A stretch of DNA of 64,000 bases from Thelocarpon superellum (GCA_026025795.1 JAPEUG010000006.1:1-64000), one strand, 5' to 3'; counted from the stretch's first letter, positions 1-64,000 are shown. Numbers and translations: made by a program. The notes: a model not told the origin generated them from the letters alone.

Positions 1-362
1 GCACCCAAATCCCTCAGAAACTCCGCCTGCACCGCCGTCATCCGGCTCAGGTTTTCCAGATCCGCAAGCCGCGCCTGTAACTGCGCCAGCTGTGAATGCA
101 GGTGGGCTAGTTGGCGCGGTTTGAGGCCTCCGCTCCCTGCGCCCGCTCCCGCTCCTGCGCCCGCTCCCGCTCCTGCGCCCGCTCCCGCTCCTGCGCCTGT
201 ACCTATATGCATGGTGGTGTTGGTTGCGTTGCTTGCTCCGCTGCCTACTCCACCACTCGCATGTGCATTGGCATTGACGTTCACGGTATGCATAGGTATG
301 TGGTGCGATGTGAGGTTCAAAGTGTGATTGCTTCCGGCGCCCGAGGGAGGAGGGGGAGTCAT
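1..362 (-). CDS. HSK3: DASH/Dam1 complex subunit Hsk3 (3'-partial, runs off left edge)
   Basis: Minus frame from ATG 362 reads ...GAGAGAGAGSGGLKPRQLAHLHSQLAQLQARLADLENLSRMTAVQAEFLRDLG, the typical Pezizomycotina Hsk3 core. It is missing from the ORF track because there is no stop in the window. Confidence 0.85.
   Translation of the reverse strand, partial: MTPPPPSGAGSNHTLNLTSHHIPMHTVNVNANAHASGGVGSGASNATNTTMHIGTGAGAGAGAGAGAGAGAGAGAGSGGLKPRQLAHLHSQLAQLQARLADLENLSRMTAVQAEFLRDLG
138..197. repeat. 18-bp tandem repeat (TGCGCCCGCTCCCGCTCC x3.3) encoding a Gly-Ala tract of Hsk3
   Basis: Units at 138, 156 and 174, plus a partial unit at 192. Confidence 0.9.
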
Positions 363-1587
363 TGTCTTAGCTTGGTTGTCGAGAGCTTGTTCGTAGAGGA
401 CCTGGTGTCGAGACCGAGGGTTTATGGTGGCGGGCGTGGTAGTCGTGGCGGAGACGACGGAGGGATGTCGCACGTTGACGATCTCGACCTTGGAAGGACG
501 TTCTAGCCTTATCGCTGCGGCTGTATGTCGTACTTCGTCCTACTGGTTGCTGTAGTCCTCGCCGTGCTCACTGGACTGAACGTGCTGGCGTTGCGCGTGT
601 TCGCTCCCCTCGAGAGTGTTGCCCTTGCCCTTGAATTGGGACGCGTTTGGTACACGACTAACTACTCCGTAGTCCCACAGTCCACTTCCAATGGTGGGGC
701 CGCGCGCGACGTGCTGCGTCGTCACGTGCGTTATTGGATCGTTGTCCGTGCCATCCATCTCACCATAACCTCTCTACCATTTCTTTCCTCGAACTTTCCC
801 ATGTGACCATTTGACAATCCCTCATAACGTTGATTGCCCGCATAATTTCTAACCTTCCCTTCTATTGTACCTTGTACCTCGTACCTTATGCCCTCCCTCC
901 GACCCTTCATCCACCCATTAGTCGCTCGAGACCCTTCCGACATCCCATAAGACCCGTTGTCCCCCATTCCCACGTTGAGCCATCCCTCCCGGCTCAAAGT
1001 AGGGTAGGAAAAGAGAAGAATGAATGGCTGGTCTAGAAGAATTGAAGGCGACAAAAGACAAGGCAGAGCCACCGACATCACATGTCGGGTTCCATTCAGA
1101 GCCATCAGGAGAAGCCATGATGCGGTCCAGCAAGAGAGCTTCAGCCACCACCACGCGATATGCATATGATCTGCCCCACACAACGTGACATGACGCAAAC
1201 AAATCCACCTCACAAATATACGAGGTCCGAGCCGGAACCGGAGAACTCTATAGGACCAAAGAAAAGAAGAGACCATCCACAATAGAAATCCCAAACAAAC
1301 GCTGACTCCATGCAAGGTATGACAATGTGAGGGAGAGAAACAAGGGAAGTTCAAGCCGGGGAAAGGTGTGTGCGGAAGCTAGGTGTGTACCGAGAAATGA
1401 GCAAGACCACCATGATGGCCATCTCGGCCTCTTCCGAGTTGCCCCTCGAGGCCCTAACGCTGTCGGCCCGGGAAGTTGTCCGCGTCTCGACACGGCATCT
1501 CCACATCGGGACCAAGGTCGTGTTTGATCATCGCCATTCCCTCCAGCCGATTCACCCTCGATTCGTCATCCACCGACCATCTCCCCT

Positions 1588-4302
1588 TCACCGAACGCCA
1601 ATGGGCTGACGAGGTCCCAGACTATCCTGACTGCTATGGGCCGAGGGCTCTGAATCAATATGGGCACTGGCTCCACTATCACCACTCTCCGCGCTAGCGC
1701 TCGCACTTCCCGTCAGACTTCGAACGTTCGGGGGCCCTTTTGGCGGATATAGATGGCTCACCCCAGCGTGTTGCTCGACTTGCTGTGGCGCAACTTGATT
1801 ACCGTGGCCAGGGGGGTATCGAGGGACGGGTTGACGCATCGCACCGGGAGGAGATGGTCGACCGTTGGGCCCGCCATAGCCGTTGGGCGGTGATGGTCGT
1901 CCGTGGTTGCGTGGGCTGGCACCGGGGCCCATGCTAGGCTGTAGTGCGCCATAGAGATGACCCGGAGATTGGCTGGTGCGACGACTCATGGGCGGATGAG
2001 GGTAGCCTCCGTTAGCCGCGCCCCCTTGTGATAGCTCCTCCAGCCGAGCGGCCGTCAAGGATCCCGCCCGCGACTCGTCCCCCATCTGAATTCGATCGAC
2101 CGCGCCGTACCGATTTGAGGCATACGACATCATCGGGTTGTCTTCCAAAGTTTCATGTGGGATCGGGGCATCGGCCACCAACCGCGCGCTGGTCCGGTTC
2201 CGCGCCATGTTCCCTCGCAGGCCCCCGAACGCCTGGCTAGCTCGTGCCGCCGGGCCGCCGGCTTCGGGGTTCTTTCGAAGCTGACTGACGCTCGGCGATT
2301 TCCGCGTGCGCCGCGACGTGAAGCTCATCATGTCGACGCTGTCGGGGTCGATCGGCGGTTGGGGTGGGTGACGGGGCGACGGGTCATAGTACTCGTCATC
2401 CTCATCATCATCGAAGCCCCCACGGTGCGAAGGAGGCGGCGGCCGTCGATTTCCCCGACGCATGCCAAACTCTTGCTCGCGAAGCGCTAACTCCCGCTGC
2501 CGTAGCATCAGCTCCTTCTCCCGCAGCGCCAGCGCGCTCGGCGATGGCCCGAAGCCATTCCCCATCTCGTTGTAGCCAGTGGCCCCATTCACGATCTCGC
2601 CTTCGGGAATCTCGTCGTAATGGACCAAGTGGCTGAACTCTTCCAAGTCGTTGGCTTCAAAAGATCCTCGTTGCGACGCGGGTGCCGGCGGTGGCGGGGG
2701 CCCACGAGGAGGATAATGGCCATTGGCCATCAGCGGTCGCGGGCCATAACCATTCATGGGCGGGGGACCACGTCGCATGCCAGGTGGGGGTGGGCCTCGA
2801 CTCATTCGCGGGCCCGGACCGGGGCCTGGTCCTGGTCCTGGCCCAGGTCCGGGACCGCCATTGCCATTCATCGGTGGCCGCGGCCTGGGCGCAGCAGGTA
2901 CTTGTTGTTGTTGCGGTGGTGGTAGCGGTAGTGGTGGGACCGCGGCAGTATTAGGAGAGATAGGCGCCGACACGGTTCGGGTCTGGTTGGCGATGTTGAC
3001 GTGGTGAAGCAAGGCGTACATTGTCTCAATCCGAGGAATGCGTACGTTGGAGCTTTCGGCAAGCTTGATGGGGGCGCCCAGGTAGGTCTCTACCTCCATC
3101 GGACGTTTCGCCACAAAGTCCTGGTACATGATACTCTGGACCTCCGACGGCTGTAGCATGGTCTCCATGAGCGTCGGCTTGAAGTCGGCTCCAAACGAGC
3201 ACCCCTGCGACGAGGCAATCTGGATGAGTTCCTCGATGACGTCCACAATCATGGATCGGACTCCAGGCAACTCAATGAGGTCGGCGTGTTTCGGGGTCTC
3301 GAAGAGCACGCTGGCAGGATGGAAGGCGATGGGTCTGCGGCGGTTAGCGACTGTACCGAACTGAGACCGAGATTTGTCATATGACGAACCCAATCATTCT
3401 TTCGTACTGTTGCTGGCGAATATTCTGCGACACCCTGCAGTTCACTTGGCCGCTATTGAGGGTCATGGCCAGGGCCTCAGCCATGTCGGATTGGATAGTG
3501 GCAGGGATGGCGGGGTTCTTGTTTGCAGGTCCCACCCAGACTTCGGTCGAGCCGGAATGCTCGAATTCGCTCGCGCCCAATTGGCTGACCTCGGCCAGGG
3601 AGACCAGCGACAAGACGACATTAGTGGGGAAGCGCTCTTCGAGGAGATTCTCAACGCCAAGGGTATGGGTGGTGTTGACGAGGATGCAGGTGTGCTGAGG
3701 AGTGACGACGGATTCAATCACAGCAGCGAGATCGTAGACGTCGGGCAGGGCCTTGACACACAGCAGGACGTAGTCAAACGCCCCGCTCTGGCCCGAGGCC
3801 TCTTCCGGTGATCGGACGACTGCAGATAATCAGCACTGGTGATAATGACTTTCGTTGCCGGAAAACGCACCATGACGGGGTTTGAAGCGTTCATTGCCAA
3901 AGAGTTTCGAGCTGGAGGTGATGGGTCAGCACAAGAGGATCATTGGCTTCTCGAGCAGTCCACATACCGAAAGGAGATACCGTATTGATGCACGGATTCA
4001 AAGCCGGCCTTCCAGACGAGGGTGACGTCGCAGGCATTGGTGGCTTGAAGTCTCCAGGATAAGAATGCGGAGACTGCGTTGCCGCCCACTACACAACATC
4101 GAGTCAGATCATCGAGGGGAATCATGCTGGGCGACATGGCGACGAGAGCATGAGACGGGATGATGAAGGGTCGGAGAGATCTCTAGATTGGGGATGATAG
4201 ATCTGCACCGGAGCGGCACCATCAAGAGAGATGGCGGAGGAGTGCGAGAAAAGATCTGAACGAACCTGAGAGGATTCGCAAGCGAGGCGCGGCTGAAGCC
4301 AT
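1588..4302 (-). CDS. Ketopantoate reductase (ApbA/PanE)-like protein with long Pro/Gly-rich C-terminus, SVL3/PAM1 type; multi-exon
   Basis: Exon 1 4302-4266 (MASAAPRLRILS) splices GT..AG to exon 2 (VGGNAVSAFLSWRLQATNACDVTLVWK). Later exons match ORFs 3377-3721 and 1588-3393 (SIMYQDF...RPMEVETYLG). Confidence 0.85.
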
Positions 4303-6857
4303 CGTGGCCGTCAAGCGTCGAAGAACGAGGGGCGGTGGCGGTGGGTTGAGTGATTCGTGGCTGCCCGGTGCTGGCGCCCCCAATAGAGATTGCGGTGCAG
4401 GGTGGGCGTCTCTGGCTTAAGGTACTTGCCCTCAATCGGCCAAGCAGGCCACCCGCGAGCTTGGCGCGCCACCAGCCTAACGAGCGATGATGGTCTTCCG
4501 GCGCGAGAACGGTGGATCCCTTTCGAAAGAGCGGAGGAGAACGAGTGACGGGGACGAAGGGGGATGGTTGGACGCGATGGCACCCAGGACTGAGCCGCGG
4601 ACGTTGTTGCCAAGGTCTCTATTGTCGCGAACGGACGCGTGGTAACGGCGACGCTCGGGACGCCGGACTGGGCAACGACGGCCGTGACCAGGGAGCGTTC
4701 ACGGTGGTGCTGTTGGTGGTGTGTCGAGCTGTCCTGTCCACGGTCGGGGAGTACGACCTTGCTGGATCGGGCAAGGACGGGGGTGGGCGGCGGGATCGTG
4801 GAGGCCGATGAGGTGTCCCCAGGGCCCAGCGGCAGGGTAGAGTTAGACGGTGAGAGGAGGGAGGAGGGAGGCGGTGCGTGCCCGGTAACACGAAGGAAAG
4901 GACGGAGCGTGAGGGATCGGCGCGACGTGCAATTGGGAGCGAGCCACTGTGGCCGTCAGCCTCTCGCGACTATTGAATAATGGCGTCTGGCGGCGACGAC
5001 GGGCGGCGGCTGGCCGACGTGTGGACGTGTGTAGACCCGTACGTGACGGTGGGCAGAGGCTGCCGCTGAAATAACGAGCAAGACGTGGGCTGACAATCGG
5101 GAAAGATCGATCGACGCCGGACCGTCCCACAGTGGAATTGGCACTCGCTGGCCGCAGTCGTACGGAGACAACTGGAGAGGGCCCTCTGGCAGACCAAGAC
5201 GTCTTCGTGGCAGGGAGAAATTTTGATTGGGTTTCAGGAAACGGCGACGAGTAGCGACTGCGACCGGGCCACACCAGCGGAACACCCGTACGGCGGAGGG
5301 GATTGCAGTACCCACGCAGAAAAGGCACTCGCGAACTCCTTCGACCCTCACCAACGCGGCCGGGTCCGCTGTCACCTGTGAAGAATGTCTAGCACGAGAG
5401 CGAGTGCGGCCTTTGCTACAACCTCGACCACTCCAGCCCGCAGCTACGACGAACTCTTTCCCACGGGATCCCTATCGGGAGGTCCCCGTGTCAGCTCCCA
5501 GGACTGACAACAAAGGCCCGCGGATGATACGAGCATGAAATCCTCCTTGCCTACCTAGGCATGGACGGGCTGGTATCTCATCGATGCAGAAAGGGTGCCC
5601 AAGCATAACCAAGGGCGATCAAGGACTGACCAACGGGTACAAGATAGCTCCCCGCCACCGCTACGGCCAGTAGGCGTCCGAGTCTCTCCATCGATTTGCC
5701 GAGGTGAGGTGTTTGATGGGAAGGCGTGCGCCGCAAAATCGTACGTCCGGAGAGAGGCTACTGCACCTGCTGGCAGGGTATAGCGGACGGGGGAGGATGG
5801 CAGTGCTGCACGCCAGACGCTTTGCACGAGAATTCGGGCCACTATTTTCCAGACGATGGCTGGTCACTGTTGCTGACTGACGCAGCCCCCATAAGCGAAC
5901 ACTCGAGCGGGCACTGGTACGGACCGAGACACGCTCGACTCCCGCTAGACGAAATTAATCGTCAGCTATCCATTACGTTCTACGCACCCGACCAAAGCAG
6001 TGGGAACGGACCTAACAGCAACACCACTCCTCTGTCCTGCAGCATACCAGGCGGCGGATAGCTTGCCGGGGCATCGCCAGCAGTTACCTCGCGTGGCTCC
6101 GTGCGGAACGACGACCTTGCCGCGAGTTGGAGGACCCCGCTCCATGCATCGTTGGTTCCCCACAGTTTCGAGGGGCCACAAACCATCACGTGGTTGGCTG
6201 AAGGCTTCCGACGTGCTGGAGCATGAGGTTGGGAAATAAGGTCGGCTCCGACAGCTTATGCTCCTGCTCCCCCCGCAAGTGTTTGACCCGAACCCGTAGC
6301 GTACACTGGCGTCGGGTGAGAGGTTACTCTTTCCCTCAACGCTGGGATGCTTCGTTGTACGTCGCCATGCTGGTGGCGGGACCGCAGTCTCTCTCGCTCG
6401 TTTGTTTGACCGATAGGGCAGAGAGAGATGGCGGCGTGCACTGGAGGAGGGCCGACGCGCGGAACGAGGTGCAGCAAACGCGAACCACCCTCGTATCCTC
6501 TAGTTAGTGGCGTAGCCGGACGCGAAGTATTGATCGGCTTCATGCGGCATAGCTCGCTTCTCGGTCGGACTCGATAGGCCTAGGGTACGATGAAAATAAC
6601 CTTTGCTTTTCATCTGCTAAGTCCACCTGGGTTATGTGATAAGGGCTACGAGAACTTTGGCCCCCATAGACCCCCTTTCTTGTCGCTCGTCTCGTCGTCG
6701 AGAGTCATGGGACAGAAGTGGCATGGGTCGTTGTCGGGATCGACGTTTAGTATTAAACATCATCTTGACGTACGTCGCCGCCTGGGCCAGGGACGCGACC
6801 ATGCTCTGCGTGACGATAACTGATTGACCTTACCGGCAGGCTGAACCGTAGGTGACG

Positions 6858-8848
6858 CTAGGTCTCCGTTTGCACCACTTCACCGCCAACATTGCAGGTA
6901 TAACCTGAACTGCATCGTATTCCTACGGATGAAAGATGGAAGATGTCCCGCGGATTGCCAGCGCGAACTTGGCTTCCCCCGGGGACTGGTAGGCACCGAG
7001 TCTCCTTAAGATTATCCACATTCCCGGCTCTCGGACCCGAATAAGGCTCGGCCACCGGGCTCGACCAAGCTTCAGCTCGGTTGACGCGGCCGTAGGAGTT
7101 ACAAAGAGACATGCAGAGTTTTTGGACCGGGAAGAGAGGGTTCATGACAGCGTCGCCCAGCCACTCGTTCGTGCAATCACTCGTTCGTTTGTCCAATCGA
7201 TTGGGTAGTTACGGTAGTCGAGCCCCGCTGCAGAGTAGCTGCTCCATCTTACATTAACATGCAGACCTCCGCCATCAGGCAAAAGTGGGTCCGTTACGCA
7301 CCCTGTCGATCATGTGCGAAAGCCAGTAATGTTGAGGGTGCTATGTGCTAATTCAGACTCAAGCTATGGTCCTGAGACCAAGTATGTGACCAGACCTTGA
7401 TTCTGCCTTCGTACAAGCACCCCTGGGTTACTGCCGTACTTGCACAGCACAATTGTCCTGGAACTACTCGGCAGGACTCGGTCGCCGTCGAGTATGACGG
7501 ACGGAAAGGCGAAGTCTCGGCTCAAGCTGACCCGGCCGCCACAGATCGAGCGTTGCCGCGCCCAGGTGCAGATCGTTGAACTGAGGGTTTCTCGCTTGTG
7601 GCCCCAAGCTTTCGTTGGCTCATGTTGAAGTTGGCGGCAGCCACGCCACGACGATCAGCGGCACGGCACTTCGAGGAGCCGAAGTCACGTGATATGTCAG
7701 CTGATGGTCTTGAGCCCTCCTTTGGCTTGTGTGACGACGAGGCCAACAGCTAGGTGGAAATAGGAGACATAGTCAATAGGAGTTAATGTTGCAGCTCCTT
7801 AGGGCTCATAGACCTATTCCTGACTCCACCGTTGTGCTCGAGCTGAACGCTGGAGCTCTTCTGGCTCGTAGCAAGGCTTGGTATACGCAGTGCGGAAGGT
7901 TATATGCTACCTCAGATAACCCACATGTGACTTTTCTTCCTACAGCGAGGCGCGGAGCTTCCAGCTCTACACAATAGCCGCTGCTGCAATAAGTGGTGGG
8001 AGGCGACTGTGACCAGAGGCAGTTCGTGGTAACAGGCAACTGCACAAGCTTCGGAGTCAGTTGTCGTGCTCTTCCAATGATCCTGGTCTTGTGCCCAGCC
8101 AATATGATGCCTATAGTAGCCAAGGATTACTGGCAGAAATCCTGTCGCATGGCAACCCGCCGAATGGTTCTCGACGTCATTCGGACTCGAGCGGCTTGCT
8201 CCTTGTCGAGAACCTGCCATTCATTTGGACGTCGCAGGGTCTCGGGATAGTGCGGTCGGGTTGCTTGTCGAAGAACGTTGCCATCTCACAAGTGTTTGGT
8301 TTGTGAATCGTTCAGTACCACGCTGTCGACTCTCCCAGGACGCCACCTCTTGACTTGTCACAAGATTTATGTAGACATGTGGGTGATGTGAATGTAGAAT
8401 TTCTTGCATGAACCTTGCCCTATGTGTTAACCTTAAGCTAAGTGTCGATGTGGACCTGATTGCATTTAAGAGTGCTAGTCCTAGGGACATTGCTTTGATA
8501 CAAAGTGGAGCTGGGACGAGGTGATGTCAATGCGAATTATTTCAGTCGTGCCATTTCTCTTCTAAGCACAATCGATGCCAGTCTGTTTCGCGGACAAAAT
8601 CGAACACGGATCTAGACGCATGGTTCAAAGGAGACCGCGACATGTCTGGCGCACATTGGCGGCTGTTGGAACCGTCAGATGGTCAACCATTGCTTCCCAC
8701 AGAAGGTGCAGGGCCGCAGATTGCTGAGGTTACTGATTAGCTTGTTTCGTCCTGTCACGTCGATGTTCTGCTGGAGTACACACCTTCATACCCAACAGGG
8801 TTGCTCCAGCGGGTGCAGGAATAATTGTATTGAAAATACCCATCTTGG
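6858..8848 (-). pseudogene. Possible 3' part of a highly decayed cellular RNA-dependent RNA polymerase (RdRP) gene
   Basis: Degenerate motifs in the expected order but different frames: TLYQSNV ~8506-8486 (cf. LHPGDV), DGN/FF..IP ~8285-8250 (cf. DLDGD.Y/F..WD..L.P), IGIILAGH...KLVQL ~8115-8040 (cf. LGIIA.H...LA.L), SYG...AE..S ~7100. Eyeballed only. Confidence 0.35.
7730..7971 (-). mobile_element. Diverged solo LTR related to the gypsy LTRs, in opposite orientation
   Basis: Aligns with the reverse complement of 8854-9110 (tgtgacgacga.., gacatagtcaat, tagggctcatagacctat, ggagcttccagctctaca). Ends are TG..CA; no clear TSD. Confidence 0.8.
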
Positions 8849-8853
8849 CAGAC

Positions 8854-9110
8854 TGTGAGGCTGGGAGCTCCACACCTCGCCACGAGGATAGGAGTGATCA
8901 TGTGATGGCCACGTGATGGTCACATGATACAGCATGTGACCTAGCACGCTGTATATAAACCAAGTCCCACTGTGAGCTAGCAGAGCCCCAGCATTCAACT
9001 TGAGTAACACAAGGAGGCTAGTCATAGGTCTATGAGCCCTAGGAGCCATGGAGTCAACTCCATTGACTATGTCTACTGTTTCTGCCTAGCTGTAGGCCTT
9101 TGTTGTCACA
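8854..9110 (+). repeat. LTR1 (5' LTR)
   Basis: TGTGAGG...TGTCACA, 257 bp, internal TATA-like gtatataaac. Confidence 0.95.
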
Positions 9111-9185
9111 GTTTTGAACACTCAGATACCTAGCAGGGTGCTAGCTGGAACCAGTCAGACAGGCACCATAGTGGAGACTCAAGCA

Positions 9186-12100
9186 ATGTCCTACCTAGGA
9201 GCCACACAGGGGTCAAGCAGACCTAACACCAAGACCAGGATTGACAACATCAACACCAACACCAAGATCTTAGTAGACAGCCAACAAGACTATGAGATCC
9301 AGCAGGCCTCAACAAGCACAGAAGCCCCTACACCACCTACAGCCACAATATCCTACCTACAACACAAGCAGACCCTTGAAGAACAGCTGTGTGTCCTTAA
9401 GGAGGAAGCTGATATTTGAAAACTTGAGCAAGAGATTGCTAGGTGGCAGAGCTGTGCAACAGATACCACACCTAGAGAAACAACCAATAAGACCTCTAGA
9501 GAAACACAGCTTGACACTGCACCCAAGTAGACAGCCAGGAACACTCCCCAACAACAACCCCATTCACCTAACTTGTCTGCATCCTTAGGCACTATGTGGA
9601 AGCAACACAGAGAGGAGAAGGACAGGGATGTGGGTAATCCACCCTACTATGATAGTTGCATCTACAACAAGTGGCAATACTAGGTCTACTGTGTCAAACA
9701 CCTTCTACAAACCAAGCTGTACACCTATAAGACAGATGAGGACTAGCTTACCCTTGTGAGCAACTAGCTAGGGCCTGGCATAGTCAACCAGTTTGTACAC
9801 AAGCAAGCAGGGGCCACACCACTAACAACCTAGAAGGAAGTCAAAGACTTCTTCTAACTTTTGATCAACTCTAGCAACACCCAAGCTAACAGTGCAGCAC
9901 AGTTATACTACAGAGCAAAGCAGAAGCCAGGACAGGACCTATTCTGCTTTGTATCCTACCTGGAATCACTAGAGGACCTCATGGACCCCATCAATGACAC
10001 AGCTTGTGTCAGAGTGCTATGGGCTGGCTTGTTACTAGAGATACAACAAGAACTCAACACTAAGGACAAACACCCCACTAATCGAAAGAGCCTGATAGCA
10101 GAGGTGTCCAAGGTTCAGCAACTCCTGAACCCTCAGGCTGCAAGCAGGGCCCTAGGGCTAGGCTTGGGGCCCAAACAGGGCTACAGATCAGTGCCACAGC
10201 TGTGTAGAAGCAGTCAATCAATGTCATAGTCAGGCCAATCCCTACCAAACCAGTTGACAGGAGGGAGCTGTACATAGAACCACATGTCTGCTCTATCAAC
10301 ATCAAACACCTCATCCACATCAACTAAGCCCTAGGACTATAGCAGTAGTTCAACCTATACAACATTGAAGGGGTTTAGTAGTGAATGCAACTAGTGTAGC
10401 TACAAGGGCCATAAGGAGAAAGACTGCTATAGCAAGAAGCAAGGGAAGCCAGCACACAACCCAAAAGCAGGGGCTTAGTAGACATTGTGTTAGTGCTACT
10501 AAGTTGCTATTCTAAGACTGATGCAAGATGATTGGTTGTCCTGATTGAGATCCTGTAAGACAACAGGACAGTTGCAGCCATAGCACTAATCAATTCCAGA
10601 GCAGAACAAAACTTTGTGTCACATCTGCTAGCTAAGGAGCTGTAGCTACATGACTGCAACAAGCCTGCCCTATGGGTAATAGCATTCAGGGGACATCACA
10701 TCCCTACATATAGGGTCAAGCAGTTGACTAGCTGTGCCAGAGATAGCAAAGGGCAGGTCCTAGACTCAAGGGACTCCTTTGTGGCTACACTATTCAACTA
10801 GTACAAGATGGTTCTAGGTTACCTATGGCTTGACAAGCACAACCTAGACATCTGCTAGACAACAAAGACATAGACTCACAGGGGCAAGATCCTGTAGCAG
10901 TGCAACAATGTCACAATTGTGAAGGCCCAAGAGCTGGCTGCTGTGGTAGAGCAGGAGCACATCAGTGTCCTTGCAATCCACATGTCCTACAAGGACAACA
11001 ACTAACAAGAGCACTACATTATGGTAGCTGTGTCTACTAGTCAATCTATACCACCTGAATACTCTGACCTTGAGCAGGTCTTCTCTAAGGAGCTAGCAAA
11101 CCAGCTACCACAACATAGGCCACATGACATGGCTATTGACCTCACAGAGGGAGAGCCACTATAGGGGCCCCTCTACAACCTATCAGCTACAGAGCTGAGT
11201 GTCCTCAAGGACTACATGGAAACCAACCTAGAAAAGGGGTTCATCCAGCATTCCAAGTTGCTAGCAGGAGCCTCTGTCCTCTTTGTGCCTAAGCTAGGTA
11301 GGGGACTGCAACTCTGCATAGACTACAGGGGTCTCAATAAGATCACTAAGAAGAACTAGCACCTACTGCCATTGATCAGCAAGTTGCTAGATTGACTCTT
11401 GTAGAGCAAGGTGTTCACCAAGCTCAATGTATGCACTGTGTACAACCTGATCTGCATCAAGGACAGGGATGAGTAGAAGACAGCCTTCTAAACAAGATAT
11501 AGACACTTTGAATACTAGGTGATGCTATTTAGGCTTGTCAACACCCCTGCTACATTCTAGAGCTATATCAATAGAGGACTAGCAGAATACCTAGATGACT
11601 TCTACATAGTATACTTGGACAACATTGTTATATACAGTGAAGTCAAGGCCAAGCACACACAGCACATGCACAAGGTGCTTGAACACCTCCTACACCTTGG
11701 CCTATTTCTCAAGCTAGAAAAGTGCTAGTTCAATGTTGACAGAGTCCCCTTTGTGGGGTATGTCATCATGCCTCAGGGGGTCTATATAGACCCTAGCAAG
11801 GTAGAAGCTATTGCAGAATGGCCAGCTCCCAAGACTACAAGGGATATCCAATCATTCATTAGATTTGTGAACTTCTACAGGCACTTCATCAAGGGCTTTG
11901 CAGAGCTTGCACAGCCACTCAATGTGCTAGTGAAGACACTAAGCAAGAAGTCAAACATGCCTGTGGTGTTGACACAGGAAGCTCACTGCTCCTTTGAGCA
12001 ACTATGCAACACCTTCACCAAGGCACTGGTCTTAGGCCACTTTGATCCCTACCTCCCCCTATAGGTTGAGACAGACACCTCACAGATAGGCATCTCAGGA

Positions 12101-14075
12101 ATCCTGTGCCAACAGCACTAGGAAGATGAGAAGCTATACCACCAATAGCAACCCATTGTGTTCTACTTGTGAAAGCTCAGAGATGCTGAGTACAACTATG
12201 ATATAGGCAACCTGGAGATGCTAGCAATTGTTGTAGCATTTGTGCAGTGGAGACACTACCTCTAGGGTGCAGCACACTAGATCAAGGTGGTGACAGATCA
12301 CAACAATCTCCACATGTTCACCTTAGCTAAGATGCTGAGTGGACACCACAAGAGGTGGTATAGCAACCTATCTGAATATGACTTCTGAATTATACATCGA
12401 CTAGAGAGATTGAACCCAGCCAATGCTCCATTGAGATGTCTAGACTACAAGCAAGCTGCTGCCCCTAAGCAGGGAACTCCTATGTAGTTTGTCAATACCA
12501 TGGCTAGCCACAACCAACCCTATGTGATGGGTGAACCAGGTGGAGTGGCAGCGCTTGCCCTAATGGTTAGCAGCAGCAGCTATGTGTGCATTACACTACA
12601 ACAAACAGTGATTGCAGTATCACACACTGAGACAGCTTATAGCAAAGCTACAAGCGATTTCTGCAAGGTCCTTGTAGAACTGCAGCAAGCAGACCCTGAT
12701 GTTGTACATATGACACAGAAGAGCTTCCTGCAAGACAATGCTGATATGTTGACACAAGGATGCAACAACCCCACAGTGGTGTGGAGCAAGGACACAGATG
12801 GCCTTGTGCTCCACAAGGGGTGCCTGTATATCCCTGCTTAGGGAGTAGGATGCTTAGAGGTTATGTGAACCCACTATAACAACCCTTTAGCAGGGCACTT
12901 CAGTGTATGCAGGACTATGGAGCTGGTCTAGCAAAAGTACAGCTGGCCTACTGTGGCCTAGGACATTGAGGAGTACATCCTTACCTGTGCTATGTGTAGA
13001 CAAATAAAGCCAGCAAGGCACAAGCAGTATAGAGAGCTACAATTGCTTTCTCCACTATTGGAACCATGGAAAGACCTAACTATAGATTTTGTCACTAACC
13101 TACCCCTGAGTGGTAGCAGCAGGAAGGCCTATGACTCCATCTTAGTTGTTATAGACCACTTCACCAAAATGGTGTGTTACATCACAGTTTGCAAGACAAT
13201 TGACATGCCTAAGCTAGCAGATGTCTTTATTAAGCAGGTTGTTAGCAGATATAGGCTACCAAGCTCTATAGTCTCTAACAGAGGCACAGTGTTCACAGCA
13301 AGCTTCTGGTCTACGCTGTGCTACTACACAAGGATCAAGCACTGCTTGAGCTCTGTGTTCCATCTGCAAACAGACAGACAGACAGAACAACAGAACCAGA
13401 CACTTGAGCAATACCTTTGCAGCTATGTCAACTAGCATCAAGATGATTGGGTCCAATAGCTACCCCTAGCTAAATTCTCCTACAACAACAGCTGCCACAC
13501 CTTGTTAGGAGTATTGCTGTTCTATGTGATGTACAGCTACAACCCTGTGCTTGACCTGACTAGGAATCCACCCCCTTGTGAGGTCCTAGATGTCACACAG
13601 AGGGTTAGCCACCTACAGGAGCTATGAGGGGAACTTGTGCAGCAGCTCTAGGAAGCCTAGAAAACACAGGCTAGATACTACAATTGCAAGACAAAGCAAA
13701 TGATGTACACAGTTGGACAGCAGGTGTGGCTATCAGCATGCAACATCTGCTCTACAAGACCAAGCAAGAAGCTTGACACAAAATACTATGGCCTATTCCA
13801 CATATTGGAAGCAGTAGGCAGGCAGGCCTACTGATTGGACCTAGGGAGCAAGCTGGGCAAGATACACCCTATGTTCCACATCTCCCTATTGGAACCCCAC
13901 AGGCAGAGAGACAACAGTGATGAGGAGCAACCAGGCCCTATCCAGATCAACAGCAAAGACAAATGGGAAATAGAGTCCATACTAGCAGAATGCAAGCAGT
14001 ATAGGAAGCAGCTCTACCTCATACAATGGAAAGGCTACTCAGAGGCTCACAACTCCTAGGTGCCTAAGGAAGACC
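9186..14075 (+). pseudogene. gag-pol pseudogene with many premature stops
   Basis: Zinc knuckle CN*CSYKGHKEKDC ~10385; protease ALINSRA (from LIDSGA) ~10583; RT VYLDNI (from YLDDI) ~11610; RNase H VETDTS ~12065; integrase DFVT / IVSNRG / FHLQTDRQTE at 13085-13390; chromodomain WEIESIL..YLIQWKGY at 13965-14070. Start coordinate approximate. Confidence 0.95.
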
Positions 14076-14589
14076 TGCTACACTCACAAGACCTACTCAA
14101 CAAGTTCAAACAACATCAACACAAGCATCCTACAGCTCCTACAAGACAATCACAGGCACAACACTAGGCAGTTGATTAAGAATGGATTCAGTCCCTCTAC
14201 AGGGAAGGTGCAGCAACCTAGGAAGCCAGTGGCATGTGGGCTTAGCTCCTAGTGGCTGGGGGCCTAGGGCCTAACCACACAGCAAGAGATACAAAGATCA
14301 CCTCAATAGGAAAGGACCTGCAAGGTGTAACCAACAAGTAGCTAGTTGTTGGCTAGAGGATGACAGGAGGCCTTGGCTCTGTCAAGAGCCATGTGGGAAG
14401 TGCTGGACACTGTTCAGCTGTGTGGGGTGCAAGGAGTTGCAGACTGCAAGGCCTAGTGGCTGGTGCTCAGGGATGGTTCTGAGGTCATTGTTCCCCCTAA
14501 AGGACCTTGGCTTGGGGTTGAGGTAATAGATGACAGAGACGATAGAGTGTCTTGGGTTGATCTATGTCCATGTCCACAACACCTAGCAG

Positions 14590-15275
14590 ATCAAGAGCTA
14601 GGGTTTGTGCTAGGGTTGACTCTGCCAATTGTGAAACCACACACTTGAGGAGTAGCCTCACCCTCAAGTGGTTTGTCTAGAAGGTCTAGGTCCTTGTCAG
14701 GACCAAATGGGTGGACTGCAGGGAATCGATTCTACTACAATGTGAGCAACACCTAGCAAGCAGCAGAGACAACACAGACACCTACTAAGTAGCATAGCTG
14801 GTTCAGGATCTCCATTAGGAGGAAGTTCAAATGCTCAGTCACAGCAAGAAGAGCACTGCTGTCACACTATCCACACTTGTTAAATTCAACAGTAGAACAG
14901 AACTTCAAGATGTGGAGCAGCAGGCTAGACCTATAGGTCTCTAGCTGTGATTCCACTACAATGGTGTCAGTAGGAGGATGAAGGAGCAAGTTCATGTACT
15001 GCTCTTGCAGCTAGAAGATGGTGTTCACCTGTCCCACAAACTTCATCAGGATCTGGTTGACAAATCAGCACAGCTACGCAGCAGAGCAATTGATGTACCA
15101 AGAGACAGGGGTGCCCAGCAGTTTGGCACCTATTGCACTTCCTATATGGATTAGGCTTATAGCACCTATGGCTGTGGTTGTGGCCAATCCACTTGATGCA
15201 GCATTGACAGGTGCTCTGATCCAACACAGGAGGCAGGCTGGGTGTGGCCACCTGCTCAGGGAACACAGCAGACAT
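14590..15275 (-). pseudogene. Antisense, intron-containing accessory gene of the retroelement (Cys-rich, Zn-cluster-like); second copy at ~16730-17425
   Basis: ATG 15275; CQCC-x10-C-x8-CNRC-x6-C; GT..AG introns 15098-15053 and 14785-14732 with branch-like sites restore a continuous frame with a few TAG stops. Both introns are retained in the duplicate. Confidence 0.6.
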
Positions 15276-15613
15276 TGTGAGGTTTGGTGAAAGCAGAACA
15301 GAGGCAGAAGCAGATCAATGGAAGTAGAACAGGAGCAGAACAAACACAGGATACCCTTGAACAAAGAAGCTACAACAATTGCAGATCAAGATCCTGGTTG
15401 ACAAAGAAGCTGTAGAAGAAGCAGAGTGTCAACAGACCCACAACAAATATCAACAATGTGCAAATTAGCAGCAATTCACTACAACACAACAACAACATGT
15501 TGCCCTAGCCCTACAGTGCTACTGACAACCACTCCACAGGGCTAACTAGTTCAATAGCAGCAGGTGAATAGCTGTGTGCACTCCTAGAACAGAGTGCTAA
15601 GGAAGAGGGTAAT

Positions 15614-15870
15614 TGTGAGGCTAGGAGCTCCACACCTTGCCACAAGGATAGGAGTGATCACATGATGGCCATGTGATGGTCACATGATACAGCATGTGAC
15701 CTAGCATGCTGTATATAAACCAAGTCCTGCTGTGAGCTAGTAGAGCCCTAGTGTTCAACTTGAGTAACACAAGGAGGCTAGTTATAGGTCTATGAGCCCT
15801 AGGAGCCACAGAGTCAACTCCATTGACTATGTCTACTGTTTCCACCTAGCTGTAGGCCTTTGTCATCACA
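15614..15870 (+). repeat. LTR2 (internal LTR)
   Basis: 257-bp copy of LTR1, preceded by polypurine tract aaggaagagggtaat. Confidence 0.95.
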
Positions 15871-16198
15871 CTCAACTATTGGCTAGTCCAGGATCTTGAC
15901 CAGAGGGAGAGCTAGTCTATTGTTGTTGTTGATAGCTCAATCAATGGTGAGACCATACAACAAACAAAGAGAAAGGTGTTGCTACCAATTATTACACCTA
16001 TAGTGTATGATGAGTGGGTTGTAAGATGCTTCATTCACTTAGCTAGCTAGCTACAGTTATATACAGTAGGGCTGACATCACATGACATCAGCAATAAGGT
16101 GTGGATATACAGCAGAGCCACATCAGCAATAAGGTAGGGCTAGTATGTTGTATAGCAGAGCTGCAGTCACACATGCCCTACACTTGACATCTGTAACA
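15871..16198 (-). mobile_element. Probable truncated LTR of a second, unrelated retrotransposon
   Basis: Ends in TGTAACA (minus strand begins TGTTACA) exactly where the duplicated internal sequence resumes. Has minus-strand ctgtatataac, a duplicated catcagcaataaggt, and CpG depletion. Confidence 0.5.
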
Positions 16199-18015
16199 TC
16201 CTAGGTGCCTAAGGAAGACCTGCTACACTCCCAAGACCTACTTAACAGGTTCAAACAACATCAACACAAGTGTCCTACAGCTCCTACAAGACAATCACAG
16301 GCATAGTGCTAGGCAGTTGATTGAGAATAGATTCAGTCCCTCTACAGGGAAGGCACAGCAACCTAGGAAGCTAGTGGCATGTGGGCTTAGCCCCTAGTGG
16401 CTAGGGGCCCAGGGCCCAACCACACAGTAGGAGATACAAAGATCACCTCAATAGGAAAGAACCCACAAGGTGTGACCAACAAGCAGCTAGTTGTTAGCTA
16501 GAGGACAACAGGAGGTGTTGGCTCTGTCAAGAGCTATGTGGGAAGTGCTGGACACTGTTCAGCTATGTAGTCAAGGAGTTGTGGATCACAAAGCCTAGTG
16601 GCTAGCACTTGGAGACAGCTCTAAGGTCATTGTTTCCTCTAAAGGACCTTGACTTAGGGTTGAAGCACTAGATGATAGAGACAATAGAGTGTCTTAGGCT
16701 GATCTGTGCCCACAACCACAACACCTAGTAGATCAAGAGCTAGAGTTCATGCTAGGGTTGACTCTGCCAATTGTGAAACCACACACTTGAAGAGCAGCCT
16801 CACCCTCAAGTGGTTTGTCTAGAAGGTCTAGGTCCTCATCAGGACCAAACAGGCAGACTGCAGGGAATCAATTCTACCACAATGTGAGCAACACCTAGCA
16901 AGCAGTAGAGACAACACAGACACCTACCAAGTAGCACAGCTGGTTCAGGATCTCTATTAGGAGGAAGTTTGAATACTCAGTTGCAGCAAGAAGAGCACTG
17001 CCATCACACTGTCCACACTTGTTGAATTCAACAGTAGAACAGAACTTCAAGATATGGAGCAGCAGGCTAGACCTATAGGTCTCTAGCTGCATTTCCACTA
17101 CAATAGTGTTAGTAGGAGGATGAAGGAGCAAGTTCATGTACTGCTCTTGCAGCTAGAAGATGGTGTTCACATGTCCTACAAACTTTGTTAGGATCTAGTC
17201 AACAACAACAAATTAGCACAGCTACACAGCAGAGCAATCAACATACTGAGAGACAGGGGTGCCTAGTGTTTCAGCACCTATTGCACTTCCTATACAGATT
17301 AGGCTTATAGCACCTATAGCTGTGGTTGTGGCTGATCCACTTGATGCAGTGTTAACAGGTGCTCTGATCCAATACAGGAGGTAGGCTAGGTGCAGCCACC
17401 TGCTTAGGCAACACAGTAGACATTGTGAGGTTTGGCAAAAGCTGGAGAGGCAGAAGCAGATTGACAGAGCAGAACAGGAGTAGAACAGACACAGGATATC
17501 CTTGAACAAAGAAGCTGCAACAATTGCAGATCAAGATCCTAGTTGACAAAGAAGCTGTAGAAGAAGCAGAGTGTTGACAGACCCACAACAAATATCAACA
17601 ATGTGTGAATTAGCAGCAATTCACCACAACACAATAACAACATGTTGCCCTAGCCCTACAGCACTATTAACAACCACCCCACAGGGCCAACCAGTTCAAT
17701 AGCAGTAGGTGAATAGCTGTGTACGCTCCTAGAACAGAGTGCTAAGGAAGGGGGTAATTGTGAGGCTAGGAGCTCCACACCTCACCACAAGAATAGGAGT
17801 GATCATGTGATGGCCATGTGATGGTCACATAATACAGCATGTGACCTAGCACACTGTATATAAACCAAGTCCCACTATGAGCTAGCAGAGCCCTAGTGTT
17901 CAACTTGAGTAACACAAGGAGGCTAGTCATAGGTCTATGAGCCCTAGAAGCCACAGAGTCAACTCCATTGACTATGTCTACTGTTTCCACCTAGCTGTAG
18001 GCCTTTGTTGTCACA
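16199..18015 (+). repeat. Diverged duplicate of 14054-15870 (3' internal region plus LTR3)
   Basis: tcctaggtgcctaaggaagacctgctacactc occurs at both 14054 and 16199, and the copies are colinear to the LTR end. Differences are mostly transitions. Confidence 0.95.
17759..18015 (+). repeat. LTR3 (3' LTR)
   Basis: 257 bp, TG..CA, preceded by aaggaagggggtaat and followed by TSD CAGAC. Confidence 0.95.
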
Positions 18016-18020
18016 CAGAC

Positions 18021-19186
18021 CTGTACCTCACAGTCAAACATACAAATAGGGAAACTGCTATTACATGTCCCAACAAGCGAACTAAAAGTACTGTCAGCTG
18101 CAGCCTGTGTATCTCATCTCGAAGTCCTGGTAGGATCTTACTCAGGGGTTAGATTTGTGCCTGGATAACAATCTGCACCTCCCTGTCGAGCACTGATACT
18201 AGTAAAGGATGCTGCGATGATGAGATGCATAGCACCAAGCACCAATACTAGAAAAATGGGCAGACAAGCCATGATGGTTGAAAGAGAAAGTAGAGCAGCA
18301 AAGATGTAAGGTTGAAAGTGAAAGCCTCTCAGGAAGGGGCAACTGATTTATAGAGTTGTGACAGCATGGCACCTGTGTAATCATGTAATTTCAACGACAT
18401 TAATTTTGGCCTCATCCAAAGCATGGCCTGTTCTTCTAGAATCCTAGCTTTAGCGAAGTCATTCTTCCAGATCCTTGGCTCATGCCTAACATAGTCGCAT
18501 CCTGGCTCATGCTAGCACTTTGCTACTTCACAAAGCGCATCCAACAGCAATCTTAGAGAGTAGGCTATTGTCAGTGTTGGAACTGTTTCTCCTTCCTTTT
18601 CTTCTTTTCTTCTACATCTGTTGTGCCATGACCCAATATATCATGTCAAATCCCATCATGCCACAACCTGTCATGCCGCAACCTAGTGTGAGAGGCGGGG
18701 TTTCAGACTAGCTAGTACAAGTGGGCGAGGCAGCGACGACTCCTTGGCGAGGACCCTGAGGATGCATGTGACAATGGAGCGTACAGCTATGTGGAACGAG
18801 AGCCTCGTCGATTGGCTAGGATACTGTCCTGCGACGGGGTACGAGACCGATTCCTGCCTCTGTCGTTATATTCAAGCTGAACGCAGGCACTCTGCCACTA
18901 CAAGTAGACTAGTAATCTGCGAGACTTGCTGTTGTTGGAAGATGACATAATCAGTGGTTGGTCATAGAAGGCAAAGTGGGAAATGCTACGTTAAGGGATC
19001 CTGAATTGCAAGAACTACTGTGAATCTGAAGGATTTTCGGGGGTGGCTAGACCAGTGGAGAGCAAATCGAGCAGCGTAAGCTGCGGGAGAAATCTCCCCA
19101 AATCCATGCAAGACGTGATCGAGGCTCAAAGCATACACGAAGGGTGAAATTGACTGAAGGCAGAAGAAAGGAAACGAACCAGACAA
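18021..19186 (-). pseudogene. Possible 5'/middle part of the same decayed RdRP gene
   Basis: SPAAYAARFALHWSS ~19090-19045 (cf. PAKYAAR.G..FSS), IQD, then after a frameshift FYDQPLIMS (cf. FSDG.G.IS) and 17 aa later SACVQLEY (cf. SAFQIRY); GLRDEIHRL ~18130 (cf. G..DE.G.L). Confidence 0.4.
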
Positions 19187-19558
19187 GAAGGGAAGGTAGT
19201 AGGTCCGCTTAGGGTGTGTAGGATACTGCTAGAGCCTCCATTCCGTGCGGATCGGCTCAAGTCTGTCGTCGTTGTTTACTTGACCGTCAGGATGAGCAGA
19301 TTCGTGACGAAAACGGTCACGATGGTCAATCTCGGTTTCCTCGTACTCCACAGAGCCGGTTGGCCATCCGTAAAATCACTTGGATCGTGGAACGTCGCCT
19401 GGATTGTGGATCATCTGCTCGTGAGCATCTTGATTCTGTCTATGGATACAAGGGCAACGACGACCAGCGAGACAACGGCACAGACGTGAGCCAAGGTCTC
19501 CTCTTCGCCGACTAAAGAAATTCCCCTGGCGGGCCCTTGCCGTATCATGTATCCTAGC

Positions 19559-21560
19559 TTAGTTCGCCATGTAGGTGCTCGAGTCGACGCCGTCGGCGGG
19601 GAATTCACTAGCACATGTCAGCTTCTGGATGCGACCGGCGTCTAAGAGGCGTCATGGAGAGCGAGGGCGCGTACGGCAAAGCGACCTCGAATCGCTTCTC
19701 GATGGACTTGAGCACCTCCTGATCTGCCTCGCTGCTGACGAAAGAGATGCTCAGACCCTTGGTCCCGAATCGACCGGCACGTCCAACCCGATGCAGATAC
19801 GAGTCCGCGTTATCCGGCAGGTCGTAGTTAATGGCCAGGTTGATTCGCTCAATGTCGATACCACGGCCGAAGACGTCGGTGGCAACGCAAATGCGCTTGT
19901 GGAAATCCTTGAACTCCTTGTAGCGTTTGATGCTGTGGCGCCATCAGCCAGGTTCGTCGACAAGATCCGTCCCGGACTTACCGTTCCTCTTGGCTCACGC
20001 CCGAGTGGACGGCGATGCTGGGAAAGTTGCACTCGCGCAATAGTTTGTCCAATTCCGTGGCCCGAACGGTACTCTTGACGAAGATGATGACCTGGTTGAA
20101 TTCGAGATTGTCCAACAGATCGTTGAGCTTCCGGTTCTTCTCCGATTCGCTAAGCTTGATGTAGTATTGTTGCAGACCGTGCAGCGTGAGCTTTGTCTCG
20201 TCATCCACGTAGATCTCGAGGGGATTCTGCATGAATTTCTTGCAGATGGGGCGGATCTCCTGGGAGAGCGTGGCACTGAACATCATGACCTGCTTCTGCG
20301 TCGGCGTGGCTCGGAAGATTTCCTGAACGTCGCGGCGCATGTCTGGTGGATGTCTTAGCTTGGCGTCGCCAGCGAGGAGGGAGATCGTGCGACCGACCAA
20401 TCTGATCGAGCATCTTGTCACACTCGTCGAGCACGAAGACCTTGGTGTTGCCTAGACGGAGGTTCTTGTCGCGGACCAGGGCGTTCAAACGGCCGGGCGT
20501 GGCGACGACGATATGCGGGTGCGTGTCCTTGTTCTTCAGTACCTCGATATCTTTCTGCATCGGCGTGCCACCGTAGAAGACAGCTGTTTTGACGTCGGGC
20601 ATGTATTTGCTGAAACGGGCATACTCGTTCTTGATCTGGTAGGCCAGCTCGCGGGTGTGGCACATGACCAAGACCGACGTCTCTCCGGGGACAGGTTCGA
20701 CTTGCTGCAGCGTCGTGAGGACGAAGACGGCTGTCTTTCCAAGACCGGACTTGGCTTGGCACAGGACATCGGTTCCAAGGATGGCTTGCGGGATGCAGAC
20801 TTGCTGGACTGTAAGGACGAACCGTGGCCGACGTTAGACTTTGTGCGCTTTCCAAGAGATTTCATGACGTCCGTCCATCTCGCAATGATGGCTGCCGCCA
20901 CAGTACGGTAGACCGTGCTGCGCCCAAGCCTTGACGCAGATGACCGAACGAGGCGGCGGGTGGTATGGGCTCATACAGCGAGGTCCTCGTGTAGCCTCGA
21001 GAGCGCCGTCACCTCACGCGCGTCACCCCCGAAATTTCCGTCATCGCAGCCGACGAGGTTGGTACGCGACCAGACAGGACCACTCTGGTTCGCTGAGCCA
21101 AAGAAATGGCTCGGGACGGTTTCTAGGCCGAGCAGGACGCTCTCGCTTCTTGCCTCTTGCCTCTCGCCTCTGGCCTGTCGCCTCTTGCCTCTTGCTTCTT
21201 GCCTCTCCGAATCGGTCTTGCGCCAAGGCACAGCGGCATGCGGAGATGGACGGACGTCTTGGAGGGTATCAAGCGCACGGATTGTGGAGAAAGTTATGAC
21301 TGACCCTCCGATGGATGTTCGAACCCGCAGTCGGTGATAGCTCGGCGCAGTTCCGGCTTAAGGAGGAAGTCGCCAAAGCCGGTGGAGTGGATACCCACGT
21401 AGCTGCCCTTCTTGTCGGCACTGCCGCCCGTCACAGTCAGGTCGCCCTTTTTGGCGGCATCGCCGTTGGTGGCACCCTTGGCAGTCGCGGCTGCGGCGGC
21501 GGCATCGCCGGTAGGCAGCTCGTCGTCGGAGTAGTCGATGAGATCTTCTTCGTGAGACAT
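19559..21560 (-). CDS. SUB2: ATP-dependent RNA helicase Sub2/UAP56
   Basis: [26 protein letters not shown] motif, C-terminal STYMAN. Exons 21560-21305, 20808-20398, 20342-19982, 19932-19675, 19607-19559, all GT..AG. Confidence 0.97.
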
Positions 21561-21995
21561 GGTGATGGTCGCTTGGTGTGGAGTTGAAGAGCGAAAGTGG
21601 CGTGCGGTGGTGGAAAAGTGGTGTTGAGAGAGCGAGAGATTTGAGTCAGTAGGAGGATGTGAGGAGCAGAAAAGCGAGGCAACACCAGAGAAAGAAGTGT
21701 GAAAACGACGATGCGATAACTTCACGGCGAGTGAAGTCGTGGTCGAGTGGTTGGCGACGCTCGACAGGGAAAGATGGCGATGAGCGGAGTCTTTCAACGT
21801 CCGATCAAAAGAAGTCCCTTCTGATGGGCACCAACGTTGCGGCTCAATTATGGCACTAGGCCTACTTGGTAGATTCAGCGGTTATTATTCAATCACGTGA
21901 TCAAGGTCAGACCTGGTCCGCCGTCGTTCCTTCTCGAACAAGATCCCTTTCATCCTCCTCTCTGCGCGGGAGAGGAGACCTCGACTTTGGAATAC

Positions 21996-22586
21996 ATGAC
22001 GAAACGTAAGGGCAGTGTCGGCCTCGGAGTTCCACAACGGCATCTCCACTCCAGATTGTCCTATCTCTACCAGGCAGCCCACCTCTTGTCGATTCCAAAG
22101 TCAACAACACCAGTGGAGCCTCCCCCCGAACTTGTAGAGCAATCGTCCATCCCTTCTGCTTCTACTCAAGCCAAACCGTCTGCCGAAACATCATCCCACT
22201 CTCCCTCTGAGAAGGCAAATTCTGCCAAACCATCTCTAGAACCTCCGAGCAGTCCTGACAGCCTACCGCTGGGACGACTGCTACTCTCGCACATGTGGCA
22301 TGTGTCACTGAAGAGCCAGATCCGTCTCACGCCAGACATCAAGAGATCCATCTGCAAGCGATGCAAGACCTTGCTCATCCCGCCGAACACATCGAGTGTG
22401 CGGGTCGAGAATCTCAGCCGCAGGGGAAAGAAGGTCTGGGCGGACGTCGTGGTTGTAGGGTGCGATGTGTGCGGGGCTGAGAAACGCTTTCCCACTGGTA
22501 CGAAGCGACAGGCGAAGAGAGCGGAGCGTGAAGCTCCGGCAAGCCTGCCAGCTAGCCTGGTAGATGGGGCGGCTCAGAAGAGATAA
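21996..22586 (+). CDS. RPR2: RNase P/MRP subunit, Rpr2/Rpp21/Snm1 family
   Basis: HSRLSYLYQAA, KRSICKRC..LIP, C..CG..KRF zinc ribbon. Divergent from SUB2. Confidence 0.85.
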   Translation: MTKRKGSVGLGVPQRHLHSRLSYLYQAAHLLSIPKSTTPVEPPPELVEQSSIPSASTQAKPSAETSSHSPSEKANSAKPSLEPPSSPDSLPLGRLLLSHMWHVSLKSQIRLTPDIKRSICKRCKTLLIPPNTSSVRVENLSRRGKKVWADVVVVGCDVCGAEKRFPTGTKRQAKRAEREAPASLPASLVDGAAQKR

Positions 22587-22791
22587 TAGAGGATTTGTTC
22601 ATGCTAACTAAATTATCCATCCGCCCACTGTCAACCTCCTTCACTCTTCCAGTGATCGACAGCTTAGGGCGATGCCGAAAAAGCATCACGTGATAATGAA
22701 GACCACGATCGTCGCGCGTACAGGTAGGATGTCGCAGGCCGTCCTTTGTCCAGCGCATACCAGGAGGGATGGATCTCCACTGACCGGTACC

Positions 22792-24766
22792 ATGCCTCGG
22801 TACCTGTCCAGTGTGCTGATATTCATCTGTCTCTGCGCTGTCATCTACCGGAGTTACAGGCCAGTATCCTGCCCGTGTCTCCCATCGGTTCCACCATCCT
22901 TCAGCGACCGCGTCGGCACCGCCATCCGGGATGTGTTAGCTCAGGGTCCCTTCACAAATGGCTGGGAGACATGGTGGCATCCGCAGCGACAAGCCGCGAT
23001 CGCGAGCGGGACGTACATGAATGGATGGAACCTATTCTACCATCTCGGGGGAAATGGTCCGTGGATTCAAAGGACCGAGGAGGTGGTGGAGGGAGGAATC
23101 CAGCCTCCAGATGGCTGCGTTGTGGAGCAGGTTCATATGGTATGATACGTAGAACGTCTCGAGTGGTTATTCAAGTATGCTGATGGGGGTGTATGGCTAG
23201 ATGTCGCGACATGCCGAAAGATATCCTACAGCCAAAGCGGGTGGGCGTAAGTTATTCACGTTGTCGTGTGGCGCCTCGGCAAGTAACGGTACTGAGCATG
23301 GCTGCAGGAATGCTTGCTCTGCTCGAGCGGATCCGAACATCCAAGGTACAGCTCTCGGGAAACCTTACGTTTGTCAACGACTGGGAATACTTTACAAAGA
23401 GTGCGTCGCTGTGCTCGCATGACTATAGCCCCAAGACCTAACAATGCGCAGATCCCGAAAAGAACCTTGAGCAGCTGACGACAAGTGGACCGTATGCTGG
23501 TACGCTGGAGGCATTTACAACGGGAGTCCGGTTCCGAACCCGTTACGCTCATCTCCTGGACGAGCAGACGGGCAAGCTACAACTATGGGCCAGTGGCAGC
23601 AACCGAGTGGTGGAGACGGCTCGATACTTCATTCTGGGATTGTTTGGGTTCAAGGCGGAAGAATACGCCACGGTTCACGTCATCTCAGAGACCGCTGACC
23701 GAGGCGCCGACACCCTCACGCCGGGGGACACATGTCGCAACTATCAAGAGGACACGGAGAGAGGACACGACAAGGGGGCAACGATGCTGGCAAAATTCCG
23801 GTCTACATATCTCAAGGGGATCCGAAAACGGTTCCTCAAGCAGAATCCGGAAATAGAGTTCTCTGATGACGAGCTATACAGCATGCAAGAGACGTGTGGC
23901 TTCGAGACTTTGGTCAGGGGCAGCAGTCCATGGTGCGACATCTTCACGCACGACGACTGGGAGAATTTTGAGTATGCTCGAGACGTCATTCACTTCTATC
24001 GCGCAGGGTGAGTCCTCCTTCTCACTTTCGTAATCTCTCTGAAGATACGTGAATTGATCAGTTGAACAACAGCCACGGCAACCTCTACGGCGCAACACTG
24101 GGCTGGCTTTGGCTGAACGCAACAGCCCATCTCCTAGCTGAGGGACCATCCGCGGGACCAATGTTCTTCAGTTTGTATGATCCTCCCTTCCCTGGTTTCC
24201 TCGACATCTTCTCCCGTCCCTCCAACTTGATACACGAGGCAAGTGACTCCTCCTACGGGAGTCCAGCTGACGGAGCCAAACGCAGCGTACACGACGGCGA
24301 CATCATACCCATGATAACTGCCCTCGGCCTCTTCGCAGAGGAGGCACCACTACCGACGACGCACCGGCCAAGCCTACGCCAATGGCGCATGAGCCAGGTA
24401 GTGCCAATGGGGGGACGAGTGACATTTGAACGACTATCCTGTCCTCCCTCCCACGCCTCGTCCTCCTCGTCATCATCAATGGGGAGGAAAGGAAAGGAGA
24501 AAGCAAGACCAAACCTGAAAGTGAAGGAAAGAACCGAACCAGAGGGGAGAGAAGAGGCTGAGGAAGAGGGGGAGATCTACGTCCGACTAAACATCAACGA
24601 CGGCATAACAGCCCTCCCCACCTGCGCAACGGGACCAGGCCATTCCTGCCCGCTGGCGGACTTCATGCGTCTGGTCGCGAGGCGAGGTGAGGTCGCGGGT
24701 GACTTCAGGGATGTGTGTGGTTTGTCTCCTGGTGCCTCTCAGCGCATTACTTTTTTGCATCAGTGA
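22792..24766 (+). CDS. Histidine acid phosphatase / 3-phytase family; multi-exon
   Basis: N-terminal hydrophobic anchor, HLGGNGPW, catalytic RHAERYP (RHGxRxP-type), VHDGD, C-terminal GPGHSCPL. Confidence 0.9.
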
Positions 24767-25214
24767 TGCCATGTCACTTGTCTCTGGTGTTTGTTGGGCA
24801 TGGTGGATGGCGTTCGTGCACCATACTTATATCCTTGACTCATCCCGTGTCAATGTATCTCAAATGCGGTGGAGATGGTTGATAGGTAGTAGGATGGATG
24901 AATGAATGGATGGATTTTCATCAGTAGATACACTACTCCCCCTCCGCGATCCTATCCTATCCTATCCTATCCTATTGAGAATGAAAACTATCTCCCAGCA
25001 AAGGTACCTCTCACGGCCGCCGGGGCACTTCCTTTATGCTGTCTCGTAATAGAAAAGACGCTAGTCTCATGTCCATCTCCAATTCGCCCCTGCACATGTC
25101 CCCTCTTGGTGAAGGTTAAGGAGACTGTGGATAGATGGGCGACCAGAAGGCACAGAAAAGAAAGTATGAGCAGAAGGAGATTCGCGATCCCGGAAAAATG
25201 CGCGCAAAGAGATT

Positions 25215-25234
25215 GAGAGAGAGAGAGAGAGAGA
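25215..25234. repeat. (GA)n microsatellite
   Basis: About 10 GA units. Confidence 0.9.
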
Positions 25235-25555
25235 GCCGCCAACACCAATGATTCGCTCAGCCCCTTCTCCGTCCCGTTCCGTCCCGTCCCCGCCGCAGTG
25301 TGCCTGCGTCTCCTCCTGTATCGACCGTTACCGTGACCATTGCCGTTAACCCGACCTTGACCATGTTGACAATAATGATGACTAGGATCAAACTTGAAGA
25401 AAATGATAATGTGCGTCGATTTGAAGACTTCGCCCCCAAAGACTGAACCCGCAGATTTTTTCCGATCGGTCGACTTGTCGTGTTCTCGTAGTCCCATGAA
25501 GTGCGATGGACAGTGAAACTCGCGCGGTTCTCTGATGGTTCTAGAGAGATGATGC

Positions 25556-26590
25556 TCATGGTGAGGTCGAATGGCATCCTCTTTCATGTCGCTTCATGTT
25601 ACTCCGGACGCTGAATGCTTTCCCACATCCTTGATGAGGGCATCGGAAGGGCTTCTCGCCCGTGTGACTGTGACTGTGGATGCGAAGACTGCTCGGTCGC
25701 GAGAAGGCCTTGTTGCACGTGGGACAGATGTAGCGGTCCTGGCACGGAGGGAAACTAGCCTGGGCCGATGGCGAGATGTAGTGGTGGTGTTGCCATGGAT
25801 TCGCACTCGACGTCGGCGACACCTGTAGCGATGCCGTCGACGGAGGAAACATCTGAGGCAGCGGTCGTTGATAGCTGTCATCGGAGCAGGTGCTAAGTGC
25901 CGTGTGGGCAGGATACGACCCCGTCGAGTGAGGGCTCGGGCTCGACTCCTGGGATAGACTCGGCGCCGGTACCAACCCCCTCTTCACTCCCGCCGAGCCG
26001 GACGGTTGCCGTTGCGGCGTCAAATCCAAGTGGTGGATGACATCTCCGCCGTGGTGCATTGGTACCGGGTGCGATGGGTACTGCACTTTGGTAGGCGGAG
26101 AGTGACGGGCTTCGAATCCCGAGTCAGGTCTCAGAGGGGGCGTAGGCGGGAGCATCCCTCGAGTCTGACTTCGCTCTTCTGTCTGCCCGAGCGCCGGACG
26201 GGAATTCGACGCCGCCAGCGCATGGAGGCCCTCGGCTTGTTGGTGTCCTACAAGACCACTCGCGTCAGCATTCGTCAATTGAATGGCCGGCTCGTAGGAC
26301 CTACCATGTTCTGGTCGAGGGTGGGAGACCCCATCGGCCGAATTGAAGAGACTCGAGATGGAGGGTAAGGAGCATTTTGCCTCTTCGACCGGAGGTGACG
26401 GGGGAGGCTGCGGGGTCTTGGAATGGTGGTAGGATCCCGGGATCTGGGCGTAGGGGTTTGCTACCAGTGCCGGCCCCGTGGCCGCGAATCGTTCTTGCGT
26501 TTGGGCGTAGGCCATCTCAACCGAGTGAGACGACGGATATGCGCGTTCGTGAGAGTGTCCGATACCGTGAACCAGATTGCTGACGTTCAT
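25556..26590 (-). CDS. mtfA: C2H2 zinc-finger transcription factor, MtfA ortholog
   Basis: CSLPSIS, LPPTPPLRP.SGF, WQHHHY and two C-terminal fingers (KAFSRPSSLRIHSHSHTGEKPF...SVRSNMKRHERGCH), as remembered for Aspergillus MtfA. Probable intron 26304-26248. Confidence 0.85.
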   Translation of the reverse strand: MNVSNLVHGIGHSHERAYPSSHSVEMAYAQTQERFAATGPALVANPYAQIPGSYHHSKTPQPPPSPPVEEAKCSLPSISSLFNSADGVSHPRPEHGRSYEPAIQLTNADASGLVGHQQAEGLHALAASNSRPALGQTEERSQTRGMLPPTPPLRPDSGFEARHSPPTKVQYPSHPVPMHHGGDVIHHLDLTPQRQPSGSAGVKRGLVPAPSLSQESSPSPHSTGSYPAHTALSTCSDDSYQRPLPQMFPPSTASLQVSPTSSANPWQHHHYISPSAQASFPPCQDRYICPTCNKAFSRPSSLRIHSHSHTGEKPFRCPHQGCGKAFSVRSNMKRHERGCHSTSP

Positions 26591-28649
26591 GGCTGCTCCA
26601 AGGTCTCAAGAAGGCCGACGTCGCAGTGTTTTCAAACTGGGAATGGGAAGCCAGGGAGATCGGTCGGCGGGATCGGTCAACGCCACTCTCAATGCTGTCG
26701 TCAGGAGATCGAAAAGAGGTCGTGAGCTTTCTCAATTGTTCTGAGGCGTTGTATATCAAGATGGTTGTTTGCGTGGTGACGGCCCACAATCGTCGAAAGA
26801 TGGACAAATGTAACAAGGACTCACAAGGACTCTGGAACGTTGGGGTTGGGGATTCAACGATCAGCGTCTCAATGGCGAGGGATAATCAGCAAACACAAAG
26901 GCTTTTGACACAGATTTTCGACACGGCTTTGACGCGCGTAGGTCTGGTAGCTTGGGGCGGGGCCGAAGAGTCTCGGCCGTGGACGAAGAATACTCGTCGG
27001 AAGAGGGGGCGAGACGGCAGCCAACTTGTTTCGGGGATCGACAGGATGAGCGGCGGGGAAGTCCTGGACCACTTTCTCCGCAGCTGGGATGGACAGATCA
27101 AGTAGGTTTGACGCTGTCCTCTGGGTAGGTCGTGGTGGAAGGTAGATAGGAGGAAAGAAGAAGAGGAAGGCACAGCTGCCTGCTGCGGAGACGCTGGGCT
27201 CGGTGGACTTGTGTGGCCCGCTCGATGATGAAAGGTGCCGCAGGCGACCACGAAAAGGAAGTATGTAAGAAGTGGAAGACACAACAGCGCGGACGGAAGC
27301 TCAGGGAATCATGGGTGACGGGCCGTGTTCATCGGCCCTGGTCCAAACTTGATACGGACTATCTTCTGCACGCGGGACTCCAAGGGAGCCACTGATCCAA
27401 TGATCCACTGATCCGCGGCATGTCACGTCGGGGGAAGACGGGTGTGGGGGGAGAGGAAGGGTACTTGGTAGGTGCGCCGCTCGGGAAGAAGGGAATAGAG
27501 TGCAGTGGGGTGACGGATGCGTGAGGATGGATAGTGCGAAGGCGAGGGCGACGGACGAGGTGCAGGCTGGCTAAACCCGTTGCCGGGACATGGGCACACA
27601 CGTCTTGGACCCTTCCGACGCGGCGTCTCCGTCAATCATCACGCACGTCCGGCGGAGGGAGGGGAGGTGCTAGCTAGACCTGGGAGCACGCGAACCGCAG
27701 GGCGCGAAGCGCCGTTGCATCGGTTCCCTTCCCCCCGGGGCACCCTAGAGCCCTAGGGCCCTAGGAACCCCAACACTGACTGGTGGGACATCTGCCGCGT
27801 GGATCATGTCATGAAATGGGAGCTGGGCTAGCGGTGGGACACGCCAACGGAGCATAGTGTGGTCTGGGCGCTGGTCGGCCCAAGCCGTGAAAGGGTTCGA
27901 TAGGTGATAGGCGACAGGGTGACGATCGGCTGGAGAAGGACAGGGCCGAAGTCGCATGGGGGTGGGTCGGGCGGAGGAGGAACGGGGGCAAAGGCAAGGG
28001 TGATGGTGGCGGTGGTGGTGGTGGTGGTGGGTGGTCACCGCAGGAGCGGAGATCCCTGGTCGGGCGTGTTGCAGCCGGGCCGAGCTAGAACGCCCGGCCA
28101 CCGGGGGGTGGGTAGTCGAAGGACGGGGGAGGAGGGCGGGGGGGCAGGCAACAAGAGGAGGTGGAGTGGCATGTCGGAACGGTGCGCACAGTGACGAGCA
28201 ACACGCATCGGTCGGTGGAGGGTGCCGCACGCATGGCCGTCAGTGGGCGTGGGCGCTCGCAATGACAGCCGGGGACCGGGGGGGTGGGGGGTGCGCCGGT
28301 CCAGTGTATTGGGTTGCCGGCTGGGAGATCCGCAAGTAGCCCCGAACCTTACGTGACGAACCTTGCTCTCGGATCGTGGAAAGGCAAAGGCGAGGGCCCA
28401 TGAGCGGGCGAATGACGAGCGAGGCGTGACGGGCGAGGAGGGGGGGTAGAGGGGCGGATGAGCCGGGCGGCGTCACGCACCGACGAGGCAGAATAGAGAA
28501 TCGGGTCATCGTGGCTGGCGGTCGCCGTGAGGGTGGAACGATGGCGTTGGTGGCGAGGGGCAACAATTCGCAGCACGGGACCGGCAGGGTCGCGGCCACG
28601 GTGGTCCCACCGGAAGGACCTGCCTCGTGCGCCAACACTGGGGACTTGG

Positions 28650-28677
28650 AGCAGCAGCAGCAGCAGCAGCAGCAGCG
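28650..28677. repeat. (CAG)n microsatellite
   Basis: About 9 AGC units. Confidence 0.9.
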
Positions 28678-29430
28678 TCTGCGATTACGATCGGTTTGTC
28701 GAATGACGCCACGCCGCTGACTACAAGGTACAGGGCAGGAGCTTCGACCAGTCGCAGCGTCGCCCGACCCATGGAGCTGCATCGTGGCCAGGCGGACGGC
28801 GGCACCACGCCGCGCTAGCTCTCTCCCCTCTCCTCCGGGGCCCGGGAAAATCACCGACGTGCCCTAGTAGTGACGATCGTCGTGCGCCTTGGTGCTGCGA
28901 CGCGAAACCAAAGACAAGGCTACGGAAGCTCGCTTCCACGGATCTTGAGGCTGGGACTCTGTCCGTGCTGGGACCGACCCAAGCGCTTGTACCCACACGG
29001 ACAGATGATCCCCATAATGGCTTAAATGAAGGACTAACGCGGGGTGCACGTCCATAGACGCCATCTTGGTGCCTCGGTTGGAGTAGGGCCGGCTTTGGAT
29101 TGTCCGTTGCGCGTCGCTGGAGATTCAGGTCCAGGTGGGCGTGGCCCATGGTCCAGTGAGACGGGTCCTGGTGTGAGATAGACCATGATGAAGAGGCATC
29201 GCGCAAAGACGGAGCGTCTAGGCCGGCCCTTTTGGCAATGAACGATGCGGGTCGTGCATGAGCGGGGGCGCAACGATATGAGTGGACCGTGGATGTGGGA
29301 ATGTAGCCGGCATCGAGCATAGCACCGCGAAGCACCCGTGGGGCGATTGGAGGGCCAGGGAGGGGGCCAGCGGCGCTGCGGTGCCGGTGCCGCGGCCGCG
29401 GCTGCAGGTGAAGCACCGCCAGAGGAGCGG

Positions 29431-29492
29431 CGAGAGTCGAGCACGAAAGTCCAGCGCGAGAGTCCAGCGCGAGAGTCCACGCGAGAGTCCAG
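29431..29492. repeat. 13-bp minisatellite (CGAGAGTCCAGCG, ~5 degenerate units)
   Basis: Direct reading of the sequence. Confidence 0.8.
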
Positions 29493-31930
29493 TAGCGACG
29501 GCAAGCGACCGGCTTTTTCAGCTACTACGTTGATCCTACACCAGGCGACGAGTCGCCGCGTCCTCGCTCACCTCGACCAACACCCTCAAGATCCTCGGCG
29601 GCGCCGGCATTTCGAGACTCGCGTCATGGCGTGCCGCGGCCGCCATTGGTGAATAAACCCGTGTCGGCACCTAGTTGAGACTGCTCCGTAGCGGCGACGA
29701 TCAGGAGATCTTCCGGCTGAAGGAGGACGGACGCCCGCAGCCGCGCACGTACTCACTCCTACACCAGCGGCGGTCGCTAAGACCACTCCCCTCCCCAGGG
29801 TCCGCCGACCCTGGCTCTTAATGCTAAACAATGTTTGCTTGCTTGCTACCCATCATACCACGAGTACCGAGACGTTGTCTCCGCTCCTGACTGTTCGTAC
29901 TTAGCTTGGTACAAGTAGCAGGCCTCATAGCATAGACCAAGCCTTCCGGTTTGCCTTAATTCGTCGAGAGGCATCGGCCGCGGCCCGGGTGGGGCAGGAG
30001 AGATGAGCCGACGGACTGCCAAGCGTTCGAGGTTCAACGAGTTGCAGGTTTATCATGTACACGCCGACACCCAACACATCCAGTGTGGAGATACAGGTAC
30101 ATGTGCCATACGCGGAATTGCACCTACGCACATGCTCGATTCGATGTTTGATCAAACTCTGAGGCTTCGGATCGACCTCGCCAGATCCGATGCAGTCCCT
30201 GAAATCTGCTTGGCCGTGCACGCGGGTCTCACGGGCTGGCGGGGCCAGGCGAGGGAGGTCATGATTGGCGCAGCGGGCAAACATCCAAGGAGAGCAGTGT
30301 CAGAATGTCGGCTACGAAGACGATCGTCGCCCGTCGCCGCCGTCCTTGGCACACGCTCGGCCGGCCGTGGCGGCGGCAACGCCACGGGTCCCTAGCCTGA
30401 CGCCGGATCCACTCGGGTGCAAGCACCAGCCATCCGCGTTGGCTGTCGTCGCGTGTGGTCCACGAGCCGGCCGGGGCGAGGGCCACACGATCGGGGCAGA
30501 ATGCGCGGGGCCATGGCGGCAGATCCTCGTGAAGATCACACCCGGACGAATGCGAGGAGGCGCTTATCGTGGAGGGGAAAATCTCGTCCAGACAGCAATG
30601 CTTGGCATTGCGTGCACCGCGTGCACCAGACGAAGACCAGCACTGCTCATGTCCGCCCCAACGGCTCGGACGTGGCCTGGGGGTGCAAAAATCGCTGCAT
30701 GGAACGGCAGCTCCACCCTGGCCCCGCCGGCCTCTCGTCCAACGCCCATGACTAGTTTTAGCGGTGTTGGTGGCGGTCGTTAATCGTGCCAAGATTCCAG
30801 GGATCTGGGGTATAAGAATAAGCTTGAAGCTCGGCCGTGCTGAGTGGTGGCGCGGAACCTCTTGAGGCCGCCGATCGCGCCTGGCCACTTATTACGGGGA
30901 TAGCACTCTGTGCTCCCGTACTCGCGTACTCGCGAACCCCGGCCCCCGTTTCCCCTCCTCGGCCGAAACAAGCGTCATGGCCAGAATGGAGGAAGTCTCG
31001 GCGACGGACGTGAGACTATCCTGAAAATGTTACCCGCCCCCCGGCGCCGACATGATCGACCAGCTGTCGAATGTCTCGTCATTTCGCCTCCCGAAGGCGA
31101 CGCGGCAGATCCTCGACCGAGACGATGACGAGGCCGACATGGACGACGGCGCGCGAAGCCTTGACGTCTATCGCGAGGACTCGCCATACGCGAGGCACAA
31201 GGGTGCATGACGAAGTAATCGTAACCTCTTCGTACCGCACCCGACTCACGCCCTCTTCCCTGCCTATCGTCGTTTGGTGAGTTATCACAGTCATGATCTT
31301 TCAAGACTTCGGCTGCAGGTAAAGGTTTCAAGGTGCTAAGCAGCACATCGCAGTGCCTGAGTACATCATGTACATGGTCGTCTTTTCTCCGACACTATGA
31401 GCGACTCCACTCCGACCCTGCAGCGTGGGGCAAGGCGGGAGCGGTCACTGTCGCTGGCGGGAGCCATGTCTGTCGTGAGCCCCACTCATGTCCGACAGAT
31501 TCTTCCCACCCCCCAAGGCGTTTCGCCTGTGCATGGGGCGTAGTGCGTGGTGCGGGCGGCTGGATTCGACAGGGCTCCCGCGCCCGGGACGGTCGCGACA
31601 CCAAGCCGGTCGACGAAAACCGTGCTGGGCCCACGACAGGTGGTACAGCGTATTGAATCCCACGACGACGAGAACCGCGCGGGATGTCGTGTCAGGGAGC
31701 CGTCGGTAGCGGCCGGTGCGCGAGGGCGCTTTCTCTTCCCGTTTCACCCGCGCCAGCGAAAAAGGGCTGCTCTCGATATCTTGCCAGCTGCAAGACGGGT
31801 ACGCGTGCGCCTTGTTTCGGTCACCCGTATGCTCTGATATGACTCAGGATCGCGGCATTGGGAGCGATGTTCGATTTGGTTTCATAGACCGCTCTCCTGT
31901 AGAAAAATTGTCTATCCTGAGGGTCCCCGC

Positions 31931-33386
31931 CTAATTGGAGGCTTTGACGTCTCCACCGTACTCGACCCTCCTGAGCATGCTGCGGTTGCAGTCTGCAATC
32001 GTTCGGATTCCCGATAGGCCCATGCTCTGGTCCAGATCCGCCAGCAAACCCTTCAATGCGTCCCGGGCCCCCACCTTGCCTCCGATCGCGAGGCCATACA
32101 CCCATGGTCGACCGATGAGCACCCCGCGCGCACCGAGACATAGTGCCTTGATAATATCGACGCCCGTGCGGACGCCCGAGTCAAACAACACTGTCAGCTT
32201 GTCTCCGACCGCATCGACAATCTCCGGCAGCACCTCGAGGGAGCCAATGGCGCCGTCAAGCTGACGTCCTGGCTCGGCATGTCAGCCTCTTTCCCCCCGA
32301 GGCGGTGGGGTCCACGGATTCACGAGATGGGGGGATGGCTTACCGCCGTGATTGCTCACGATGATGCCCTGGACGCCGTATTCCACCGCCATTCGTGCGT
32401 CTTGCACATGCTGGATGCCCTTTAGCACCACTGGGCCATCCCAGTGATCACGGAGGAACTGGATCTGGTCCCAGGTATGTGCTCGCCCGCTGAAGACGTC
32501 GTTGATCCACTCGCGCGATGCGGTCATGACATCTTCCTCGACTGTTTTGTTGTACTTCTTATCGAACTTGGCGCGAAAGACGGGGTCGGAGAAGCCGGTG
32601 TCGTTGCCCACGCCTCCCATGAACGGGACGTAGGCGTTGTCCAAATCCGCCGGCCGCCAGGACAAGGCCCAGGTGTCGAGAGTCACAATCAAAACCTTGA
32701 AGCCACTGGCTTTGGCACGCTTCAACAGCTACAATAGAGCGAGCTGACGTTAGCCCGCCAGATGCAGCATTTCCATCCCCGGGACGACGCACCGAGAGCG
32801 TGATCTCATCGTCGTGGGGCCAATAGAGCTGGAACCAACGGGGTCCATCACCGCTACTCTTGGCCACGTCCTCGATCGTACTGCTGCTGGCGGTGCTCAG
32901 AATGTACGGGACTCCCAAGCCGGCCGCCACCTCGGCCACGCCAACCTCCTTGTCAGGATGGAAGATGGCCTGGACGCCTACGGGGGCGACCAAGATGGGG
33001 CTGTCGTACGTCTCGCCGAAGAGCTCTACGGACAGGTCTCGATGGGTGGTATCTCGGAGCATGCGCGGGATCATCTATATCCTTTAGACTTGACACGCTT
33101 GTGGACATGCGCGTATACGCCAGGGAGGGATACGAGCCTTCCACTGCCGGAATGCGAGGCGGTTAGCGTCCATCGTGGCCCGCTCTCCGGCGCCGCCGGA
33201 CACATAGCTGAGCGCGCGCGTGCCCAGGTGCTTGGCCGCCTGGGCTTCTAGAAGACGCGAATCCGTCGTAATTGTCGGTAGATGGTGATGGAGGAGGCCC
33301 GTGGCATAGATGTCGAGCTGGTGGGCACCATAGTTGCGTCCTTCTGGATGCTCCAGCACTCCTCCAGCAGCTACATCTTGCGGCAT
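31931..33386 (-). CDS. FMN-dependent alpha-hydroxy acid dehydrogenase (lactate 2-monooxygenase-like); multi-exon
   Basis: YVSGGAG, APVGVQ, WFQLYW, VTLDT, LKGI, SNHGG|RQLDG, DSGVRTG, IGRP. Confidence 0.93.
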
Positions 33387-34664
33387 ATTGTATTTGAGAT
33401 GAGAACAATCAATAGCCCAGAAGAGTTCGGCAGGCTGCAACAAGATCCTGAAATGGCGTTGGATCGGGGCCAATCCAGCGGGCAGAAGTCGCGGGCCTGC
33501 CGTGGCGGGGTCTTCCCGGTTGCCAAGATCGGCTGCGTCATTGCGACGCAGCCAGGCGCCTTCAAGTTTGGCTCCCACACCCACTGGACCAGCCCGCCAG
33601 TAATTACCACACTGCAACTACTGCAACTGCTGCAGAGAGTACACCCTGCCGCACCGCTCGGGCTACCTGCCAACACGATCGACCGAAGAAGTCCGGTCAA
33701 TGATATCCAACGACACAACTGCCGGTAGAATCATCGTCAGGGCGGTGGGCAGGGGCCGCCGACAGCCAATCGACCCCGCGGTGCGGTCGGTACACGTAGT
33801 TGCCCCCGGACGCCAGAGGCTGGCGATGCGAGGTGCGACCTGGCAGTTGGCTGGCGGGCTCAGCGCCGTACCAAATGGCAGTCCATGCATTGGTGATCAT
33901 TTTTAGCGTGCATGCACCCCAGAAATCGGGCATGTAGCCGGAGTCGATGGGCATTTTTCAACGTGAGGCGGCCAGCGACGATTGGAGATTGGAGATGGAA
34001 CGTGCAAGGTGGCACCTGCGGGGGTGCCCAAACCCATGGAACGGCTCTGCGTGCCATGGCGCAAAAGTGCATGCCGTCCATTCAGTACGTCCGGCCCCGT
34101 CAGCGCTCGGCATCATCTGGGCAGGCTTTCTGGCCACGCCAGGTAGGGTGTCGCCGCGGCCGTCGGTCGGCAGGGCCAAAGCGGCGCCAGAGCGGTGCCA
34201 GATCGGTGGGAGGCCGGCGGGCAAGCTACTGGACCTGGACAAGTAGGAGTACCTCCCGTAACGCCGACCGAGTAGTTGAGGTCGGCGTCCCCCTACGATG
34301 TCGGGACGGGCGCGACGCGAGATTTTGCGCGGCGAAAAGGACGCATCGTCACCCGGACTGTTGTAACGAGGAAGCGCTGCTCGGGACCCCTGAGATCTCG
34401 CCGGCGTCACCGGACATCACTTCTTCAATTCCATTGCCCCATCGTTCCGCACACTCCGCATCGAGCGTTGCGAGCGTTGCGACGCCTCCAGGGATCGCTG
34501 GACCCCCTCCCCCTCGGCCGGATCCATGCAGATGTCAGGTCCTGGTCGCGCAACGTGAAACATGCGTGCCCTCGCCGAGGGTGCGCATCGATCACCATCT
34601 GTAGCCTCCGCCCATCGCATCTCCACCTCTACCTCCGCCTTGGCGCCTCCACCGTGCCGGCGAC

Positions 34665-35161
34665 ATGGCCAGCCCGGCCAATTCCATCCCCGACACCTCG
34701 CTGGGCCTCTCGCGCGACGAGGTCATCCTCTTGCGGCAACATCAGCAGGTCGCCCTCTCGCAGGCTGGAGCATCGCGCGCCGGCAGCAACGCCTCTAGTC
34801 AGGGCTTGCTGCTCCTCGACTCCGGCAGTCTCCAGGCCCTGGGATACCATTTTGACCGGCTCATGCACGCCATTCAGCATCGGATGCAAAGCGTTCGCAC
34901 TCCCTGGCTCGCTGTCTTGCCCGGACCCATGCTGATCTAGTCCGTTCCCGGCAGCTGAGCCATCAGACGCAGGTCTCGACGCGCGCTCACTCATCTCACG
35001 CCGCAGACGCCATGGCAATGGCCGACGCCGAGATCGCCCGCTTCCACGACATCCTCCGCCAGATTGACGATCTCGAGCGCGAATTCGACAAGGTCCGACA
35101 TATCCGCGACATCGTTAAGGGCTTCCGGGGACGAGTGTCGGCCCTTGAACGACGATATTGA
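34665..35161 (+). CDS. Small coiled-coil protein, probable BLOC-1 subunit Cnl1-like
   Basis: Exons 34665-34892 and 34955-35161 splice in frame to 144 aa (SSQGLLLLD...HFDRLM...ADAEIARFHDILRQIDDLE.EFDKVRHIRDIVK). Family name is from memory. Confidence 0.65.
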
Positions 35162-35821
35162 TACCCGTCACCATCATCACCTATCGCCATCACCATCGCC
35201 CCACACGGGGTCAGGAGCATCAGAAGAGAAATGCGCATACTATAGAAATACCATTGGATCGTCCTCGCGGACGCTTGTGGCCCACTTTACGGGTACTGGA
35301 GCAATAGATGGGGGAAATTGAGCCTCGCGGCAACCTCTAGGCCTGCGGCTGTGTGTGCGTGTCGTGTGTGAGCGTCTTGCGATACCCTCTGCACCACTCC
35401 ACATTGTTGTTTTGGAGGGTGAGAAAAGTGCTGTTGAAAATTGCTGCGTTGGCTCGGTCTTGTGTTTTCATTCTCTTCTCGCCATATCGTCATTTCCCAA
35501 TCCTCTTGGTGCGCCACACCTCTCGCGCGCGCGCGCTCTCTCTCGCCGTTTTCTTTCAATGGCCTCCTTGGGCTGCTGTAAATGATTGATTTGATCTGTG
35601 TAAATCCGCAATGGTAGCTAATGTCCTCAGTTGAGCTATTCGATGATATCGTGTTGAGAGCAAGCAAGCAAAGTACAGGCACCTGCGCACGCATGTGTGG
35701 TCTGGATGCCTGGAGCAGGAGCAAAAGGTCGAAGAAAAAAAAGAGAAAAAGCCCATAAACTCAAGCATGAACTCAGAGACCGCCAACTCGCCTTCACCCA
35801 CCTTTCGCGGTCGAGCCCGCG

Positions 35822-38330
35822 TCAGGGCCCCGGCAGGGGCGTGATGGTGATAGGCCCCCACTCGCCGTCCTGCGCCAATTGGACCAAGTTCTTAGTCGCC
35901 AGCACCAGCGTCTGATACAGTGCCTGAGCGGCCACAGCACCGGAGGTGGTGGCAGGTCGAAACAGCTCGTCAAAGACGACGTCACCCTTGCTGCTTGGCC
36001 CTTCGTCGCTACTCAATGGTGGCTCATTTTCTCCATCCGAACTCGCCCCATCTCCTCGATCCGACGCTTCATCGGACGGACCGTGCGTGAGATTAGCCTT
36101 GAGGAACTGAAGAAAGTGGAAGCTCTCGCGGTTCAGCGCCAGTCGCGAGGAATAGAAGGGCGCCATGGCCGGTGTCGAAAGATGGCTTGGTTCGGCCAGG
36201 GAAAAGGCAAGGGGCTCATCCATCGCCCCGACCGGTGGATCCGAATCGAAGCCGCCAAGGGAAAAGTCGTCGCCTTCGAGGTTAGGAATCTCCAATGTGC
36301 TCAAGCGTTCGATGTTGCTGAAGCGGCTTCGACCCACGAGCGGACTGGCGCTCAGAATGCGACTTCGCCGCCGGCTGAGTAGGCCGCGTTCCATCTCGCG
36401 CTGCATGCTAGATTTTCCGGCGCTGCTGGAGACGCCGGCGAAGCCGCTGAGGGCCACGCCGCGACCGCGGATGAGGGATGAGCCTTGCCGAGCTTCCTGG
36501 AGAGAGCCGCTAACGTTCCATGGCATCGCGGAAGACCGGTCGGGGAGGTCAGGCGGCGCTTCTCGGCCCACTTCGAGGCCCTTTCTGTCTGTCAACGAGG
36601 CCCGGGTTCCGGGGAGAGATGCTTACGTCGTCTTGGAGCAGTGGGAGCATGATCTCATCCTCTTCTTCCTCGATACCAGGTACATGTTCATCGGAGTCCT
36701 CCCGCGCCCGCACATTTCGTCCTCCACCATCCGCTCTCTCGTCCATTTCGCTCTTCAATTTGCGTTTCCGACTCGCACTTGCGGGCGGTGCGTGACCGAA
36801 ATGGTTGAGCAAGGCTTCGCCGGAGTAAAACCCTCGAAGTACCGAATCACTGGTGGGGTTGGTGGTGACCCCAACGTTTCCAAGACCAATACGGTAGATC
36901 CAGAAATCAGCGTTCTTCTTGGCCTGGCTTGCCCCGCCGCTGCTCTGTCTCTTCGTCACCACGGCTGACATGTTGTTGAGATAGCTCCGATTCCACGTTG
37001 TGAGCTGGGTGCTTGGGAGTTCGGTTTGAACATCCAACTCGAAGACCTTGGCCGCTTTGCGCTTTCGTTCGTTGGGGGCCAGGGCGACCTCAGACGATTC
37101 GTGCTCTTTTACTTCGAACCATGACGAGCCGGACGCGTGGGTTGCGGGTAAGCCAGGCTCAGCGGAGGAGCGGCCTGGAAGTTGGTAGTCATTGGTAAGG
37201 CAGTCAAAGTTCTGGCTAGTGATAGCTCTAGATTCTTTGCCTGTAGAGCCAGGCAGCTCCGGGGGACATACTTCAGAGAGCGATGGGTTGCGTTGCAGTC
37301 GCTGCAGATGCGCCACTGTTTGATCTTGGCTCTGAGGTCGATTCATGGATATACTTGCCGATTCTAGTCCGCTTCTCCCCGTCAGTCGCTCTGTCGGGAA
37401 CAGGTCTCGGACGTTCCCCTCCACATCGAACTCGAAATCGACGTCGGGGAGAAAGTCGTCCCCCCCCACAGCGTCGCTCAGAGGTGCTAGATCATCCCGG
37501 CCTCCTCGTTGGATGGAGCTCCCACGCGTCGCCGGGAAGGCGAAGTCTTCAAAATCATTTACGCCTCCGACGTCGGAGCTGGGAATCTCCAGGCCGACGG
37601 TGGTTGGGCCCAGGTGAGCGTGACTCGAACGGCTTGACGGGTGAGAGCTGGAGGAGAGAATGGAGGAGTAGTTGGAGGCTCCTGACGATAAATCGAGGGC
37701 GACGAGGTCGAGATCAAATCGTGGGAGAGCATATTCTGGAAGGAAGGCAGGGTCATCTTGTAGGATGAGCTGATCTGGTCTAAAGCACGATCAGTTCCAA
37801 CATCTTGCGTTCGACAACGATACCAACCTCGCTTTCCCCGCCTCGGGGTCAAGCTCTGCATCTCTTGTGGTCTTTAGCAGGGCCCGAAGGTGGTTGGATG
37901 CGGCCTGGACATCGACGAGGACGTAACCACATTGTTGCGAGTAGACCCGGGATACGCCGTAGCTTAAGGAAGTCAGCAACACTGCGAAGACGCCGACGAC
38001 GAGCCAAGCATACAGAAGATTACTCTGTAGTCTCAACGCGAGCGGTGCATCGGGCGCGAGGATGGTCTCGCAGGCTCTCGGTACGTTCACCTCGAGGATG
38101 GCCTTGCGGTTGACTTTCTTCAGGGCCGATCGGGGGCCCAGCGTTGCCATAAGCCTACAGCCTGTCAGTCGTCGGTCTGTGTCGGGTGGTACCGTCGATG
38201 CCCTCACCATACCGTTGCCACGCCATGTCTGCGGGACGTGAGGACTGTCTACTCAGTCAATGGATCCATGAAGCCTATTTGGCGCCCGGGGATGGCGGAG
38301 CTGACACATACTCTCGTGGTTGTAGAACAT
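35822..38330 (-). CDS. REC8: Meiotic cohesin kleisin Rec8; multi-exon
   Basis: N-terminus MFYNHE..LTSRRHGVATVW.MATLG...PLALRLQSNLLYGVSRVY is Rec8-type. C-terminal winged helix AAQALYQTLVLATK. Confidence 0.85.
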
Positions 38331-39379
38331 GGCGAGAGTCAGATACGGACTGAGCCACTCATTTATGGCCCATCATTCATCAACCAAACCATATCACGGT
38401 AGCCTATTTGCGGCGATTCTTGACATCAAGCTTTCTGTATGAACTTCATCATTTGGCCAGGAGGAGACGCGTCTCTCTAGAGAAAACGCGTCACGTAGAG
38501 GGCGCCAGCGTCTCATGGGCTGGACGATTCGCGACGCGATTCCGGGCAGTGAATGGTGATGGTCAGCGGGAACATTGCGCAAGTCAGACTTTAGGGTTCT
38601 CGAAGAATGAGGTATGGAGCGGCCCTCTTCCTCCTTCTTATCGCCGCTTGCACGATAGGCTGAGGCACATGGCGGTGAGGAGGTAGCAAGATGGAAAGCA
38701 TTAGGGACGGCGAGCACGAGGGACCGAACATAGTAGCAGCGGGCACTCTTCAGCTGGACTTCATCAGAGTACGAGGTTGCAGTCAGGAATGTCAGGGAAC
38801 GGTGATGAATGGGACGCTGGATGAGTTGAGCCGCTTGTGTCCTCCAGGCCTCAATTCCAGCCACAAGAAGCGACGGTCTGAAAGGGATCTCGGATTAGCC
38901 GACCCCGCTTCACGCAACGATACGCATCTCGTATGATGATTGCAACAAGACTTCGACATCGTAGAGTAAAGCAATAGATGATCGTACACTACTAGGAACC
39001 ATTCACAGGGTAGCTTGACCGGACTGAATAACCGGCGAGAGGTCGGTAGAGGAAGTTGGGGCTGGTGGCAATGTGGTGTACTCGTCTGCGTTGCTGGGCG
39101 AACGAGGGATCTGTTGACATTCGCCTCGAGTCTACCCCACCACTCCGACGGACTGCGTGTTCAGCGTCTCTCCACTCAATCACGATTGTGACTCGCTCTC
39201 TCAACATGAACACTCACGTTGCATCTTGACTTTAGTTCTCCTGCGAGTCAATTCCTCGGTCAGAACAATCGGTCGCCTCGGCGGATTTCCGCTCATCGGT
39301 GCCACAGCCGAGAACCGACGCACCAGCTCAATTTCCATCCTTGTAACAGTCACATCGACAACTTCATCCATCGCCCGAC

Positions 39380-41583
39380 ATGGCCTCTTCATTTCCTCTC
39401 TCACAAGATCCCACCATGCCCGTACCTCCTCCTCCTCTTCATACCCGCTCCGGCAATGAGACGTTTGATCGGCCACAGACGCCGAACCACCAACGCTTCA
39501 CCTCGCCTTCGCAAACTCCACAGGGAAGTCCCAGCAAGCGACAGCTGCCGCCGGGAGCCAACACTCTTCCGGATGTCTTTGAGCATGCCATGAAGCTCAC
39601 GCCGACCCCTCTGAACACCCCAAACAAACCGGCCCGCCAGCCGCCCCTTGTGACCAATGACTCCAACGACGACAGTGTCATCTCCAAAGAGGCCTCTGCC
39701 ACCAATCCGGGGAGCCCGACGCGGAAGTCCAACAAGGAAAATACGCCGCCAGGCTTCCGAGGACCGAAGGAATTGTCCTTCCCCCAGAACCAGGCCGCCG
39801 TTTCGCGACAGGAACCCTACCAGTCTCGCGAGCAGCTGGTGCCGTCGATGAAGAAGGGGCAAGACTTCCAGAAGGGATTGACTGTCGAGGAGCTGGAAAA
39901 GGCCAAGGATCCTCAGGTCAAGCGACTGGCTAATGTCACCCAGCTGTGTGAGTGGTCCGTCATGCTTGGATGTGGTGGCCCGACAACTAACCTGGGTAGA
40001 CTTTCTGGACTATTACTTTGACCTGCTGAGCTATGTGCATGCCCGACAGAACCGTCTCACGCAGTTTAAAGAACAACACCCAGCCCCTCCCGCTACGCCC
40101 AATGAGACGTACGAGCCAGCGTTGCAGAAGTACCTGGGTCGGGAACGTGCCAACCTTCGCAAGCGCCGGACGAGACTGCGCCATGGCGATTTCCAGATCC
40201 TGACTCAGGTTGGTCAAGGGGGGTACGGGCAGGTCTATCTGGCGCAGAAAAAGGATACCAAGGAAGTGTGCGCCTTAAAGGTGATGAGCAAGCGGCTGTT
40301 GTTCAAGTTAGACGAGATTCGCCATGTGCTCACGGAGCGAGACATCTTGACGGCAGCCAAGAGCGACTGGCTGGTCAAGCTGTTATATGCCTTCCAAGAT
40401 GACCAGAGCATCTATCTGGCCATGGTGAGTAGCATAGTTGCATCCCCATTGGTCAGAACTTACAAGTGGACAGGAGTATGTGCCCGGCGGCGACTTCCGC
40501 ACGCTGCTTAACAACACCGGAGTGCTCCACAACCGACACGCGCGCTTCTACATCGCCGAGATGTTCTCGTGTATCGACGCGCTCCATCAACTGGGCTACA
40601 TCCATCGTGACCTCAAGCCCGAGAACTTCCTGGTCGACTCCACGGGCCACGTCAAGCTGACGGACTTTGGTCTCTCGGCCGGCATGCTCGACCCCGGCAA
40701 GCTTGAGTCGATGCGCGTCAAGCTCGAGGAGGTGGGCGATGTGATTGTACCGTTTGGCCGACCGATCGAGCAGCGTACGGTGTCGGAGCGACGGGACGGT
40801 TATCGATCGCTGCGCGAGCGGGAGGTCAACTATGCCAAGTCGATCGTGGGCTCTCCGGACTACATGGCGCCGGAGGTGCTCAAAGGCGAACAGTACGACT
40901 TCACGGTCGACTACTGGAGTCTGGGTTGCATGCTGTTTGAGGCGCTCGCAGGGTTCCCTCCCTTTGCCGGAGCGACCGTGGACGAGACATGGCACAATCT
41001 TAAGCACTGGAAGAAGGTGCTGAAGAAGCCTGAGTACGAGGATCCGAACTACTTCTTGAGTTCGCGGACCTGGAACCTGATCGAGCGGTAAGTCCATCAA
41101 CGCATGATGACGAGGAGTCGACACTGACGTCCCGATCAGCCTGGTGGCATCCAAGACCATGCGCTTTAAAGACATGAAGGAGATCCGCAGCCACTACTAC
41201 TTTGCGGAGGTAGACTGGTCGCGGCTTCGCGAGCAACGCGCGCCATTCGTGCCAGAGCTGGACTCGGAGACCGACGCCGGCTACTTTGACGACTTTAGCA
41301 ACGAAGCGGACATGGCGAAGTACAAGGAGGTGCACGACAAGCAGACTGCGTTGGAGAAGATGGCAGACCGCGAAGAGCAGATGAACAAGGGATTGTTCGT
41401 GGGCTTTACGTTCCGGTATGTTCATCGCCGCTTCGTTATTTCCCATCCCACTTCAGATGACGGCAACGGCTAACGGGGTGGAAACGTAGACACCGAAAGC
41501 CTGCCATCGCGACCGACGCGACGAGCAGCAGCAGTCCACGCAAAGCCATTGCAACGGACGGATCGTTCGGGACGATCTTCTGA
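39380..41583 (+). CDS. DBF2: NDR-family kinase Dbf2/Sid2; multi-exon
   Basis: FLDYYFDLL, ERANLRKRR, GQGGYG, HRDLKPEN, DFG, SIVGSPDYMAPE, FVGFTFR. Start is ATG 39380 or 39416. Confidence 0.95.
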
Positions 41584-42463
41584 TATGATGAAGGGGGGGG
41601 GGCAAGAGATTGATCCTCCATGGTTGTCGTCGTCGTCGTCGTCGTCGTATGCTATGGCTAGATGCATCATTGATTCTCACTCACTCGCTCGTTTGCGTGT
41701 TGATACGTTGATACCTGGCCCAGCAACACTGTTCTTAGCCACGCAAGCTGAACTTGCTTGCTACGGCTACTCAAAGCAGATGGAGCTGCAGATTAGACTC
41801 TTTGATCCTTTTCCTCCATTCTAACTTTCTATATTTTCTCAGGCGCTGGTGTCACGGATGGAAGGAAGGAAGGGAAGGAGGACGGTAGGACGGATGAGAC
41901 AAGCGGGAAGGTGAATGAAAAGAGGAATGAGACTTGAAGGGGGAGAGCGAAGGGGTGGATACCTGTGCTACGCCATACTCTGCTCTACTATTCCTCTGCA
42001 TGAATCACACCATCCATTCCCCATCACTCGATCGTACCATCTCTCCCGTAACCGTGTCCATACTTGTAGTGCAAGCATCTCACCTTTCATCTCCAACACA
42101 AGCCCCATCACTACTATCGTGTCACGTGGAATACGTCGTTATTGGCTCCTGATATCGTGAGAGACGAAATTGGAAGACGCGATACACTGTTGAGCTTGAA
42201 CGGGTCTGAAAAATACCTTCGATTGTTTCGTTCGTGCGGCACTTCTCAGGCTGCGTCTAAACAGGACTCGATCCATCCTTTGTCCCAGCTTGTCCCGCCC
42301 TCCCCGTCTCGTCTCATCATACTCGGTTCTTCGTCTCCTTCACACTCTTTTGTACCAAGTAACCCTTTGCTTCGTTCAGATCGATCAATCAACCAGTGGG
42401 AACTCTCCCCACACACCATCACCTCCATCACGTAGCTGCAGTTCGCGTCGAGCTTCGACTTAA

Positions 42464-45400
42464 TCATCGACCACGCGAGGAAGACGACGAGGAAGACACC
42501 GAAGATTGCTTGCGGTGCTGCGGCCGTGTCGCGGCGGTCTCGTTCTTGGCTGGCGGACTTGTCTTAGCCTTGACCGGCGCTGGCGGCGATGGTAGTCTCG
42601 CGGCCCGAGAGGCAACCTGAGACCAAGTCGTCGATACTGGCACCACCTGAGCTTGTGCACCGGGTGTAATTACCTCCTCGGACGCTGCCGTCTCTGATTC
42701 GACCTCGCTCGTGTTCGTCGGACTGACTGCGCTCTTGGTTGGGCTAGGGTTGGAGCTACCGGTGCTGGCACTCCCCCGATTTCGCTTCGTCTTCGTCTTC
42801 GCCGCCACTATGAGATCAGGGAAGGCATCAACAGAAGCGAGTCCTGGCAACGGCATGTTGCCGACTGGACGTAAGCGGTGATTCTTCCATCGCGGCTCAG
42901 ACGTCCAGACATTCTGAGATCGTGGGGGCGAGTCATCGGATGTTGGCGACGCAAGCGATGAGGCAAGTGGCGACGGGATGGCAGACTTGCCGCTACCAGG
43001 CTCCATGGGTTGCTGCGGTGAAAGAGAAACCGAACAAGTATCACCTGTCTTGGCTTCAATCTGCACTATCGTCTCCTTAGTAGGGGATATCTCCTCGAGT
43101 GAGATCGTAGGAGGGGACGGTTCCTCTCGAGGAGAAGCATTGCTAACAGGCGATTCCTTGCCAACGGCTACCTGCGTCTCCAAGGAGACGTTCGTGATTG
43201 GCGACTTCGGCTCAGAAGATAGTGCCTCCTTGGGTGGCAGATTCTTCTCGGATGATAGCGCTTGGTCGACAGGCGGCGTCGCAATGGACGCCAAATTTGA
43301 TACCGTCTGAACGACTGGTGGCGTGGCGTTGGATACCACTTTCGTCTCGGCCGGGGTTGCTTCCTGTGAGGGTTGCGCTTTCGAAGTGGATGACTTCTTG
43401 GCCGGTGACCGCTTGCCGCCCGGAGACTTCTTTCCACCCGACGATTTCTTTTCGCTCGATGACTCCTTCGTCGTCGGTGACTTTTCACCCTTGGACGTCT
43501 TCTCCGGTGACGTGGACAAAGAGGACGTCTCCCGTGACGATGTAGGCGTTGGTGGTGATGGCTTCTGGACAAGAGACACCTCCAGACGCGAATCCTGCAT
43601 CGGCGAGTCCGTGGCGGGTGAAGTTTCTTTTGGCGGAGAGTTATTCTCATCCGGCGTGGTCGTCGTCTCTTCCTCGGACTCTGCCAATGCCGATGGATGC
43701 TCCTCCGGCGTTGATATCGCCAGGGGTGGTGGCTTCTCGGCCGCTGCAGACGTTGTCACAGCCGGCTCCACCTGCACCAGCTGCGTCGCGTGCCCTATTG
43801 ATCCATCTCTATCGGCCCCGGGAGCCTCGGACTCGGCAAGCTTGAGCTCGTGTCGCGTCGCGCCGTCGTATTTTCGCTCATGAGCGCTCGAATCGTTCAA
43901 TGCCCCATGGGCATTCGACGTCGGCATTAACTGACCGTTGCCCAAGTCAACAGCGCCGGAAGGCGCCCGACCGACACTCTTGCGAGCAATTTTTGGGGCC
44001 TTGCCCGCCCGGTACTTGCCCTTGGTCACCTCGGGCTCGGGCGTGGCGGCCTCCTCCCCTCGCACGGGACTCGACCGCCGGCTGGCTTTGCGGGACCCCT
44101 TACCCCGCTTCGGCTCAACCGAGGGCCCCTGGGGTGTTCCACGAGGAACGTAGGACGGGGTCACCCCTTGAAATGCCCCTTCGGGCACTTGTGGCTGAGC
44201 CTGACGTTTTGGTAGGGGGTCCGCCTTGACCCCTGGCCCGTTGTCTCGGACCACATTCACCGGGAGACCAGGTCCCACGCTGGCCTCCCCCAGAGGCAGG
44301 GCTTCCCCCGTGGAAGCGGTCTGGGCCGACGCACCCCGTGCCAACGTCGGCGGCAAATGGGCCCGGGCGATGTGGGGCTTGCCCGGCTCGTGAAAGACTC
44401 TCGCGGGGTGAGCCCCGCTCCGGGCATCTTGTGGGGTGTAAACCCCCGGCGAGTTCAGGCTCGGTGCGCGTCCATGCACCGGCCCATGGGATGTGACAGG
44501 TCCCACGGGCCCTATCGATGTATGCGGCGAGCAACCGCGAGGGTGACCGATGTGCGCGACGTTTGAGTCCACCAACGACAGCGGATGCACAAATGGGTCC
44601 GTCATTCCGTGAAGTCCCGCATAAGGGTGCGCGGCCCATTGAGAGGTTCGATCCGTGGTCGATTGCTTGTTGTACTGTGCGTCCACTGTGGGATCGTTCC
44701 GATGGCCCGTGACGAGGGCTTCTGGCATCGTCCGCAGAGCCGTCGCTGGCACACTGGTAACCAAGACGGCCTGTTGGACCGAATCCTCGTTGCCGTGGCC
44801 GGCGGCGTGAGTGGGCTGGGCAATGTTTGCAGTGGAGCAGCTTGGGCCGGACGGCTTCATGGCCGGTGTTCGGGCAGATATCTCATTCCGATGTTCCAGA
44901 TCTTGACCCGCACCCGCGTCGACGACTTTCATTGGGCACTCGATGCGTCCTCTCATGGACGAGGGCGCGAAGGCACGGGATCGAGGTGGGGTAGTTCCAG
45001 GTAGCCGGGGCAGCGGAACACGCGACTTGGGGTTCTGTCGCTGCACACTAAGCGACGAGCCATTTAGGATGCTATGATTCATCTCGAGTCTCGCAGTCTC
45101 TGCGTCCACCGGATTGGTGTAACTAGCACGGGTTAGCTCGAGCTCACTTGAAAATGAGGTTGTGGCGTACTGGATGAAGGCAAAGCCCCGGTGGACCTGA
45201 CCATCGTGGGGCCCTTCGGGAGCGACTCGTGGAAGATGAACTTTTTCGATGTGGCCGAACGGAGCGAAAGCCTCGAGGATGTCATGTTCCGTCACTTCTT
45301 GGGCGACGCCTCCGACCCACAAGGCCGTTGCCGAATCATCAACCATCAACGCCGGGTGATACGGGGGCTGGGCTTGATCTCCTGAGGGCACCCGCGTCAT

Positions 45401-46771
45401 ATATCCAGAGTCACGACCCGTCCGGCCGGGCTCTGCGACGGCGTCCTTGTTATGCGGCGGGCGGGCCATGACGGGTCGGGCGGGCAGCATGCGGTGCGCT
45501 CCCTGGCCCGCATGGCGGACGTCACTCATCTCCCGCATACGTGGGGCTTGGTTCATCGGTGCTGAGCCACGTGCCACTGGGTAGCGGTGTATCTTGTGCG
45601 ATGGTACCTCGACAGGCTGGGTGCGCAAGGATGCCGCGGGGCGATGGTAATCCATTGATGGCGATGGATGGCCAGGCTGAGGACCATAATTGATGTGTGC
45701 GATCGACGAAGGCGTCCGCGGGTCTCCCTGGTGGATGGAGCCAACGTGAGCACGAGGGGGTCCATGCGGTCCGACTCCAACTGGTGGACCACGGAAAGGG
45801 GGCGTGGGCAGACGCGCAGCAGCGGGGACTGCTCGGGCAGGATGCACCGCTGGGCCAAAGTATGCATGCGCGTCGCCTTGGAAGGGTCCACGTTGTTGAG
45901 CTTGCTCAGTAACCGGGTAGTGGTTGTCATACGCCACGGCCACAGGCTGGTAGGCAGGGGGTCCTGCGGGCGGTGCTGCCGGACCTTGGGACCATTGAAC
46001 ATGCTGCACTTGCGGAGCCGGAGCTGCCATGGGTAGACAGGGATAGAGCCGTGCGGGAGGAGCGTAGTATCCGGCGAAAGGGGCATTGTGAACGTGCTCG
46101 GACATCAGTGAAGGCGGCCCACGAGCACAAAATGACGGGTCGACAAAGCCTGCGAACATGGCGTCATAAGGAGGCAGATGTCCTGGAGCGAAGCCCATTG
46201 GTGGGAGCTCGTTGGGAATCTGCGGCGGATAGAAGGGCGGAGGGCGAGGAGAGACTGACCGGGTCACCGGGGGCATCGCGAAGGCAATAGAAGGGGGCAT
46301 ACCAGGACGGTGCTCCTTGATGAACTTTAGCTCTGTCAGCACTTCGGCCAAAAAGTCGCTGCCCCACATCTCCAGCTCTTCCTTACGGAACAGCACGTTC
46401 GGTGTACATTCAGCTGTCACTTCTTTGAAGCGTCGCGGGTTCCCCTCGCTCCATTGGTACGCAAAGCCAACGAGGTGCTCTTTGTGCGCGGCGTTCTCGG
46501 CGATGAGCTCCCACAAAACGCTCCACAGGAAGCCAGCACCATGTAAGTGAAGGTCTTGTTTGTCAAAGTAGGCGTTCATGTCGAGTGGAAGCTTCACTTG
46601 GCGGCACTTTTCAGGCCAGACACGGCGAAGGTAAGAGACCCAGTACGCCTTATCCTCGCTGGGGTCCGAGCGGAGGATGATGGGGTCGGCATAGTCGGGT
46701 TCTGCCACATCCTGAGATGGGTCTCGCATCGAGAAGAGGGGCCGATGAATGTAAGCGTCGGTGTTGGCCAT
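42464..46771 (-). CDS. Large low-complexity protein with a single RRM
   Basis: 1474-aa ORF; RNP2 LWVGGV and RNP1 RGFAFI; probable 48-nt intron 45170-45123; likely start MANTD at 46771. Confidence 0.8.
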   Translation of the reverse strand: MANTDAYIHRPLFSMRDPSQDVAEPDYADPIILRSDPSEDKAYWVSYLRRVWPEKCRQVKLPLDMNAYFDKQDLHLHGAGFLWSVLWELIAENAAHKEHLVGFAYQWSEGNPRRFKEVTAECTPNVLFRKEELEMWGSDFLAEVLTELKFIKEHRPGMPPSIAFAMPPVTRSVSPRPPPFYPPQIPNELPPMGFAPGHLPPYDAMFAGFVDPSFCARGPPSLMSEHVHNAPFAGYYAPPARLYPCLPMAAPAPQVQHVQWSQGPAAPPAGPPAYQPVAVAYDNHYPVTEQAQQRGPFQGDAHAYFGPAVHPARAVPAAARLPTPPFRGPPVGVGPHGPPRAHVGSIHQGDPRTPSSIAHINYGPQPGHPSPSMDYHRPAASLRTQPVEVPSHKIHRYPVARGSAPMNQAPRMREMSDVRHAGQGAHRMLPARPVMARPPHNKDAVAEPGRTGRDSGYMTRVPSGDQAQPPYHPALMVDDSATALWVGGVAQEVTEHDILEAFAPFGHIEKVHLPRVAPEGPHDGQVHRGFAFIQYATTSFSSELELTRASYTNPVDAETARLEMNHSILNGSSLSVQRQNPKSRVPLPRLPGTTPPRSRAFAPSSMRGRIECPMKVVDAGAGQDLEHRNEISARTPAMKPSGPSCSTANIAQPTHAAGHGNEDSVQQAVLVTSVPATALRTMPEALVTGHRNDPTVDAQYNKQSTTDRTSQWAAHPYAGLHGMTDPFVHPLSLVDSNVAHIGHPRGCSPHTSIGPVGPVTSHGPVHGRAPSLNSPGVYTPQDARSGAHPARVFHEPGKPHIARAHLPPTLARGASAQTASTGEALPLGEASVGPGLPVNVVRDNGPGVKADPLPKRQAQPQVPEGAFQGVTPSYVPRGTPQGPSVEPKRGKGSRKASRRSSPVRGEEAATPEPEVTKGKYRAGKAPKIARKSVGRAPSGAVDLGNGQLMPTSNAHGALNDSSAHERKYDGATRHELKLAESEAPGADRDGSIGHATQLVQVEPAVTTSAAAEKPPPLAISTPEEHPSALAESEEETTTTPDENNSPPKETSPATDSPMQDSRLEVSLVQKPSPPTPTSSRETSSLSTSPEKTSKGEKSPTTKESSSEKKSSGGKKSPGGKRSPAKKSSTSKAQPSQEATPAETKVVSNATPPVVQTVSNLASIATPPVDQALSSEKNLPPKEALSSEPKSPITNVSLETQVAVGKESPVSNASPREEPSPPTISLEEISPTKETIVQIEAKTGDTCSVSLSPQQPMEPGSGKSAIPSPLASSLASPTSDDSPPRSQNVWTSEPRWKNHRLRPVGNMPLPGLASVDAFPDLIVAAKTKTKRNRGSASTGSSNPSPTKSAVSPTNTSEVESETAASEEVITPGAQAQVVPVSTTWSQVASRAARLPSPPAPVKAKTSPPAKNETAATRPQHRKQSSVSSSSSSSRGR

Positions 46772-47588
46772 GGTAGGCAAAGGTGCGGGTGAGAGGTTGT
46801 AGAGCGTGGGGAGGCGCGGAGCGAGGGGGAGAAGGCCAGAAGAATGTCTGGCTCGGAGACGGGGGTAGAAGGCGTGACGGTGCACCACGGCGTTCTCACG
46901 ACGAGGTGAACGCGGAGGATGGATTGCGACGATGATGTTACAAGATGATGGGGTGGACCTCGGTGGGATGCCGAAAGTTGTGCGGATTCGAAAGGGTGCT
47001 TTTCAGTCGTCTTTGGCAACAAGCAGAACGGTGATAAGGAGAAGAAGCAGGACGGTCGGATGGACGACTTTATCTCGGGTGGGACTGTGTGGTGTTATCA
47101 CCGGGTTATGTTGGATCACACCATCCTGTTATCGTGTTTACGATGGTGAATACAACCAGTTGGCCGTGGCAGGAGAGAGAAAGGAGCAGGAGCGACTGAG
47201 TAAGGCAAATGGGGTGACCGAGGAAGACACGGTCAACGGCAAGACACAGCACGAGCATACCCCACACACATTTACCTCAGTAACACGGAGGCCACAATTC
47301 ACATGCGTTGGCCTCCTGCGGCCATGGGGTGCAGGCTGCACGCTGCAGGTGAAATCCTTAAGAGCGATTTTCATGGATGCTGGGTGCTCCACGAGAGATC
47401 TCGGCCGTGTCTGTGGGTTCTGCAAAGGTACTGGGACGCGCTAGCTAGCACTCCATATGGCTGTCATTTCACAGTAGCAATGCGGGTTGTCCTTCGACTT
47501 GCGCGACGATGGTTCACGGTCATCTATTCTTTGGATCAGGGGAAATAGTAAGTAAGCACTCCGGACTGTACGCCGACAACGATGGATC

Positions 47589-48207
47589 CTATCCAGCTTG
47601 CTTGGACGGCATCTGCAACATGTTCAGGATCTCGGACTCGTTGTCTCCCACCACTTTCGAAAGTGTCAGTTGGTCGAAGACGTGAAGTGGGCCACGTGAT
47701 GTAAACTTACCCGCGGTGCCGTTGTTCCAGTCCACAACCTGTATGGGGAGCGTTGCCTTAGCCTGATCCACTTAATCTGACGGGCACGGCCATGGCCACC
47801 TACCACTGGTCTCTTGAAACTCTCCCCATTCTCGCGCAACTTCCTCATGGCGTCGGCCTCATCTCGTGCACCCTGTACGATGTCGCCCGCCCGTCGTGCC
47901 CCCACGTATTCAAGGATGCTACGCAGCTGGTCCGCCGTCGGGGCCTCTTCCGTAACGTTCATCTCGAAGTCGGATCGCTGAACGGCATTCTGGTGTGAGT
48001 GGCCGCTGGCCTGATCCTCGGTGGCACTGGCACTGGCCGCTGCAGATGCTTGTTTGAGGACATTGAGGGTGCGTAGCGAGCTCGGTACGCTGGCCTTGTG
48101 GAAGAGTGTGATTACGTCTAGGGACTTGTGCTGCTCGATCGCGCGTTGTCAATGAAGCTGAACCGCGCTTGTGGACGTGGGTCATAGCTACGTACGAATC
48201 GAAACAT
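47589..48207 (-). CDS. FMP46: Fmp46/DUF1687 thioredoxin-like mitochondrial protein; multi-exon
   Basis: MFRF|HKSLDVITLFH...PTADQLRSILEY...FKRPV|VVDWNNG|..GDNESEIL. Confidence 0.85.
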
Positions 48208-49247
48208 CGGAATGGATTTCGCACGATCACCTCACTCGATTGCGGATGACTTGAGCGACCAACAGTTGGGATGGTCAGATCAAGTATCTTGGCCGTGCTG
48301 GTTCATCGCCGGACCCTCGTAATAGGGGAATTGAAGACCTAGGCGATCCCCCATTGTTTGTACGGCGCGGTCGTGCAATTATACCGTTTCGGGTTGGGCG
48401 AGATGACGCAGCACCCATGTCATTCCATGTCGCCTATTCCTAAATGGTCCAAACGCCATCGCGTCCGTATAAGAGTTGATACCAAGATTGACGGGCAGCT
48501 TGTTGGCACGGACGCGCGGACGGTAATTTACCACCTACCATGGCGTTCTCGATCGTTTCTTAGCGGACTTGGTAATTCATGGACGCTCATTGCGTTCACC
48601 GTCTTCAATTTAACTGCTGGTCTTAGATTGAGTTTCTTCCCAATTCTGCCGACAACCACCAGGCCCAGCCAGTTACTTGGTCTACTCTCTGAATAGAGTT
48701 GAACTTTTTGGCGGTAGTAGCGAAGTATTAGAAGTACGGGATTGACGGTTTTTGCTAGGGCAAGCACTGCCGATTCATGAAATCCCGACCTACTTTTTGA
48801 CCTCTGTTCGCCGACTTCATAGGCTTTCAAGACAAGTGAATAAGCGCGTCTCACGAAGGTTAATGGATTAAAGGACGTGTGTAGATATGGCTCCTATGCT
48901 TCAGTAGTATTTGTAATTTTTTCGACCACACGTTAGTAGGGTCATGGCCCCTGAGTCACCGCTATGAAAGTGACTTTCGAATTGAATGCCGAAGTCACTC
49001 GCCCATAAACACTCAAACGAGAGACTGGCGAGGTGTGAGAAGGCGCAATGATTAACTGTTACAGCTCAGCGTCGCCGGACCTCACGTGTAAGGGCCAGTG
49101 TTGCTTAATCCCCCCGTACAAACGCTCTCAACTCTCGTTCCATCTCTTTTCTCTCCACACCTTGCTAGGTTCGCAGCACGTTGACAGAAACTGCAGAAAG
49201 CATCACCACCTCGACGCACCACCAACGGCAGTATCACTGACGGCAAG

Positions 49248-51068
49248 ATGTACTCCATCTGGAGGGAGGCGGCCGTTGCAGCGGCGACCACGACCGCGAA
49301 CGAGACCGAGATGGAGCGGAGAGCGAGCGCGATGATGGCGACGACGACGAGAGAGGGGTCGTCCTCTCCCGCAAGGATGGCAAGTGAGACGTCGGCGGTG
49401 GCTGAGCCGCTGATGGGCCTCGCTCTGCTGTCTACGCGTGGTGAGGGCGGCCCGATGGCCCCAGCTCCGCCGCTGATGGCCTTTGCCTCGATGTCCCTGC
49501 GAGAGGATCGAGAGCCTATTGTGACGGCGAAAACGTACGCCCTCATCTCCACTGCTGTTCGACCATGTCGTCTTGCTGATAAGTCGGACACAGCCGCCCG
49601 TGCGAGGGTCGGGGGATGCAGGGCCTCCTGGGGAAGTGGGGAGCGGACGTGGAGGTGAGGGGACGGCCAGGGCAGGGCAGTCCCTTAGCGGAACTGTATG
49701 TTTCTTTCTGGTCCATTTCTTTACCTCGACCACTGAGATGAAATATGCAGTGACCCGGTCGCCGGGCGGGGGATGCTGGGGGTGTATGGGAGGCACGCGG
49801 CGTCGCCGGCGGTCGGGCCGGCGCCCGCGGCTCCTGCGGTCCTGGTCGTGGAGGACGTGGAGATGGCGTGCCCCGCGGCCTTGGTCGCGGAGGACATCGA
49901 GATGACGCCTCCTCCGGCAGCGGTCGAGGCGGACGTCGAGATGACGCCTCCGCCGACCTTGGTCGTGGGGGATGTCGAGATGGCGGGAATGGGAGGGGAG
50001 AAGCCCCGGGAGGGGCGCGGAGAGGAAAAGGGCGACCATCCGTGAGTTGGATCGTCGTCTTGTTTACTCCTCACTGACCTCGCGAAGTGATGGTCCGCCG
50101 CGCAAGCGCGGGCTCGGGGTGAGCCACGTAACGGAGCCTCGCACCACGTGAGTCATCGCGTCCCCGTTCCGGGCCTCAGCCCCATCGGGGCCCACGACTG
50201 ACACCATCCAAATAGGACGGTGAAGCGCTCGAACGTCATCATCCCGGTGGGGATGATGACACCGAGTGCGAAGCCGTCGACGACGAGGCCGAAGACGGAC
50301 CCTCCCGCGGTCACCACGCGGCACACCACTGTCGACCAGGCGACCCCGGCTCTCGTCTCAGCGCCACGAGAGTCGGTCCAGACGCAGATGCCGGTCCCAA
50401 TTTCGCAGCTGGAGGGGGGACCGGGGATACTGCAGCCGCCACTCCAGCCGGTGGGGGCGATTGGGACTGGCGCCCCGATCGCTCTCGACCTTCTTCTGGA
50501 GCGGTCTGGCAATCTGGAGGCGCTGGTCGACTCGTGGTGGAGCCTCCTGAGCGGGCCGGGAGCGAGCGAAGCGCTGGTCGAGGCGTTCGCTCGCGTCACT
50601 GGACTCCTGTTTCAGGAGGTCTCCCCGGTGGAGGTGCTCGGGCCTGCCCATATGGCTATGGGCATCGTCCCTGATTACCGCCGCGACGACCTAGTCGCGG
50701 CAGGCACCTTCACCGGGGCCCAGTGGACCGTGTTCGGAGCGGGCGACGACCTCGCCTGGATGCTCCCACACTTCGTGCAGAACGGCCGCGTTCTGCAGGC
50801 GCTCATCCAACGATGGGCGTCCTCCTGTGGCATGGTAGCTGGCTGCCCGGCAAGCCGTGCTCACCTGCCGTCCTCCGGCTTCGCCGCCACCTTGCGGCGG
50901 GCAGGGTGGCAGCTGGAAGACGAGTGGGTGGGCAGTGCCTGCTATCAGACCGTGGCAGCGCTCAAGCGCATGCCACCAGGAGCGGCGCGGGCCAAGTTGT
51001 GGGAGCAGGCCAAAGAGGAGTCGCCGCGGGTCTTCGCGGTATGCATGAGGGACGGGTTGTGCGGGTGA
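49248..51068 (+). CDS. Five-exon orphan protein (530 aa) with D(V/I)EM repeats
   Basis: Exons 49248-49534, 49594-49695, 49751-50041, 50088-50147, 50216-51068. Four GT..AG introns with branch-like sites join three separate ORFs into one stop-free 1593-nt frame. Confidence 0.7.
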
Positions 51069-51644
51069 GTCAATGTTTCTTCATCGTCTTCTGTTATCTG
51101 CTTTCCGCCCGCCGATTTCCGTTTTCCGTTTGCTCGTCTCCTTTCGACCTTCTCATTTGACCCTCTCCTTTGACCTTCCGCATTGTTCCTCGGTTGGGCC
51201 GATCAAGTCCCGTGACCTGGGTCTTGCAGCTCTACGGTCTTTCATCCTGCTCGAGGAACCTTGCTCCTTTTTCCTCATTAGTCATTGACCATCGCTGCAT
51301 GTTTCGGCCGCCGGACTAACTTACATTCTTGGCGACTCGGCAAATTATGTTACTTGCACACCTCGCTCTCTCTAACTCGTCCTACGAGTACTCGCTTGTC
51401 TCGCAATCACTGGTACACCCTGACTACACGGAACACCTCGCTAACTTGTTCATTTGTTTACTTCAGTCCGGCTTGGTGCCCTAGCCAGGCATCGAGTTCG
51501 TCCGACCGACAAGACCCGTCCCCGAAGCGCAAACGGGACGAAGGCACCGAGGCCTTGGTACACCACAGCGAAGCGGGCGCAGCCCAAAAGCGCCAGCACC
51601 GCCGGCAAGACCCCTCGGTGCTGCACCGGCGATTTCTTTTCGGG

Positions 51645-52748
51645 ATGCAGATCCGGTGCGTGCCGGACGACGAGCTGGCCATCGGTCCCGATGGCAAGAA
51701 GCTTCCGTTCGCGATCGTCACCAAGGACGACCGACGGAAGCATGTCGAAGAAACGGGGCCGTTTGGCAAGTCGCGTCGGGGCCGGACGCGGTCGAAAACC
51801 CCGGCCATGACGAAGAAGGACGACCCCAGCTTGGCCGCCTTCGATGAGGCGTTTCGATACGACCTGAGCAAGCAGGAGGCCGAGAAGCAGCGCCTGCTGC
51901 AGCCACATGCCCATGATCCGCACAGCGGATCGTTGTCGTCTCCCTCCTCCCTCACCACGGCACCGACCGCCACCTCCCTCACCGTGGTCGACTCCTTGGC
52001 TATCTCCTCCCTACCGGCGTCCGTCACCACCCGGCCCCAAGAGCCGACCGAAGTCCTGCTTCGTGGCTTCCGTCCGGGCCAGCAATATGCGGCCATCGAT
52101 CTATACGAACGGATCGGCCAAGGACAGATTTGTGAAGACTACTCCCGCGACCCACCAACAGAGCAACGACGGTTCGGTTCCAGCCGTACCTATCCTCCAC
52201 GACCTTTGACCGCGGCCGAGAAGGGTAAAGTGAATGCCTACGCTGGTGGTGACTCGTGGATCAAAGTGACGTTTGAGTCTGCCGAAGCCGCTGATCGCGC
52301 TGTGTACGCGTCGCCGCAAGACATCCATGGCGCCATGGTCTATGCCGAGCTTTACCGCGGCCCTCCCGAGACGGCGCCCTCCCTTCCTCACACGTCGAGC
52401 TCCTTCTCCACAGCCCTCGCACCTTCAACCCTCTCTTCCTCTCGACGCCCGGGTCTGGACCACGCGGTGGCCAGCGGGATCGCACCTCAGCTCCCTGCGG
52501 AAGGCTACTGCACCAAGGTCCCAACCGCCCGCAAGGCCGTCCTTCTTCCCGCGGAGCAAGCGCTGCTGCCGCAACAGAGCTTTAGCCAGCGATACATCCT
52601 GCCCTACGTGGGTAATTGGGGCCAGATCATCGGCGACGAGACGCCTCGCTTGGACGATGGCACCTTTGACTACTACGGCGCAAATCTGTGGTGGAAGACG
52701 TGGTATTGGATGGATATCATCTTTCGTCTGCACCTCATCGACGACTAG
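51645..52748 (+). CDS. Nucleoporin Nup53/Nup35-like protein (RRM-like domain)
   Basis: VPDDEL.IG.DG..LPFA, EPTEVLLRGF, ICEDY.RDPP, GGDSWIKVTFESAEAADRA, KAVLLPAEQALLPQ match the remembered Pezizomycotina Nup53-like family. Confidence 0.75.
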   Translation: MQIRCVPDDELAIGPDGKKLPFAIVTKDDRRKHVEETGPFGKSRRGRTRSKTPAMTKKDDPSLAAFDEAFRYDLSKQEAEKQRLLQPHAHDPHSGSLSSPSSLTTAPTATSLTVVDSLAISSLPASVTTRPQEPTEVLLRGFRPGQQYAAIDLYERIGQGQICEDYSRDPPTEQRRFGSSRTYPPRPLTAAEKGKVNAYAGGDSWIKVTFESAEAADRAVYASPQDIHGAMVYAELYRGPPETAPSLPHTSSSFSTALAPSTLSSSRRPGLDHAVASGIAPQLPAEGYCTKVPTARKAVLLPAEQALLPQQSFSQRYILPYVGNWGQIIGDETPRLDDGTFDYYGANLWWKTWYWMDIIFRLHLIDD

Positions 52749-52917
52749 ACGCCCGAGAAATTTAACTCGCCAGGCTCGTGGAGTTGGAGCGTGTGGACCT
52801 GACATATCCACATCGCCATCTCCCCTCTCACCCGCGATGAGTACTTCGACTGCACCCGACACACCCAGCGCGGTCACTTTCTCCCGCTTGTTCTCTCTAT
52901 CATGGCACATTCACAAG

Positions 52918-53515
52918 GACGATAGCACCGACCTGTTATCGATCCTGATGATGCCCTTTTGACTACGGCCGACCATGACGCTCTCGAGGCTTGCCATAGC
53001 CCTTTGTTGTTCTCGATGCACACCGACCGGACCCGACACATCCAGGATCGGTTTCTTCTCCTTTTCTTCTTACCGCGGCACCTCCCAGAGAACGACGGCG
53101 CCGACCTGCTGTCGATCCAGATGATGCCCGGTAGGCTTCAGCCACCTGCCCTTCTCTCGAGGCTTGCCATAGCCCTTCCGTTGTTCGTGTGACTCACATC
53201 AGCCGGATCCAACACATCCAGATCATCCTCTCTCGGTTGCTCTTTTTTTCACGACACATTTGCAAGGATGACACCGACGTTTTTATCCCGGTGATGCCCA
53301 GTCAGCCACGGCTGTCCAAAATGGTCCCCGAGGCTGGTCATAGCCCTTCTCCCCAATTCTTGATCCGTTTCGAATGGACCCGACACCATTTTCGTTCCTA
53401 TCGAGGCACGTCGTTAGGACGATGCACCGACGTGTTGTCGATCCAGATGATGCCCGTTGGCCAAGGCCGACTGCGAGCTCTGAGGCTGGTCATAGCCCTG
53501 TTGCTCTCCTCTTGA
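52918..53515. repeat. Degenerate tandem array of four 150-175 bp units
   Basis: Anchor GAGGCT(T/G)G(C/T)CATAGCCCT at 52986, 53159, 53330, 53482, each preceded by CCGAC..ATCC.G(A/G)TGATGCCC. Confidence 0.85.
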
Positions 53516-53643
53516 TGCGCTCCGACTTGAGTTATCCCGAGACTCGCCAACCCTCTTCGGGCACTTTCTTGATCCGAATCGATCCCGATCCGAACCGATC
53601 CCGATCCTCCAGTCGCTCAACAGAGCGTAAGCCCCACACCTTG

Positions 53644-53800
53644 CCGATCCTCGAAAGCTCATTGAAGCTGGGATCCCACATCATCCCGATCCTTCAGATG
53701 CTCAACGAAGCATGGATCTCACACCATTTCGATCCTCAAAAGCTCACCAAAGCATGGGTCTCATACCATCCCGATCCTCGAAAGCTCACCATAGCATCGC
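53644..53800. repeat. Degenerate ~42-bp tandem array (4 units)
   Basis: CGATCCT..GCTCA..AGC at 53645, 53687, 53730, 53772. Confidence 0.85.
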
Positions 53801-54806
53801 TCACTTCCACGCCCGATTGAGATCCTCCACGACTCGCCCAAGCAGGAATCATTCCCTCGCGCGATGGACAACTTCTACACGCTCACTGAAGCATGGATCA
53901 CCTTCGTCTACCTCTCCTCGAACATCGTGTCAGCTTCTCAGCCAGCTCGTCACCTGTTTCTCTCGACTCAAGCGTCGTGGCAGCCTCTCAGCCGGCTCGT
54001 CAGCCCGCAGTCTACCTTCCCTTGAGCATCTTGGCAGCTTCTCAGCCAGCGTGCCACCGGGGTTTTCTTGACTCGAGCAATACGTCGGCTTTCCGACCCG
54101 TAGCTGACGGCGGGACACAGCGTGTGGTTTTTGACGACTGCGACGCGTGCTATTGATACCTGCTTGTGCTTCAGCTCTCGATGCTTCATCCTGTATTCGT
54201 ATGTCCTCGTTTCGAAAGCTTCTTCGATCTGTCTTTTTAGCGCAATCGACAATGAGTACGATTAGGAAGCACCGTTGTGACATCTCCTGCAACCCATCCA
54301 TGGTTAGCCACCCGTGGCGTGACCTTGAACATATGACCCTGCACCACGGCGACATAGATCCTTGCATCGTGTTAATCCGGACGTTCTTCGCGGCGGGGTC
54401 CGGCGCGTCGCTTCCATGGGATAATATTCCTGCTGAAGACGGGCAGCTTGACTGGCTCGATCCTCGTTACGGTGTGACTAACACGACTCCACCGCGGGCG
54501 GAGATGGTGCTGACCTCCTTAACCGAGCGAGACAACCCACACAACTCTCTCAAACTGCCTCATCCTCTGTTCTCAACCTACATCTCGTTCGCTTGCCGCC
54601 CTTCACCAGCCGGGACCTGACCGTCACCGTGCGCGAAACATACCCACGGGCCCCGTAACGGGTTGGGCTCTGAATAGGTGGGCACCTGCAGTCATGGTCG
54701 ATCCGTGGAAACTGAGAGACTGGACTATGCTAGAGTTGTCTTTGTGGGGAGGTTAACTGAAGGATGGTCTTTGGTCCTGCCGGACCGGCGGTAATCGTCC
54801 ACATGT

Positions 54807-54880
54807 TGAGCACGTTCTTTTCCTCCGCACGTAAGCCTTGAAAGGGGGTTGATGTCTGTCTGTCCGTGTGTCTGTATAAA
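54807..54880 (+). promoter_or_regulatory. Promoter of the BIM1-like gene: CuRE-like CGTGCTCA (minus strand, 54807-54814) and TATAAA (54875-54880)
   Basis: One mismatch to the TGTGCTCA Mac1 site; TATA ~130 bp upstream of the ATG. Confidence 0.4.
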
Positions 54881-55011
54881 GCATTGCCGCAGGCTCGTTC
54901 CCTCCATCAAACGCCGGCTGCACTTTTATCGTCGACGATCTGTACGTACCATTCTCTCGCCCAAGACACCACGCTTATCCACTGCCCGTCTCCCTCTACT
55001 TTCTCGTCACC

Positions 55012-55807
55012 ATGGTGAGATTCCTCGTCCTCGCGGCGGCCTTGCCGCTGGCCGCGGCTCACTTTAAGCTGGACTACCCGCCCGCGCGCGGCTTTGACGA
55101 GGACAATCTCATCTATTTCCCCTGTGGCAAGCAGGATTCCGTGTCGTCGAACCGCACTGAATGGGGCATCAAAGGCGGGCCTATCGACCTGACCATGGGC
55201 CACGACCAGGCCGCCGTGCAAGTGCTACTCGGTCTGGGCAACAACCCGGGTGTCAACTTCAACATCACGCTCGAGCCGACCTTCCTCGAGCAGGGATTAG
55301 GAAGCTTCTGCATGCCGGATGTCGTCGTGCCGGGTGACCTTGGCATCTCCGATGGCATGAATGCCACCATTCAGGTGGTGACCAATGGCGACCCGAACGG
55401 CGGCCTCTACAATGTAAGACTCGCCACGTCCCCGTGTTCCCACAGCTCGTCACCACTTCTGTTTCCCTGCGTATGTACGAGCGGGCATGCTGACGGACGC
55501 CGCGTTGCGGTAGTGTGCGGACATCACCTTCCGAACTGCCCCCGCCCCCTCTCCTTCATGCACGAACAACACCGGCATCGCTACCACCTCCTACACCGGT
55601 CGGTCGAAGAACGCCAATCAAACCAACACCGACTCGAACCAGGCTGACTCGGCCATAACCGGGAGCCCGCCGTCGGGCACCGCATCTAGTACGGCTACCG
55701 CGGCCTCCCCTGGCAAGACTGGGGCCGCATCCACGATGAGACTGAAGGAGGATCTGCTCGCTCTGGCCATGCTTGTCGTATTGACTTCCTGCGCTTTGCT
55801 ATGGTAG
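55012..55807 (+). CDS. GPI-anchored copper acquisition factor, BIM1/X325 (LPMO-like) family
   Basis: Exons 55012-55413 and 55514-55807. A 16-aa signal peptide is followed by His1 (HFKLDYPPARGFDED..PCG); second His in TMGHD; NATIQVVTNGD..GGLYN|CADITF; Ser/Thr stalk and hydrophobic C-terminus. Confidence 0.85.
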
Positions 55808-56029
55808 AACATGTAGTGTCTGTAGCGTCGCGTGAAGGACCAAAAGAACTACAATCGTGGAGTCGTCATCTGCTTGTCCTCTATCGAGTTCGCCGGGGGA
55901 ATAAGGAAAGTAGAATCGTATCAGGAGGGAGTGCAGGATACTGGGCTCTGTAGCGATCGTCGCTGGAAGTCTGATCAAAGGCCACGGCCATGCCCACTGA
56001 CCACGTCCTCGCTCGGTGGCCCGTCACGC

Positions 56030-56671
56030 TCAGTGGCCTGGCGACATGCCATATCGCCCCATCGCCAGCTCCCCGAGAAAGGTTCCGCCGAGGACCGACA
56101 GAAAATACCCGACATTGTACGTCATGACTGCCAACATGCTGCGGTCGCACTCGCGTCAGCCCTGGGTGGACAGGCGCGCGTCGAGGTCAACCGGACGGGT
56201 CACGACTCACAGGAGGTATCCCACACCAACCATGACGGTGACCAGCAGCGCGCGTGGCCCGTCGACGCTAATCCTCCACGGCATGGGCTCGCGGAGGTGT
56301 CGCTCAACCACGCGCACCTCCTCCTCCACGCCTTGCGCCGTAACCAAAATGGCATTTTTCGCATCGCTGTCGGCGCTGATGCGCATGGCCTCGGATGGCT
56401 TGCCAGCGACAGAAACGTAGCGTCGACTCAGGTGCCGATTATAACAGCATTGTTCGTACTTTTCGCGGACGGCGAAGAGCGCTCGGAAGAAGACGGTCAT
56501 GAGGATGAGGAAGATGCACGTTCCAGCGTAGCCGGCCGTGGTCGTGGGTGTCCACTGGATGGAGAACAGCGGGGTCGCCGTGGAGGCGAAGAAGGTTGAA
56601 GACATGCCCTCACCCGCGCCCGTGTCCATCGAAGAGTCCATGTTCATACCACTTGAGGCATCCATATTCAT
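56030..56671 (-). CDS. Ctr-family copper transporter
   Basis: Exons 56671-56211 and 56138-56030. N-terminal Mets motifs MNMD..GMNMD..M; LFS..W.P....YAGTCIFL; TM2 MLAVM (MxxxM); TM3 GTFLG (GxxxG). Confidence 0.95.
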
Positions 56672-57073
56672 GGTGGTAGAGGCGATGACCAAGAGACGGT
56701 AGAGCGGATGATGAAAGGGTCAACGTAAGGAATGGTCTACTCTGCGACGATCACGACGAGAGGGAGAAGAACTATCAGAGCAGCGACAAGTGTTGACGTG
56801 ATATGCAGCAAAGCCGTCGCACACGAAGCAGGCGCAATGTGACTATACGCAGGCGCGATGTGATTGTTCAGACAGGAAAGAGCCGATTGAAGGGATTTCC
56901 TTCCGTCCATGTTGCCCCACTGCATTTCCGGGGTCAGATCCACCCGGCCTCAAATCCGATGGCGAAAGTTTCCAGGATAACCAGCTCACCCTTACGCGGA
57001 CCGGATGCGGGTCCGGAGAGGGTAGGTCATGATGCCGCAGGCCGGTCCGGGCCCCATGACTCGGTGAGGAGGG

Positions 57074-57093
57074 TTTGCGCAGATATGAGCACA
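57074..57093. promoter_or_regulatory. Inverted pair of Mac1-type copper-responsive elements in the Ctr/Fre divergent promoter
   Basis: TTTGCGCA (57074-57081) fits yeast TTTGC(T/G)C(A/G); then GATA; then TGAGCACA (57086-57093), the reverse complement of TGTGCTCA. Confidence 0.65.
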
Positions 57094-57520
57094 TTTCTGC
57101 CGCCATCCCGCGCTAAAGGGTCCTTCTTATCCCATGTATACCCCCCCCCCGGCCAGGGAACATCGGGCAAGTCAGGCGCACTGGCGCAGGGACGGCATGG
57201 CGGTAGCAGCCCTAGATCGGGTCCTGTGTCGCACATGTCGCCTGGTGAGCCCGGCGGTAAGTGTGCGTGGTGCGAGAAGTTCGATGTCGAGTCCGCCGAA
57301 GGTGCTGGCGGGGTGTGCCCGGAATGACCTGGTGCCACCGGGACACTTCCGGTGAAGTTGCGTGGCCCGGTTGAATATGTAACCGTTGAGTCGGACCCTG
57401 ATCAACTCTTTTTTCTGTCGACCTCAACGACGAGACTGAAATGATCCTTTCCTCCCTCTCTCTCCCGTCACATCGGATCATCGATTGTGCTGCGTGGTTC
57501 TTCCTCGCCGCACCGACAAG

Positions 57521-59626
57521 ATGGACATGAGTATGGACGGCATGGACATGGCTCCATCCAGCTCCATGTTTATGGGAGCAGGCATGCCCAAACTATTCTA
57601 CCTCCAACAAATGTATTGGGTGATCATTGGTATCACCGTGGGCGTCGCCGCCGTCGTGAATCTGCTCAATGAACTTCTCGCGCACCAGCGCTTACGGGCA
57701 GCGCTTCAACACCACGCCACACCCGCGAAGCCTGCGTCGGTCGTCGCTCGAACGGGTGCGACCATCACCGCCATCGCACGAGAGATCAGCTACGCGTCGC
57801 CGTCACCTCTCCGGATGGGAGGGTTTACACTCCGCCTGCCATCGCTGGGCAAGATCCTCGTGGTGCTAGCCAACTTGGTCGTCTTGATCGTGCTCTGTCT
57901 GTACGGCTTCAACATCACCGACCCGTGGCAATACGAAGACATTGGATACCGCACGGGCCTCATCACCGTCTGTCAGATGCCCTTGCTATTTCTGTTGGCC
58001 GGCAAGAACAACATTATCGGCCTCCTCACCGGCACCAGCTACGAACGACTCAACTGGCTCCATCGGTGGGCGGCACGATGCCTGCTTTTCACCGCTACCC
58101 TTCACATGGGCTACTGGATCACGGACTGGGCACGCTTCGACTACGTCCTTACCAAGATGCAGACCGACTCCATCACGCAGAAGGGGCTGGGGGCATGGGG
58201 GGTGTTGGTCTGGATCGTGTTCAGCTCCATGAGCCCTATTCGAGGCTGGTGCTACGAGTTCTTCCTTCTACAGCACCTTGTCTCATTTGCCGCGTTTGTC
58301 GGTATGGTCTACATCCACACGCCCACCGAAGTGCACGTGTGGATCTGGATCCCTGTCGCCCTCTTGGCCATCGATCGGCTCATCCGGGTGACTGCGGCCC
58401 TCTACATCAACCTGTCTATTTTCCATCCTCGATCGGATCGGGACGACATGAAGGCCGGCCTTTGGGCCTGTCGCGCCGAGCTGGTACCGCTCTCGCACGA
58501 TGCCACGCGCATCATCCTCCGTAATCCGCCTATCAGTTGGCGGCCGGGCCAACATGTATTCCTCTCATGTCATTCCATCATGCCGCTCCAGAGCCACCCT
58601 TTTACCATTGCCTCCATTCCTCAAGATGGCCGGATGGAATTCCTGGTGCGCGCCCAAAAGGGTGGGACCCGGCGCTTGTTCCGAGCCGCCACGAAAGCGC
58701 TTCGTCTCCCTACTTCCGAGGCGGATCTGATCCTTCGAGACGAACGTGCGGTGGCGATCGAAGGCCCGTACGGACGGCTGCGACCGCTGCGACAATTTGA
58801 CAGCGTCGTCTTCTTCGCCGGTAGCACGGGTGCCAGCTTCACGGTGCCACTACTGCGCGATCTGGTACGACAGTGGCAGAGCCCAACCAAGCCGACTAGA
58901 AGATGTTTGATTCTCCCTAGCCAGGTCCCTGGGGCGGCGACAAGACACATCCGCTTCGTCTGGGTGGTTCAAGGCTTGGGGCAGGTGGCCTGGTTCACGG
59001 AGCAGCTCAACGCCGCAGTTCAGGATGTGCAGAATCTCCGTTCGTCGGGATCGAACGTCGAACTGGAGATGAGCATCTATATCACCTGCGACGGTAGCCT
59101 CACCGGGTCCTTGGAGAGAACGCCGAAGCAGTCCTCGTCGTCCGCTCCATCTATCGCGGAGAAGATTGAGGCCAAAGCAGATGAGAAAACGGGTGAAGAT
59201 AAGAAGAACGACACCAACGCCATTCGCGAACGCAAGGTGGCTGCCGAAAGGGTCTCTTGCGGTCCCAATGGTACCTGCTGTTGCACCCAGACCGCGCGAG
59301 ACGAATTGAGCAGCAGCGCGTCAGCACCGAGTCGATGCAATTGCCACTCCAATGCGCCTGCTCTCGCGCCCTTGAGCTCATCCACTCGGGGCCCATTGAC
59401 GCTTCACTCCTCCATCGCGCTCCTTTCTGGACGGCCTCGGCCACGAAATCTCATCCGGACTTCATTGGAACAAGCCCTTGGCGAGAGTGCCGTGGTAGTC
59501 TGCGGGCCAGGAGGCTTGATCTGTGACGTGCGCCGCAGTGTCGTCGCACTGAGTGACGAGAGAGCGGTGCACAAGGGAACGGGGGCTCAGGGTATCTGGC
59601 TGCATTGCGAGGGATTCGGCTTTTGA
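57521..59626 (+). CDS. Ferric/cupric reductase (Fre family)
   Basis: GKNN, heme ligands in LNWLHRW...LHMG and QH...YIH, FAD motif HPFTI, EGPYG, AGSTG, VCGP, HCEGFGF. Intronless ORF. Confidence 0.95.
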   Translation: MDMSMDGMDMAPSSSMFMGAGMPKLFYLQQMYWVIIGITVGVAAVVNLLNELLAHQRLRAALQHHATPAKPASVVARTGATITAIAREISYASPSPLRMGGFTLRLPSLGKILVVLANLVVLIVLCLYGFNITDPWQYEDIGYRTGLITVCQMPLLFLLAGKNNIIGLLTGTSYERLNWLHRWAARCLLFTATLHMGYWITDWARFDYVLTKMQTDSITQKGLGAWGVLVWIVFSSMSPIRGWCYEFFLLQHLVSFAAFVGMVYIHTPTEVHVWIWIPVALLAIDRLIRVTAALYINLSIFHPRSDRDDMKAGLWACRAELVPLSHDATRIILRNPPISWRPGQHVFLSCHSIMPLQSHPFTIASIPQDGRMEFLVRAQKGGTRRLFRAATKALRLPTSEADLILRDERAVAIEGPYGRLRPLRQFDSVVFFAGSTGASFTVPLLRDLVRQWQSPTKPTRRCLILPSQVPGAATRHIRFVWVVQGLGQVAWFTEQLNAAVQDVQNLRSSGSNVELEMSIYITCDGSLTGSLERTPKQSSSSAPSIAEKIEAKADEKTGEDKKNDTNAIRERKVAAERVSCGPNGTCCCTQTARDELSSSASAPSRCNCHSNAPALAPLSSSTRGPLTLHSSIALLSGRPRPRNLIRTSLEQALGESAVVVCGPGGLICDVRRSVVALSDERAVHKGTGAQGIWLHCEGFGF

Positions 59627-59855
59627 TTTGGAGACTTGACGTGGATCTGGCCGGCATGCATCTTAGCTTGTGGCATGGCGGAGTAGTTGGGACGTGACTG
59701 ATGGATTGCTAAATCTCGGGAAAGGGATGAGAGTGTATGGTACAGTGTGGCAGCTTGAACATGTAATCAAATGATGACCGCTGCAAGACGAAACGCCGAA
59801 TCCTATCATGCATCCATCCCTCATGTTTCAATCCTGCTCGCCATGAATGTGTCGT

Positions 59856-60469
59856 TCATGTGGGCGAGTTGAACTCGCGTTTGATCTCCTCTCTCCGTTT
59901 TTGTATCTCGTCCACGCTCTCGGTTCGGTCTCGCCGCGCCATGTCCTGCTTGCGAGCTTCACCCTCGGCTGCCGCCTCCCAAACTATAACCGTAAGGACT
60001 TCATCAGTCGGGAACTTCCTTCGCAGACCCAGCCAGGAAGATGACCAAACACCGTCCCCGGGGGTTAAAGCTCACTTGGTTTGTCTGATTTAGAATACTC
60101 CTTCAATTGGCCAACGAAATCATCGAAATCTTGCTGTCTGGCCTGCCGATTTGCCAGTGATCGTTTCTGGAGGTCAGGGTTGTATTTCTGTACGGACACG
60201 TTAACCACGAGTTCGATCGACTACGGGCGTACCACCGCACGCCTGACACGGGAAAAGCACGGACCTTGAACAGCTCTTCTTCCGTCGGCGTCACCCAGTA
60301 GATCAACGCCGGTCCTCCAATACACATGACGGCCGCTCTGACCGAGCATCAGCGTTGCGTCGGACAGGGCTCCTGTCCACGTAGCACGGTTGCAAGTGCG
60401 AGCTCGGGCCGTTGGACGCGGCAAGACTCACGCAGCGAACATCTTGGCGTACAGTCCGGTACCAGGCAT
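59856..60469 (-). CDS. CBP4: Cytochrome bc1 assembly factor Cbp4; multi-exon
   Basis: [31 protein letters not shown]...[20 protein letters not shown]. Confidence 0.92.
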
Positions 60470-62280
60470 CGTCCTAGCTTTGATTCTGGAGGCTGTCGGA
60501 GGGAATTGAAATGATCTGTCTTTGCGCCTAGCGCAGCGGGATGAAGATGTGGTAGACGGCTTTGACGGCCGATCTCCTCAATGTTTCTCGGGCACGTCGA
60601 TGTCGATGACGGTATCCGGGAGACGAAGCCGACTAAAGTGGCAATCCGCGCGGCCGTTGATGTGGGCGCCCGTAACTACCCTTCTTTCATTTTACCGTGT
60701 GCGGAGTCCCGCCAGCACCGCGTCGGATTTGCCGACCACCGAGTCGCGCGCCCTTGCAGGATCACGTCCAATCTCCGAGGCTACGTGACCAATTACGCCA
60801 ATATGCGATGGGTCAAGACCTCTCCACAACTTCAAGCAAACCCGGCCCTGAGCAACCACGAGAGAGACGTATCCAGGCAAGACTTGTTCGAGTCCGATAT
60901 ACTCGGTCCTCAGACCTGTCGGTGTGTTTCGTCGGGTGATGGAACGGTTTGTGACGTACAGTAGCCCCTGGGCCTACGGCGGTGCTAGGCGGGACTGTGC
61001 AGAGGCGGCACCGTGGATCCTTCTAAATTGGTCCAATTCTACGCCGTTCGCGTGCTCAAGTGAGATCGCACTCCTTTCCGAGGCGGCCAGGGTGCCATGC
61101 CGACGGTGAAATCTCGCGACAATACCTAGCAATACCCAATCAAGATGGCAATATGATCACGAAGCTGGAAGCCAAATAGAAGGGTACGGCGAGCGGCAGC
61201 CCTTCACCACCGATAGCCAGGACCTGACCAGGATCTTGGGCTATTCTGAGCCTCCACCCGAGCTCGAGTCCCGCCAGTGACGCTGCTTCGACCCCAGCAT
61301 CTTGTCTCGTTACTCGTGGGTCATCGTCTTGCATCCTCACAGCACCACCACGGCATCTTGCCCGATCGGGGTGCGAGCCTACGAAGGCCTTCCGTCGCCC
61401 ATTCGCTCGGTCAATTTCTCGCACCTGAGACGGTTAACAATTGGTCCAGATTCTGTAACTCGACCACTCCTGTCACCCCGATCGTACTACATTACGTCGC
61501 AGGGCGCGCCTCACGCGCAGCACCAGGCCCAGGCAAAGTCGCTGCGGTACTACTAGTCACCACACGCAGTCTACGGTCCACGGTCCTAGGACGGACCGGT
61601 ATACGTAGCATGACTATTCTCGGCCACGAAATGCGGCTACGGTCCGAGGCCAAGGCTCGTTCGGGGAGAAGAGCGGCGCAGGCGCAGGTGGAGTAGCAGC
61701 AACGCGGTCTGGACTTCCCGCGCGTTCCCTGGCTGCCTCGGGGGTGGGTACGGGTGGTCCGTCGCGCGTTTGGGATCGACATCCGCCCCACGGACCTTCT
61801 CTAACACGCCGTCTCCACGCACTTACCCCGTCCTCTGGCCCCATTATTGAAGGCTGCACAACGGTACGAGCGCCAAGTACCTGCCTATCCCCCAACCCGT
61901 AGCGATCAAACGTGGTCACGACGCACGCCCAACTGCAATCCACCATTGTAAGCCCTCCAGCCAGCCCAGCCCGCCAGCCGTACCAGTGGAGGCTCGATTC
62001 ATGCACGCGGCCGTCTGATTCGCCAGCGCGAGCACCACCACCGGAACCTCGTTGACTTTCCAATCCCAATCCCCGCCAACACCATCATTCATCCTCCAGC
62101 GTGACTGTCGTCCATGGCCGAGCAGTCCTCCACGCACGCCTCACTCCATCACCTCGACTTTGCCCGTCCCTCATGACCCTTGACGCTGCCGGGGCTCCGC
62201 TGATGGCGAGCTGATGCCGTCTGATCGTGACCGCGACCATCCACCACTGTGATCCGGCGTCTCCGGCGCCGCCACACACC

Positions 62281-64000
62281 ATGGCCTACGAACAGCGCAC
62301 TCAGTATCACCCGCCGTCACGCTCGCACTATGACCATCATCAGCGACAGGCGCCGCTGCCGGCGCAGTATGGTCAAGCATATTCCGGCTACGACGACCAG
62401 CACCGTGGTGGTGGCGATCCATATGCGAATGGCTACACCCAGTCCGACTATGGCCACGCCGCGAACGCGGACGCGAACGCGACCTATGGAGGTGGACGAA
62501 CAGGAGGGGCCGTAGGAGGAGGCATGAGCGCCAACGGCTATTCTCACGAACAGTCCGCGAGCCATCAGGCCGGCCAACAGTGGGAACAGTATTCCTCCAC
62601 CAATGGCCAGCACGCCCAGAATACCCAACGCGCCCACAACGGGTACGCGCAGGACAAATACGCGTACCCGCACGCCTTCGCGACTCCAAATTCAAATGCG
62701 AAGGCAAATGCAAATGCGAATGCGAATGGCTTCCATGGCAATGGCGGACCTGTCGCCGAGGTTCCGGCGACAAACGGCCGATCGTGGCGAGAGCCCGAAA
62801 GCCATGAACCACGATCTCAATCACGAGCGCGGCGAGATCCACCAGCGCCAGCGCCATCGATGGGCTCCACACCCGTGGCGGCGGCGGTTGACACGACACG
62901 TCGAGGCCCACACGCAGAACCGACCCGGGCCAAACCTCCGCCATTGACGTCGACCATCCCCCGCGCCATCGAGCCTTTGCAACGCTCACCCGAGCTGACC
63001 AGCTGGGACAATCCATTTCCCGTCTTTCCCGGCGCTACTACTAAGAAGAAGCCGACACAGGGCGCGGCGCGCGAGAGTTCGAAGAGTAGCGGTTCAGGGG
63101 ACGGTCGGCCAGCTACAGCTCAGAGCAAACGGAGCCATACGCCTTCAAGTAACCATATGCGCCAATCGAGCGAGTCTGAGCGTTCGCACCAGGAGCCTCG
63201 CAATCACCACTATGAGAGTGGGGGTCGGAGCCAGTACCCGCACTTTACGTCGCCCTCGGAACTCGGCTTCGAAGACCGAAGAGGGCCCGAACAACTGGAC
63301 GACCGCTTTACTCCGCCTGCCTCTGCCGAGTACCGGGACCATGCCTATCCACTCGAAGACCTACGTCGCCCCACGCCTGGCCACGACGAACGACGGCAGG
63401 AGCCTTCCTATCCGCAGCGAACCTTCAGTCCACCGCAGCAGCCACCGCAGCAGGTCATGCGAAGTGCCTCCGACGACTATGTCAGCCAGAGGCCGCAGGT
63501 TGATCCTCGCCAGCCGACGGTGCGCCCCGGGGTGCCACCGCAACGGTCGAGCCCAACGGAATGGGAGAACCCCAACGTGCGACATCACCTCCCGCCTCGG
63601 CCCGCCACATCCAACACCAGCCGGCCGGCATGGCCAGACCGATCACAGTCCAGCGATGAGAGCAGGCCATCCGGTCATCAAAGAAGGGAGCCTGCGCCGC
63701 GCCCGGCTGAGCTCCCGCTCCGGCAGCCTCAACGATCCAACACTTATGATGCACCGCCGCAGCGCTCCCATACCTACGATCCTACTCTGGCGCCTTCCAA
63801 CCATTACGATCCACCCCAGCCCAGCCCCAACCTGGCACCACCATCGACCGGATATGATCCCTTTGGCCCACCGCCGAGGAGTCCGGAGGAGATGCCCAAT
63901 TTTGACGCCATTCCCATGCATCCTCCCAACCGACGTAGAGGCAGTTCTTTTGAAGAGCATCTCCCGCCCGCTGGACGTGATGGGCCTCCCCTTCCTCTGC
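62281..64000 (+). CDS. Low-complexity N-terminus of a large protein (3'-partial), possibly a paxillin-like LIM-domain protein
   Basis: Frame from ATG 62281 (MAYEQRTQY...) appears open to the window end, with SWDNPFPVFP and MPNFDAI motifs. No LIM domain is visible inside the window, so the family call is weak. Confidence 0.6.
   Translation, partial: MAYEQRTQYHPPSRSHYDHHQRQAPLPAQYGQAYSGYDDQHRGGGDPYANGYTQSDYGHAANADANATYGGGRTGGAVGGGMSANGYSHEQSASHQAGQQWEQYSSTNGQHAQNTQRAHNGYAQDKYAYPHAFATPNSNAKANANANANGFHGNGGPVAEVPATNGRSWREPESHEPRSQSRARRDPPAPAPSMGSTPVAAAVDTTRRGPHAEPTRAKPPPLTSTIPRAIEPLQRSPELTSWDNPFPVFPGATTKKKPTQGAARESSKSSGSGDGRPATAQSKRSHTPSSNHMRQSSESERSHQEPRNHHYESGGRSQYPHFTSPSELGFEDRRGPEQLDDRFTPPASAEYRDHAYPLEDLRRPTPGHDERRQEPSYPQRTFSPPQQPPQQVMRSASDDYVSQRPQVDPRQPTVRPGVPPQRSSPTEWENPNVRHHLPPRPATSNTSRPAWPDRSQSSDESRPSGHQRREPAPRPAELPLRQPQRSNTYDAPPQRSHTYDPTLAPSNHYDPPQPSPNLAPPSTGYDPFGPPPRSPEEMPNFDAIPMHPPNRRRGSSFEEHLPPAGRDGPPLPL

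Follow-up and report, generated by a model that had tools for sequence, protein, structure and literature searches.

A linked X325/BIM1-like, Ctr, and Fre gene trio in Thelocarpon superellum is a probable conserved copper-uptake module of ascomycetes

Introduction

Neighbouring genes of the kinds described here are known from A. fumigatus where, according to the available part of the report of Sugui et al. (2008; PMC2481287), Afu6g02800 (a putative GPI-anchored protein), Afu6g02810 (ctrA2), and Afu6g02820 (a metalloreductase) are adjacent, are co-induced (log2 of 11, 8, and 3, respectively, for hyphae with normal versus CGD neutrophils), and were deleted as one block, the triple deletant having no added susceptibility to hydrogen peroxide and growing normally on iron-limited media. 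In A. nidulans, AnctrA and AnfreC (AN3208) have a common Mac1 promoter, and such a Ctr-Fre pair with a shared Mac1 promoter is described as syntenic in 110 of 127 fungi (PMC7705104, as far as the available text goes). In F. oxysporum, TGCTCA is reported as the core of the Mac1 ChIP-seq motif, and fre10 has a Mac1-bound promoter in common with the uncharacterised gene FOXG_02393 (PMC11563359, available portion). In the ascomycete P. destructans, Bim1-like genes rise 3.8-fold and 26.3-fold under copper withholding, which is reported to induce BLP2 and BLP3, and the most strongly induced Bim1-like gene has no adjoining CTR by locus tag (PMC12113139, in the part available).

Here, we analyse positions 55012-59626 of a 64,000-nucleotide stretch (hereafter, the window) of a contig from a metagenome-assembled genome of Thelocarpon superellum, a lichen-related fungus. 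We propose that the three genes found there quite probably form a copper-uptake module, old and conserved in ascomycetes, whose three cell-surface proteins are jointly switched on by a Mac1-type copper-starvation activator. A preliminary description of the locus knew of no earlier account of such a trio as a cluster; the novelty is not supported, given the same neighbours in A. fumigatus in 2008 and the widespread Ctr-Fre pair, as reported in the available parts of these sources (PMC2481287; PMC7705104).

Gene identities and layout

The trio consists of a BIM1-like/X325 GPI-type protein, a Ctr copper transporter, and a Fre/NOX-type metalloreductase. Ctr is the middle gene, divergent from Fre, and X325 is inverted, converging on Ctr. 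The features are as follows.

54807..54816, minus strand: Mac1-type word AACGTGCTCA, some 200 bp ahead of the X325 start codon; the sole AACNTGCTCA in the 64-kb window
55012..55413, plus strand: X325 exon 1, with putative signal peptide (residues 1-16), His17, His64, and Asp127 (PF20238; alignment to LaX325, 6IBH)
55414..55513, plus strand: X325 intron, 100 nt, GTAAGA...TAG (GT..AG), phase 0 (direct reading of the sequence)
55514..55807, plus strand: X325 exon 2, with domain end (CADITF, Cys135, Cys150), Ser/Thr/Ala-rich linker, hydrophobic tail, and TAG stop (translation, alignment)
55808..56029, no strand: 222-bp gap separating the stop codons of the converging X325 and Ctr genes
56138-56030, minus strand: Ctr exon 2, with the end of TM2 (MLAVM), TM3 (GTFLG), and the stop codon (translation)
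56210-56139, minus strand: Ctr intron, 72 nt, GTGAGT...CAG (sequence)
56671-56211, minus strand: Ctr exon 1, with Met-rich ectodomain, TM1, cytosolic loop, and the start of TM2 (PF04145)
56672..57520, no strand: divergent Ctr-Fre promoter, start codon to start codon, 849 bp
57086..57095, minus strand: Mac1-type word AATGTGCTCA, roughly midway in the divergent Ctr-Fre promoter (word search)
57521..59626, plus strand: Fre/NOX-type metalloreductase, a single ORF of 701 aa (PF01794, PF08022, PF08030)
57521..57610, plus strand: Fre Met-rich N-terminal tail, 8 Met in 30 aa, predicted to face outward (sequence, topology prediction)
59255..59347, plus strand: Fre Cys cluster CGPxGxCCC ... CxC, residues 579-609 (aligned sequences)

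The identities given to the genes in the preliminary description are borne out by Pfam for all three and, for X325, by a match to a solved structure and by a fold search; the measured spacings agree with its estimates of about 220 bp and about 850 bp.

The spliced X325 product of 231 aa is identical to the NCBI-annotated protein P0032, and gene models in which the intron is read through part company with spliced homologues at one and the same point. The product matches PF20238 (E 3.4e-29, 102.5 bits, cut-off 27) and, by sequence, LaX325 (E 1.2e-15), the latter alignment beginning at residue 1 of the crystallised mature chain (6IBH). That residue aligns with His17, which is preceded by ...LAAA with small residues at -1/-3, and the mature X325 chain would begin at this histidine (mature His1). 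Across 44 aligned X325 sequences, His17 and His64 are invariant and Asp127 is conserved in at least 90%. Asp127 sits within NGDPNGG, and Brander et al. place the X325 Asp ligand on a Gly-rich loop (PMC7529816, available part); in the window protein, both His64 and Asp127 are candidate ligands by alignment. The structure model has a mean pLDDT of 79, with the domain above 90, and in a fold search against the PDB the top four matches are LaX325 (TM 0.76-0.79, E 1.6e-11 to 3.0e-11), followed by LPMOs at E 1.9e-3 or weaker, so that the predicted fold is LPMO-like and closest to LaX325. The C-terminus runs from a Ser/Thr/Ala-rich linker through GAAS and a short polar spacer into a 17-residue hydrophobic tail (residues 211-225 and beyond), a putative GPI signal; homologues are annotated as GPI-anchored.

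Ctr encodes 189 aa (PF04145, E 8.6e-22), with 6 Met within the first 45 aa of the ectodomain, the MxxxM motif as MLAVM (155-159), and the GxxxG motif as GTFLG (172-176). Two transmembrane segments rise above the hydropathy threshold and the third, which bears GxxxG, is weaker. Its orthology to ctrA2 is based on gene position, not on a tree. In A. nidulans, AnctrA is presumably AN3209.

The Fre product matches the Ferric_reduct, FAD_binding_8, and NAD_binding_6 families (E 9.7e-28, 6.6e-17, and 1.9e-13, respectively) and has an additional N-terminal TM ahead of the 6-TM bis-heme core. The haem His pairs (His181/195 and His252/266) are kept in all 14 of 14 aligned sequences, and the motifs HPFT, GPYG, and CGP lie at 359, 415, and 661. 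The Cys cluster, within a low-complexity insert of the NADPH-binding domain, is kept in 13 of the 14. The literature searched, with the 2020 primary Bim1/X325 papers left aside, yielded no prior description of the Met tail or Cys cluster of a Ctr-linked Fre; a Ctr-like Met tail on the reductase and a conserved Cys cluster inside are possibly new features.

Linkage across lineages

Metagenome contigs scanned with X325 as the only seed yielded 77 loci, of which 76 re-scored as X325, giving 51 lineages, and linkage was counted in the 22 lineages with at least 2.6 kb of upstream flank. Ctr adjoins X325 in 20 of these and Fre is divergent from that Ctr in 19; where at least 5.5 kb lay upstream, Fre was found in 14 of 16 lineages. 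Beyond the trio, the adjoining gene is conserved in 4 of 15 (Fisher p 9e-5). Chance alone does not account for an adjacency of X325 and Ctr that is seen in 20 of 22 independent lineages. The majority form has X325 in tandem downstream of Ctr (20 lineages), the convergent arrangement being limited to the window and L021. Among named organisms, the X325 proteins closest to those of trio-bearing lineages include those of Thermoascus (98%), Hyaloscypha (94%), Cadophora (92%), Aureobasidium (89%), and Heterodermia (62%). These genera presumably stand for Eurotiomycetes, Dothideomycetes, Leotiomycetes, and lichen-forming classes.

Are the three genes merely chance neighbours in this fungus, or an artefact of metagenome assembly, so that their adjacency has no functional meaning here? 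The window does come from a metagenome-assembled genome, its X325 orientation is unlike that of most relatives, and the runs of a second study cover the stretch in small pieces only, none bridging genes. Against this, a 2048-nt contig from run X1 spans 55615-57658, joining the end of X325, the whole of Ctr, and the start of Fre across the 222-bp spacer, although run X1 is possibly the source of the assembly itself and the contig is therefore not independent support; in addition, 20 of 22 lineages repeat this gene content, and the convergent form is seen again in L021. Already contradicted by the bridging contig and the lineage recurrence, this explanation is largely refuted and we consider it scarcely credible.

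X325 also occurs without Ctr or Fre nearby, in lineages L040 and L042 (2 of 22). Together with the most strongly induced Bim1-like gene of P. destructans, which is not CTR-adjacent, this observation stands against a co-regulated module.

Promoter elements

In the Ctr-Fre promoters of 20 lineages, TGCTCA ranks first of 2066 six-letter words, with 34 occurrences observed versus 10.8 expected; the motif background contains coding DNA. The flank of the extended word was taken from the Ctr-Fre promoter set and only afterwards tried on the X325 set. Counts of AACNTGCTCA are 15 in the 18.5 kb of Ctr-Fre promoters and 14 in the 24.6 kb preceding X325, compared with 2 in 213 kb of flanks. It is present even in L040 and L042, at -267 and -334 of the unlinked X325. 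The window has one site per promoter, that of the Ctr-Fre promoter being the AAT variant, not AAC; the bare TGCTCA core occurs 45 times in the 64 kb, so that one per 849 bp is at chance level, and the regulatory case is based on the cross-lineage comparison. The extended promoter word shared by X325 and Ctr-Fre is possibly new. Together, lineage-wide linkage and the common enrichment of AACNTGCTCA make the trio most likely a co-regulated capture-reduce-import module.

It might be argued that only Ctr and Fre form a working copper pair, with X325 adjacent by descent and acting on the cell wall, in morphogenesis or remodelling. Cryptococcus cbi1 mutants are reported to show cell-wall changes under copper starvation (PMC9258870, available part), mushroom X325 genes are developmentally regulated with a morphogenetic role suggested (PMC10282164), and, according to a review, what the X325 site does biochemically is unknown (PMC10952591). 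X325 also has its own promoter, and its orientation flips between the convergent form (window and L021) and the tandem form (20 lineages). We nevertheless regard this account as unlikely, in that Ctr linkage holds in 20 of 22 lineages versus 4 of 15 for the outer neighbour, X325 promoters bear the extended word of the Ctr-Fre promoters even where X325 is unlinked, and X325 is co-induced with ctrA2 in A. fumigatus (PMC2481287) and induced by copper withholding in P. destructans (PMC12113139), according to the available text of both. Moreover, a wall role under copper control would still place X325 in the copper regulon.

Role of the trio

In light of this linkage and shared promoter word, how might a copper-uptake module of these three proteins work? 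Under copper shortage, the activator would bind AA(C/T)NTGCTCA words both in the promoter common to Ctr and Fre and in that of X325, which is separate. GPI-anchored X325 would capture Cu(II) through an N-terminal histidine brace (His17, His64) together with Asp127. Fre would draw electrons from NADPH in the cytosol and route them via FAD and two haems to the outer face, where Cu(II) would be reduced to Cu(I), a surface activity suggested by the promoter word, the Met tail, and linkage to Ctr. The Met-rich tails of the reductase and of Ctr could then take up Cu(I) and deliver it to the pore of a Ctr trimer with its MxxxM filter. In this scheme, what the sequences show directly is the identity of the genes, their key residues and fold, the conserved linkage, and the cis-element in common; copper binding, transfer of copper between the proteins, control by Mac1, and the topology of the tails are inferred. 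Such a capture-reduce-import reading was put forward in the preliminary description; its functional part finds support in a trio kept across lineages, the shared Mac1-type word, and the reported induction by copper withholding in P. destructans, while its novelty yields to the A. fumigatus report of 2008. As a conserved unit, the trio had no prior report in the literature searched, the 2020 primary Bim1/X325 papers being left aside.

A role in reductive iron uptake or in defence against oxidative stress, in place of copper acquisition, strikes us as very improbable. Fre enzymes do reduce Fe(III) as well as Cu(II) (PMC5812535, in the portion available), and Sugui et al. proposed an oxidative-stress role for the induced iron/copper assimilation genes, the trio included, because normal neutrophils induced them more strongly than CGD neutrophils did (PMC2481287, available part). 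In addition, Afu6g02820 is up in wild type versus an aceA deletant at high copper (PMC8425704). However, 17 ORFs scanned elsewhere in the window included no metal-related gene and there is no ferroxidase or iron permease nearby; the central gene encodes a Ctr copper channel, a Mac1-type word is present in the promoters, and the reductase has a methionine tail of the Cu(I) type. The normal growth of the A. fumigatus triple deletant on iron-limited media and its unchanged peroxide susceptibility, as reported in the available text, likewise speak against it (PMC2481287).

Within the copper-uptake module, the Ctr-linked Fre may be a copper-specialised relay enzyme and not a general ferric reductase, a tentative idea to which we give somewhat less than an even chance. 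Its Met tail, predicted to lie outside and ahead of the extra TM, could catch the enzyme's own Cu(I) and hand it to Ctr, and the Cys cluster, presumably cytosolic, could act as a sensor or acceptor of Cu(I) that slows the enzyme; with X325 and the shared AACNTGCTCA, this would amount to an ancient three-protein copper relay common to lineages near Thermoascus, Aureobasidium, Hyaloscypha, Cadophora, and Heterodermia.

Comparison with known systems

In F. oxysporum, ctr3/fre9 and ctr1b/fre12 are likewise divergent Ctr-Fre pairs, each from one Mac1-bound promoter (PMC11563359, available part). The available portions of the A. nidulans and F. oxysporum reports describe pairs only and name no X325 or GPI third member (PMC7705104; PMC11563359). 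For X325 itself, the closest solved relative is LaX325 of Laetisaria arvalis (PDB 6IBH, 6IBI, 6IBJ; 34-35% identity), which has the same fold and whose N-terminal His, second His, and Gly-rich-loop Asp align with the window protein; LaX325 is a basidiomycete protein with a biological role reported as unsettled (PMC10952591). C. neoformans Cbi1/Bim1, a histidine-brace copper protein with a GPI anchor, is induced when copper is short and works with Ctr1, according to the available parts of two reports (PMC9258870; PMC7529816). The window X325 and Cryptococcus Cbi1/Bim1 belong to the same Pfam family. By their locus tags, the Cryptococcus Cbi1/Bim1 and Ctr1 genes are presumably not neighbours.

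The A. fumigatus trio matches that of the window in its three kinds of gene and in their order, with Ctr central; its GPI protein was not recognised in 2008 as an X325/Bim1 copper protein, and no phenotype under copper limitation is described, as far as the available part of that report shows (PMC2481287). In A. lentulus and A. udagawae, proteins whose names derive from AFUA_6G02800 contain PF20238 and are 46-47% identical to the window X325. With X325 converging on Ctr in the window, the likeness to the A. fumigatus trio, as drawn from the available published descriptions, is one of gene content and order.

The trio and its layout

Here, we propose that the X325/BIM1-like GPI-type protein, the Ctr copper transporter and the Fre metalloreductase encoded side by side at 55012-59626 of the window form a co-regulated copper capture-reduce-import module, which we regard as the best explanation of the locus and a rather probable one. 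The identity of the three genes, their key residues and fold, their linkage, and a common promoter word were shown. What X325 proteins do beyond Cryptococcus is not yet settled, and the linkage bears on this question; the filamentous ascomycetes concerned include pathogens whose virulence is affected by copper supply.

Genes of the trio (window coordinates)
55012-55413 and 55514-55807, + strand: X325/BIM1-like gene, two exons, 100-nt GT..AG intron, 231 aa
56671-56211 and 56138-56030, - strand: Ctr gene, two exons, 189 aa
57521-59626, + strand: Fre gene, one ORF, 701 aa

The X325 product matches the BIM1-like/X325 family (PF20238, E 3.4e-29), the Ctr product PF04145 (E 8.6e-22), and the Fre product PF01794 (E 9.7e-28), PF08022 (E 6.6e-17) and PF08030 (E 1.9e-13), so that Pfam bears out all three families named in a preliminary description made from the sequence alone. 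The coordinates and spacings of that description are also correct, with 222 bp between the convergent stop codons of X325 and Ctr and 849 bp between the divergent start codons of Ctr and Fre. After splicing, the X325 gene yields a product identical at every residue to P0032, an NCBI protein from a metagenome-assembled genome of Thelocarpon superellum, a species placed in Thelocarpales with an uncertain position inside Leotiomyceta. Sequencing run X1, a DNA run that contains 97% of the stretch and may be the assembly's own source, yields one 2048-nt contig covering 55615-57658, thus bridging the X325-Ctr junction; two DNA runs from a second study hold small pieces of the stretch only and bridge none of the genes. 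At 57140, within the divergent promoter, the X1 contig has 4 C more in a poly-C run than the window has.

Among 17 other ORFs scanned in the window, none belongs to a metal- or copper-related family. A C2H2 zinc-finger ORF (25556-26605, - strand) is apparently unrelated to the trio, as is an ORF of 1512 codons that encodes a single RRM domain (42464-47002, - strand).

The X325 protein

The signal-like N-terminus of X325 closes with ...LAAA directly before His17, so that the mature chain would begin at this histidine, which a sequence alignment (E 1.2e-15) pairs with residue 1 of the chain of LaX325, the crystallised Laetisaria arvalis X325 protein. The C-terminus is laid out like a GPI signal, and both signal cleavage before His17 and GPI anchoring are predicted. 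When 44 named full-length homologues are aligned, H17, H64, C38, C100 and C150 are invariant, and conservation is 90% or more at D127 (within NGDPNGG), C135 and D137. The AlphaFold model has a pLDDT above 90 across the domain, and all four of its top matches in the PDB are to LaX325 (TM 0.76-0.79), with LPMOs far behind.

In the available text of Brander et al. (PMC7529816), the copper site of Bim1 is a histidine brace together with an Asp on a Gly-rich loop. D127 fits this Asp ligand, and we infer that the X325 of the trio binds copper. D137, the Asp of CADITF, had been considered as a ligand and was dropped, the Gly-rich-loop D127 being a better fit to the published description (PMC7529816).

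P0089, an NCBI-annotated X325 homologue from Cadophora, carries the annotation 'expression library immunization antigen 1'. A vaccine antigen of Coccidioides bears this name, so that it may itself belong to the X325 family.

The transporter and two features of the reductase

In the Ctr protein, the ectodomain is Met-rich, TM2 contains MLAVM and TM3 contains GTFLG; the Fre protein has both haem-binding His pairs and the HPFT, GPYG and CGP motifs. Residues 1-30 of Fre (57521-57610, MDMSMDGMDM...) hold 8 Met in MxM-type runs, resembling the Ctr ectodomain, and this tail precedes an additional transmembrane helix that comes before the six-helix haem core. Arg and Lys abound in the loop that follows the extra helix (7 basic vs 2 acidic residues). 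The known topology of NOX enzymes, whose core begins on the cytosolic side, and the positive-inside rule applied to this loop together indicate that the Met tail should face outward.

Of 19 related lineages, 18 retain the tail, the exception being L032 (one of the lineages from the metagenome scan described below). The tail was found in 13 of the 14 lineages in which the Fre N-terminus was read inside the first exon, and in a short first exon in the other five. For a comparison across a library of reductases, Met residues were counted over the 30 positions leading up to the helix in those representatives whose alignment reached the N-terminus (57 of 150): at least 4 Met precede the helix in 16 of 25 representatives at 42% identity or more, vs 6 of 32 more distant ones. 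Both members of the divergent pair, Ctr and Fre, often start with MDMS.

The second feature lies in the NADPH-binding domain of Fre, where a low-complexity insert carries a Cys cluster, CGPxGxCCC...CxC (residues 579-609, window 59255-59347). Of 14 aligned sequences (the window and 13 of the best-scoring near-full-length Fre representatives), 13 retain the cluster, which may serve as a cytosolic site for Cu(I). If functional, the Met tail and the Cys cluster would explain how reduced copper is retained between reductase and channel; hand-over of copper within the trio is presumed in our proposal. Among the papers listed by literature searches, none concerned the Met tail or the Cys cluster.

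Conservation of the linkage

Metagenome contigs were scanned with the X325 alignment as the sole seed, giving 77 loci, 76 of which re-scored as X325 and were grouped at 95% nucleotide identity or more into 51 lineages. Ctr lies upstream of X325 on the same strand in 20 of the 22 lineages that have 2.6 kb or more of sequence there, and Fre, on the opposite strand and divergent from Ctr, in 19 of these 22; with at least 5.5 kb upstream, Fre is present in 14 of 16. The linkage pointed out in the preliminary description is borne out in these lineages. Two lineages, L040 and L042, have X325 without neighbouring Ctr or Fre. Ctr was also seen in five short-flank lineages, in tandem in L020, L027, L063 and L075 and convergent, as in the window, in L021; the X325 gene of the window is inverted relative to the majority arrangement.

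As a control, the gene just outside the trio (ORF 51282-52748) was followed; of the 15 lineages whose flank was long enough, only 4 keep it (Fisher p 9e-5 vs Ctr). This count may be low, in that the ORF is less well conserved and tblastn may miss copies in distant lineages. This ORF (+ strand, 488 codons, no Pfam family) adjoins the trio, and its relatives stand beside X325, on the X325 side, in four other lineages, the L004, L008, L029 and L069 groups.

The nearest named X325 relatives of the trio-bearing lineages come from Thermoascus (98%), Hyaloscypha (94%), Cadophora (92%), Aureobasidium (89%), an unnamed Dothideomycete (88-93%), Cudoniella (79%), Heterodermia (62%) and others. From the classes to which we take these relatives to belong, the trio presumably spans several classes of Pezizomycotina.

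A common promoter word

In F. oxysporum, the copper-starvation activator Mac1 is reported to bind TGCTCA-core sites in divergent ctr/fre promoters (PMC11563359). In our set of 20 Ctr-Fre promoters (19 lineages and the window), TGCTCA ranked first for enrichment among 2066 six-letter words (34 seen vs 10.8 expected) and was present in 19 of the 20, with AAAC(G/T)TGCTCA as the common flank of the sites. The flank was read from these promoters and then tested on the X325-upstream regions as the second set. There, AACNTGCTCA has 14 copies in 24.6 kb (in 12 of 20 regions), as compared to 15 copies in 18.5 kb of Ctr-Fre promoters (14 of 20) and 2 copies in 213 kb of flanks, a background that includes coding DNA. 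In the whole window AACNTGCTCA occurs once, at 54807-54816, some 200 bp upstream of where X325 starts, and the window's Ctr-Fre promoter has the variant AATGTGCTCA at 57086-57095. L040 and L042, in which X325 has lost its neighbours, still have AACNTGCTCA, at -267 and -334 relative to X325. Within the window alone, the bare TGCTCA core is not enriched, its 45 sites in 64 kb being the chance expectation. We infer that Mac1 binds these words and, in turn, would regulate the trio.

Further words enriched upstream of X325, GTCATGAC and ATGTTGGC among them, were rejected as regulatory words, being Ctr exon 2 coding sequence inside the region. A second word, GCTTGGCA, is enriched in Ctr-Fre intergenic regions, occurring in 6 lineages (8 seen vs 0.56 expected), and CTTGGCA is enriched upstream of X325 too.

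Taken together, the stable linkage to Ctr and Fre and the same promoter word provide strong comparative support for a probable role of X325 in copper acquisition in filamentous ascomycetes.

Comparison with known systems

The preliminary description knew of no account of the triple as a cluster, but as a trio it is not new. In A. fumigatus, a presumed GPI-anchored protein (Afu6g02800), a copper transporter (Afu6g02810) and a metalloreductase (Afu6g02820) were already described as adjacent by Sugui et al. 2008 (PMC2481287), the transporter now being named ctrA2. The three were deleted together, and the available text reports that susceptibility of the deletants to hydrogen peroxide was not raised and that growth on iron-limited media was normal (PMC2481287). 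The A. lentulus and A. udagawae proteins named after AFUA_6G02800 contain PF20238, and AFUA_6G02800 is given as the best Swiss-Prot match of P. destructans VC83_07867, Bim1-like protein 3 (PMC5810475, PMC12113139); by these protein relationships, the GPI protein of 2008 is an X325. A literature search, which did not reach Garcia-Santamarina 2020 and Labourel 2020, did not find X325-Ctr-Fre named as a conserved unit.

Parts of the module have further precedents. A promoter containing a Mac1 site is common to the A. nidulans genes AnctrA and AnfreC (Antsotegi-Uskola et al. 2020, PMC7705104), and the pair is reported as syntenic in 110 of 127 species (PMC7705104). In P. destructans, copper withholding raised BLP2 3.8-fold and BLP3 26.3-fold (PMC12113139), and BLP2 (VC83_03095) adjoins, by locus tag, the induced reductase VC83_03096. 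In F. oxysporum, one Mac1-bound promoter is reported between the reductase fre10 and the uncharacterised FOXG_02393. Both pairs may be two-gene variants of the module, with X325 and Fre and without Ctr. The trio of the window is an addition to a kind already seen in A. fumigatus; its breadth, the common extended word in the promoters, and the Met tail and Cys cluster of the reductase may be new.
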